A DNA stretch of 32,000 nt. Source: Megasphaera elsdenii DSM 20460. Its GTDB lineage: Bacteria > Bacillota > Negativicutes > Veillonellales > Megasphaeraceae. Positions within the stretch are counted from its first letter, which is position 1, and every line of letters begins with the position of its first letter. Position numbers and translations under genes: made by a program. Below are positions 1 to 32,000 of the stretch, one piece after another. The notes under the pieces were generated by a model. That model saw nothing but the letters and a program-made list of their open reading frames with translations, was not told the DNA's origin and did not search any database. The DNA lies in NCBI RefSeq assembly GCF_003010495.1, contig NZ_CP027570.1, positions 2,280,001 to 2,312,000 of the forward strand, written 5' to 3'.

Positions 1-1
1 C

Positions 2-256
2 CTGTTCACGGCGCCGAATAATAACGCGATTATGGGATCCGTGGCACCCAAATATTATGGGGCTGCTTCATCGGTCGTCAGTACGGTCCGCCTCATCGGC
101 CAGGTCCTCAGCGTGGCCATCATCACCTTGATTTTGTCGCAAAGCGGCGCCGCGGCTGCATCGGACTGGTTGGCCCATCATATTCAGCAAGCCTTCATTG
201 TTTTCACGATTCTCTGTGCCATTGGTATTGTCCCTTCAGCAGCACGGAGTAAGTGA
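2..256 (+). CDS. MFS-type transporter, C-terminal fragment (gene starts upstream of the window)
   Basis: The frame is open from the window edge. The translation ...LFTAPNNNAIMGSVAPKYYGAASS... is followed by hydrophobic helices, as in the last TM segments of DHA-type major-facilitator pumps. Stop TGA at 254-256. Confidence 0.6.
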   Translation: MFTAPNNNAIMGSVAPKYYGAASSVVSTVRLIGQVLSVAIITLILSQSGAAAASDWLAHHIQQAFIVFTILCAIGIVPSAARSK

Positions 257-292
257 TGATTCGTGGTTAGTAGTTAGTGATTAGTGGTTCGC
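251..292 (+). repeat. Degenerate heptad array (TAGTRRY family) starting at the MFS stop codon
   Basis: Six phased 7-nt units: AAGTGAT GATTCGT GGTTAGT AGTTAGT GATTAGT GGTTCGC. TAG/TGA stops fall in all three frames. Confidence 0.6.
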
Positions 293-345
293 AAAAGAGG
301 ATGCTGCATTAAGCCAAAAACGCTAATGCAACATCCTCTTTTCAA
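293..345. terminator. Bidirectional intrinsic terminator between convergent genes
   Basis: 18-nt arms AAAAGAGGATGCTGCATT (293-310) and AATGCAACATCCTCTTTT (325-342) with one mismatch. An A-run lies inside the 5' arm and a T-run inside the 3' arm. Confidence 0.7.
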
Positions 346-374
346 AAAGCGTATGAAATTAAATTTATGTATTT

Positions 375-416
375 ACGAGCCACGAGCCATTAACCACGAG
401 CCACTAACAACTATTT
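375..416 (-). repeat. Degenerate heptad array, inverted copy of 251-292; contains the stop codon of the 411-944 gene
   Basis: Phased 7-nt units on the + strand: ACGAGCC ACGAGCC ATTAACC ACGAGCC ACTAACA ACTATTT. These read GGCTCGT/GGTTAAT/TGTTAGT on the minus strand, the same family as 251-292. Confidence 0.55.
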
Positions 417-944
417 CACAAAATAATGGGCCGAGTCATCGACGAGGCTGTTTTCCAGGAGGGCTTTGAACTGCGGGGCACTCATTCCGGCTGCCTGGGC
501 AGAGAACTGATAGTCTCCCACTTTCCAATGAGCGACGTAGGACGTGTCGTTGATTTTAGCGATGCTGACGGGAACGCCGTCGATGACCTGGTCTTTCCAG
601 GTTACGCTATAGACGCCGGAAATATCTTTCATCGATTTATCGGCTTTCTGGGGCATCGTGCGGACGCGGACCGTCGTTTCCGGTTGGCCTAAGCGCTGGA
701 AGCCGATGTCCGCAGTGTGTTTGCCGATTAAAGAGAGGTAATAACAGCTGAAGCCGGCGTCGCGGGTCAAATACAGCGGTGTAAAGCCGGCATCTTTTAC
801 GACATTTTCATAGGTATCGTAGATCACAATAGGATTAGGTATGCCGATCGGCTGGACTTTCGGCGTACTGGCTGCGAAAGAAGTACTGCCAATCATCAAC
901 GTGGCACAGGCTACTAAGAGAGAGTTTTTTACAATGTGTTTCAA
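411..944 (-). CDS. Secreted protein of unknown function
   Basis: 177-aa ORF with a GAGGTG RBS. It has an N-terminal signal peptide, MKHIVKNSLLVACATLMIGSTSFAAS. I see no catalytic motif. Confidence 0.7.
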   Translation of the reverse strand: MKHIVKNSLLVACATLMIGSTSFAASTPKVQPIGIPNPIVIYDTYENVVKDAGFTPLYLTRDAGFSCYYLSLIGKHTADIGFQRLGQPETTVRVRTMPQKADKSMKDISGVYSVTWKDQVIDGVPVSIAKINDTSYVAHWKVGDYQFSAQAAGMSAPQFKALLENSLVDDSAHYFVK

Positions 945-971
945 TGTCTTACACCTCGTTCATCAAAAAAA

Positions 972-1020
972 TCAAACGTTTAAGCACCATAAGTATACTC
1001 AAACGTTTAATTTTTGTCAA
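972..1020 (-). promoter_or_regulatory. Sigma-70-type promoter with two near-palindromic operator-like boxes
   Basis: On the minus strand: TTGACA (1020-1015), a 17-nt spacer, then TATACT (997-992), upstream of the ATG at 944. TCAAACGTTTAA occurs twice (972-983 and 999-1010). One copy lies in the spacer and one over the predicted +1. Confidence 0.55.
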
Positions 1021-1029
1021 ACCAAGAAT

Positions 1030-1371
1030 TCATTCCCACGTTTTCCAGATTTCCGGTACGTAGCCTATGGTAGCCTTAGTACCGTTGCGGACGATGGGCG
1101 TCTTCAAGACTTGCTGATTATCCAAGACTTTAGCATCTTTTTCATCATCGACGGCATATTGAATCAAGGCCAGCGCGTTTTTATCTTTGCATTTCGGGTT
1201 GAGCATGGCGTCGAGGCCGCCGACGGCTTGTTTGACCTTGGTATATTCGCCTTTACTCAGGCCCTTTTCTTTCAGGTCGACGAATTGGACTTTGATGTTC
1301 CGTTCTTTGAAATAGCGGATGGCTTTCTTTGTATCAAAACACTTATTCGTGCCAAAAATCTGGATATTCAT
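1030..1371 (-). CDS. ArsC/Spx/YffB-family thioredoxin-fold protein
   Basis: 113 aa. The N-terminus MNIQIFGTNKCFDTKKAIRYFKERNIKVQFVDL has the beta-alpha-beta start with a single Cys that is typical of the ArsC family. Confidence 0.65.
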   Translation of the reverse strand: MNIQIFGTNKCFDTKKAIRYFKERNIKVQFVDLKEKGLSKGEYTKVKQAVGGLDAMLNPKCKDKNALALIQYAVDDEKDAKVLDNQQVLKTPIVRNGTKATIGYVPEIWKTWE

Positions 1372-1496
1372 GGAGTTCCTCCTTTAGTTTGAAAAAATAA
1401 AAAGTGAAATAAAAAACAAAAAGCTTTTACTTTTCGAAAATATACCTTATAATATACTTGTATATTATTTATTGACACCATAAGGGGGGATTTTTT

Positions 1497-2693
1497 ATGG
1501 CTAAAAAAGAAAACAAGTTCAAGGGGTATGATATTTCAACACAAGCCGTCCATACGGGCGTCGCTTATGATGCGGAAACAGGAGCCGTCCGCCGGCCGCT
1601 GCACATGGCCAATAGCTACAAGCTACCCGATGACCTGTCGAAGGTCAATTATTCTTCGACGGATCTGCTGATGTACGCCCGCAATGGCAACCCGAATCAG
1701 CACTGGCTGGAAGAAAAAGTCGCTGCCCTCCACGGAGCCGATGACGCCATCGTTCTGGGAAGCGGCGTCGCCGCCCTTCACGCTTTGTTCTGGACGCTGC
1801 TCAAGACAGGCGACCGCGTCGTCTATCCGAAAGTCAGCTATATGGCCGTCTATCGCCTGTTCCACGAATTATTCAACCGGAAATTCGGCGTCGAAACAGT
1901 CATGGTCGATATGACGGACCTGGAAGCCGTCAAAAAAGCGATTACGCCAGGGACGCGCCTGGTCCATATCGAGACGCCGGACAATCCAACTGACGGTATT
2001 TCAGACATTGCGGCCATTGCCAAAATCGCTCATGAAAATGGAGCGGCCTTGTCTGTCGACAATACCTTTGCATCGCCTCTCAATCAGCATCCCTTGGATT
2101 TCGGCGCTGACTTTGTCGTCGAATCGCTGACCAAATATATCAACGGCCACGGCGATGCCCAAGGAGGGGCTATCATTTCCAACGACTTGGCGACGATGGA
2201 CCGGATCCGCTATGAAGCCCAGGTCAATGTCGGCTCTGTCATCAGTCCCTTCAATGCCTGGCAGATCTTCCGCGGTGCCGTCACCTTCCCTTTGCGGATG
2301 GAACGCATCAATGCGTCGACGCAAAAAATCGCAGAATGGCTGGAACAGCGCCAAAACGTCACGTTCGTTTCCTATCCCGGCCTGCCCAGCAACCCTGGCC
2401 ACGAATTGGCCAAAAAGCAGATGAAACACGGTTTTGGCGGCGTTATTTCTTTTGGCATCGCTGCTGACGACAAGGCGGTCGAACGGTTCTGCGCGGCCTT
2501 GAAAGTCGTCACCTTTGCCGTCTCCCTCGGCCATGACGAAAGCCTGATTTTCCCGCAGCCGAGCTACGATGAACGCATCAATCTCTATCCGGAAAAATTC
2601 CGCAAGGGCTTCATCCGCTTCAGCATCGGCCTGGAAGATCCGGACGACATCATCGGCGACCTCAATCAGGCCTTGAAAGCCATCGGCTTATAA
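1497..2693 (+). CDS. Cys/Met-metabolism PLP-dependent enzyme (methionine gamma-lyase / O-acetylhomoserine sulfhydrylase family)
   Basis: 398 aa with a GGGGGA RBS. The PLP-lysine motif SLTKYINGHGD and the length are typical of the trans-sulfuration family. Confidence 0.8.
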   Translation: MAKKENKFKGYDISTQAVHTGVAYDAETGAVRRPLHMANSYKLPDDLSKVNYSSTDLLMYARNGNPNQHWLEEKVAALHGADDAIVLGSGVAALHALFWTLLKTGDRVVYPKVSYMAVYRLFHELFNRKFGVETVMVDMTDLEAVKKAITPGTRLVHIETPDNPTDGISDIAAIAKIAHENGAALSVDNTFASPLNQHPLDFGADFVVESLTKYINGHGDAQGGAIISNDLATMDRIRYEAQVNVGSVISPFNAWQIFRGAVTFPLRMERINASTQKIAEWLEQRQNVTFVSYPGLPSNPGHELAKKQMKHGFGGVISFGIAADDKAVERFCAALKVVTFAVSLGHDESLIFPQPSYDERINLYPEKFRKGFIRFSIGLEDPDDIIGDLNQALKAIGL

Positions 2694-2695
2694 GG

Positions 2696-3457
2696 TCAGC
2701 GGAACCAACGGCTACCATATAACAAAATAGATTGGGGAATCCACCCCGACAGAAAGCGAAGCAAGGTCGAGACGACATCCGGTGTGATGACGACTCGGCC
2801 TTTTTTCACGGCCCGGAAAGATCGGCGGGCAATGACCTCTTTCGTCCCTGCCAGGGGATAATGGCGGAACTGCTGGTTCCTATCGGTCTGGATGGCCGTC
2901 GCAATAAATTCCGTGTCTTTGACCCAATACGGGCAGATGGCAGAAACGAGGATTCCCTGTGGGGCCAGTTCAGCGGCCAGGGCCCGGCTGTAGCGCAGGA
3001 GAAAGGCCTTGGTCGCCGAATAGACGGCCAGTTCCGGAATAGGCAGGAAAGCGGCACACGAACAAATCTGGACGAGGTGGCTGCCGGCCTTGCAGTATGG
3101 CAGGACTAACTCGACCAGGCTGATTGCGGCCCGGTCATTGAGGTCGACCATCTTTTCCTGAACACCTGACGGAATCGTCATGACGGAACCCATCTTGCCG
3201 AAGCCCGCTGCATGAATCAAATAGCGGACGATAGCCCTACTATCGGTTAAGGCTTGCTGTAAAATCCGAAAGAAATCGTTCTCGGTCAGGTCCAGCGGAT
3301 AGAGGCGGCTTTTCGTCTTCAAGGCCCCGGCCAGGTCTTCCAGCTGCGGACGGCGCCGGGCGACGAGCCAGATTTCATCTAAGCCTTCGTCATCCAATAA
3401 TTTTACGTATTCCCTTCCCAACCCGGAAGAGGCACCGGTCACAATGGCTATATCCAT
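2696..3457 (-). CDS. Short-chain dehydrogenase/reductase (SDR)
   Basis: TGASSGLG Rossmann motif and YSATK catalytic motif. I trimmed the start to the ATG at 3457, which is preceded by AGGAGGGG. The ORF-track start at 3487 has no RBS. Confidence 0.8.
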   Translation of the reverse strand: MDIAIVTGASSGLGREYVKLLDDEGLDEIWLVARRRPQLEDLAGALKTKSRLYPLDLTENDFFRILQQALTDSRAIVRYLIHAAGFGKMGSVMTIPSGVQEKMVDLNDRAAISLVELVLPYCKAGSHLVQICSCAAFLPIPELAVYSATKAFLLRYSRALAAELAPQGILVSAICPYWVKDTEFIATAIQTDRNQQFRHYPLAGTKEVIARRSFRAVKKGRVVITPDVVSTLLRFLSGWIPQSILLYGSRWFR

Positions 3458-3999
3458 GATTTCCCCTCCTGACACTTTCGATAGCACTGCAAATATTCAG
3501 CTTCGACGTCGGCAAAAGGCCGTGGTTCATAATCGGGAAGGCAATGCACCTGTGGCTGCGCACTGTCCGGCTTGTCCTGCAAGAGATAGGTCAGATCATA
3601 CCAGAGGAACGCATTGTCAATGTCTTTGAGGAGCCGCGTTTCTTCTGCTGTCAAAGGCTGGCCCAGGAATTTCTCGTAAATGACGTCGAGCAGCCTGGCT
3701 TCCGTCTGACGGTAAATCGGCATGAGCTGCTTCATCGGCCGTGGTACGTCAGACATATAACATTCCGTCGCATCGTGCAATAGGGCTGCCAGGACCAGAT
3801 GAGATGGCAAATTCCTGGCCCGGGCCTCCTTGGCACATTGCAGGCAATGCTGGCCAACGGAATAAAAAGTCGTCACATGGCCATTGCCCCGACAGATGAG
3901 CGACAGGGCGTGGGCAATGTCTTCGATACAGATAGCCTCGGGATTGGGATGGGTAATGTCGAAATGTTTTCCACTGTAGGTAGTGATTTGAGGAGACAT
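3448..3999 (-). CDS. HD-domain phosphohydrolase (YfbR-like)
   Basis: 183 aa with H...HD metal-ligand motifs (GQHCLQ, LLHDATECYMSDVP). Its stop overlaps the SDR start (ATGGATATAG), which suggests translational coupling. Confidence 0.7.
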   Translation of the reverse strand: MSPQITTYSGKHFDITHPNPEAICIEDIAHALSLICRGNGHVTTFYSVGQHCLQCAKEARARNLPSHLVLAALLHDATECYMSDVPRPMKQLMPIYRQTEARLLDVIYEKFLGQPLTAEETRLLKDIDNAFLWYDLTYLLQDKPDSAQPQVHCLPDYEPRPFADVEAEYLQCYRKCQEGKSWI

Positions 4000-4132
4000 G
4001 GTGTTTAGGTACTTCTTTCTCTGATTATTTTTGCGTTTGGAGGCATATTATTCCGATAAGTATTAATTATCGGAAAATCTAGGTTTTAAGCTAAAATTTC
4101 TATATCTTGCCGCCGCGTTTGCCGCCATGATT

Positions 4133-5254
4133 TTACAAAATCGAATCGAGTTTCTTCATGGCTTCCCGATTACGCTTATCTGTAATGGTATCGTAAATAT
4201 TAGCCGTCGTCGCAATCGAAGAATGACCTAGCCGTTTGGACACGTAGTCGAGCTCGATATTATTTTCCAACATCATCGTGGCATGGGTATGGCGGAAAGA
4301 ATGGAAACTGCCGCCACCAAATTCCTTTTTGCACCACATATTGAAATAGCGCATATCATTGCTGTTCATCGGACGGCCGTCTTCGCGGGTACAGACAAAA
4401 TCGCTTTCGACGTAATCGTCACCGTAGAGACGGTGGTTCTTGGCCTGCTGGGCCTTATGGCGGACCAGGGCTTTGTATAAAGTCTCATTAAAGGGAATCG
4501 TCCGGACCGATGACTTGGTCTTGGGCGTCGCCTTGCAAACAGGGATGCCTTTTTTATCATATAAGGTACTATCAACGGAAATCGTTCGGTTTTCCATGTC
4601 TATATGAGACCATTGCAAGGCCAGACATTCCCCGACACGAAGGCCTGTACAATAGGCAATCATGCAGGGAGCGTAATATTTATGCCCCAACGGAAAGGCG
4701 TGGAAAATAATCTGTATCTGCTGATGCGAAAAGATGACCGGCTTTTTCCGGGGAACGTCAAATTTCGGCATCTTGACATTGGCCATGGGATTCGTTTCGA
4801 TGTACTGGCGGTTGGAAACGGCCCAGCGCATGGCATCATTGAAGACCGTGAAAATCGACTTGACCGTCGAGCGGGAATAACCATCCTGCTTCAAGCTGTT
4901 GATCCAGTCCTGGATTTCCGCCGTCGTCAGCGCATCCAAAGCTTCATTCCCGAAACGGGCACCAATATGCCATTTAATGATTCCCGCATAGGAATCGTAC
5001 GTATTGGGCCCTAAATTGATACGCACATCTTTTTCCAGCCATTCCAATAAAAAATCCATCATCTTTATGACTGGCTTTTCCGAAACCGCTGCTTCATCGA
5101 GAGCCTTCATGGCCTGCCGATAGGCTTTAGCGGCCTGTGCATACGAAGTACCGCCGACGCGTTCTTCCCGCAGCCTGCCCTGACCATCTTTCGTCGGGAC
5201 TTCAATCGTATAATACCATTTCTTGCCTCGTTTTCGTAAATACATATGCGGCAC
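4133..5254 (-). CDS. Tyrosine site-specific recombinase / phage-type integrase
   Basis: The C-terminal catalytic signature is HSFRHTHATMML...LGHSSIATTANIYDT (HxxR, H, Y). The N-terminus (KKWYYTIEV) resembles an arm-binding domain. The second ATG at 5245 has better AGGAGG spacing. Confidence 0.9.
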   Translation of the reverse strand: MPHMYLRKRGKKWYYTIEVPTKDGQGRLREERVGGTSYAQAAKAYRQAMKALDEAAVSEKPVIKMMDFLLEWLEKDVRINLGPNTYDSYAGIIKWHIGARFGNEALDALTTAEIQDWINSLKQDGYSRSTVKSIFTVFNDAMRWAVSNRQYIETNPMANVKMPKFDVPRKKPVIFSHQQIQIIFHAFPLGHKYYAPCMIAYCTGLRVGECLALQWSHIDMENRTISVDSTLYDKKGIPVCKATPKTKSSVRTIPFNETLYKALVRHKAQQAKNHRLYGDDYVESDFVCTREDGRPMNSNDMRYFNMWCKKEFGGGSFHSFRHTHATMMLENNIELDYVSKRLGHSSIATTANIYDTITDKRNREAMKKLDSIL

Positions 5255-5268
5255 CTCCTTTGTTTACT

Positions 5269-5297
5269 ATTGTACTATGAGAAAAGACAAGATGCAA
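5269..5297 (-). promoter_or_regulatory. Candidate promoter of the integrase gene
   Basis: On the minus strand: TTGCAT (5297-5292), a 17-nt spacer, then TACAAT (5274-5269), just upstream of the integrase RBS. Confidence 0.5.
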
Positions 5298-5418
5298 CAA
5301 ATGTTCCTGCAAAATTTGCCGATTTAAGGAAATTTAAACAGGCACTCCATGTAATAACTCACGGAATAGTTAAATTCTCCTTATAAAGGCATTTACGGAA
5401 ATTATGTAAAAATCCGGC

Positions 5419-5477
5419 AAAAAAAAGAAACTATGTTCGACGAGGCATTCGCCCCCCCCATCATCGAACATAGTTTC
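5419..5477 (-). terminator. Intrinsic terminator (minus strand)
   Basis: 14-bp stem GAAACTATGTTCGA (5427-5440) / TCGAACATAGTTTC (5464-5477). On the minus strand it is followed by T8 (the A8 at 5419-5426 on the + strand). The loop contains a C8 tract. Confidence 0.65.
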
Positions 5478-5514
5478 TAATTGCTTTATTTGGCCGATAT
5501 GGTAAAATAAAAAC

Positions 5515-5601
5515 AGAGATAGTCCGATGGCGGAACATCGGCTCTCCTCTGAATGTTGTAACTGAAGAAGGCCGTGTACCGCAAAGGTATGCGGTTTTTT
5601 T
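5515..5601 (+). ncRNA. Candidate small RNA convergent with the toxin mRNA (possible type I antitoxin)
   Basis: Promoter: TTGCTT (5481-5486), 16 nt, then TGGTAAAAT as an extended -10 (5503-5508). Internal hairpin CCGATG/CATCGG. The 3' hairpin ACCGCA/TGCGGT (5578-5595) is followed by T7. There is no ORF. Confidence 0.35.
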
Positions 5602-5612
5602 CAGTTCATAAA

Positions 5613-5693
5613 TTATTTCTTACTAGCTGAAATAACCAGCACAATAAGCGTAGCAAAAGCTATCATCAAGGATAATGCTTCGTATACACTCAT
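5613..5693 (-). CDS. 26-aa hydrophobic peptide, holin-like type I toxin family
   Basis: Not in the ORF track. It translates as MSVYEALSLMIAFATLIVLVISASKK. A GGGGTGA RBS lies 5 nt upstream. The M-S-x-[YF]-E-A-L-x-L-M start, single TM helix and KK tail match my recollection of the 'putative holin-like toxin' peptides of Firmicutes. Confidence 0.55.
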   Translation of the reverse strand: MSVYEALSLMIAFATLIVLVISASKK

Positions 5694-5787
5694 GCCGATC
5701 ACCCCGCTTTCGCGAGGAAAACCGAATACATCGAACTATCTCATGAGAATAAGTTCATCATGTTTTTAGACAGACTTCAAGAAAGGG

Positions 5788-5840
5788 TCGCCAGCTCGTG
5801 TTAGTCTTAAGGGGATTTAACATGAGCTGGCGGCTTTTTT
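5788..5840 (+). terminator. Hairpin plus T-tract just downstream of the 5859 stop (stronger on the + strand, possibly bidirectional)
   Basis: Arms GTCGCCAGCTCGTG (5788-5801) / CATGAGCTGGCGGC (5821-5834). The two non-Watson-Crick positions are G-U in + strand RNA and C-A in minus strand RNA. T6 at 5835-5840. Confidence 0.5.
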
Positions 5841-5858
5841 ATACTTGAACGAACGTTT

Positions 5859-6899
5859 TCAATGGATTTTTTGCTGAATGTAAAATAACTTATCCAGCTG
5901 GTCTGTCGGCAGCACGTTCAGATGGGAAATGTCGTTTCGTGCCTGGTAGGCGCACTGGAACCATTCGTCGTCTTTTTCTTGGAAGAAGAGGCCCTGCCCC
6001 CGCAGGTAGTGCTGCAGGTGGCGGAGTTCCAGGTCCGTAGGCCGGTTCAGTTCTTTTCCGTATTCGTCCTGCTGGGGCAGTATCTGCTGTATCATCGTTT
6101 CGTATTTCCGGACCAGGTAACGGCGGATATCTTCGAGAATAGGTAAGACGTGCTGCATCTGTGTTTCCAGGAGGATTGGCACCAGGTCGACCGATAGCTT
6201 TTGTTCCTGTATGACTGTTTCCGGGTGGAAGTACAGGTCCTGCCGGGCCAGGGCCAGGCAGAGGCGGCCATCCATGCCGGCGATTTTGGCGATGATGTCG
6301 GCGGCATAGTACTGCTGACACAGGTTGAGTTCTGTATCGCGCAGACAGGTCATGGCGAAATACTGGATGTCATAATGATAGAGGTAGTGCTTGCGGTCCA
6401 GGAGGTGTACACCGGCCATCTTGTCCCAGGCTGCCAGGACCGGAGAAGGGGCCCGGAAGATCCAGGCACTCCCCTCCCGGCCGGCCAAGCGGCCTACGGC
6501 AGCGGCAGCCTGGGCCAGCCAGGGACAGTCACCGGAAGCGGAATCGATAAAAAAGACGTAATGCTGCAGCCCGGACTGACGGATCAGGCTGGTCAGCGGC
6601 GATTCATCTAAGGGGTCGAAGCGGAACTGGGGTGCATATTGCTGGGCGATGAAGGCTGTAAAGGCATTGACATCGTCAAAATCATCGGCAGCGATGCGCA
6701 CGTAATGGCAGTCACAGTCATAGCTGGAAATGCGGTCTTTCAGGGCTTCCGTGAACACGTCATCATCTAAGTCGGCATCCATGGCCAGGCACTGCTGGTC
6801 CAGGATGGCCCTGGCGATTTCCTTGACATATTTATGAGGTCCGGCGACTTCACGCCACCAGATATTGCCGGCTCCTTCATTCCATTCACGCGTTTCCAT
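5859..6899 (-). CDS. Hypothetical protein with a C-terminal HEPN-type RNxxxH motif; partner of the giant NTPase
   Basis: 346 aa. The start ATG overlaps the upstream gene's end by 14 nt. The C-terminus is ...QCAYQARNDISHLNVLPTDQLDKLFYIQQKIH, with R321-N-D-I-S-H326 encoded at 5922-5939. I recognise nothing in the N-terminal part. Confidence 0.8.
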   Translation of the reverse strand: METREWNEGAGNIWWREVAGPHKYVKEIARAILDQQCLAMDADLDDDVFTEALKDRISSYDCDCHYVRIAADDFDDVNAFTAFIAQQYAPQFRFDPLDESPLTSLIRQSGLQHYVFFIDSASGDCPWLAQAAAAVGRLAGREGSAWIFRAPSPVLAAWDKMAGVHLLDRKHYLYHYDIQYFAMTCLRDTELNLCQQYYAADIIAKIAGMDGRLCLALARQDLYFHPETVIQEQKLSVDLVPILLETQMQHVLPILEDIRRYLVRKYETMIQQILPQQDEYGKELNRPTDLELRHLQHYLRGQGLFFQEKDDEWFQCAYQARNDISHLNVLPTDQLDKLFYIQQKIH

Positions 6900-9800
6900 A
6901 TTCTCTCAGCTTCCTTTCGATATCGTCCCAATCGCCCATCATCATGTAGAAGTTGTAGCGGTTGAAGACATAGCCCTTCCCGCCTTCTTCCTGATGGAGG
7001 ATGTTCAAATCGGTCATTTCATCAATCAGGGCCTGGAGCTGTTCATCTCGCATGTCGGCGATTTTATGGACTTCGTAAGCGGCGCACACATCCCGGATGG
7101 TGTCGAGGGTGACCGGCACGACCCGCTGCTGTTCATACTGGTACTGATAGGCGACGACGAGGGCGATGATGGCATAGTAATTGTCCGCATCCAGTTCCAG
7201 GGTAATCATGAACAGGTCATCGATTTTCTGCCGGAATTTTTCGTCCTTCAGCAAGTCTTTCAAGTAGCTTTCATCCAATGGATAAGGCGGCGTATTGCAG
7301 TCCGTGAAGAGCTGGTTCTTGTATTGGCTGCGGATACTTTCGACGAGGTTCTTGCCGTAATACTGGATCAGTCCCGGGAAGTAATTAGTCTGGGCCAGGA
7401 TAGTGCTGATGATATCCTGGTTGCGGATTTCAAAACCCAGGTAGCTGAGCGGTTTTAAGAGGAGTTCGTTCGCTTCCAGGTAGCCGAAGGGCTTGACGAC
7501 CAGGTGGTCCAGCTGGGCGAAGACGGTATTATCGCCTAACTGTCTCCGGTCGAAGCGGATGACGTTGTGCAGGCCGGCAAAGATGAATTTGAAATGGCCC
7601 GGCACGTAGTCGCGGATGTCCTTCAGCACTTCAATAGGACGGTTCTGCTGAGCCGCCGCATCGACGAGGAAATGGTCCGATTCGTCATAGAGGATCATGA
7701 GCTTGTCGATGTTTTTCTTTCCTTGTGACCACAGGTCTTTCAAGCTCCGCCCCAGTTCATCCCACGTCCGGACATGTTTGTTCAGGATGCCTGCCCGCCG
7801 GAGTTCGTCGCACGTATCTCCTAAGACAGCGTCGCCATCTTTGTTCTTGATGTCGAGGTAAATGGCATAGTTCCCCTGCTCCGGATGGTGGACCAGGTAG
7901 CGGGTCTGCCGCAAGAGGGCACTCTTGCCCAGCTGTCGGCCGCCATAGACGAAGACCGGGCCGGCCATGTCCTGGATGGCTGCCAATTCAGTCGACCGGC
8001 CAATGAACATTTCCGGCGGAATCCGGGCTTCACTGATGAAGGGCTGGACATAGGCAAAGGGCAAGGCCAGGGCCAGCAGCTTATCGTTGCGGTCGTTCTT
8101 TTCAAAATGCGTCAGGTACAGGGCCAGGACCCGGTCCAGGACCAAGACGTTCTGCATATCCAGGTTGGTCTTCATGAGTCTGGCCAATTCGCGCCGATCC
8201 GAAAGGGTCAGGGCGGAGTCGAGGAAAAAGAGGGTCCCCTTTTCTTTGGCTACACTGAGCTGGGATATTTCATTGACGATGCTCTGCGGCGTGTGGCTGC
8301 CCCGGAAGAGGACGACATTCAGCCCATTGTAGTAGGCGCCGCTGCCAAAGACGGCAAAGGGATGGTGGAACCGGGGCGGATTCTTTTCGAACTTCACACT
8401 GTAACAGGTACAATTCTTTTCGGCCCGGCTGACCTGGATATCGGCGATGTTCCCATATCCCAGGCCCTCTAACAAGGGCTTCATCGATTTGCCGGGGGCG
8501 CTGGATTCAGCCGACCAGGCTTCGACGAAGTCGAGGCCGTCCTTTTCCTTGCGGTTCAGGCGGTCATGGACCCGTTTATTGCGGATTCCCGGCTTCTGGT
8601 CATAAATATTCTTTAGAGATAATTTTTTATTCTTGTTGCACAAATCGAATCCGGCCTGGTACTGTTCCAGGAATTGCGTGAACGTCTTCAGGCCGAAATC
8701 ACCTTGATAATTCAGGATGAGCTTCATTTCACGAGGGCTCTTGTGAGCACAGCGGTGCAGGTAGTCTTCGACGATGGTCAGGTTGCCATGGTCGAGCCAG
8801 GCCTGAATCGGGTCCAGCCAGGACAAGTCTTCCTCCTGGATTTGGGAGCGGAACTGGTCCAATTCGCGCTGCACGCTCTGACGGCGCGGTTCCGCTTCTT
8901 CATCGATGTGTTTCAGGCAGCTCTGGAGCAAGTCCTTGTACAGGGCAAAGTTCTCAGTCTTTTTGAAGTGGCTTCGGGCAGTATCGGCTACGGAAAAATA
9001 ATGTTCCATCCGTTCTTTGCCGATGATTTTTCCATAGTTGGCCGCCAGTTCGACGTCGCTCCGGTAATTTTCCGTATCGGCTGCGGCATACTGCAACCCG
9101 TACTGCAAGACCGTATCCCGCTTCCCGACGCGCTTTACCGCATCATCCAGGCCGGCGATTTGTCTGGCTATGCCCAAATTATAAACACGGACAGCCTGAT
9201 GATAGGCGTCCTGCCAGGAAAGGTCCGCCGTTTGGGACAAGCGTGCCTGGATATACCGCTGCAAGCGCGGGACGAGCGGGTATTCCCCGTCGTAGTCTGG
9301 CGTCAAGTCGGGCAGATAATCCGAATCCAGTTCAAAGGCGTTGGCTTTTAGTAAAGGGGCATAGTAAGGTTCGCCGCTGGAACAGCCCTGGAACTGCCGG
9401 GTCAAGTCGTTCAATAAGGCCTGAAGCACGGCTTTCGCCAGCTCATCCATCACGGTATCTACGGTCTGTCCGGCCAGCTCCGCTTGGGCCTGTTGTAACA
9501 GATCCAACCCTTTTTGCCGCTGCTGCGCCAAGACGTCCGGTGAAAGGCCATGCTGGTTCTGCTCATGCTGTGCCGCCTGTTTGGCCAGGATATAGCGGCA
9601 AAGGATGAGCACGGATTTCTTGATTAATTTGATTTGCTGCGTCGCATCTTTTCCCAGGAAGCGTTCGTTCTTTCGTTCGCCCACGGGAATACTGAACCAA
9701 ACGCCGTCCAAATATTCTTTTACTTTATTTTCATTGACCAGACGGTCTTCAATCCGATTTACTGGCGTATCCGCTGTCAAGGGCGTGTTAAGGAAGGTAT

Positions 9801-12207
9801 TACAAAAATCGCTGAGTTCCGTAAGGTCGAAGGCATCGACGTCTTTAAAATATGGGACGACCTGCCCATGACCACCGTATAACTGGGAGCGCAGGCCCCG
9901 CAGCCGGGGATGGGGCGACGGTTTCCGTTCATCCATGCACAGGGCCTGGTACTGTTCGGCTACGGCCTGACGGGCCCCATCGAGATCGACAGGCTGGCGG
10001 TCCGATGCGTGCTGCTGCAGACCATAGGCCAAGGACATACCTTGGGTATCGGCAAAGTTCTTGCATAAGGATACAAATTGTTTCAACGCCGGAATGGCTG
10101 TAAAGGCTTCATTCGGTTCTTCATTGATGCGGATCCACGTCTTGCTCAGCAAGTAGCCTTTCGGTTCAGCCGGCGCAAAAAAGGCGCGGACCATGGCGGC
10201 AGCATTCAGGACATCCCGGGACTGGCCCATTTCGATGGCCGTCAGGGAAATCATGGAGTCCCAGAAATCGAAGCCGTCGGAATGGGCAGCCGGGTCATAC
10301 AGCGGATCGCCGAGGATATAGGCGATTTCATCAGATAAAACTTCCCAATCCGCTTCGTCAGGACCAGCCGTGCTGGCCAGGGCATGGAGCCAGAAACTGC
10401 CTTCGGCCCGATGGCCTTTCTGGAGCAGCTGGCAGAAGGACTGCAAAGCGTCGGCCCTATCCGTGACTGCATCAGCCGTCGAGTCAGGAACCGCTTCTTC
10501 TGACGGTACCGATTCTGGCTGGGCTTCTTCCGTTTTTTCTGTTTCTTCCGGTTCTTCTGGTACCCCAGGTGCATCGGATTCATCTGGCCCATCCAGGTTC
10601 GGGACTTCCGCGACATGTTCATTGAGGAACAGCATTTTCTGCGTCTTTTCCCGGATATCCAGGCAATCGGGGATATCCACTTCGGCTTTCTTCACAGCTA
10701 CGGCAAAGAGGTCATCAGCCGTCAGGACTTCGCCTTTTGACGAAAAGAGAAAATCCCCCTTTTCATCGGGATGGGTCAAGGCCACATAGATATCTTCGGT
10801 CCCGAAGCGGGTCATCCAGGGCTTGGCGTATTCCCGGGAATCGGTCAGAAGCAGCTTGACAGCCGTCGATTTCGCCACGTACTGGAAGTCTTTCTGATCG
10901 GCTTCCAGCTCGGCTTCCGAAAAGGGTGGCCTGATGAGGAGGTATGCCGGCAGGAAGGTTCCATCATCGACCACCATGGACTTCCCAAAAATCACATAGC
11001 CAAAAAAGGCTTGGCGCTGAGCCCTGAAAAAGGCTATTTCATAGGGACTGTGATCCAATACCTGAAGGACGAAGCGCTCCATTTCATATAAGCGGCTGAA
11101 GCAGGTCCAGTCCGTCATTCTTGTAAAATAAGGGATATTGAAATATTTGCGCACTTTGTCGCGCTTCAAGACGTCATACGTCTCTGGCGTGAGCCGGTAA
11201 AAGGGCTGCGTTCCCCACTGATATTTGGCGGCCAGGCCCCAGTCCAAGAAGCGGCTGCGGATGGCTTGGAGACTGTTTTCAAACGTATCGGCGCCCATTC
11301 TTTTCTGCTGTTCCTGCAAGCCCCTCGACAGCCGGGCTTCTTCCCCTTCCCCGACAAAATCATGGAAACAGAGGGCCATGAGCCAGAAGATAGCCATCCC
11401 TTCGGTCTGTTCAGCGAACTGCTGGATGTCATGGGTAAAGGATTTAGCCCCTTTCAATTTAGCACGCAAGGGCTTCTGTTGAACCAAAGTCATGCCATCA
11501 GGCATAGCCGGCGCTGAAGTCGCCTTTTCAAGGGCCGGTACGGGTGCTGGTTCCGGTTCCGGAGTGAAAGCCGGTGTAGGCGGTACTTTCGCTGCGGTTT
11601 CCTCGGGAGCCGCAGCCGACTGTCCTTCTGTCAAGCGGAAATCATGATAGATGCAGGCCAGGCTGATATCGCCGCCGAACTGGCTGCGCAGGGAATCGGC
11701 CAGGTCCCGGTCCAAGAGGGGTCCGTCGAAGCGGACGGCTTCCAGGAAGCGGATATATTTTTCGGCCTGTTCCGATAGTTCGTCGAAGGTCAGGGACAGG
11801 CCCAACAAGGCCTTGACATCGCCCTGCATCTGGCGGAACTGGCTGGCTATGGACTCATCAGTTCCCACATAGACCACGTCGAATATGCCTTCCAATTGAT
11901 GTACCATGGCTTTCATGGCCTCGCGGTTTTCCTGTTCCCGATGCCAAGCTTCGATTCGTTCCCCTAATTCATCGGCTTTATCGGCCGTCGCAATCTGGAC
12001 CTGTGCCAGGGCCTGACATAGCGCATCCTGGGCTTGGCTCAGTGCTTGCAAATCGTCCCGGACGGCTTGCTGCTGACGTTCCGGAAACCACAATCCATTA
12101 TCCAAGGCTACACATAACCCCTGAATATGCTGCCGGCTGTCTTTACGGACAACCATCATATGCTCGTAGAGTTCTTTAAGCTTTTCATATTCATCCATTC
12201 CGGTCAT
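6886..12207 (-). CDS. Giant (1773 aa) protein with a C-terminal STAND/ORC-like P-loop NTPase domain
   Basis: Walker A is GGRQLGKS (residues 1422-1429, nt 7921-7944), preceded by FIGRSTEL. Walker B is LMILYDESD (residues 1503-1511, nt 7675-7701). Two Pro/Glu-rich linkers lie at nt 11500-11619 and 10462-10605. The ATG at 12198 has better RBS spacing than the one at 12207. Confidence 0.85.
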   Translation of the reverse strand: MTGMDEYEKLKELYEHMMVVRKDSRQHIQGLCVALDNGLWFPERQQQAVRDDLQALSQAQDALCQALAQVQIATADKADELGERIEAWHREQENREAMKAMVHQLEGIFDVVYVGTDESIASQFRQMQGDVKALLGLSLTFDELSEQAEKYIRFLEAVRFDGPLLDRDLADSLRSQFGGDISLACIYHDFRLTEGQSAAAPEETAAKVPPTPAFTPEPEPAPVPALEKATSAPAMPDGMTLVQQKPLRAKLKGAKSFTHDIQQFAEQTEGMAIFWLMALCFHDFVGEGEEARLSRGLQEQQKRMGADTFENSLQAIRSRFLDWGLAAKYQWGTQPFYRLTPETYDVLKRDKVRKYFNIPYFTRMTDWTCFSRLYEMERFVLQVLDHSPYEIAFFRAQRQAFFGYVIFGKSMVVDDGTFLPAYLLIRPPFSEAELEADQKDFQYVAKSTAVKLLLTDSREYAKPWMTRFGTEDIYVALTHPDEKGDFLFSSKGEVLTADDLFAVAVKKAEVDIPDCLDIREKTQKMLFLNEHVAEVPNLDGPDESDAPGVPEEPEETEKTEEAQPESVPSEEAVPDSTADAVTDRADALQSFCQLLQKGHRAEGSFWLHALASTAGPDEADWEVLSDEIAYILGDPLYDPAAHSDGFDFWDSMISLTAIEMGQSRDVLNAAAMVRAFFAPAEPKGYLLSKTWIRINEEPNEAFTAIPALKQFVSLCKNFADTQGMSLAYGLQQHASDRQPVDLDGARQAVAEQYQALCMDERKPSPHPRLRGLRSQLYGGHGQVVPYFKDVDAFDLTELSDFCNTFLNTPLTADTPVNRIEDRLVNENKVKEYLDGVWFSIPVGERKNERFLGKDATQQIKLIKKSVLILCRYILAKQAAQHEQNQHGLSPDVLAQQRQKGLDLLQQAQAELAGQTVDTVMDELAKAVLQALLNDLTRQFQGCSSGEPYYAPLLKANAFELDSDYLPDLTPDYDGEYPLVPRLQRYIQARLSQTADLSWQDAYHQAVRVYNLGIARQIAGLDDAVKRVGKRDTVLQYGLQYAAADTENYRSDVELAANYGKIIGKERMEHYFSVADTARSHFKKTENFALYKDLLQSCLKHIDEEAEPRRQSVQRELDQFRSQIQEEDLSWLDPIQAWLDHGNLTIVEDYLHRCAHKSPREMKLILNYQGDFGLKTFTQFLEQYQAGFDLCNKNKKLSLKNIYDQKPGIRNKRVHDRLNRKEKDGLDFVEAWSAESSAPGKSMKPLLEGLGYGNIADIQVSRAEKNCTCYSVKFEKNPPRFHHPFAVFGSGAYYNGLNVVLFRGSHTPQSIVNEISQLSVAKEKGTLFFLDSALTLSDRRELARLMKTNLDMQNVLVLDRVLALYLTHFEKNDRNDKLLALALPFAYVQPFISEARIPPEMFIGRSTELAAIQDMAGPVFVYGGRQLGKSALLRQTRYLVHHPEQGNYAIYLDIKNKDGDAVLGDTCDELRRAGILNKHVRTWDELGRSLKDLWSQGKKNIDKLMILYDESDHFLVDAAAQQNRPIEVLKDIRDYVPGHFKFIFAGLHNVIRFDRRQLGDNTVFAQLDHLVVKPFGYLEANELLLKPLSYLGFEIRNQDIISTILAQTNYFPGLIQYYGKNLVESIRSQYKNQLFTDCNTPPYPLDESYLKDLLKDEKFRQKIDDLFMITLELDADNYYAIIALVVAYQYQYEQQRVVPVTLDTIRDVCAAYEVHKIADMRDEQLQALIDEMTDLNILHQEEGGKGYVFNRYNFYMMMGDWDDIERKLREYGNA

Positions 12208-12366
12208 CTCCTATTCCGTACTCTCTTGACTCACTGCGAACCGCTCTATTTATTAATTCGATACAAAACAGTAAAATCCTGCACCGTTTTTTTATCCAGT
12301 ATTTACGCGTTTCATACATTTCTTTGCTATACTGAGAGGACTAGCACAGAAAAGGAATGATAGAGA

Positions 12367-13032
12367 GTGAAGAAACTGACTTATGAAAATATTGCCCATG
12401 CGAAAGAGTTGAATGTCTATTTAGAACAGGGGAACCGGGTCCTCGATGCCTTGGGGTATACGGACCATTCGCAAAAACATACGGCCAAAGTGGCTGTCAC
12501 GGCCGGTAAAATTCTAAAGAAGCTCGGCTATGACGCCCACACGGTAGAACTCGTGCGCATCGCGGGGTATATGCATGACCTGGGGAACAGCATCAACCGC
12601 GTGGATCATGCCCATACGGGGGCTCTCATGGCCTTTCATTTCCTGCGCGACTGGGGCGCGCCGCCAGAAGATATTGCGGCCATCATCTCAGCGATCGGTC
12701 AGCACGATGAACGAAGCGGCATCGCTTTCGACCCCATTTCGGCAGCCTTAATCTTGGCCGACAAGAGCGACGTCCGCCGGGACCGCGTCCGCAACACCGT
12801 ACCGGAAACTTTTGACAAGCACGACCGCGTCAATTATGCGGCTTTGTCTTCAAAGCTCCACGTCGATACGCACAAGAAAGTCATTACTTTGAACATCGAG
12901 CTCGATGAATCGATTTGTTCTATGATTGATTATTTTGAAATCTTTTCCCAGCGCATGCTCATGTGCAAGCGGGCTGCCGAAGTCCTGGACCTGCGCTTCA
13001 AACTGGTAGCCAATGGCAATAAAATCGCATGA
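12367..13032 (+). CDS. HD-domain metal-dependent phosphohydrolase
   Basis: 221 aa with a GTG start 9 nt after AAAGGAA. Motifs: HSQKH, GYMHDLGN, HAHTG, GQHDE. An extended -10, TGCTATACT, lies at 12325-12333. Confidence 0.7.
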   Translation: MKKLTYENIAHAKELNVYLEQGNRVLDALGYTDHSQKHTAKVAVTAGKILKKLGYDAHTVELVRIAGYMHDLGNSINRVDHAHTGALMAFHFLRDWGAPPEDIAAIISAIGQHDERSGIAFDPISAALILADKSDVRRDRVRNTVPETFDKHDRVNYAALSSKLHVDTHKKVITLNIELDESICSMIDYFEIFSQRMLMCKRAAEVLDLRFKLVANGNKIA

Positions 13033-13093
13033 CGCTTTTGAGTGTCATACAATTATGATAAAACATACATATTTCGTAGCTTATCGAAAAAAA

Positions 13094-13138
13094 GGCGACA
13101 CCTAATTTTTAACATTTAGGCATGTCGCTTTTTCTTTT
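13094..13138 (+). terminator. Intrinsic terminator after the HD gene
   Basis: Interrupted stem GGCGACA-CCTAA / TTAGG-CA-TGTCGC, followed by TTTTTCTTTT. An A-run lies upstream. Confidence 0.55.
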
Positions 13139-13194
13139 CCATGATACACTTATAATATAGTTTAAAATATGTTGCAGAGAAAGGAATCATACTT

Positions 13195-13752
13195 ATGCTA
13201 CGTTATGGAAAAGGAACACTTCTCATTACGGTCCTGACCGGACTGCTGGCCCTGTCCCTGCTGACGGCAGGATGCGGCAGTACGACACAGACTAAGAGTA
13301 CTGCCGTTTCAGTCAAGGCCATGAAAGTTCTCCAGCAGGATACGGCTGTGAGCCACGACTATTCAGGGCAGATCAAATCGACTAACGCCGTCACGATCAA
13401 GCCCCGCGTCTCCGGGGAAATCGTGGAGAAATACTTCACGTCTGGCGCACCCGTCGAAAAGGGACAGGCCTTATATAAAATCGACGACCGCCAATATGAA
13501 TCGGAAGTCCTCTCGGCTAAATCGAATGTCGATAAGGCCCGGACGACGCTCAATAACTCCCTCGTCGACTTGAACCGCTATCAGCAGTTGGCAGCATCCG
13601 GCGCCGTAGCGGAACAGACCTTGACCAACCAGCAAGCCACGGTAGACAGCAATCAGTCGAGTTACGACGATGCCAATGCCCTCTTGCAGAAGGCCCAGGA
13701 AAATTTAGACGATACGATCATCCGGTCGCCGAATTCGGCAATATTATCTTGA
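13195..13752 (+). pseudogene. RND efflux periplasmic adaptor (MFP), truncated to about half length
   Basis: Lipoprotein signal with the LTAGC lipobox, and a coiled-coil MFP N-terminal half. Reading stops after ...DDTIIRSP-NSAILS, where the sequence switches into RND permease sequence in another frame. Confidence 0.7.
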
Positions 13753-16181
13753 AATCGGCTTCAAACGGCCAATTCGTCTACCTCAAGGATGTAGCCAACA
13801 TCCAGACGGGGACGCAGAACGAAAGCAGCAATTCCAAGATCAACGGGAAGACCGGTATCGGCTTCGGTATCCAGCTCTCCAGTGACGCCAATGCCTTAGA
13901 TACGATTACGGAAGTCAAGAAGGTCCTGGACCAGGCTAAGGAAACATTCCCGCCTGACCTGGATTATACCATCGTCATGGACAATACGAATTTCATCAAT
14001 GCCTCGATTAACGAAGTCAAAGATACTTTCGTCGAATCGCTGCTCCTGGTCATCCTCGTCGTCTTCGTCTTTCTGCAGAAATGGCGGACGACGCTCATCC
14101 CGGTCCTGGCCGTTCCCGTTTCTATCGTCGGTACTTTTGCTTCTTTCAAAATCCTCGATTTCACCATCAATACGCTGACCCTGTTCGCCATGGTCTTGGC
14201 CATCGGCCTGGTCGTCGACGACGCCATCGTCGTCATAGAAAATGTCGAAGAGCATATGTCCAAGGATAAACTGTCTTCTAAGGATGCGACGGAAGCAGCC
14301 ATGAAAGAAGTCCAAGGGCCCATCATCGCTACGACAGCCGTCTTGGCTTCGATTTTCATTCCCGTCGCTTTCATCGGCGGTGTCACTGGCGTCCTGTACA
14401 AGCAGTTCGCCGTGACCATCACCATTTCCGTCGTCATCTCGGCCTTCGTCGCCCTGACCTTGACGCCAGCCTTATGCGGTGTCCTTCTGAAGCCCGGCGA
14501 CAAGGCCATCCAGGCCGGGCCGCTGGGGGCCTTCTTCCGCGGGTTCAACCGGGCTTTCGACCATTTCAAGGACCGCTACACGGGGAAAGTCGGCTGGATG
14601 ATCCGTCATCTGAAATATGCCGCTGTCTTCCTCATCCTGGTCACGGGCCTCATGGGCATCTGCTACCAGGTCCTGCCGTCGACGTTCGTCCCCGATGAAG
14701 ACCAGGGGTACTTCATGGCCAGCATCACCATGCCTGAAGGGACTTCCTTGAATCAGACCATCAAGACCGTCGACGCGGCAGCGGAAGAGACGCGGCAGAT
14801 TCCCGGCGTCAAAGATGTCATGACCCACGCCGGCGGCTCTACGTCGAATACGGGCAATCTCTATGTCGCGCTGGAAAATTGGGATGACCGCCAATCGAAC
14901 GACCTCAGCGCCGAATCGATTATTGCCAAATTCAATAAGACCGTCGTTCCCAAGCATCCCGAAGCCCGTGTAGCGGCTTTTAATCCGTCATCCCTGCCCG
15001 GCATGGGCCAGGAAGGCGGCTGGACCATGCAGCTCATGGATAATACGGGCCTGTCCGATACGGAACTGGGAAACGCAGCCAACCAGGTAGTCGCCGCCTG
15101 CTCCCAGCGGCCGGAATTATCCGGTGTCCGCACGAGTTACGCCACCAATACGCCGAGCGTCGCTTATACGGTAGACCGCGAAAAAATTAAGAACCTGGGC
15201 ATTGAACTGTCTGACGTTTTTACAGCGCTCCAGACCAACTTCGGCGGTTCGTCGGTCAATGACTTCACCCAGTTCGGCCGGTCGTACAAGGTCATCGTCC
15301 AGGCCGACACATCGTACCGTTCTCAGGCAGACAGCTTGAAGTTCATTTCCGTCAAGTCGTCGTCAGGGAAAATGGTTCCCCTCGATACGCTGCTGACCAG
15401 TTCGATGACCACCGGGCCGTCGTCAATCACCCGGTTTAATGGCGTCCGCAGCGTCACCATCCAAGGCAGTGCTGCCAGCGGCTACAGCTCTGGCGAAGCC
15501 ATGGCAGCGGCCGAAGAAGCGGCCAAGAGCGTCATGCCGACGGGGATGACCATCGAATGGTCTGGCCAGAGCCGCGAAGAAAGCACCTCGTCCAGTTCAA
15601 CGACAAAAATTCTGATCATGGCTCTGGTCTTTGCCTTTCTCTGCCTGGCAGCCCTTTATGAAAGCTGGTCCATGCCGTTCGCCGTCTTATTCACCGTACC
15701 GACGGGTATCTTTGGAGCCGTCGGCTCAGAATACATCATCCGCCAGCTGGCGACTTTGTTCAATGCCAACACGAGCGGCTTCTTGAACAGCGTCTACATG
15801 CAAATCGGCGTCATCATGATCATCGGCTTGGCAGCTAAGAACGCCATCCTCATCGTCGAATTCGCCAAAGAGCGCGTCGACAAGGGCGTCGACCCGATGG
15901 AAGCCGTCGTCATCGCATCCAAGCTGCGCCTGCGGCCAATCCTCATGACAGCCTTTACGGCCATCATCGGCTGCCTGCCCCTGGCCTTTGCCAGCGGTGC
16001 CGGTGCTGGAGCCCGCTGCGGCATGGGCGTCGCCGTCGTCGGCGGCATGACCTTCGCTACCCTTTGCGGGTTGCTCCTCATCCCGGCGTTTTGCATCATT
16101 TCCGAAAAAATGGCCCGCAACTTCTGGAAAGCCACGGGCCTGAAGCGAATCAAATTCAAATACCGCATGTTGCGGCGGTGA
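13731..16181 (+). pseudogene. AcrB-type RND permease lacking its N-terminal ~215-235 residues
   Basis: The frame translation from 13731, EFGNIILKSASNGQFVYLKDVANIQTG...ANALDT..., matches the AcrB region STEEFGKILLK...RDVAKIELG as I recall it. Later motifs (LAIGLVVDDAIVVIENVE, TM7-12) are intact. The only in-frame start is a TTG at 13749, with no TM1. Confidence 0.7.
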
Positions 16182-16215
16182 AAAAAAGCTTGTCGCATGT
16201 GCGACAAGCTTTTTT
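16182..16215. terminator. Bidirectional intrinsic terminator
   Basis: Perfect palindrome AGCTTGTCGCA..TGCGACAAGCT (16187-16210), flanked by A7 and T6. Confidence 0.75.
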
Positions 16216-16250
16216 AAGTGGTTAGTAGCTAGTGGTTAGTAGTTAGCGGA
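16216..16250 (+). repeat. Heptad array of the TAGTRRY family
   Basis: Phased units AAGTGGT TAGTAGC TAGTGGT TAGTAGT TAGCGGA, directly after the terminator of the RND gene. Confidence 0.6.
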
Positions 16251-16273
16251 TGGTTTTAAATTTAAAGCAATCG

Positions 16274-16308
16274 CCTCAAACATCATACATCAAACTTCAA
16301 ACATAAAA
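16274..16308 (-). repeat. Heptad array of the TTTGWWG family (minus-strand reading)
   Basis: Phased units on the + strand: CCTCAAA CATCATA CATCAAA CTTCAAA CATAAAA. They lie about 50 nt downstream of the nitrilase stop on the minus strand. Confidence 0.5.
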
Positions 16309-16356
16309 GAGAACGTGGCCTCGCATGATGGCAGAAACCTTCACGCGACACCATCC

Positions 16357-17280
16357 CTACTCATGTACGATGAGTTCCAAGATGTCTGGCCGGGTGTAGT
16401 GGCCGGCGGCATCGAATTCCATGTGACGCAGGACCACTTGATCCATATCCAAGTCGGCGTAGATCATGGCTTCCCGGTCCCACACGGGCTCCGTGACGTA
16501 ATGGCCGCACGGGTCGATGATGCAGCTGCCGCCACGGCAGGCCGTGTCATTCAATTTGGCAACGGCTGCGCTTTCAACCAAATCGGCGGGGTACATGTCC
16601 TTGGTGAAATACTGGTCGACGTTAAAAACGTAGCAACGCCCTTCGATGGCGATGTGTTTTACCGTATTTTGCCATTCTGGGTTATCATTGGTATTCGGTG
16701 CCAGATAGAGGCTGACGCCCTTCTGGTAGAGAGCCGTCCGGGCCAGGGGCATGTAGTTTTCCCAGCAGATGAGGGAACCCATGGGCCCCCACGGCGTCTG
16801 GACGACGGGGAAATACGTGGCTGGCTCATGCGAGTCGGCCCAGATATACCGTTCCGCCCCAGTCGGCTTGATTTTCCGATGATGAGCTGCCAATGTGCCA
16901 TCCGGTGCAAAGATGACGTTGCTGCAATAGAGGGAATACGTCGTTTCATCCCGTTCGGTAATGCCCAGGCTGACATAGGCCCCGGCTGCTTGGGCCGCAG
17001 CGGCTACATCCTGCAGGTCTTGGCGGACGACGACGGCCTGGTCATAATAGCGTTTCCAGTCTGCCCGTTCAGCATCCGACCGGCTGCCGACAGTAAAGCC
17101 GAAAGTCAGGCCATAGGGATAACATGGGACCAGCGACTCCGGAAAGACGATGAGCTGTGCCCCATTCCGACCGGCTTCTTCGATTTGATGGACGACCTTC
17201 TGCAGCGTCGCCTGTTTATCGAAAAATACAGGTGCAGCCTGTACGATAGCGGCGCGCAGTTTCTTTTCTAAATTTCGCAT
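16357..17280 (-). CDS. Nitrilase / carbon-nitrogen hydrolase family enzyme
   Basis: 307 aa. The Glu-Lys-Cys triad motifs are LIVFPES, HHRKIKPT and LICWENYMP. Confidence 0.85.
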   Translation of the reverse strand: MRNLEKKLRAAIVQAAPVFFDKQATLQKVVHQIEEAGRNGAQLIVFPESLVPCYPYGLTFGFTVGSRSDAERADWKRYYDQAVVVRQDLQDVAAAAQAAGAYVSLGITERDETTYSLYCSNVIFAPDGTLAAHHRKIKPTGAERYIWADSHEPATYFPVVQTPWGPMGSLICWENYMPLARTALYQKGVSLYLAPNTNDNPEWQNTVKHIAIEGRCYVFNVDQYFTKDMYPADLVESAAVAKLNDTACRGGSCIIDPCGHYVTEPVWDREAMIYADLDMDQVVLRHMEFDAAGHYTRPDILELIVHE

Positions 17281-17368
17281 AACGAATCCCCCTTATTTCT
17301 TTTTTCTTAGTATACCGTAATTTGTAAAAATGTGCTATACTGATTCAGTCCACAGTTTACGGACCGAT

Positions 17369-17417
17369 AAGGATAACGACTGTGCAGTTTTCGGGCTGCC
17401 GTCGTTATCCTTTTTTA
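17369..17417 (+). promoter_or_regulatory. Terminator-type hairpin in the pabABC leader (candidate attenuator)
   Basis: AAGGATAACGAC (17369-17380) pairs with GTCGTTATCCTT (17401-17412) and is followed by a T-run. It lies 19 nt before the pabA ATG and downstream of the extended -10 TGTGCTATACT (17331-17341). Confidence 0.5.
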
Positions 17418-17435
17418 TTGTATAAAGGAGGGCGT

Positions 17436-18038
17436 ATGTATCTGCTCATCGACAATTATGATTCTTTTACCTACAATTTAGCCGATTTAGTTGCTGAAAC
17501 GGGACGCGACGTAAGGGTTTACCGCTGTGACCAGATAAGCCCGGCTGAGATTGCCACCTTGAAACCGCAGGGACTGATTATTTCACCTGGGCCGAAACGG
17601 CCGGAAGACGCCGTCCATTCCCTATCCATCGTCCACGCTTTCTGCCGCACCCTGCCCATCTTGGGCGTCTGCCTGGGGATGCAGATCCTGGCTTATGCCG
17701 CCGGGGCTGTCGTCACCCGTGGGAAACGCCCTATGCATGGGAAAGTCACGGCGATTCACCATCGTGGCCGGGGCCTCTTTCGGGGGCTGCCGGAAACCTT
17801 CCAGGTCACGCGCTATCATTCGCTGGTGGTCCAAGCGGAAACGCTGCCCGCCGCTTATGCTATAGACGCTGTCAGCGATGACGGCGCAGTCATGGCCTTA
17901 TCTCATCGCAGCCTGCCGCTCTATGGGTTGCAGTTCCATCCCGAAGCCGTCTTATCCGAATATGGCAGGGAACTGATAACAATGTTTTGCCGCTTGGCCG
18001 AATCCAGCCTGGAGAAAGCAGGTGACTGTCATGACTGA
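17436..18038 (+). CDS. pabA: Aminodeoxychorismate/anthranilate synthase component II (glutamine amidotransferase)
   Basis: MYLLIDNYDSFTYNL start after an AAGGAGGG RBS. Motifs GVCLGMQ (nucleophile Cys) and LQFHPE. The ORF-track start at 17382 has no RBS. Confidence 0.85.
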   Translation: MYLLIDNYDSFTYNLADLVAETGRDVRVYRCDQISPAEIATLKPQGLIISPGPKRPEDAVHSLSIVHAFCRTLPILGVCLGMQILAYAAGAVVTRGKRPMHGKVTAIHHRGRGLFRGLPETFQVTRYHSLVVQAETLPAAYAIDAVSDDGAVMALSHRSLPLYGLQFHPEAVLSEYGRELITMFCRLAESSLEKAGDCHD

Positions 18039-19425
18039 GCCGCTCATCTGCCATTCCCCCTTTCCCTATACGGCCAGCCAGCTCTTCGCCCTCTTTGCCG
18101 ATGAAAGAGATGCCGTTTTCCTCGATTCGTCGCTGACCAACCACTTGGGGCGTTATTCCATCATCGGCCTCGTGCCCTACCATAGGGTAAGCGTAGAACA
18201 AGGCCAGCTGAAGATTGATGGAAAAGCTCGTGAAGGAACGGCTGAAACGTATCTCAAAGCCTATTTGAAAAAGCATTACCAGGCCAATCCGACAGACCTG
18301 CCCTTGACGGCTGGGGCCATTGGCTATGTCAGCTATGACTACGGACTGGCACGCTATGGGATGAAGTCCCGCCACGCCCCTGCCTTTCCCCTGCCCGATA
18401 TGAATTGGGTCTTTTACGATTTCTTCATCATCGAACATCGGCAAAGCCATGCCGTATGGTTTGCCGCCAATGGGCAGACAATGCCAGCCGAGGCTCTCTT
18501 GGCACAGATGAAAGAAAAAATCCGGACTCGCCTTCAGGAAAGGCCCTTTCCACGTACTGGCGAAAACACACAATATGCCATAACCGTCCAACCCGACAGT
18601 ACTTGTGAAAACTATCAAAGGGCTTTGAAAAAGCTCAGGGATTATATCGTCGCCGGCGACGTTTACGTAACGAATTTCACCAGTACGTTTCATGTCCAGA
18701 GCCACTGCCCGCCGTACACCTTCTTTTCCCGTCTGCGCCGGGATAATCCGTCACCATTTGGCGCTTATTTACAATACGGATCCCATCAAATCATCAGTGC
18801 TTCCATGGAACGGCTGCTGTGCCTGCGCGATGACCAGATTGAAACGCGTCCCATCAAGGGCACGCGGCGCCGTGGCAAGACGTATACAGAAGATGAAAAG
18901 CTGCGGCAGGAACTGGCTCAATCGCAAAAGGACCAGAGTGAATTGCTGATGATTGTCGATTTAGAGCGCAATGACCTGCACAAAATCTGCCGTCCTGGCA
19001 GCGTGTCCGTTCCGACGCTGTTTGCCATCGAGCCGTATGCCACGGTTTTCCATTTAATCGCCGACGTAACAGGGACCCTGCGGCCAGGACAGACGGCCAT
19101 CGACGCCTTGACGGCACTCTTTCCAGGTGGATCCATTACAGGCGCACCGAAACAGCGGGCTATGGAAATCATCGACGAATTAGAATTCAGCCGGCGCCAG
19201 CTTTATACAGGGACGATTGGCTACCTGTCCTTAGATGGGAACTGTGACTTAAACATCGTCATACGGACGGCCGTCCACCACGATGATCAATATATCATCG
19301 GCGTCGGCGGCGGCATTACGGCAGAATCCGACGAGGCTTTTGAATACGAAGAAATCTGGCAAAAAGCCAAAGCCTTGCTCAGTGCTTTGAAAGGAGACAC
19401 TTTTAATTATGAATCTTATCTTTGA
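18031..19425 (+). CDS. pabB: Aminodeoxychorismate synthase component I (chorismate-binding enzyme)
   Basis: PGGSITGAPK signature and the typical length. The ATG at 18031 overlaps the pabA stop (ATGACTGA). The gene order with pabA and pabC supports PabB rather than TrpE. Confidence 0.8.
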   Translation: MTEPLICHSPFPYTASQLFALFADERDAVFLDSSLTNHLGRYSIIGLVPYHRVSVEQGQLKIDGKAREGTAETYLKAYLKKHYQANPTDLPLTAGAIGYVSYDYGLARYGMKSRHAPAFPLPDMNWVFYDFFIIEHRQSHAVWFAANGQTMPAEALLAQMKEKIRTRLQERPFPRTGENTQYAITVQPDSTCENYQRALKKLRDYIVAGDVYVTNFTSTFHVQSHCPPYTFFSRLRRDNPSPFGAYLQYGSHQIISASMERLLCLRDDQIETRPIKGTRRRGKTYTEDEKLRQELAQSQKDQSELLMIVDLERNDLHKICRPGSVSVPTLFAIEPYATVFHLIADVTGTLRPGQTAIDALTALFPGGSITGAPKQRAMEIIDELEFSRRQLYTGTIGYLSLDGNCDLNIVIRTAVHHDDQYIIGVGGGITAESDEAFEYEEIWQKAKALLSALKGDTFNYESYL

Positions 19426-20170
19426 TGACGGCTACCAATTCGGTCTGGGAGCTTTTGAAACCATCCCCATCTATCAAGGCCGGCCAGTCTGGCTGGAGGC
19501 TCACGAAAGGCGTTTGCGGCATACCTTGGAATATTTAGGGATTGAGCTTTCTTTTGATTGGGAACGTCGTTTGTGGGAGTATGTGTATAGCATGGGTAAG
19601 GGAGATTGGGTATTGAAAATACTTGCTTCCGATAAAAATATAAATTTTACATCCCGTGCCAATCCATATGCATCGATGACCGTCCGCCCTGGTTATGTCA
19701 TCGCCTTGTCGTCAATCCGCCGCAATGAAACGTCGCCCTTAGTGCGGCACAAGACCTTTAATTATGGCGACTCGATGTTAGCCAAACGACAGGCCCGGGC
19801 TGAAGGTATTGACGAACCGATTTTTTGCAATATGCAGGGCCAATTAACAGAAGGCGCTGTCAGCAATCTATTTTTTATAAAAAACGGGCGGCTTTATACG
19901 CCGCCCGTAAAGGCCGGATTACTGCCAGGCATCATCCGGTCTTATCTCTGTCAATGTTATGATGTCATCGAAAAGCCCTTGTATCCGGAAGATATCGAGA
20001 CTCTCGACGAGTGTTTCCTGACCAATTCCCTCATGGGGATCATGCCAGTCCGCCGCTTTGGCACCGTCGCCTTTCCTGTATCCTCAGAAACGCAGACGGC
20101 CGCCTTATTCCGCCGTTATGAAGCAGATAGGAACCATCCCTTCCCTGGATGCTATAAGACGAGCTGGTGA
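19409..20170 (+). CDS. pabC: Aminodeoxychorismate lyase (class IV aminotransferase fold)
   Basis: 253 aa, overlapping the pabB end. It has the fold-type IV motif LTEGAVSNLFF and is the last gene of the pab cluster. Confidence 0.75.
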   Translation: MNLIFDDGYQFGLGAFETIPIYQGRPVWLEAHERRLRHTLEYLGIELSFDWERRLWEYVYSMGKGDWVLKILASDKNINFTSRANPYASMTVRPGYVIALSSIRRNETSPLVRHKTFNYGDSMLAKRQARAEGIDEPIFCNMQGQLTEGAVSNLFFIKNGRLYTPPVKAGLLPGIIRSYLCQCYDVIEKPLYPEDIETLDECFLTNSLMGIMPVRRFGTVAFPVSSETQTAALFRRYEADRNHPFPGCYKTSW

Positions 20171-20697
20171 AAGGCCTGGCCGTCCAGGTCCTTCCAGGTG
20201 AAGGTGGCCCCTTCCCAGAGGAGATAACTGTGCGGGCTATTTTCCTTGGGAAGCGATGTCGAACCGGGATTCAAATAATAGTTATCCTGGCCGAAGGGCT
20301 GCCAGGCCGGGACATGGGTATGGCCGTGGAGCAAGATGTCACCAGGCCGCATGGGCGGCAGAGATGCTACGTTGTAGCGGTCTCCATGGGTCGCATAGAC
20401 GAGGCGGCTGCCCTGGGTCAGGATGGCATAGGTCGCCATGATTGGGAATTCCAGTACCATTTGGTCCACATCGGCGTCACAATTCCCACGGACACAGAAG
20501 ATGGAATCTTTGACTTCGTTGAGCATGGCAAAGACTTCCTTCGGGGCATAGTCTTTGGGCAGGTCGTTGCGCGGTCCGTGATAGAGGATGTCGCCGAGCA
20601 GGACCAGGCGGTCGGCCCCTTCCCGCTTCCAGGCGTCGAGCATACGGCGGCAGTAATAAGCCGAACCGTGAATATCTGAAGCAATGAAGAATTTCAA
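20152..20697 (-). CDS. YfcE/MJ0936-family metallophosphoesterase
   Basis: KFFIASDIHGS, GDILYHGPRN, GNCD and GHTH motifs. I set the start to the TTG at 20697, which follows AAAGGAG and lies 1 nt after the upstream stop. The 3' end overlaps pabC convergently by 19 nt. Confidence 0.8.
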   Translation of the reverse strand: MKFFIASDIHGSAYYCRRMLDAWKREGADRLVLLGDILYHGPRNDLPKDYAPKEVFAMLNEVKDSIFCVRGNCDADVDQMVLEFPIMATYAILTQGSRLVYATHGDRYNVASLPPMRPGDILLHGHTHVPAWQPFGQDNYYLNPGSTSLPKENSPHSYLLWEGATFTWKDLDGQAFHQLVL

Positions 20698-20698
20698 C

Positions 20699-21808
20699 TT
20701 ATTTCGCTCCTTTCTTGGCGTCGATGGCCGCAAAGACCGTGCAGTAATTGCCTTCCGGTGTCCGGCATTTCGAGCAGTGGACACAGCGGGCCGGCCGCAA
20801 ATCACCTTGGATCCAGCGGTGAACTAAATCCGGTTCCGATAACAAAGGACGGCATAGGCCGATACCAGCCAGTTTCGACGTCTTCAAGGCCGTTTCCATC
20901 TGCTTCGGGTCCTTGAAGCCGCCGGTCACATAGACAGGGACACTCACGGCGTCGGCTATGTCTTTGGCGTAATCGAGGAAATAGCCGCCGTCGCGGACGA
21001 CGTGGCCATCCCATTCCAGACCGATTTCCTGTTGAGCCTTGCCGTGGATATTGCCGCTCACTTCGATGGCGTCGATGCCCGACTGCTGCAGGCGCCGGCA
21101 GATATCCAACGATTCGGCGAAGGTCAGGCCGCCTTCAAAGAAATCGGAACAGGTAATCTTGATCCAAATGGGAAAATGCATTCCTACGGCCTTGCGGATG
21201 GCGGCAATGATATCGCCGACGATGCGGTAACGGTTGGCCGGCGAACCGCCATAGGCATCGCTGCGCCGATTATAATAGGGACTGAGGAACTGGTTGAGCA
21301 GGTACGAATGGCCGCCGTGGATTTCAACGGCATCGAAGCCGCTGTCGCGGACGCGCTTGGCTGCCTGGGCGTATTCGCCGATGAGGTGCTGGATATCAGC
21401 CGGACTCATGGCGACGCCAACGGTTCCCGTCTTGCGTTCTGGCACAGCGGACGGCGAGAAGATAGTCCGCCCTTCCCGTTCAAAGGTCGTCTTAGTTCCG
21501 CCATAGGCAATCTGCATCATGATTTTTGCCCCATAAGCATGGACGCGTCTCGTCAGTTCCTGATATTGCGGAATGAAGGCATCGTCGTAAATGCCCATCA
21601 TACCGGCATTGGGCCGATCTTCTTTATCAACGCGGGCATAGCCCGTACAAATCAAGCCGACTTCGTTCTTAGCCAGCTGATCGTAGATGCGGTACTGTTT
21701 TTCCGACATATAGCCCTTGGCATCGGCCAAGGCTTCCCACGTCGCACTGCGGAGGATGCGGTTGCGCACGGGCATCCCGGCGATGACGGCATGTTCCAAT
21801 AATTTCAT
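20699..21808 (-). CDS. Old-yellow-enzyme family NADH:flavin oxidoreductase
   Basis: The HGGHSYLLNQFLSPYYNRRSDAYGGS motif. I set the start to the ATG at 21808, which follows AGGAGG. The ORF-track start at 21838 lies next to the repeat and has no RBS. Confidence 0.85.
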   Translation of the reverse strand: MKLLEHAVIAGMPVRNRILRSATWEALADAKGYMSEKQYRIYDQLAKNEVGLICTGYARVDKEDRPNAGMMGIYDDAFIPQYQELTRRVHAYGAKIMMQIAYGGTKTTFEREGRTIFSPSAVPERKTGTVGVAMSPADIQHLIGEYAQAAKRVRDSGFDAVEIHGGHSYLLNQFLSPYYNRRSDAYGGSPANRYRIVGDIIAAIRKAVGMHFPIWIKITCSDFFEGGLTFAESLDICRRLQQSGIDAIEVSGNIHGKAQQEIGLEWDGHVVRDGGYFLDYAKDIADAVSVPVYVTGGFKDPKQMETALKTSKLAGIGLCRPLLSEPDLVHRWIQGDLRPARCVHCSKCRTPEGNYCTVFAAIDAKKGAK

Positions 21809-21837
21809 ATATAATCCTCCTTTTTGTCGATTGGCCA

Positions 21838-23430
<1,593 letters not shown>

Positions 23431-23445
23431 CACCTCATCTCCTTT

Positions 23446-23540
23446 TGGTTGGTATAATTCATGTCGCTTTGGCGGGTTGGAATCCCGTTTCTCTCTGTTA
23501 TACTGTGATTATACCACATGAACCAACCAGTTTTGGTTGG
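23446..23540. promoter_or_regulatory. Divergent control region with inverted ATACCA / CCAACCA boxes
   Basis: TTGGTTGGTATAAT (23446-23459), ATTATACCA (23508-23516) and the palindrome CCAACCAGTTTTGGTTGG (23523-23540). Extended -10 TGTTATACT at 23496-23504 for the + strand gene. Confidence 0.45.
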
Positions 23541-23557
23541 AAAAGGAGGCTTTTTTT

Positions 23558-24163
23558 ATGTTCTTTTTTCAAGGCCTGACCATGGGGCTGGCCTACGTCG
23601 CCCCTATTGGCATGCAGAATCTCTTCGTCATCCATTCGGCGTTATCCCATTCCCTGCGCCGCGCCGTCGCGACGGCGTTCATCGTCCTTTTCTTCGACAT
23701 CAGCCTGTCGCTGAGCTGCTTTTATGGCATCGGCACGCTGCTGAATCATCTTCCCTGGCTCAAAGTGGTCATCCTGGGCACAGGCACGCTGCTCATCCTC
23801 TACATGGCCTATGATATGATCAGCCAGGTCCCGGATGCGCTGACCCTCAAAGACCAGCCAGTTTCCCTGGGCCAGACCGTTTCCAAAGCCTGCATCGTCA
23901 CCTGGATGAACCCCCAGGCCATCTTAGACGGCACAATGCTCCTCGGCGCCTTCCGCATCACCCTGCCTGCTACAGAAGCCATGACGTTCCTGACGGGCGT
24001 CCTCATGGCCTCAGGCCTCTGGTTCCTTTCCCTCACGGGCTGCGTCGCCGCCTTCCGCCACGCCATTACACCCGGCATCCTGCGCGCCATCAACATCCTT
24101 TGCGGCACGGTCCTCATGCTGTACGGCCTCCACTTAGGCTATACCTTCGTACAGCTTTTTTAA
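23558..24163 (+). CDS. LysE/ArgO-family amino-acid exporter
   Basis: MFFFQGLTMGLAYVAPIGMQNLFVI resembles the ArgO N-terminus (FQG..G....P.GPQN). About 6 TM helices. AAAGGAGG RBS. Divergent from the MocR regulator. Confidence 0.75.
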   Translation: MFFFQGLTMGLAYVAPIGMQNLFVIHSALSHSLRRAVATAFIVLFFDISLSLSCFYGIGTLLNHLPWLKVVILGTGTLLILYMAYDMISQVPDALTLKDQPVSLGQTVSKACIVTWMNPQAILDGTMLLGAFRITLPATEAMTFLTGVLMASGLWFLSLTGCVAAFRHAITPGILRAINILCGTVLMLYGLHLGYTFVQLF

Positions 24164-24170
24164 TTGTGAC

Positions 24171-25352
24171 TTATTTTTTTAAGTCGCGCTCGATATCCAG
24201 CCCGACTTTAGCTTCCCATGCAGCAAAATCCTTTGTCCCCGTCATGACATGCCATGATTTGGCGCGATATAGATGGCGGTACAATTTCTGATAGTTCGGG
24301 TCCGATGCAGCCAATTCCTGCATGACATCCTGACGGGCCGCTAAGAGATACTGCGGTACGTCCTCTTTCGAAGCCGGTTTCAGGGCGGCCAGCATGAAAG
24401 GCTTAGAAGTCAATAAAGCAACTAATTTTTTAGCCGGCCCTACTTTATTCGCGGGAATCCGGGAAGAGATGCTGACATAATCGACATAGGCCGTAGCCAC
24501 ATCGGGATGTTCGCAACTGGAAATGGCCTTGACGTCGGTATCGTTCCCCTGCCCTAAGCGGACGATGGCGCTCATCGCTTCCGGATAGGCATATAAGGCC
24601 CGGCCATGGCCCTGGGCAAACCATTCAGCCCGCGTAAACTCATTGCCATCGTCATAACGGCCCGTCGCAGTACCCGTCATAGCGTACAATTCTTTCAAAT
24701 ACTGCATGGCATCCTCTTGGACGTTTCCCATGGCCTGTACCGGAACGACTTTCCCCGTATGGTCCTGAAGGATATTATAGTATTTCATTTCATTATTCAA
24801 GCTGAAATCGGCGATGACCCCTTCATCCCGGCCAGGGAGCAACGCCTGAGTCTTCCGCGGCCCGATGGCGTCATACAGCTGCTGCATCGTCTGAACACGG
24901 GCCACGGCCTGATCGTCTTTGCGGTAAAACAGCGTATCCATACAGACCATCTGGGGAATGCCATAATATATCCCCTGAGAAGAAGCTTGTTCTAACGTCC
25001 AGGCTGGATAGGCAGACCGTGCTGGTATGCTTTCCCCTAACGGATAGAGCAGGCCTTTTTCTATATATTGCGATGCGTACAGGCCATCAAAGACAAAAAC
25101 ATCACTTTTCGGTTCTTCGAAATAGCAGTCCCAATCGACGAAACGCAGCGCCACATCGGGTTCGATGTCCTTCCATTGTGTGGTCAAAGCCGTTTCAAAG
25201 GCCTGGATATCGGGAACGTATTTGAACAACCCCACAGTCAGTACCTTTTTGTCTGTTTCTGTCCCCTGTCCCGGTTCACTAGCCATTCCTGTCACCATAG
25301 TCATCACGAAAAAGGCCAAGCTTAAAACGATACGAAATAATCGTTGTCTCAT
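24171..25352 (-). CDS. Secreted periplasmic-binding-protein-fold protein, thiaminase I (thiamine pyridinylase)-like
   Basis: It has a signal peptide. The segments VGLFKYVPD...QWKDIEPDVALRFVDWDCY, YGIPQMVCMDTLFYRKDD, RAEWFAQGHGRALYAYPEAM and PQYLLAARQDV resemble, from memory, the Paenibacillus thiaminase I sequence, including the region around the catalytic Cys. Confidence 0.5.
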   Translation of the reverse strand: MRQRLFRIVLSLAFFVMTMVTGMASEPGQGTETDKKVLTVGLFKYVPDIQAFETALTTQWKDIEPDVALRFVDWDCYFEEPKSDVFVFDGLYASQYIEKGLLYPLGESIPARSAYPAWTLEQASSQGIYYGIPQMVCMDTLFYRKDDQAVARVQTMQQLYDAIGPRKTQALLPGRDEGVIADFSLNNEMKYYNILQDHTGKVVPVQAMGNVQEDAMQYLKELYAMTGTATGRYDDGNEFTRAEWFAQGHGRALYAYPEAMSAIVRLGQGNDTDVKAISSCEHPDVATAYVDYVSISSRIPANKVGPAKKLVALLTSKPFMLAALKPASKEDVPQYLLAARQDVMQELAASDPNYQKLYRHLYRAKSWHVMTGTKDFAAWEAKVGLDIERDLKK

Positions 25353-25373
25353 ATTCCTATCCCCTTCAATATA

Positions 25374-25407
25374 AATTAGCTGACAGGCAAATCCCTGCCA
25401 GCTAATT
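25374..25407. promoter_or_regulatory. 34-bp palindrome in the 5' region of the thiaminase-like gene
   Basis: AATTAGCTGACAGG / CCTGCCAGCTAATT with one mismatch and a 6-nt loop, about 20 nt upstream of the start codon. There is no T-tract, so it looks like an operator or a 5' UTR stem. Confidence 0.35.
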
Positions 25408-25450
25408 TACATTGTAGCATATGTCATCATGCGTAGTCACTCTTACTCTA

Positions 25451-25526
25451 TAGTTTGTAGTACAGAGTTTGTAGAAGCTGGTTTCAAATTTTTTACCATT
25501 TGCTGCAAACTACAAACTACAAACTG
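25451..25526. repeat. Inverted pair of heptad arrays (TAGTTTG family)
   Basis: Left arm: TAGTTTG TAGTACA GAGTTTG TAGAAGC (25451-25478). Right arm: CAAACTA CAAACTA CAAACTG (25506-25526), which is the reverse complement of TAGTTTG units. Confidence 0.6.
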
Positions 25527-25533
25527 AATACTC

Positions 25534-25570
25534 AAAAAGGGCTTGTCCATCGTGCGACAAGCCCTTTTTG
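25534..25570 (-). terminator. Intrinsic terminator of the TerC gene (bidirectional shape)
   Basis: Stem GGGCTTGTC / GACAAGCCC flanked by A5 and T5. It starts 1 nt after the TAA stop at 25571-25573. Confidence 0.7.
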
Positions 25571-26248
25571 TTACTGCACGGCACGTTTCCGGCTCATCCA
25601 CAGGCCGATAGCGATGACAGCGACAGCCAAGAGGATTTGAAGGCTTATGGGAGCCCAGGAACCGGCCATTTGCTGCAGCAGGGTCCCTAAAATTTTATCG
25701 TGGCCAATCATGGAACCGGCTGTCCATCCCAACAGTCCGGCGCCGGCATAGAGGATAACCGGGAAGCGATCCATGAGCTTGCCGATGACCGTACTGCCGC
25801 CGACGATGATAGGGATGCTAATGAGGAAGCCGCAGGCAACGAGGAGGAAGCTGCCATGCGAAGCCCCGGCGATGGCCAGGACGTTATCGACGCCCATAGC
25901 GGCATCGGCGATGATGATGGTCTTGATGGCCCCCATGAGGCTGTCCGAAGCCGTTACGTTTTCCTCCTGTTCTGCCGGGACGAGCAATTTCACGGCAATG
26001 GGCAGCAGGATGAGGCCGCCTAAGGCCTGTAAAAAGGGAATCGTCAGCAGCCAGACAGCGATGAGTGTCATGACCAGGCGGATAACGACGGCCCCGCCGG
26101 TCCCGATGAGGATGGCTTTCCGGCGCAGATTAGCCGGCAGCTTATTGGCCGCCATGGCGATGACGACGGCATTATCGCCGCCGAGGAGGATGTCCAATAA
26201 AATGATAGAGCCTAAGGCCATGAAGAATTGCATCGATACGATTTCCAT
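25571..26248 (-). CDS. TerC-family integral membrane protein
   Basis: DILLGGDNAVVIAMAA and a second ADAAMGVDNVLAIAG repeat, typical of TerC/YkoY/Alx. I set the start to the ATG at 26248, which follows AGAAAGAGG. Confidence 0.85.
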   Translation of the reverse strand: MEIVSMQFFMALGSIILLDILLGGDNAVVIAMAANKLPANLRRKAILIGTGGAVVIRLVMTLIAVWLLTIPFLQALGGLILLPIAVKLLVPAEQEENVTASDSLMGAIKTIIIADAAMGVDNVLAIAGASHGSFLLVACGFLISIPIIVGGSTVIGKLMDRFPVILYAGAGLLGWTAGSMIGHDKILGTLLQQMAGSWAPISLQILLAVAVIAIGLWMSRKRAVQ

Positions 26249-26277
26249 AATATACCTCTTTCTGTAAAAATGACGGT

Positions 26278-26432
26278 AAAAACAAAAGAGACTTCCGCAT
26301 GGTATCAGCAAAACTGGTATCATGCGAAAGTCTCACCTATTGCAAATTGCAACGCTGCCACCAGCCGGTCGATGACGGCACGATGTTGATGGCAACTCAC
26401 GAGAAGGTTACTCCCCTTCGCGATTCAATTGT
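26278..26432 (-). promoter_or_regulatory. yybP-ykoY (Mn2+) riboswitch with a terminator expression platform
   Basis: The minus strand reads ...CGCGAAGGGGAGTAACC...GTTGCAATTTGCAATAGGTGAGAC..., matching the conserved GGGGAGUAG 5' box and the ...GAGAC 3' box. A long hairpin, GAGACTTTCGCATGATACC/GATACCATGCGGAAGTCTC, plus TTTTGTTTTT follows. The TerC gene lies immediately downstream. Confidence 0.7.
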
Positions 26433-26524
26433 AGGTTAAGTATAACAGGCCGGAACCCATCTTGTCAATATCGTTTCTTACCGTTCCATGTTATAATAAA
26501 AGCAAAAAAACAGGAGGTATCATC

Positions 26525-27394
26525 ATGAGTACACAACGTATCGGATTCATCGGGACCGGCGTCATGGGCAGCGGCATGATCCGCAATTTACAGAAAGCGG
26601 GGTATCCCGTCAACATCACGACGCGGACGAAAGCCAAGGCAGAAGAACTCATCCAAGAAGGCTGTCACTGGTTCGATTCGCAGGCAGAACTGGCTGCCCA
26701 ATCGGACGTCGTCATTTCCATGGTCGGCTATCCCCAAGACGTGGAATCCGTCTATTTCGGGGAACACGGCGTCTTTCGCGGTAAACAAGGCGGTTTTGTC
26801 ATCGACATGACCACGTCCAGTCCCTCCCTGGCCAAGAAAATCTATGCTCAGGCCCAAAAACAGGGCATCCAGGCCTTGGATGCTCCCGTTTCCGGCGGCG
26901 ACATCGGCGCCCGTCAAGGGACGCTGGCCATCATGGCCGGCGGCGACGAAGCGGCCTTTGAAGGCATGAAACCTATTTTTTCGGCCATGGGCCAGACCCT
27001 GACCTATTTTGGCCCGGCCGGCAGCGGCCAGTATGCCAAGATGAGCAACCAAATCGCCATCGCCTCGAACATGATGGGCGTCTGCGAAGCCATGGCCTAT
27101 GCGAAAAAAAGCGGCCTCGACCCGGAAAAAGTCATCGCCACCTTATCGGCCGGAGCTGCCGGCTCCTGGTCCCTGGCCAACCTGGCGCCACGTATGCTGA
27201 AAGGCGACACCAAGCCGGGCTTTTACATCAAGCATTTCCTCAAGGACATGCGCATCGCCATCGAATCGGCCGAAGAAATGGGACTGGACCTGCCAGGCCT
27301 CTGCTTAGCCAAAAAACTCTACGACCAGCTGGCCGCCCAGGGCATGGAAAACTGCGGGACCCAGGCCTTGTTCCAGTGGTATGACAGACAATAA
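26525..27394 (+). CDS. NAD(P)-dependent beta-hydroxyacid dehydrogenase (HIBADH / GarR family)
   Basis: IGFIGTGVMGSGM Rossmann motif, plus DAPVSGG and a conserved mid-domain. ATG at 26525 after CAGGAGG. Confidence 0.8.
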   Translation: MSTQRIGFIGTGVMGSGMIRNLQKAGYPVNITTRTKAKAEELIQEGCHWFDSQAELAAQSDVVISMVGYPQDVESVYFGEHGVFRGKQGGFVIDMTTSSPSLAKKIYAQAQKQGIQALDAPVSGGDIGARQGTLAIMAGGDEAAFEGMKPIFSAMGQTLTYFGPAGSGQYAKMSNQIAIASNMMGVCEAMAYAKKSGLDPEKVIATLSAGAAGSWSLANLAPRMLKGDTKPGFYIKHFLKDMRIAIESAEEMGLDLPGLCLAKKLYDQLAAQGMENCGTQALFQWYDRQ

Positions 27395-27406
27395 GGAGTC
27401 CTGACC

Positions 27407-28276
27407 ATGGACATCCATGCTATCCGCTGCTTTCAGCGGGTCTTTGAAAAAGAGAGCATCCACCAGGCGGCCAAGGACTTGTGCCTGACGCCGCAGGGCG
27501 TGAGCCGGGTCATCACTGCCTTGGAAGGGGAAATGCAGACGCCTCTCTTTGTCCGCAGCCGCAAAGGCATGGAAGCGACGCCGGAGGGACAGTATTTTTA
27601 CGAGCACACCCAGGAACTGACACGACAGCTCCTGGACCTGCAGCTGGGGATGCAGGCGTTGAAGCGGAAAAAAGCAGGCCTGCACATCGGCTTCTCCTGC
27701 GGCGTACTGAATATCCTTTCCATCCATGTCTTGAAAGATGTCATGGCCCGCCATCCGGACAAGTCCCTGGAATGGGTCGAAGATTTCAACGAAAAGATTG
27801 TCCAGCTCATCGCCGAAGATAGCCTGTCCTGCGGCTTCTGTATCGGCCCGATCCGGTCAGACGCCTTTTTCCAAGAGGAAATCTATCGCACCGGCATTGA
27901 AGCCGTCATCTATGAGGGTCACCCTTTTTACGACCGGCCGTCCATCACTATTGAAGACCTGAAAGGGCAGCCCCTCGTCGGCCTGAACGAGCATTTTTCT
28001 TTATTCCATAGTCTGGTCAGGCGCTGTGCCGATTTCGGCTTTACGCCGCAGTTCGTCGTCAAGACCATGGAGAGCCGCCTCATCTATCATTTCTGTCAGG
28101 AACGCGTCGGCATCGGCATCGACGTGAACATCCATGCCGCCCCGCCGCCGCTCCGTTACGTCCCCATTACCGAAGGGACGCCGTGGCGCATCTTCTTTGT
28201 CTGTAAAAAAGAAAAGCGCGGCGACTCCTTATTCCAGGAAATTATCGCGGCCCTGACCTCGCGTCACCACCCATAG
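27407..28276 (+). CDS. LysR-family transcriptional regulator
   Basis: N-terminal HTH FQRVFEKESIHQAAKDLCLTPQGVSRVITALE...LF.R. The 289-aa length is typical. Confidence 0.85.
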   Translation: MDIHAIRCFQRVFEKESIHQAAKDLCLTPQGVSRVITALEGEMQTPLFVRSRKGMEATPEGQYFYEHTQELTRQLLDLQLGMQALKRKKAGLHIGFSCGVLNILSIHVLKDVMARHPDKSLEWVEDFNEKIVQLIAEDSLSCGFCIGPIRSDAFFQEEIYRTGIEAVIYEGHPFYDRPSITIEDLKGQPLVGLNEHFSLFHSLVRRCADFGFTPQFVVKTMESRLIYHFCQERVGIGIDVNIHAAPPPLRYVPITEGTPWRIFFVCKKEKRGDSLFQEIIAALTSRHHP

Positions 28277-28293
28277 CAACAAATTGTTGACAC

Positions 28294-28331
28294 CTGCTGT
28301 CGTTCCTTTGATGGACGGCAGTACTTTTTTT
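28294..28331 (+). terminator. Intrinsic terminator after the LysR gene
   Basis: Stem CTGCTGTC / GACGGCAG (one G-U pair) with a 12-nt loop, followed by T7 at 28325-28331. Confidence 0.5.
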
Positions 28332-28389
28332 ATGGTACCGTAGAGGAGAAATACAGAAACGCTATTACGCTGATTACAGGAGGTTCCTC

Positions 28390-30336
28390 ATGACTCGAAA
28401 ATTCCCGCACGTATCCAGCCCCATCACCATTGGCCGCACGACCTTCCGCAACCGTATCTTTTCGGCCCCCATGGGCGGTACGGATATTACCAACGACGGC
28501 TGTATCGGTCCGAAATCGACGGCCTTTTACGAACTGCGCGCCAAAGGCGGTGCCGCAGCCGTCACCGTTTCCGAATTGATGGTCCATTCCCAGACCGATG
28601 GTTCCCACGCCTACCACCTGGATGAATCGATTCTCAATTCCCTAGCCGCAGCGACTTACACAGCCGATGCCATCCGCCGTCACGGCGCTATCCCCTCGTT
28701 GGAGTTATCCCATTCCGGCCAATTCGCCGGGACCTATATGACTGACAAAAGCCGTCAACACGGGCTCTGCCAGTGGGGTCCCAGTGAAGGGATGCGCCCC
28801 GATGGCGTCCCGGTCAAAGCCCTGACCCAGGAACAGATCGATGATATCGTAAAAGCCTATGGTCACGCCGCCGGCCTGGCCAAACGCGCTGGTTTTGAAA
28901 TGGTCATGATCCACGGCGGTCACGGCTGGCTCATCAACCAGTTCCTCTCGCCCTTGTTCAACCACCGCAGCGACTCCTACGGCGGCTCCCTGGAAAACCG
29001 CGTCCGCTTCGCCATCGAAGTCCTGCAATCGGTCCGCGCCGCTGTCGGTCCCTTTTTCCCCATCGAATTCCGCATGAGTGGCGCCGAATTCACCGAAGGT
29101 GGCTACGACTTGGAAGAAGGCATCCAGATTGCCCAAGCCATCGAAGCGTACGCCGATATCATCCATGTATCGGCCGGTACGTATCAGAAAACCTTTGGCA
29201 TCACTCACCCTTCGATGTTTGAAGCCCACGGCCGTAACGTCTATCTGGCTGCCGCCATCAAAAAACACGTCAGCAAGCCCGTAGCTACTATCGGCGGCTT
29301 GACCGACCCAGCCATGATGGAAGACATCATCGCTTCGGGAAAAGCCGACATCGTCTACATGGCCCGGCAGCTGCTGGCCGATCCCGAAACGCCGCAGAAA
29401 ATCATGGAAGGCCGGGACGCAGACATCGTCCACTGCCTGCGCTGTTTCACCTGCATGGCTGAACGGGCGTCGACTGCCACGCGCCGCTGTACGGTCAACC
29501 CGCTCATTGGCCGGGAACTGGACGGGACGGAAATCCAGCCGGCACCGGTCAAAAAGAAAGTCCTTGTCGCCGGCGCCGGCCCGGGCGGCTTGTATGCAGC
29601 CTATACGGCAGCCCGCCGCGGCCATCAGGTCATCCTCTGTGAAAAAGAAAGCGAAGTCGGCGGCATCTTGAAGAGCGAACAGGCCATCCCCTTCAAACGG
29701 GAAATGTACGAACTGGGAAAGACCTATGAACGGCTGGCCCGCCAAGCCGGTGTCGAAATCCGCCTGAATACAGAAGTAACGCCGGCTTACGCAGCTAAAG
29801 AAAAACCGCAGGCCTTGATCATCGCCGCCGGGTCCCGCCCCCTCGTCCCGCCCATCAAAGGCCTGGACGGCGACAACGTCATCATCGTGAACCAATACTA
29901 TAAAGAAAAGGCCAAAGTCGGGAATCACGTCATCGTCTTCGGCGGCGGCCTGGCAGGCTGCGAATGTGCCATCCACCTCGGCCAGGAAGGCAAAGAAGTC
30001 GAGCTCATCGAAATACGTCCGACTCTGGCACCGGATGCCAATATCCGCCATCGTCCCCTGCTCCTGGCTCAAATCGAAAAGTACGTCCACGTCCACACGT
30101 CGTATAAAGGCCTCGCAGTCACGCCGGAAGGCGTCCTCTGTGAAGATCCGCAGGGTCAGCGCGTCCTCGTCCCTGGCGATACGGTCATCTGTGCCTTAGG
30201 CCAGCGGTCCCGCACCGACGTCGTAGAAGCCTTGCAAGACAGTGCGCCCTTCGTCCGCGTCATCGGCGATGCCGCCAAAGTATCGACCATCACCAATGCC
30301 GTCTACTGGGGGTACTGGGCTGCCCTCGATATCTGA
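28390..30336 (+). CDS. Two-domain flavoenzyme: OYE-like FMN domain plus FAD/NAD(P)-binding domain (2-enoate / 2,4-dienoyl-CoA reductase family)
   Basis: HGGHGWLINQFLSPLFNHRSDSYGGS, a Cys cluster (CLRCFTCM...C) and VAGAGPGGLYAA plus VFGGGLAGCE dinucleotide folds. AGGAGG RBS. Confidence 0.85.
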   Translation: MTRKFPHVSSPITIGRTTFRNRIFSAPMGGTDITNDGCIGPKSTAFYELRAKGGAAAVTVSELMVHSQTDGSHAYHLDESILNSLAAATYTADAIRRHGAIPSLELSHSGQFAGTYMTDKSRQHGLCQWGPSEGMRPDGVPVKALTQEQIDDIVKAYGHAAGLAKRAGFEMVMIHGGHGWLINQFLSPLFNHRSDSYGGSLENRVRFAIEVLQSVRAAVGPFFPIEFRMSGAEFTEGGYDLEEGIQIAQAIEAYADIIHVSAGTYQKTFGITHPSMFEAHGRNVYLAAAIKKHVSKPVATIGGLTDPAMMEDIIASGKADIVYMARQLLADPETPQKIMEGRDADIVHCLRCFTCMAERASTATRRCTVNPLIGRELDGTEIQPAPVKKKVLVAGAGPGGLYAAYTAARRGHQVILCEKESEVGGILKSEQAIPFKREMYELGKTYERLARQAGVEIRLNTEVTPAYAAKEKPQALIIAAGSRPLVPPIKGLDGDNVIIVNQYYKEKAKVGNHVIVFGGGLAGCECAIHLGQEGKEVELIEIRPTLAPDANIRHRPLLLAQIEKYVHVHTSYKGLAVTPEGVLCEDPQGQRVLVPGDTVICALGQRSRTDVVEALQDSAPFVRVIGDAAKVSTITNAVYWGYWAALDI

Positions 30337-30342
30337 TTCGGG

Positions 30343-31152
30343 TCAGTCCTCATACCAGCCGAACAGGGTTTTCCCCGTTTCTAACTGCTGAATCCGGGCC
30401 ATGTCGTCTCGATTCAGGGTGACGTCAAAAATAGCGAGATTCTCAATCATCCGCTCCCGATGGGATGATTTCGGGATGACGCCGATGCCCTGCTGAACCA
30501 GGTACTGCAAAGCAATCTGTGCGGCCGTCTTGCCGTATTTCTCGCCGACAGCCTGTAAAATAGGCTCCTGGAATATCGGCTTTTTCCCTTCTGTAAAAGG
30601 GCTCCATGCCTGCATTTGTGTCCCCTGCGCCACAAGTGTTTGTTGGAGCTCTTTTCGTCTGTAATAGACGTGACACTCGACTTGATTGACAGCGGGGATG
30701 ATATCACAACTTCCGATAAAATCAAGATATTCCCGAGCATTGAAATTAGAAATGCCAATGGCCCGGACCCGTCCCTGGCGGTAGGCTTCGGTCAAGGCTC
30801 GATACATGTCTAAAGCCTCGTCATAAGGCTCGTGGATGAGCAGCAAATCGATATAGTCAGTCTGCAACCGGGCCAGCGATTCTTCAATGCCCTGCCAGGC
30901 CAGTTCATAGCCGGCCCGGGTCTGACAGAGCTTCGTCGTAATGAAGATATCCTCCCGGCGCAGACCGCTCTCGGCCACGGCCTGGCCGACCATGGCTTCG
31001 TTATCGTACATGTGGGCCGTATCGATGAGGCGGTAGCCCACAGCCAAAGCATCGAGGACCGCCCGCTTCCCCGCCTCGCCCTTCAACATCCACGTACCAA
31101 AGCCGACAATCGGCATGGTCAGGCCATTATTCAAAATGATATGCTTATGCAT
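30343..31152 (-). CDS. Aldo/keto reductase
   Basis: 269 aa with the motifs GFGTW, IDTAHMYDNE, LLIHEP and IPKS. Confidence 0.85.
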   Translation of the reverse strand: MHKHIILNNGLTMPIVGFGTWMLKGEAGKRAVLDALAVGYRLIDTAHMYDNEAMVGQAVAESGLRREDIFITTKLCQTRAGYELAWQGIEESLARLQTDYIDLLLIHEPYDEALDMYRALTEAYRQGRVRAIGISNFNAREYLDFIGSCDIIPAVNQVECHVYYRRKELQQTLVAQGTQMQAWSPFTEGKKPIFQEPILQAVGEKYGKTAAQIALQYLVQQGIGVIPKSSHRERMIENLAIFDVTLNRDDMARIQQLETGKTLFGWYED

Positions 31153-31183
31153 ACTACGCCTCCATTCATCTTACAAAATCGAC

Positions 31184-31226
31184 TAAAAAAAGGAACTGCG
31201 CATGATACACACTTCATGCTACAGTC
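31184..31226 (-). terminator. Intrinsic terminator (minus strand)
   Basis: Imperfect 14-bp stem GGACTGTAGCATGA / TCATGCGCAGTTCC, followed on the minus strand by T7 (31184-31190 on the + strand). Confidence 0.5.
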
Positions 31227-31405
31227 CCTGTCTTACTTGGCCTAGTTCAAGCCGCCGGATGATAATTAACAACAGCAATGTCCGTCATAGAATTGCAATT
31301 TGAACTATATACTCAAATATACGATACCATGTTGCTTGGCAAAAATCAACATTTCAAAATTATATGCTTATGCATGATAGATGTAGGAAATTTGAGTTTT
31401 ATCTT

Positions 31406-32000
31406 TTACAAGGAACCATTATTAAGCATCCACGTTTCAAACCGGCAAATACTCGGGTTTTGATTGATGAAATCATTGAGTTCCTCATCGATAATACGGA
31501 TTCCCTTGCGACGAGGTTCACTAGTAAATCGATTCGTGACTTCATAACAGATCCGTGGCGGTGGTGGTGTTTTCAGCGTGTAAAAGACGAGATCCGAATT
31601 ATTACGAATGGCATCTGAAACAACGGACATAGGTGCTACAGCCCATCTATCGGGAATCATCAAATATCGCTGCAACATGGAGCCCGTATTGACCGTTAAG
31701 AGCGGCAGTTCATCAGGATTCCAGTGAGAATGGTGCCATTGCAGGAAATCATTCCCCCAAATCAGCATAATTTGTTGACGGACATCTAAATCTTCACAGG
31801 CAACCTCGTCACCATAGATACTATCCTTATGGCAGATAAGATACATCAGTTCACGATAAATCAGTTTGATAACAATATCTGGATAAGACATCCTGCTAAA
31901 GACAAAACCAATATCAGCATCCAAGCTCTCAAAGGTGTCTGTATTTGATACAATCGAACGATAGCAGGGATTTTGAACACCCCCGTGTGCATAGGCAGGT
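31406..32000 (-). CDS. Hypothetical protein, N-terminus outside the window
   Basis: The minus-strand frame stays open from the ORF-track TTG at 31924 to the window edge. The segment is visibly AT-richer than its neighbours. I recognise no motif. Confidence 0.55.
   Translation of the reverse strand, partial: PAYAHGGVQNPCYRSIVSNTDTFESLDADIGFVFSRMSYPDIVIKLIYRELMYLICHKDSIYGDEVACEDLDVRQQIMLIWGNDFLQWHHSHWNPDELPLLTVNTGSMLQRYLMIPDRWAVAPMSVVSDAIRNNSDLVFYTLKTPPPPRICYEVTNRFTSEPRRKGIRIIDEELNDFINQNPSICRFETWMLNNGSL

What the first reader, a model, noticed from the sequence alone, without database searches (positions are those of the whole stretch)
5859..12207. Translationally coupled giant C-terminal P-loop NTPase (1773 aa) plus HEPN-motif protein (346 aa): candidate undescribed conflict/defence system
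Two minus-strand genes overlap by 14 nt (ATGGAAACGCGTGA), so they are almost certainly co-expressed.
- The first protein has one recognisable enzymatic module, at its far C-terminus: FIGRSTEL...GGRQLGKS (Walker A), LMILYDESD (Walker B) and a probable winged-helix tail. This pattern is STAND / ORC-Cdc6 / Arch_ATPase-like.
- The second protein ends in an R-N-x-x-x-H motif placed as in HEPN RNases.
- The pair sits beside a tyrosine integrase and a type I toxin-like ORF.

A large NTPase sensor/switch paired with a HEPN effector follows the logic of known abortive-infection systems. I do not recognise this size, domain order or pairing as any named system (Avs, RADAR, Septu, Gabija, Lamassu, BREX, DISARM and others).
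Basis: partly seen in the sequence, partly recalled or inferred. Interest (0 to 1): 0.85.

Follow-up and report, generated by a model that had tools for sequence, protein, structure and literature searches.

The report
Giant ATPase with HEPN-like partner
Two overlapping genes in a gut Megasphaera genome encode a 1773-residue protein ending in an ORC/Cdc6-type ATPase and a 346-residue partner that looks like a dead ATPase with an RNase-type (HEPN) motif; the pair is widespread and unnamed, and is most likely an uncharacterised anti-phage or conflict system.

Summary
In detail: both ORFs, the 14-nt overlap, the Walker A/B motifs, RNDISH, the integrase and the toxin-like ORF are all present.

- **Giant protein.** A confident model of residues 574-1773 shows a ~675-residue all-helical region, a small alpha/beta domain, then an AAA+ ATPase with a winged helix. 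Its best structural match is the archaeal ATPase_2 archetype (PDB 2qen), followed by Orc1/Cdc6.
- **Small protein.** It is more than a HEPN domain. Its first two thirds fold like a clamp-loader/ORC-type AAA+ subunit with no Walker A. Its last ~110 residues carry an invariant glutamate and R-N-x3-H, placed as in HEPN RNases. No significant profile match was found and no domain-level fold match was tested.
- **Family.** It is large: 2715 clusters match the C-terminal module. The partner sits immediately downstream in every locus that has room, except one distant relative. The two proteins co-evolve (r = 0.91).
- **Context.** Flanks vary and several hold defence genes. No PADLOC, NCBIfam or Pfam model and no paper found names the pair.

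Best reading, confidence about 0.5: an ATP-gated HEPN RNase abortive-infection system built from an active and a degenerate AAA+ protein. This is a new variant of a known kind. Function is inferred, not shown.

The parts
6886..12207 (-). Giant gene, 1773 aa. The true start is probably M4 at 12198.
   Evidence: ORF. Homologues at 98-56% identity. 2715 representative clusters match its C-terminal 604 aa. Start codon and SD spacing.
10489..12207 (-). N-terminal variable region, aa 1-573: helical/coiled segment, Pro-rich linker, ~300-aa domain, acidic linker. Not modelled.
   Evidence: Only 10-16% identity across the family. Megasphaera strains differ here by an in-frame 249-nt indel at window 10950-11198.
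8464..10488 (-). All-alpha region, aa 574-1248: candidate sensor or scaffold.
   Evidence: AF2 model mc832fd2ca085, residues 1-675, all helices, mostly pLDDT above 80. No PDB match in the Foldseek top 50. 15-21% identity across the family, with scattered conserved motifs.
8113..8448 (-). Beta-hairpin plus small alpha/beta domain before the ATPase, aa 1254-1365. Conserved motifs HPxAxFGS, LSxRRxLA and VLDRV. Function unknown.
   Evidence: AF2 secondary structure. Invariant H1282, G1288, R1338 and D1358. Also conserved in distant Actinobacteria and pPIWI-RE-fused relatives.
6889..8010 (-). ORC/Cdc6-ATPase_2-type AAA+ ATPase with lid and C-terminal winged helix, aa 1400-1773.
   Evidence: Foldseek: 2qen E 9.9e-07, TMt 0.64; 2qby_A, 1fnn and 1w5t follow. 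Pfam ATPase_2 is weak in the window protein but hits 14 of 25 family members, best 3.6e-8.
7921..7944 (-). Walker A, GGRQLGKS (K1428).
   Evidence: Translation. G1422, G1423, R1424, Q1425, G1427 and K1428 are invariant in 25 family members.
7675..7701 (-). Walker B, LMILYDESD (D1508, E1509).
   Evidence: Translation. D1508, E1509 and D1511 are invariant. The sensor-1 region FAGLHN 1543-1548 and near-invariant R1551 follow.
6886..6899 (-). 14-nt overlap between the giant gene's stop codon and the partner's start codon.
   Evidence: Across homologous loci the junction ranges from -50 to +21 nt, with one split-ORF artefact at +577 (L025).
5859..6899 (-). Partner gene, 346 aa.
   Evidence: ORF. 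Homologues down to 22% identity. AF2 model m7d6bf94871bc, pLDDT 85.7.
6204..6857 (-). Degenerate AAA+-like module of the partner, aa 15-232: alpha/beta base plus four-helix lid. No Walker A.
   Evidence: Foldseek against PDB gives ORC/Cdc6, clamp loader, RuvB and NB-ARC, E 2e-5 to 1e-3. BFVD gives RFC/HolB clamp loaders. No GxxxxGK[ST] in 24 members.
5862..6185 (-). C-terminal helical domain of the partner, aa 239-346: HEPN candidate.
   Evidence: Helices 239-273, 292-300, 308-325 and 332-345. Q, P, E291, R321 and H326 are invariant in 40 diverse members. Only sub-threshold hits to HEPN families.
5922..5939 (-). RNDISH, the Rx4H motif (R321, N322, H326).
   Evidence: Rx4H occurs in 69 of 69 unique partners and RN.[IVLA][SAT]H in 68 of 69. 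It sits at the end of the penultimate helix, matching the HEPN definition.
6015..6029 (-). ELRHL. E291 is the invariant acidic residue upstream of the Rx4H motif.
   Evidence: Only the E is universal; ELRH occurs in 18 of 69 partners.

Best explanation
A two-gene, ATP-gated conflict (probably anti-phage, abortive-infection) system.

The giant protein is the sensor and switch. Its fast-evolving N-terminal and helical two thirds would recognise an invader-derived cue. Its conserved C-terminal ORC/Cdc6-ATPase_2-type AAA+ module, with the small alpha/beta domain before it, would convert that cue into an ATP-dependent conformational or oligomeric change.

The 346-aa partner is a catalytically dead AAA+-like subunit. 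It would dock on the giant's AAA+ module, as inactive subunits do in clamp loaders and ORC. Its C-terminal helical domain carries E291 and R321-N-x3-H326, which would act as a HEPN-type metal-independent RNase. Activation would bring two such domains together and cleave cellular or phage RNA, stopping growth of the infected cell.

**Shown:** gene pair, domain folds, motif invariance, strict synteny, co-evolution, no match to any named system in the libraries searched.

**Inferred:** physical docking, RNase activity, the trigger, and the defence phenotype.
For: - **Pairing.** The partner lies directly downstream on the same strand in all 97 loci with room except L009, a distant 1466-aa relative. 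This holds across 37 clusters at 80% identity and on a Salinibacter ruber plasmid.
- **Co-evolution.** Pairwise identities of the giant's C-terminus and the partner correlate at r = 0.91, with 0 of 2000 Mantel permutations reaching that value.
- **Active ATPase.** Walker A and B residues are invariant. The fold matches 2qen and Orc1/Cdc6.
- **Partner fold.** AAA+/clamp-loader-like without a P-loop.
- **HEPN-type site.** E, R and H are invariant and N nearly so in 40 diverse partners whose overall identity is ~20-30%. Rx4H occurs in 69 of 69. Its position at the end of the penultimate helix, with an acidic residue in the preceding helix, fits the published HEPN definition (PMC3710099).
- **Weak family signals.** The most frequent weak Pfam family is HEPN_Swt1 (6 of 40); the only other recurrent families are DUF6548 (4 of 40, unknown function) and DUF4145 (2 of 40), and HEPN_RiboL-PSP hits one member. 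In PADLOC the recurrent signal is the Cas13a HEPN piece, 5 of 13 members.
- **Sensor-like gradient.** N-terminal 600 aa 10-16% identity versus 33-44% for the ATPase module.
- **Context.** Flanks differ between lineages. They include type I HsdR, a DrmD-like SNF2 helicase with a Swt1-type HEPN domain, a MkoA-like helicase, candidate PDC-S68, C5 methylases, integrases and UvrD-like helicases.
- **Distant relatives.** The ATPase module is fused to pPIWI-RE Argonaute-like proteins or sits next to large helicases.
- **Precedent.** Orc/Cdc6 ATPases, including pairs of an active and a degenerate copy, are a known theme in conflict systems (PMC10853773).
Against: - No HEPN family reaches significance by profile (best E 0.003-0.006).
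- The top 50 Foldseek hits for the whole partner are all AAA+ proteins. The C-terminal domain could therefore be a clamp-loader-like collar rather than a HEPN bundle. No domain-only fold search could be run.
- Many neighbours are housekeeping genes. Enrichment near defence genes was not tested against a control.
- In Megasphaera the locus is stably syntenic, not obviously mobile.
- The pair is almost absent from phage collections (6 loci in IMG/VR, none in GenBank phages). That is neutral for defence but gives no support from prophage hotspots.
- No experimental data exist.
Confidence: 0.5

Rival explanations
1. It is a conflict system, but the RNxxxH domain is not the RNase effector. The partner would be an adaptor or regulatory pseudo-ATPase, with its C-terminal bundle acting as a collar or oligomerisation domain, as in clamp loaders. 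The toxic or restrictive activity would lie elsewhere: in the giant's uncharacterised regions (the conserved alpha/beta domain at aa 1254-1365, or the unmodelled N-terminus), or in associated helicases in the four-gene variants.
For: - Whole-protein Foldseek aligns the partner over 340-400 columns to three-domain clamp-loader subunits.
- No significant HEPN profile hit.
- The pre-ATPase domain has invariant polar residues H1282, R1338 and D1358 of unknown role. It travels with the ATPase into other architectures.
- A UvrD-like helicase plus a ~300-aa protein are operonic upstream in 5 of 37 clusters.
Against: - Amid ~20-30% overall identity, the invariant residues of the partner's C-terminal domain include E, R and H, with N nearly invariant (Q and P are the other two). 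That pattern suggests catalysis more than packing.
- R is followed by N, and the motif position matches the HEPN definition.
- TM-scores to clamp loaders are low (0.3-0.37), so equivalence of the third domain is not established.
Confidence: 0.2
2. It is not immunity. The pair would be a selfish addiction or toxin-antitoxin-like module, or a stress- or growth-control switch. The giant ATPase would keep a HEPN toxin silent, and the cassette would persist because its loss is harmful.
For: - HEPN toxins are common in TA modules (PMC3710099; PMC13000451 abstract).
- Tight translational coupling.
- Presence on plasmids and megaplasmids.
- A neighbouring holin-like toxin ORF and an integrase.
- Many loci have housekeeping neighbours.
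Against: - A ~1800-aa antitoxin with a conserved active ATPase and a hypervariable N-terminus is far larger than a simple antitoxin needs to be.
- The partner evolves faster than the ATPase (28% versus 45% mean identity).
- Several loci abut restriction or helicase defence genes.
- TA and Abi roles are not mutually exclusive.
Confidence: 0.15
3. It is a DNA-transaction machine of a mobile element or the host: an initiator- or loader-like pair of AAA+ proteins used in replication, partition or transposition target selection, as with ORC/Cdc6, clamp loaders, TnsC or TniB. It would not be a defence system.
For: - Both proteins match ORC/Cdc6 and clamp-loader folds.
- One family member hits TniB, and TnsC appears among the Foldseek hits.
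- An integrase lies next door.
Against: - No replication, partition or transposase genes are consistently linked.
- The locus is fixed and syntenic in Megasphaera, while flanks differ elsewhere.
- The invariant Rx4H/E site has no role in known loaders.
- The hypervariable ~1200-aa N-terminal part is atypical for housekeeping loaders.
Confidence: 0.05

Closest known systems
ATPase_2 (PF01637, 'Arch_ATPase', PDB 2qen PABY2304) and archaeal Orc1/Cdc6 AAA+ ATPases
   Same: The giant's last ~375 residues share the fold: AAA+ base, lid and C-terminal winged helix. Foldseek gives 2qen at E 9.9e-07 and TMt 0.64, then 2qby_A, 1fnn and 1w5t. Walker A and B are intact. 14 of 25 family members hit PF01637.
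   Different: The window protein scores below Pfam's gathering cut-off (18.8 versus 33.2 bits). The module sits at the end of a ~1400-residue unrelated N-terminal part, preceded by a conserved small alpha/beta domain. It is tied to a specific partner gene.
HEPN RNases regulated by NTPases: PrrC/RloC anticodon nucleases, HEPN-STAND fusions, and HEPN-DUF499 ATPases of Hma/BREX-related systems
   Same: The logic is the same: a P-loop or AAA+ NTPase coupled to an Rx4-6H HEPN-type endoRNase as a suicide or backup effector (PMC3710099; PMC12839542).
   Different: In those systems HEPN and NTPase are fused in one polypeptide, with HEPN N-terminal to a STAND or DUF499 ATPase, or C-terminal to an ABC-type ATPase in PrrC (my own knowledge). 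Here the HEPN candidate is on a separate protein, fused to a dead AAA+ fold. No DUF499, methyltransferase or obligatory helicase is present. No PADLOC HmaC/BrxC hit.
Conflict systems pairing an active and a degenerate Orc/Cdc6 ATPase (Aravind group, PMC10853773)
   Same: An active Orc/Cdc6-type ATPase is encoded next to a second, catalytically compromised AAA+ copy in mobile neighbourhoods linked to immunity.
   Different: The described second copy keeps its Walker A and is linked to KAP NTPases, REases or HerA/FtsK. Here the second copy has lost the P-loop altogether and carries an Rx4H domain. The active copy is embedded in a giant protein.
Clamp-loader inactive subunits (E. coli delta and delta-prime, RFC subunits)
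   Same: The partner has a three-part layout: AAA+ base, lid and helical third domain. It lacks nucleotide-binding motifs. Foldseek hits include 8gj0_D, 1sxj_A and viral RFC/HolB.
   Different: TM-scores are only ~0.3-0.37 and there is no sequence similarity. No sliding clamp or polymerase context. The third domain carries an invariant E...RNxxxH site not found in clamp loaders.
pPIWI-RE (Argonaute-like) conflict systems
   Same: The same [alpha/beta domain + ATPase_2-like AAA+ + winged helix] module is fused to pPIWI-RE in P0023. It also occurs in plasmid genes of Bradyrhizobium, Azospirillum and Microvirga annotated 'RNaseH domain-containing protein', consistent with such fusions, though their domains were not checked.
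   Different: Only the C-terminal module is shared, at 25-30% identity. The window protein has no PIWI, MID or RNaseH domains. Whether those relatives have the small partner was not checked.

Membership tests
HEPN superfamily (partner aa 239-346) | Conserved Rx4-6H motif with a polar residue (N/D/H) right after R | tested here: met
   R321-N-D-I-S-H326. Rx4H occurs in 69 of 69 unique partners; N follows R in 68 and D in 1. R and H are invariant and N near-invariant in 40 diverse sequences. Definition from PMC3710099.
HEPN superfamily (partner aa 239-346) | [quoted passage not shown] | tested here: inconclusive
   In the AF2 model (pLDDT above 90 here), R321-H326 ends helix 308-325 and precedes the last helix 332-345. 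Invariant E291 caps the preceding helix 292-300. This fits the definition at secondary-structure level, but the 3-D bundle topology was not compared with HEPN structures: no domain-only model or search was available.
HEPN superfamily (partner aa 239-346) | Significant profile or fold match to an established HEPN family | tested here: inconclusive
   Sub-threshold only. HEPN_Swt1 hits 6 of 40 members (best E 0.0055), DUF4145 hits 2, HEPN_RiboL-PSP hits 1. The Cas13a HEPN piece hits 5 of 13 (best 0.0033). hhalign to a bona fide Swt1-type HEPN aligns the motif in register but is not significant. The PDB profile search found nothing. No HEPN in the top 50 Foldseek hits for the whole protein.
HEPN superfamily (partner aa 239-346) | Metal-independent endoRNase activity | not testable with these tools
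   Needs biochemistry.
[quoted passage not shown] | Walker A GxxxxGK[ST], Walker B hhhhDE, sensor-1 and a following arginine | tested here: met
   GGRQLGKS 1422-1429, LMILYDESD 1503-1511, FAGLHN 1543-1548 and R1551. Walker residues are invariant in 25 and 50 family members; R1551 is near-invariant.
[quoted passage not shown] | AAA+ base plus lid plus C-terminal winged-helix fold | tested here: met
   Model pLDDT 86.8. Foldseek: 2qen E 9.9e-07, TMt 0.64, then archaeal Orc1/Cdc6.
[quoted passage not shown] | Score above the Pfam PF01637 gathering threshold | tested here: not met
   The window protein scores 18.8 bits against a cut-off of 33.2. Other family members hit ATPase_2 (14 of 25, best 3.6e-8) and AAA_22 (15 of 25, best 2.6e-9). 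It is therefore a divergent relative, not a curated member.
STAND NTPases (canonical architecture) | N-terminal effector, central NTPase with helical/WH arm, C-terminal superstructure-forming sensor repeats (my knowledge of Leipe et al. 2004) | tested here: not met
   The ATPase-WH module is at the extreme C-terminus with nothing after it. AAA_16 is hit by only 9 of 25 members, weakly. NB-ARC proteins appear only far down the Foldseek list.
Any named or candidate system in PADLOC-DB v2.0.0 | HMM match of either protein to a system component | tested here: not met
   The giant gives only ZorA noise at E 0.048; the partner gives the Cas13a piece at E 0.022. Among 25 family members, PDC-S01 hits 2 (8e-4) and mad8 hits 1. 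NCBIfam gives 0 hits for both. The newest DefenseFinder models were not available.
Clamp-loader/ORC-type AAA+ fold (partner aa 15-232) | Alpha-beta-alpha base plus helical lid; nucleotide-binding motifs if active | tested here: met
   The fold is met: PDB hits at E 2e-5 to 1e-3 and BFVD clamp loaders. Walker A is absent in 24 of 24 members under the strict pattern (one chance match to a looser pattern) and the Walker B position is not conserved. This is a degenerate, probably non-catalytic member of the fold.
HEPN-DUF499 ATPase of Hma / BREX-related type 1 systems | N-terminal HEPN fused to a DUF499 STAND/ORC-like ATPase, with N6-methyltransferase and helicase-nuclease partners (PMC12839542) | tested here: not met
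   No DUF499 hit. No HmaC or BrxC hit. No methyltransferase in the window locus. Methylases occur in only 2 of 99 neighbours.

The most novel reading that the evidence does not exclude
A previously unrecognised class of immune machine. An initiator- or loader-type AAA+ pair would be repurposed so that a catalytically dead, clamp-loader-like subunit delivers a HEPN RNase. The giant protein's ORC/Cdc6-like ATPase would assemble with the pseudo-ATPase partner on an invader nucleic acid or protein sensed by its ~1400-residue variable part. ATP-driven assembly would then juxtapose two HEPN domains to fire. The same portable [alpha/beta + ATPase_2 + WH] switch would also control pPIWI-RE Argonaute-like effectors and helicase systems in other phyla, which would make it a general activation module of prokaryotic immunity.
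Probability: 0.25. Interest if true: 0.8.

Novelty: new variant of a known kind. Interest (0 to 1): 0.62.

Why it matters
The giant protein's C-terminal module matches thousands of sequence clusters, and the giant-plus-partner pair recurs across many gut and rumen Firmicutes lineages and on a Salinibacter plasmid. Yet the pair has no name, no curated model and no solved relative.

If it is an ATP-gated HEPN system, it would add a new architecture to abortive-infection immunity: the effector rides on a dead AAA+ subunit. It would also identify a portable ORC/Cdc6-like switch module that is shared with pPIWI-RE Argonaute-like systems.

It is abundant in human-gut Megasphaera: the cluster that is 98% identical to the window protein holds 2110 sequences. 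It could therefore shape phage-host dynamics in the microbiome and matter for phage-therapy host range.

The predictions are directly testable with a handful of point mutants.

Tried and rejected
1. **Known defence system.** PADLOC v2, NCBIfam and Pfam scans of both proteins and of 25 family members found nothing significant.
2. **E. coli or phage relatives.** No megablast match in E. coli genomes. No tblastn match in GenBank phages. Only 6 loci in IMG/VR.
3. **Fused partner in distant relatives.** I asked whether the ~330-aa C-terminal extension of the Actinobacteria and pPIWI-RE relatives is a fused equivalent of the small partner (a Rosetta-stone fusion). hmmsearch and hhalign found no similarity. 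The Salinibacter giant has both an extension and a separate partner. Rejected.
4. **Sequence searches of solved structures.** Single sequences and profiles A3, A4 and A5 gave nothing significant. The profile hit to ribosomal protein eS25, a winged-helix protein to my knowledge, for giant aa ~281-364 at E 0.04 is only a hint.
5. **RNA elements.** An Rfam gathering scan of the whole window gave 0 hits. The promoter and terminator scan was no better than shuffles.
6. **Island boundaries.** No tRNA genes in the window. Comparison with Megasphaera relatives shows conserved synteny rather than an insertion.
7. **Literature.** Six full-text searches combining HEPN, AAA+, ATPase_2, clamp loader, pPIWI-RE and anti-phage terms found no description of this pair.
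8. **Tool failure.** An 87-sequence full-length alignment failed and was replaced by a 50-sequence one.

Full report
**1. Observation**

They overlap by 14 nt, ATGGAAACGCGTGA.

All quoted motifs are present:
- FIGRSTEL at aa 1401.
- Walker A GGRQLGKS at aa 1422-1429, window 7921-7944.
- Walker B LMILYDESD at aa 1503-1511, window 7675-7701.
- RNDISH at aa 321-326 of the small protein, window 5922-5939.

The neighbour at 4133..5254(-) is a tyrosine recombinase. A 26-aa ORF at 5613-5693(-) matches ORFs in 288 Firmicutes plasmids; most of the listed hits are annotated 'putative holin-like toxin'.

One small correction: the Shine-Dalgarno sequence fits the second ATG (M4, 12198) better. The 56%-identical homologue P0019 starts at that position.

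The organism is a Megasphaera. An uncultured Megasphaera MAG carries the same locus at 87% protein identity.

**2. The giant protein**

Sequence libraries say little about the window protein itself. Its only Pfam hit is ATPase_2, E 0.0015, below the gathering score. NCBIfam and PADLOC give nothing.

An exhaustive phmmer search with the last 604 residues changed the picture. It found 2715 representative clusters at E <= 1e-3 and 1492 at E <= 1e-30. Most of the best 150 are 1750-2250 aa, with the module at the extreme C-terminus. This is a large family that the word-indexed search had missed.

Across 25 full-length members:
- The Walker A/B residues and many others are invariant.
- 14-15 members hit ATPase_2 or AAA_22, with best E of 3.6e-8 and 2.6e-9.
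- No PADLOC model is hit significantly.

An AlphaFold2 model of aa 574-1773 was built on a 50-sequence alignment. It is confident, with pLDDT 86.8 and pTM 0.71. It shows, in order:
- About 675 residues of helices.
- A beta-hairpin plus a small alpha/beta domain (aa 1254-1365).
- An AAA+ base, lid and winged helix.

Foldseek against the PDB puts the Pyrococcus abyssi Walker ATPase PABY2304 first (2qen, the ATPase_2 archetype; E 9.9e-07, TMt 0.64). Archaeal Orc1/Cdc6 and eukaryotic ORC subunits follow. The helical region has no match in the top 50.

Conservation falls from 33-44% identity in the ATPase module to 15-21% in the helical region and 10-16% in the first 600 residues. Megasphaera strains differ there by an in-frame 249-nt indel.

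'STAND' in the architectural sense is not, because nothing follows the ATPase.

**3. The small protein**

The family was extended with a profile search to 24 and later 69 distinct sequences at 20-30% identity. The AlphaFold2 model has pLDDT 85.7. It shows:
- An alpha/beta domain (aa 15-170).
- A four-helix unit (aa 175-232).
- A helical C-terminal domain (aa 239-345).

Foldseek against the PDB and against BFVD returns only AAA+ proteins: ORC/Cdc6, clamp-loader and RFC subunits, RuvB and plant NB-ARC. E-values run from 2e-5 to 1e-3 and TM-scores are about 0.3-0.37. No member has a Walker A, and the Walker B position is not conserved.

The first two thirds are therefore a degenerate, probably non-catalytic AAA+ fold.

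In 40 diverse partners, the invariant residues of the C-terminal domain are one Q, one P, E291, R321 and H326. N322 is nearly invariant. Rx4H is present in 69 of 69 unique partners.

The published definition of HEPN has three parts (PMC3710099):
- A polar residue follows the R.
- An acidic residue lies in helix-2.

The model matches all three at the level of secondary structure. R321-H326 closes helix 308-325 before the last helix, and E291 caps helix 292-300.

Profile evidence is weak but points the same way:
- HEPN_Swt1 is the most frequent weak Pfam family (6 of 40, best E 0.0055). The only other recurrent families are DUF6548 (4 of 40, unknown function) and DUF4145 (2 of 40). HEPN_RiboL-PSP hits one member.
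- A Cas13a HEPN fragment model is hit by 5 of 13 members.
- hhalign against a bona fide Swt1-type HEPN aligns the motif in register but without significance.

HEPN membership is therefore likely but not established. A clamp-loader-like collar domain remains an alternative.

**4. Linkage**

I examined 98 loci from NCBI, ENA, Logan, JGI and IMG/VR assemblies. The partner lies immediately downstream on the same strand in every locus that has room.

- Six apparent exceptions had no called partner at a contig end: five hold a truncated partner and one (L063) has too little sequence to test.
- The one true exception is L009, a distant 1466-aa relative.
- Junctions range from -50 to +21 nt, with modes at -4, -14, +2 and +12; the one outlier at +577 (L025) is a split-ORF artefact.

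The loci form 37 clusters at 80% identity. Pairwise identities of the giant's C-terminus and the partner correlate at r = 0.91, with 0 of 2000 Mantel permutations reaching that value. The partner evolves faster: 28% versus 45% mean identity.

The pair also occurs on Salinibacter ruber plasmid pSR118, as a 1927-aa 'ATP-binding protein' followed by a 377-aa protein with RNRIAH. Its range therefore goes beyond Firmicutes.

**5. Context**

Flanks differ between clusters. Among 99 neighbours of at least 150 aa from 37 non-redundant loci:
- 6 UvrD-like SF1 helicases.
- 3 integrases.
- 3 ResIII proteins.
- 2 C5 methylases.
- 2 AbiEii-type AAA_21 proteins.
- The rest are mostly housekeeping genes.

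Specific cases:
- Type I HsdR directly upstream (L002, L003).
- A DrmD-like SNF2 helicase with an N-terminal Swt1-type HEPN domain, plus a TmtA-like protein (L036).
- A MkoA-like helicase (L048).
- The PADLOC candidate PDC-S68 at E = 0 (L067).

In 5 of 37 clusters a UvrD-like helicase lies at position -2. In at least 3 clusters a ~300-aa protein of unknown family lies at -1. Both are on the same strand as the pair, which suggests a four-gene variant.

More distant relatives share only the [alpha/beta + ATPase + WH] module. In these it is either fused to a pPIWI-RE Argonaute-like protein (P0023, and probably the plasmid genes annotated 'RNaseH domain-containing') or sits next to very large helicases.

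This is the pattern expected of a conflict system. I did not test enrichment against a control, so it remains suggestive.

In Megasphaera itself the locus is syntenic at 85-98% identity, integrase included. The integrase is therefore not evidence of recent mobility.

**6. Mechanism**

The best-supported reading is an ATP-gated HEPN system.
- The variable N-terminal and helical part of the giant senses a cue.
- The conserved ORC/Cdc6-like ATPase switches state.
- The dead AAA+ domain of the partner docks on it, as inactive subunits do in clamp loaders and ORC.
- The C-terminal Rx4H domain becomes an active RNase, probably by dimerisation. [quoted passage not shown]

What is shown: the folds, the motif invariance, the synteny, the co-evolution and the absence of a name. 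What is inferred: docking, RNase activity, the trigger and the phenotype. Confidence is about 0.5.

Rivals:
- A conflict system whose effector lies elsewhere, with the partner as an adaptor (0.2).
- An addiction or toxin-antitoxin-like module (0.15).
- A DNA-transaction loader (0.05).

**7. Comparison with known systems and novelty**

The closest kinds are:
- ATPase_2 and Orc1/Cdc6 ATPases, for the fold.
- NTPase-regulated HEPN RNases: PrrC/RloC, HEPN-STAND fusions and HEPN-DUF499 of Hma/BREX-related systems (PMC3710099; PMC12839542).
- Conflict systems that pair an active with a degenerate Orc/Cdc6 copy (PMC10853773).

None has this arrangement: a giant protein with the ATPase at its C-terminus, plus a separate pseudo-AAA+ protein carrying the Rx4H domain. 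No library model or paper I could search names it.

I rate it a new variant of a known kind, with interest 0.62. It is a strong, widespread and testable candidate. Against that, candidate NTPase-nuclease systems are numerous and no function has been shown.

Noticed in passing
window 5613-5693 (-), and the intergenic region 5255-5858: A 26-aa hydrophobic ORF, MSVYEALSLMIAFATLIVLVISASKK, matches ORFs in 288 Lactococcus, Listeria and Enterococcus plasmids at 60-80% identity; most listed hits are annotated 'putative holin-like toxin'. Plus-strand hairpins followed by T-runs at 5578-5595 and about 5790-5850 could belong to an antisense antitoxin RNA. Rfam found nothing.
   Followed up: partly
window 13195-16181, junction at 13732-13741: The membrane-fusion (HlyD-like, 185 aa) and RND pump (AcrB-like, 810 aa, Pfam match starting at profile position 247) genes are truncated and abut each other. 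Relatives L001, L020, L028 and L032 carry about 1.3-1.4 kb more at exactly this junction. The window strain therefore has a deletion that inactivates an efflux operon.
   Followed up: partly
window 12367-13032 (+): An HD-domain protein (Pfam HD E 1.4e-7, with weak Cas3-HD and RNase Y HD similarity) is divergently transcribed from the giant gene. Relatives L004 and L020 lack window 12420-12762, and in L004 only an 81-aa gene is called there, so this gene is dispensable for the pair.
   Followed up: partly
window 10950-11198 (giant aa ~337-419): An in-frame 249-nt segment is absent from relative L004 (P0005, 1687 aa). Other 97-98%-identical homologues range from 1645 to 1690 aa. This is strain-level indel variation in the N-terminal domain of the giant protein.
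   Followed up: no
L038:4362-7854, L044:94-3619, L059, L060, L067:8-2665, L072; also L065 and L081: In 5 of 37 clusters a UvrD-like SF1 helicase (590-880 aa) lies directly upstream of the giant gene on the same strand. In at least 3 clusters a ~300-aa protein with no Pfam or PADLOC hit lies between them. This looks like a four-gene variant of the system.
   Followed up: partly
P0023 / L100:4298-13576; plasmid hits H9-H12 and H17-H19: The same [alpha/beta + ATPase_2-like AAA+ + WH] module is fused to the C-terminal side of a pPIWI-RE Argonaute-like protein of 3092 aa. It also occurs in Bradyrhizobium, Azospirillum and Microvirga plasmid genes annotated 'RNaseH domain-containing protein', which suggests a portable switch module.
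   Followed up: partly
L101:5980-12899 (Salinibacter ruber plasmid pSR118): A 1927-aa 'ATP-binding protein' is followed 3 nt later by a 377-aa hypothetical protein that carries the partner's hallmarks (IWAAQ...FP, E, RNRIAH). It is flanked by IS110 and other transposases and a DUF3320 protein. The giant here also has a ~360-aa extension after the ATPase module.
   Followed up: partly
L099:1-14234 (Streptomyces, P0020): The actinobacterial 2077-aa relative is preceded by a helicase of more than 1950 aa (DEAD, Helicase_C_2, Cas3-like_C_2) and a 778-aa unknown protein. An ADP-ribosylglycohydrolase-domain protein, RAMA and IS elements lie nearby. This looks like a different, larger conflict system using the same ATPase module.
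   Followed up: no
window 12198-12207: The annotated ATG at 12207 directly abuts the AGGAG Shine-Dalgarno sequence. The ATG 9 nt downstream (M4) has normal spacing and matches the start of homologue P0019.
   Followed up: yes

Follow-up and report, generated by a model that had tools for sequence, protein, structure and literature searches.

Gene pair and protein family

The window analyzed here, a stretch of 32,000 nucleotides from Megasphaera elsdenii DSM 20460, contains on its reverse strand two overlapping genes that encode a giant protein and a small protein (Table 1). An earlier examination of the letters of this DNA, in the following the sequence-only reading, had given the open reading frame of the small gene together with its translation, and both were confirmed. 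As far as can be judged from the sequence, the overlap suggests translational coupling; in all other loci examined the two genes overlap by 4 nucleotides or similar, or abut.

The giant gene is followed by the small gene in the window, in the loci L001, L005, L006, L008, L010, L011, L013, L016 and L017, and in 54 out of the 57 metagenome loci with enough upstream DNA. The partner directly upstream of the small gene has a size of approximately 1,750–1,900 residues and a predicted C-terminal ATPase with intact motifs. Both proteins diverge in parallel: compared to the window pair the small protein is 54% identical in L005 and 26% in L001, and the giant protein 56% and 22%, respectively. An all-against-all BLAST of the flanking ORFs from 21 diverse loci revealed no third conserved gene that could be an antitoxin or regulator; a small HTH_17 gene is common only to the close relatives L011 and L013.

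The small protein belongs to the cluster WP_278967717.1 / WP_072981293.1 of Megasphaera elsdenii, which is named “hypothetical protein”. Its family comprises at least 651 representatives (50%-identity clusters, E ≤ 1e-3), and nearly all family representatives among the matches listed have a length of 320–390 residues. When the window proteins were scanned with Pfam, NCBIfam, PADLOC and PHROGs, neither the small nor the giant protein had a significant match, and the Pfam scan of the small protein itself returned 0 matches. With the system models of PADLOC-DB v2.0.0 we obtained only noise-level matches (E > 0.001) for 138 small and 8 giant proteins, and sequence searches of the PDB with the single small protein, with the 138-member profile and with a profile of the C-terminal domain gave nothing relevant. 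A description of this architecture or of the NCBI accessions was not found in the literature.

Table 1. Features of the gene pair and of its immediate surroundings; positions refer to the window.
Feature	Position	Strand	Description	Basis
Tyrosine integrase	4133..5254	(-)	Immediately downstream of the pair; not part of the module	Phage_integrase, E 7e-27
Small partner gene	5859..6899	(-)	346 aa; pseudo-AAA+ domain and HEPN-like C-terminal domain	ORF and translation
Compact helical C-terminal domain, residues ~238-346	5862..6188	(-)	HEPN-like	AF2 and weak profile matches
Predicted catalytic Rx4H motif, R321-N-D-I-S-H326	5922..5939	(-)	R and H invariant; N in 137/138	
E291 (E-L-R-H-L)	6027..6029	(-)	Near-invariant acidic residue; starts the helix before the motif-bearing helix	
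AAA+-like alpha/beta core and helical lid, residues ~22-232	6204..6836	(-)	Without nucleotide-binding motifs	Foldseek
W14-W15	6855..6860	(-)	Near-invariant Trp-Trp in predicted disordered N-terminal tail	Alignment and model
Overlap of giant stop and small start	6886..6899	(-)	14 nt	Sequence read directly
Giant partner gene	6886..12207	(-)	1773 aa; predicted C-terminal ORC/Cdc6-STAND-type P-loop ATPase	ORF and Pfam
Walker B of giant protein, MILYDESD	7675..7698	(-)	D1508, E1509 and D1511 invariant	
Walker A of giant protein, G1422-GRQLGK-S1429	7921..7944	(-)	Invariant in 8 giants	

Conservation of the RNxxxH motif

The motif R321-N-D-I-S-H326, which the sequence-only reading had pointed out, was found at the position given there, with R321 as the 26th and H326 as the 21st residue from the C-terminus. 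As the pattern R-x4-6-H occurs five times in the small protein (at residues 16, 107, 169, 219 and 321), its bare presence is uninformative. We therefore refer to an alignment of 138 full-length homologues that are 15–25% identical to the window protein. Among the five copies only the one at 321–326 is conserved, and a lack of conservation of R321 and H326, which the sequence-only reading had named as counter-evidence, was not observed: both are invariant in these diverged homologues, together with Y198 and Q247 as the only other invariant columns. Position 325 is Ala or Ser in all 138 sequences. The family form of the motif is R-N-x-[LI]-[AS]-H.

The motif R-N-x-x-x-H is located approximately 20–30 residues from the C-terminus in 133 out of 134 full-length family representatives, the sole exception being R-C-S-L-A-H, and it is kept in 80 out of 80 further metagenome copies of the small protein. 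Column 291 contains Glu in 131 and Asp in seven of the homologues, and E291 may correspond to the acidic residue that HEPN active sites have in helix 2. The long first helix of the C-terminal domain carries the invariant Q247 as well as E256, which is present in 130 out of 138 homologues; D177, E256 and R259 were also counted among the invariant or near-invariant residues of the family.

The C-terminal domain

In the AlphaFold2 model of residues 232–346, computed with 50 homologues (pLDDT 95.3, pTM 0.86), the C-terminal domain starts with a long helix, followed by a short helix and a β-hairpin as an insert, and then by three helices. According to the sequence-only reading the motif would lie at the start of the last helix; in two AlphaFold2 models it instead occupies the C-terminal end of the second-to-last helix and the beginning of the loop that precedes the last one. 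Excerpts of PMC3710099 locate the HEPN motif where core helix 3 of a four-helix up-down bundle ends and the loop to helix 4 begins, and the placement in our predicted secondary structure matches this canonical one. The excerpts further describe a polar residue after the Arg and an acidic residue in the preceding helix, and N322 and E291 fit this description. The large insert is found between the first and the second core helix, whereas the usual HEPN insert is located between the second and the third (PMC3710099, excerpts).

The Pfam family HEPN_Swt1 was matched by 30 out of the 138 members (best E 8e-4) and DUF4145 by four, and no family other than HEPN_Swt1 was matched by more than four members. 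For the family consensus, E values of 0.006 (HEPN_Swt1) and 0.049 (DUF4145) were obtained over helix 3, the motif and helix 4. None of the HEPN models of Pfam reached its gathering score (17.3 bits for the consensus compared to a cut-off of 27.5), and the HEPN profile matches cover only the half of the domain formed by helix 3, the motif and helix 4, which corresponds to approximately 40 residues around the motif. Weak matches of small proteins to PADLOC models involved Cas13a (six members), Csx1, AbiD (one member), DUF3644 and CARF_HEPN. The best and most frequent profile matches of the family, all of them sub-threshold, came from the Swt1-like/Abi2 (AbiD/AbiF) HEPN clade (PF18731 HEPN_Swt1, PF07751 Abi_2; also DUF4145, PF13643), with which the small proteins have in common the signature [A]-R-N-x-L-[AS]-H followed by a final amphipathic helix.

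A Foldseek search with the model of residues 232–346 against the PDB and BFVD returned no HEPN structure and nothing significant (best E 1.6, TM 0.2–0.3), and structural confirmation of the HEPN fold thus failed. The HEPN identity proposed by the sequence-only reading stands in part: the motif, its position in a helical domain, E291 and the sub-threshold HEPN profile matches speak for it, and because no curated threshold was reached and Foldseek found no HEPN structure we term the domain HEPN-like, on the basis of sequence and predicted structure, and do not claim membership.

Unlikely in our opinion, and yet the most serious of the alternatives, is a helical catalytic domain unrelated to HEPN, in which R321, N322 and H326 together with Y198, Q247, E256, R259 and E291 would form another active site (e.g. 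that of a DNase, a phosphodiesterase, or a nucleotide- or NAD-modifying enzyme) and the likeness to RNxxxH would be convergent. Such an enzyme is in agreement with the Foldseek result, as a model with a pLDDT of 95 matched neither HEPN nor another known fold, and with profile matches that are all sub-threshold and confined to the surroundings of the motif. The atypical place of the insert points in the same direction, as does the number of invariant or near-invariant residues (Y198, Q247, D177, E256, R259), which exceeds what a minimal HEPN site needs. However, the weak matches, obtained with two independent profile libraries, are almost exclusively to HEPN models and not to random families. 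The position of the motif, the polar residue after the Arg and the upstream acidic residue agree with the HEPN description, and HEPN families are very divergent outside the motif (PMC3710099, excerpts).

The N-terminal part and the giant partner

With the model of the whole small protein, Foldseek found AAA+-type matches at E values from 5e-5 to 1e-3 and probabilities of 0.9–1.0, comprising ORC2 (1w5t, E 5e-5), the E. coli clamp loader, RFC, ORC1-5 and ORC/Cdc6; plant NLRs were also matched in this search (NB-ARC modules). The TM scores of the AAA+ matches amount to only approximately 0.3 because the domains are oriented differently. The absence of a P-loop, noted already by the sequence-only reading, was confirmed for the window protein and extends to the family, where none of the 138 members has the Walker A pattern [AG]x4GK[ST] and a conserved P-W stands at the P-loop position. 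The strand that had been called Walker-B-like is present at the Walker-B-equivalent position (HYVFFID, residues 113–119, nt 6543–6563, (-) strand), but its Asp is not conserved, as column 119 is mostly R/K/T/S/H/Y across the family. HYVFFIDSAS was rejected as a functional Walker B, the Asp being specific to this lineage. Since Walker A and the acidic residues of Walker B are missing, we regard residues ~22–232 as a pseudo-ATPase and not as an ATPase. The degenerate NTPase-like N-terminal part suggested by the sequence-only reading is thereby supported, both by the AAA+ matches and by the absent Walker motifs.

In front of this domain, residues 1–21 have a pLDDT below 50 in the monomer model. 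W14 is found in 129 and W15 in 136 out of the 138 homologues, and the tail that contains them could represent a candidate docking peptide for the giant protein.

The N-terminal ~1,390 residues of the giant protein contain no recognizable domains; they have a coiled-coil-like start and two Pro/Glu-rich linkers. In a comparison of eight giant proteins (22–87% identical) both GGRQLGK[ST] and hhhhDE[AS]D are invariant, the former being found in the metagenome copies as well. The Pfam signal is restricted to the C-terminal part, with matches to AAA_22 in 8/8 members (best E 3.6e-5), AAA_16 in 6/8 and ATPase_2 in 5/8; the giant protein of the window stays below the gathering score for all three. Searches of the PDB (including one with the giant-protein profile), PADLOC, NCBIfam and PHROGs gave no match for the giant protein. 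P0036 was considered as a distant relative of the giant protein and rejected, as the common part is the ATPase only and a small partner is missing. A paralogous relationship between the small pseudo-ATPase and the ATPase of the giant protein was rejected as well (hhalign probability 0.6%).

The small protein might also lack catalytic activity and serve the giant ATPase as a regulatory or adaptor subunit, in the manner of the inactive clamp-loader δ′, with R321 and H326 binding a ligand (RNA, nucleotide or signal molecule) or making an interface contact, and with the effector residing in the ~1,390 N-terminal residues of the giant protein. We consider this rather improbable. The best whole-protein structural matches do include clamp-loader and ORC subunits, some of them inactive, and the unannotated part of the giant protein could hide an effector. 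It is also known that some HEPN domains are non-catalytic binders (PMC3710099, excerpts). Non-catalytic HEPN domains typically lose Rx4-6H, however, as in the inactive Swt1 case described in the same excerpts, whereas practically all members of the present family retain R, N and H across very deep divergence, which is the pattern expected of catalytic residues.

Genomic context

The adjoining tyrosine integrase assigns the pair to an integrated mobile island, and the same gene order, integrase included, is found in the Megasphaera MAG L006. In L011 the pair adjoins IS66. L017 is a prophage in which the pair lies beside a CI-type repressor; genes for Gam and Sak4 follow at some distance downstream. 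On the whole the settings vary widely, from positions beside integrases to prophages and restriction/defense clusters. A census of 115 flanking genes gave a mixed picture with some defense and mobile-element genes and many housekeeping genes, so that the case for a role in defense is made by the mobility of the pair, its sporadic distribution and part of the contexts. Patterns of the close family were found in 2 out of 185,579 species genomes, which indicates a sporadic distribution; E. coli genomes, PLSDB plasmids and cultured-phage genomes yielded no copies. We found no hsd genes linked to the pair in the window or in the flanking-gene comparisons.

Very unlikely, to our mind, is an addiction or toxin-antitoxin-like module, or a function by which integrative elements and prophages maintain themselves or compete; the small protein would then be a HEPN toxin and the giant protein its antitoxin or regulator. 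The pair does adjoin an integrase in Megasphaera and IS66 in L011, sits inside prophages, and has no defense neighbors in many loci, but prophage-borne accessory genes next to a repressor and neighbors in restriction clusters are typical of defense genes, and an ATPase of ~1,800 residues far exceeds the size of antitoxins, none of which, to our knowledge, comes near that length. This explanation overlaps with one based on defense, because abortive-infection systems often behave as toxin-antitoxin-like pairs.

Proposed mechanism

We hold it to be fairly probable that the two genes form a self-contained module in which the product of the small gene is the effector subunit; the module is probably mobile, and its likely role is anti-phage or abortive-infection defense. 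The giant protein would act as sensor and switch, its large N-terminal region recognizing an infection cue and its ATPase driving oligomerization or a conformational change. The small protein may dock to it via the pseudo-ATPase domain, perhaps also via the Trp-Trp tail, and would in this respect be comparable to inactive clamp-loader or ORC subunits. The active site of HEPN RNases is a composite one that requires a dimer, and the small protein could be held inactive until activation brings two HEPN-like domains together. Once active it might cut RNA (tRNA, rRNA or mRNA) in a metal-independent manner, leaving 2′,3′-cyclic phosphate ends, and the cutting would stop translation in the infected cell. 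R321 and H326 would build the active site jointly with N322; E291, Q247 and Y198 would probably contribute to it as well.

Comparison with known systems

Several large P-loop ATPases, namely those of Avs/STAND, PARIS (AriA/AriB), Septu and Gabija, serve as sensor or scaffold for a nuclease effector that is activated on infection, and the AAA_16, AAA_22 and ATPase_2 signals of the giant protein are characteristic of the ORC/Cdc6-STAND group. Avs proteins carry the effector as an N-terminal fusion and have the sensor on the C-terminal side. The giant protein differs from them in carrying its ATPase at the extreme C-terminus, with the putative effector on a separate pseudo-ATPase subunit.

RNase L and Ire1 (kinase or pseudokinase and KEN-type HEPN domain) have a nucleotide-binding-fold domain that precedes a HEPN RNase whose site is of the R-N-x-x-x-H type, a likeness that we use as an analogy only. 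The nucleotide-binding-fold domain of RNase L is catalytically dead, and both enzymes are activated by dimerization or oligomerization. They differ from the small protein in being eukaryotic, in having a kinase fold and not an AAA+ fold, and in working without a separate giant partner. In addition their KEN domain is circularly permuted, and in it the polar residue after the Arg contributes to catalysis (PMC3710099, excerpts).

Bacterial members of the Swt1-like/Abi2 clade are associated with defense, and the Ava_2192 subgroup is fused to an AAA+ ATPase, as can be taken from the excerpts of PMC3710099. In Ava_2192 the HEPN domain is N-terminal to an active DUF499-type AAA+ ATPase on the same polypeptide (PMC3710099, excerpts), whereas in the small protein the HEPN-like domain follows an AAA+-like domain that is inactive, and the predicted active ATPase belongs to the separate giant protein.

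PrrC and RloC are similar in layout, as one polypeptide of a few hundred residues starts with a domain of the NTPase type and ends with a HEPN RNase; they are kept latent by a much larger partner complex, are released on phage infection, and depend on the Arg and the His of the motif (PMC3710099, excerpts). Their NTPase is an active one of the ABC type (Rad50/SbcC-like), according to these excerpts, and their partner is a type I restriction-modification enzyme, compared to an AAA+-like domain without P-loop and a single ATPase of ~1,800 residues in the case of the small protein. No sequence similarity of the small protein to PrrC/RloC was detected, and membership in this group was rejected given the AAA+-like N-terminal domain without P-loop and the lack of linked hsd genes.

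A wider proposal, which we put forward as tentative, is that the pair founds an undescribed two-gene immune system, widespread in gut Firmicutes (at least 651 clusters at 50% identity), which would consist of a sensor ATPase of ~1,800 residues and a pseudo-AAA+ subunit with a divergent HEPN RNase. ATP-driven oligomerization would pair the HEPN domains and lead to RNA cleavage. The system might then be a prokaryotic counterpart of the RNase L/Ire1 logic of a dead nucleotide-binding domain joined to HEPN, and its nuclease a new structural subclass of HEPN invisible to current fold searches.

Significance

If these assumptions hold true, the prophages and genomic islands in gut and rumen bacteria would carry a new defense module under ATPase control, with the small protein as its RNase effector, and pseudo-AAA+ plus HEPN, paired in trans with a giant ATPase, would represent a new architecture of HEPN immune nucleases. 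Switchable HEPN nucleases are useful as tools, e.g. Cas13 and Csm6. The unannotated region of ~1,390 residues in the giant protein is a candidate for a new phage-sensing domain. The substitutions R321A, H326A and E291A in the small protein and K1428A in the giant protein would provide a compact set of point mutants, and a large, entirely unannotated family with at least 651 clusters at 50% identity would gain a testable function.

Conservation of the C-terminal motif

The open reading frame of the small protein exists on the reverse strand, and its translation is the 346-residue protein quoted in the sequence-only reading; its ATG overlaps the stop codon of the gene of the giant partner protein by 14 nt. 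In Megasphaera elsdenii the product is annotated as "hypothetical protein". R-x4-6-H is matched at five sites of this one protein (residues 16, 107, 169, 219 and 321), and its bare presence therefore corresponds to chance expectation. The positions of all features are collected in the table.

A word-indexed search yielded just 12 relatives of the small protein, in all of which, including one at 25% identity, R-N-x-I-S-H is invariant. With the alignment of these relatives as query, an exhaustive HMMER search gave 651 cluster representatives at E≤1e-3, of which 350 reached E≤1e-10; among the 150 matches listed nearly all possess 320-390 residues and align end to end. R-N-x-x-x-H is found approximately 20-30 residues before the C-terminus in 133 out of 134 full-length representatives, the sole exception reading R-C-S-L-A-H, and the motif is kept in 80/80 additional metagenome copies. 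An alignment of 138 sequences, the majority of them sharing 15-25% identity with the window protein, has just four invariant columns (Y198, Q247, R321, H326), and W14, W15, D177, P253, E256, R259, E291 and N322 are conserved to at least 90%. The family signature is [A]-R-N-x-[LI]-[AS]-H. Conservation of R321 and H326 among homologues had been chosen beforehand as the point on which the proposed motif could fail, and it was clearly confirmed.

Features of the module and its surroundings (window positions unless a locus or protein residues are given; L011, L013 and L017 are other loci with the pair)
Feature	Location	Position	Strand	Remark
Tyrosine integrase	window	4133-5254		directly downstream of small gene
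Small gene	window	5859-6899	-	ORF, 346 residues
R321-N-D-I-S-H326	window	5922-5939	-	motif near the C-terminus
HYVFFID	window	6543-6563	-	Walker-B-like strand
Giant gene	window	6886-12207	-	1773-codon ORF upstream of small gene
Giant residues ~1240-1394	window	8026-8490	-	conserved alpha/beta region
Giant residues ~545-600	window	10410-10575	-	linker
Giant residues ~200-240	window	11490-11610	-	linker
HD-domain protein	window	12367-13032	+	221 aa, divergent from giant gene
AcrA/HlyD-type adaptor	window	13195-13752	+	185-aa N-terminal fragment
AcrB-type pump	window	13749-16181	+	other frame
Disordered tail	small protein	residues 1-21		near-invariant Trp-Trp; AlphaFold2 model
Five-stranded alpha/beta domain	small protein	residues ~22-165		AlphaFold2 model
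Helical lid	small protein	residues ~177-231		AlphaFold2 model
Helical domain	small protein			C-terminal to lid; AlphaFold2 model
HTH_17 gene	L011	4414-4629	+	
HTH_17 gene	L013	4333-4629	+	
Prophage features	L017	7257-7673	-	module at prophage end, CI-type repressor adjoining
Prophage features	L017	10261-14009	+	as preceding line

Domain organization of the small protein

The AlphaFold2 model of the whole small protein (pLDDT 82) was compared to the PDB by Foldseek and matched AAA+ proteins with a probability of 0.9-1.0: Aeropyrum ORC2 (E 5e-5), clamp-loader subunits of E. coli, RFC, ORC1-5/Cdc6 of eukaryotes and NB-ARC modules of plant NLRs. A P-loop occurs in 0/138 family members, its position being occupied by a conserved Pro-Trp, and the column of the HYVFFID Asp is mostly R/K/T/S/H/Y across the family. 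Fold matches, missing P-loop and mostly non-acidic Walker-B column together show the N-terminal two thirds to be a pseudo-ATPase. The earlier proposal of a degenerate NTPase-like N-terminus is thereby confirmed, although the Walker-B resemblance is lineage-specific.

The C-terminal domain (residues 232-346) was modeled together with 50 diverse homologues (pLDDT 95.3, pTM 0.86) as a 26-residue helix, a short helix with a beta-hairpin, and three further helices. In this model R321 ends the penultimate helix and H326 begins the loop to the last one. PMC3710099 puts the motif of HEPN domains where core helix 3 ends and the loop to helix 4 begins, which agrees with the modeled position. According to the same source, a conserved acidic residue of HEPN domains, if present, lies in helix 2, and in KEN domains a polar residue after the R aids catalysis. 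In our family E291 (131 E and 7 D out of 138) is located at the start of the helix preceding the motif helix, and N322 directly follows R321.

A Pfam scan of the 138 members (E<1) found HEPN_Swt1 in 30 of them (best 8e-4) and DUF4145, another HEPN family, in four, with every other family in at most four members. The family consensus matches HEPN_Swt1 at E 0.006 (profile positions 68-104 of 115) and DUF4145 at E 0.049, spanning the motif region. Cas13a was the sole recurrent weak match in PADLOC (six members), besides single ones to Csx1, AbiD, DUF3644 and CARF_HEPN. This profile evidence for HEPN is weak, though consistent. No HEPN match reached the curated Pfam threshold (17.3 versus 27.5 bits), Pfam gave 0 matches for the window small protein alone, and sequence-profile searches of the PDB were empty. 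Foldseek of the 232-346 model against PDB and BFVD returned no HEPN and nothing significant (best result E 1.6-1.7, TM 0.2-0.3). It also counts against HEPN that in the model the insert separates core helices 1 and 2 instead of 2 and 3. A catalytic C-terminal domain of non-HEPN type would be the rival here. For its motif position and the weak profile matches the domain is termed HEPN-like; thresholds and fold search do not support membership in the HEPN superfamily, and as modeled the domain appears so divergent that fold search misses it.

The giant partner protein

The giant is recognizable only at its C-terminus, as a P-loop ATPase of ORC/Cdc6-STAND type. In eight giant homologues Pfam reports AAA_22 (8/8), AAA_16 (6/8) and ATPase_2 (5/8); for the window giant these scores are below threshold. 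Walker A (GGRQLGK[ST]), Walker B (DE[AS]D) and a sensor-like AGL[HR]N are invariant or nearly so in a comparison reaching giants at just 22-24% identity. The first approximately 1,390 residues gave 0 matches in Pfam, PDB, PADLOC, NCBIfam and PHROGs. A second rival places the effector, concealed, in the giant and regards the small protein as a non-catalytic adaptor; the preferred reading keeps the HEPN-like domain as effector.

Just upstream of the ATPase lies a strongly conserved alpha/beta region (invariant H1282, F1287-G1288, R1338-R1339, D1358-R1359) with no library match, possibly a second domain with a regulatory or effector role. Pro/Glu/Ala-rich low-complexity linkers divide the giant into an N-terminal coiled-coil-like segment, a block of approximately 300 residues and a large central region. 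Strain variants of the giant (P0014-P0029, 92-98% identical) lack, in frame, internal stretches of its unannotated N-terminal part (residues 337-419, 355-479, 861-968, 216-429). Each was found on one or two contigs, against approximately 2,100 cluster members for the full-length form; the variants may reflect true differences in the sensor region or else artefacts of assembly or gene calling. A distant ATPase relative of 3,092 aa (P0035) combines a related ATPase, of PF01637 type, with pPIWI-RE Argonaute domains (PF18157, PF13111, PF13032), and this ATPase type is therefore also joined to a different nucleic-acid-targeting effector.

A two-gene module and its genomic context

The giant precedes the small gene, overlapping or abutting, in all contexts examined: the window, Megasphaera MAG L006, Faecalibacterium MAG L001, L005, L008, L010, L011 and L013, and two IMG/VR viral contigs (L016, L017). 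Within a metagenome set of 80 loci (16 clusters at 70% identity), 54 out of 57 loci with at least 5.45 kb upstream have an ORF of at least 1,700 codons ending at most 60 nt from the small start; the remaining three have broken frames. Of the 23 shorter loci, 18 have an upstream frame that stays open up to the contig edge. Both proteins diverge from the window pair in parallel (L005: small 54%, giant 56%; L001: 26% and 22%). All-against-all comparison of flanking ORFs from 21 diverse loci revealed no third conserved gene; the pair is a self-contained two-gene module. In one subfamily only, the giant is preceded at a distance of 12 nt by a small HTH_17 (Xis/AlpA-like) gene, possibly a local regulator or an excisionase of the carrying element.

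The order HD-giant-small-integrase recurs in L006 and is absent from distant loci. The HD protein matches Cas3-HD and RNase Y-type HD weakly; it probably lies outside the module, either as cargo of the island or as a neighbour on the chromosome. Beyond it the efflux operon appears internally deleted, its pump beginning at Pfam profile position 247 of 1021, and may be a pseudogenised RND operon approximately 1 kb from the island.

Neighbours elsewhere include GmrSD, an SNF2-type helicase, SocA_Panacea and IS66 (L011) and a NERD-domain protein (L013). The site in the L017 prophage, followed further downstream by genes resembling Mu Gam and Sak4, is typical for prophage accessory or defence genes. 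A census of flanking genes (n=115) is mixed, with methylases, Vsr, ResIII, integrases and transposases alongside many housekeeping genes. In its behaviour the module is thus a mobile islet rather than a strict resident of defence islands. An addiction module without defence role is the third rival to a defence pair. Close-family patterns found the module in just 2 of 185,579 species genomes, and no copy is present in E. coli genomes, PLSDB plasmids or cultured phages.

Potential mechanism and novelty

We regard it as established how the domains are arranged, that the motif is invariant, that the small gene is obligately paired with an ATPase retaining its motifs, and that the module is mobile. 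In the proposed mechanism the N-terminal region of the giant would sense an infection cue, and ATP would be used to alter its oligomeric state. The small protein would dock via its pseudo-AAA+ domain, with the near-invariant, disordered Trp-Trp tail as a possible second docking element. HEPN RNases need a composite site, and upon activation two HEPN-like domains could meet and form one. Metal-free RNA cutting might then lead to translation arrest, that is, abortive infection.

RNase L and Ire1 unite a dead or regulatory nucleotide-binding domain with a HEPN RNase, and by analogy may be counted among the closest functional analogues of the small protein. PARIS is an ATPase-scaffold/nuclease pair, and pairs of this type seem to follow a similar logic. 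A further likeness is to PrrC/RloC, described in PMC3710099 as an NTPase domain with a C-terminal HEPN, kept latent by a larger partner.

Neither protein has a matching model in Pfam, NCBIfam, PADLOC v2 or PHROGs, and a literature search for the pair architecture or accessions found no description. The components, a P-loop sensor ATPase and a HEPN-type effector, are familiar. What appears new is their predicted arrangement, a pseudo-AAA+-HEPN subunit acting in trans with a protein of approximately 1,800 residues whose ATPase is C-terminal. For this module, clear first experiments follow from the reading.
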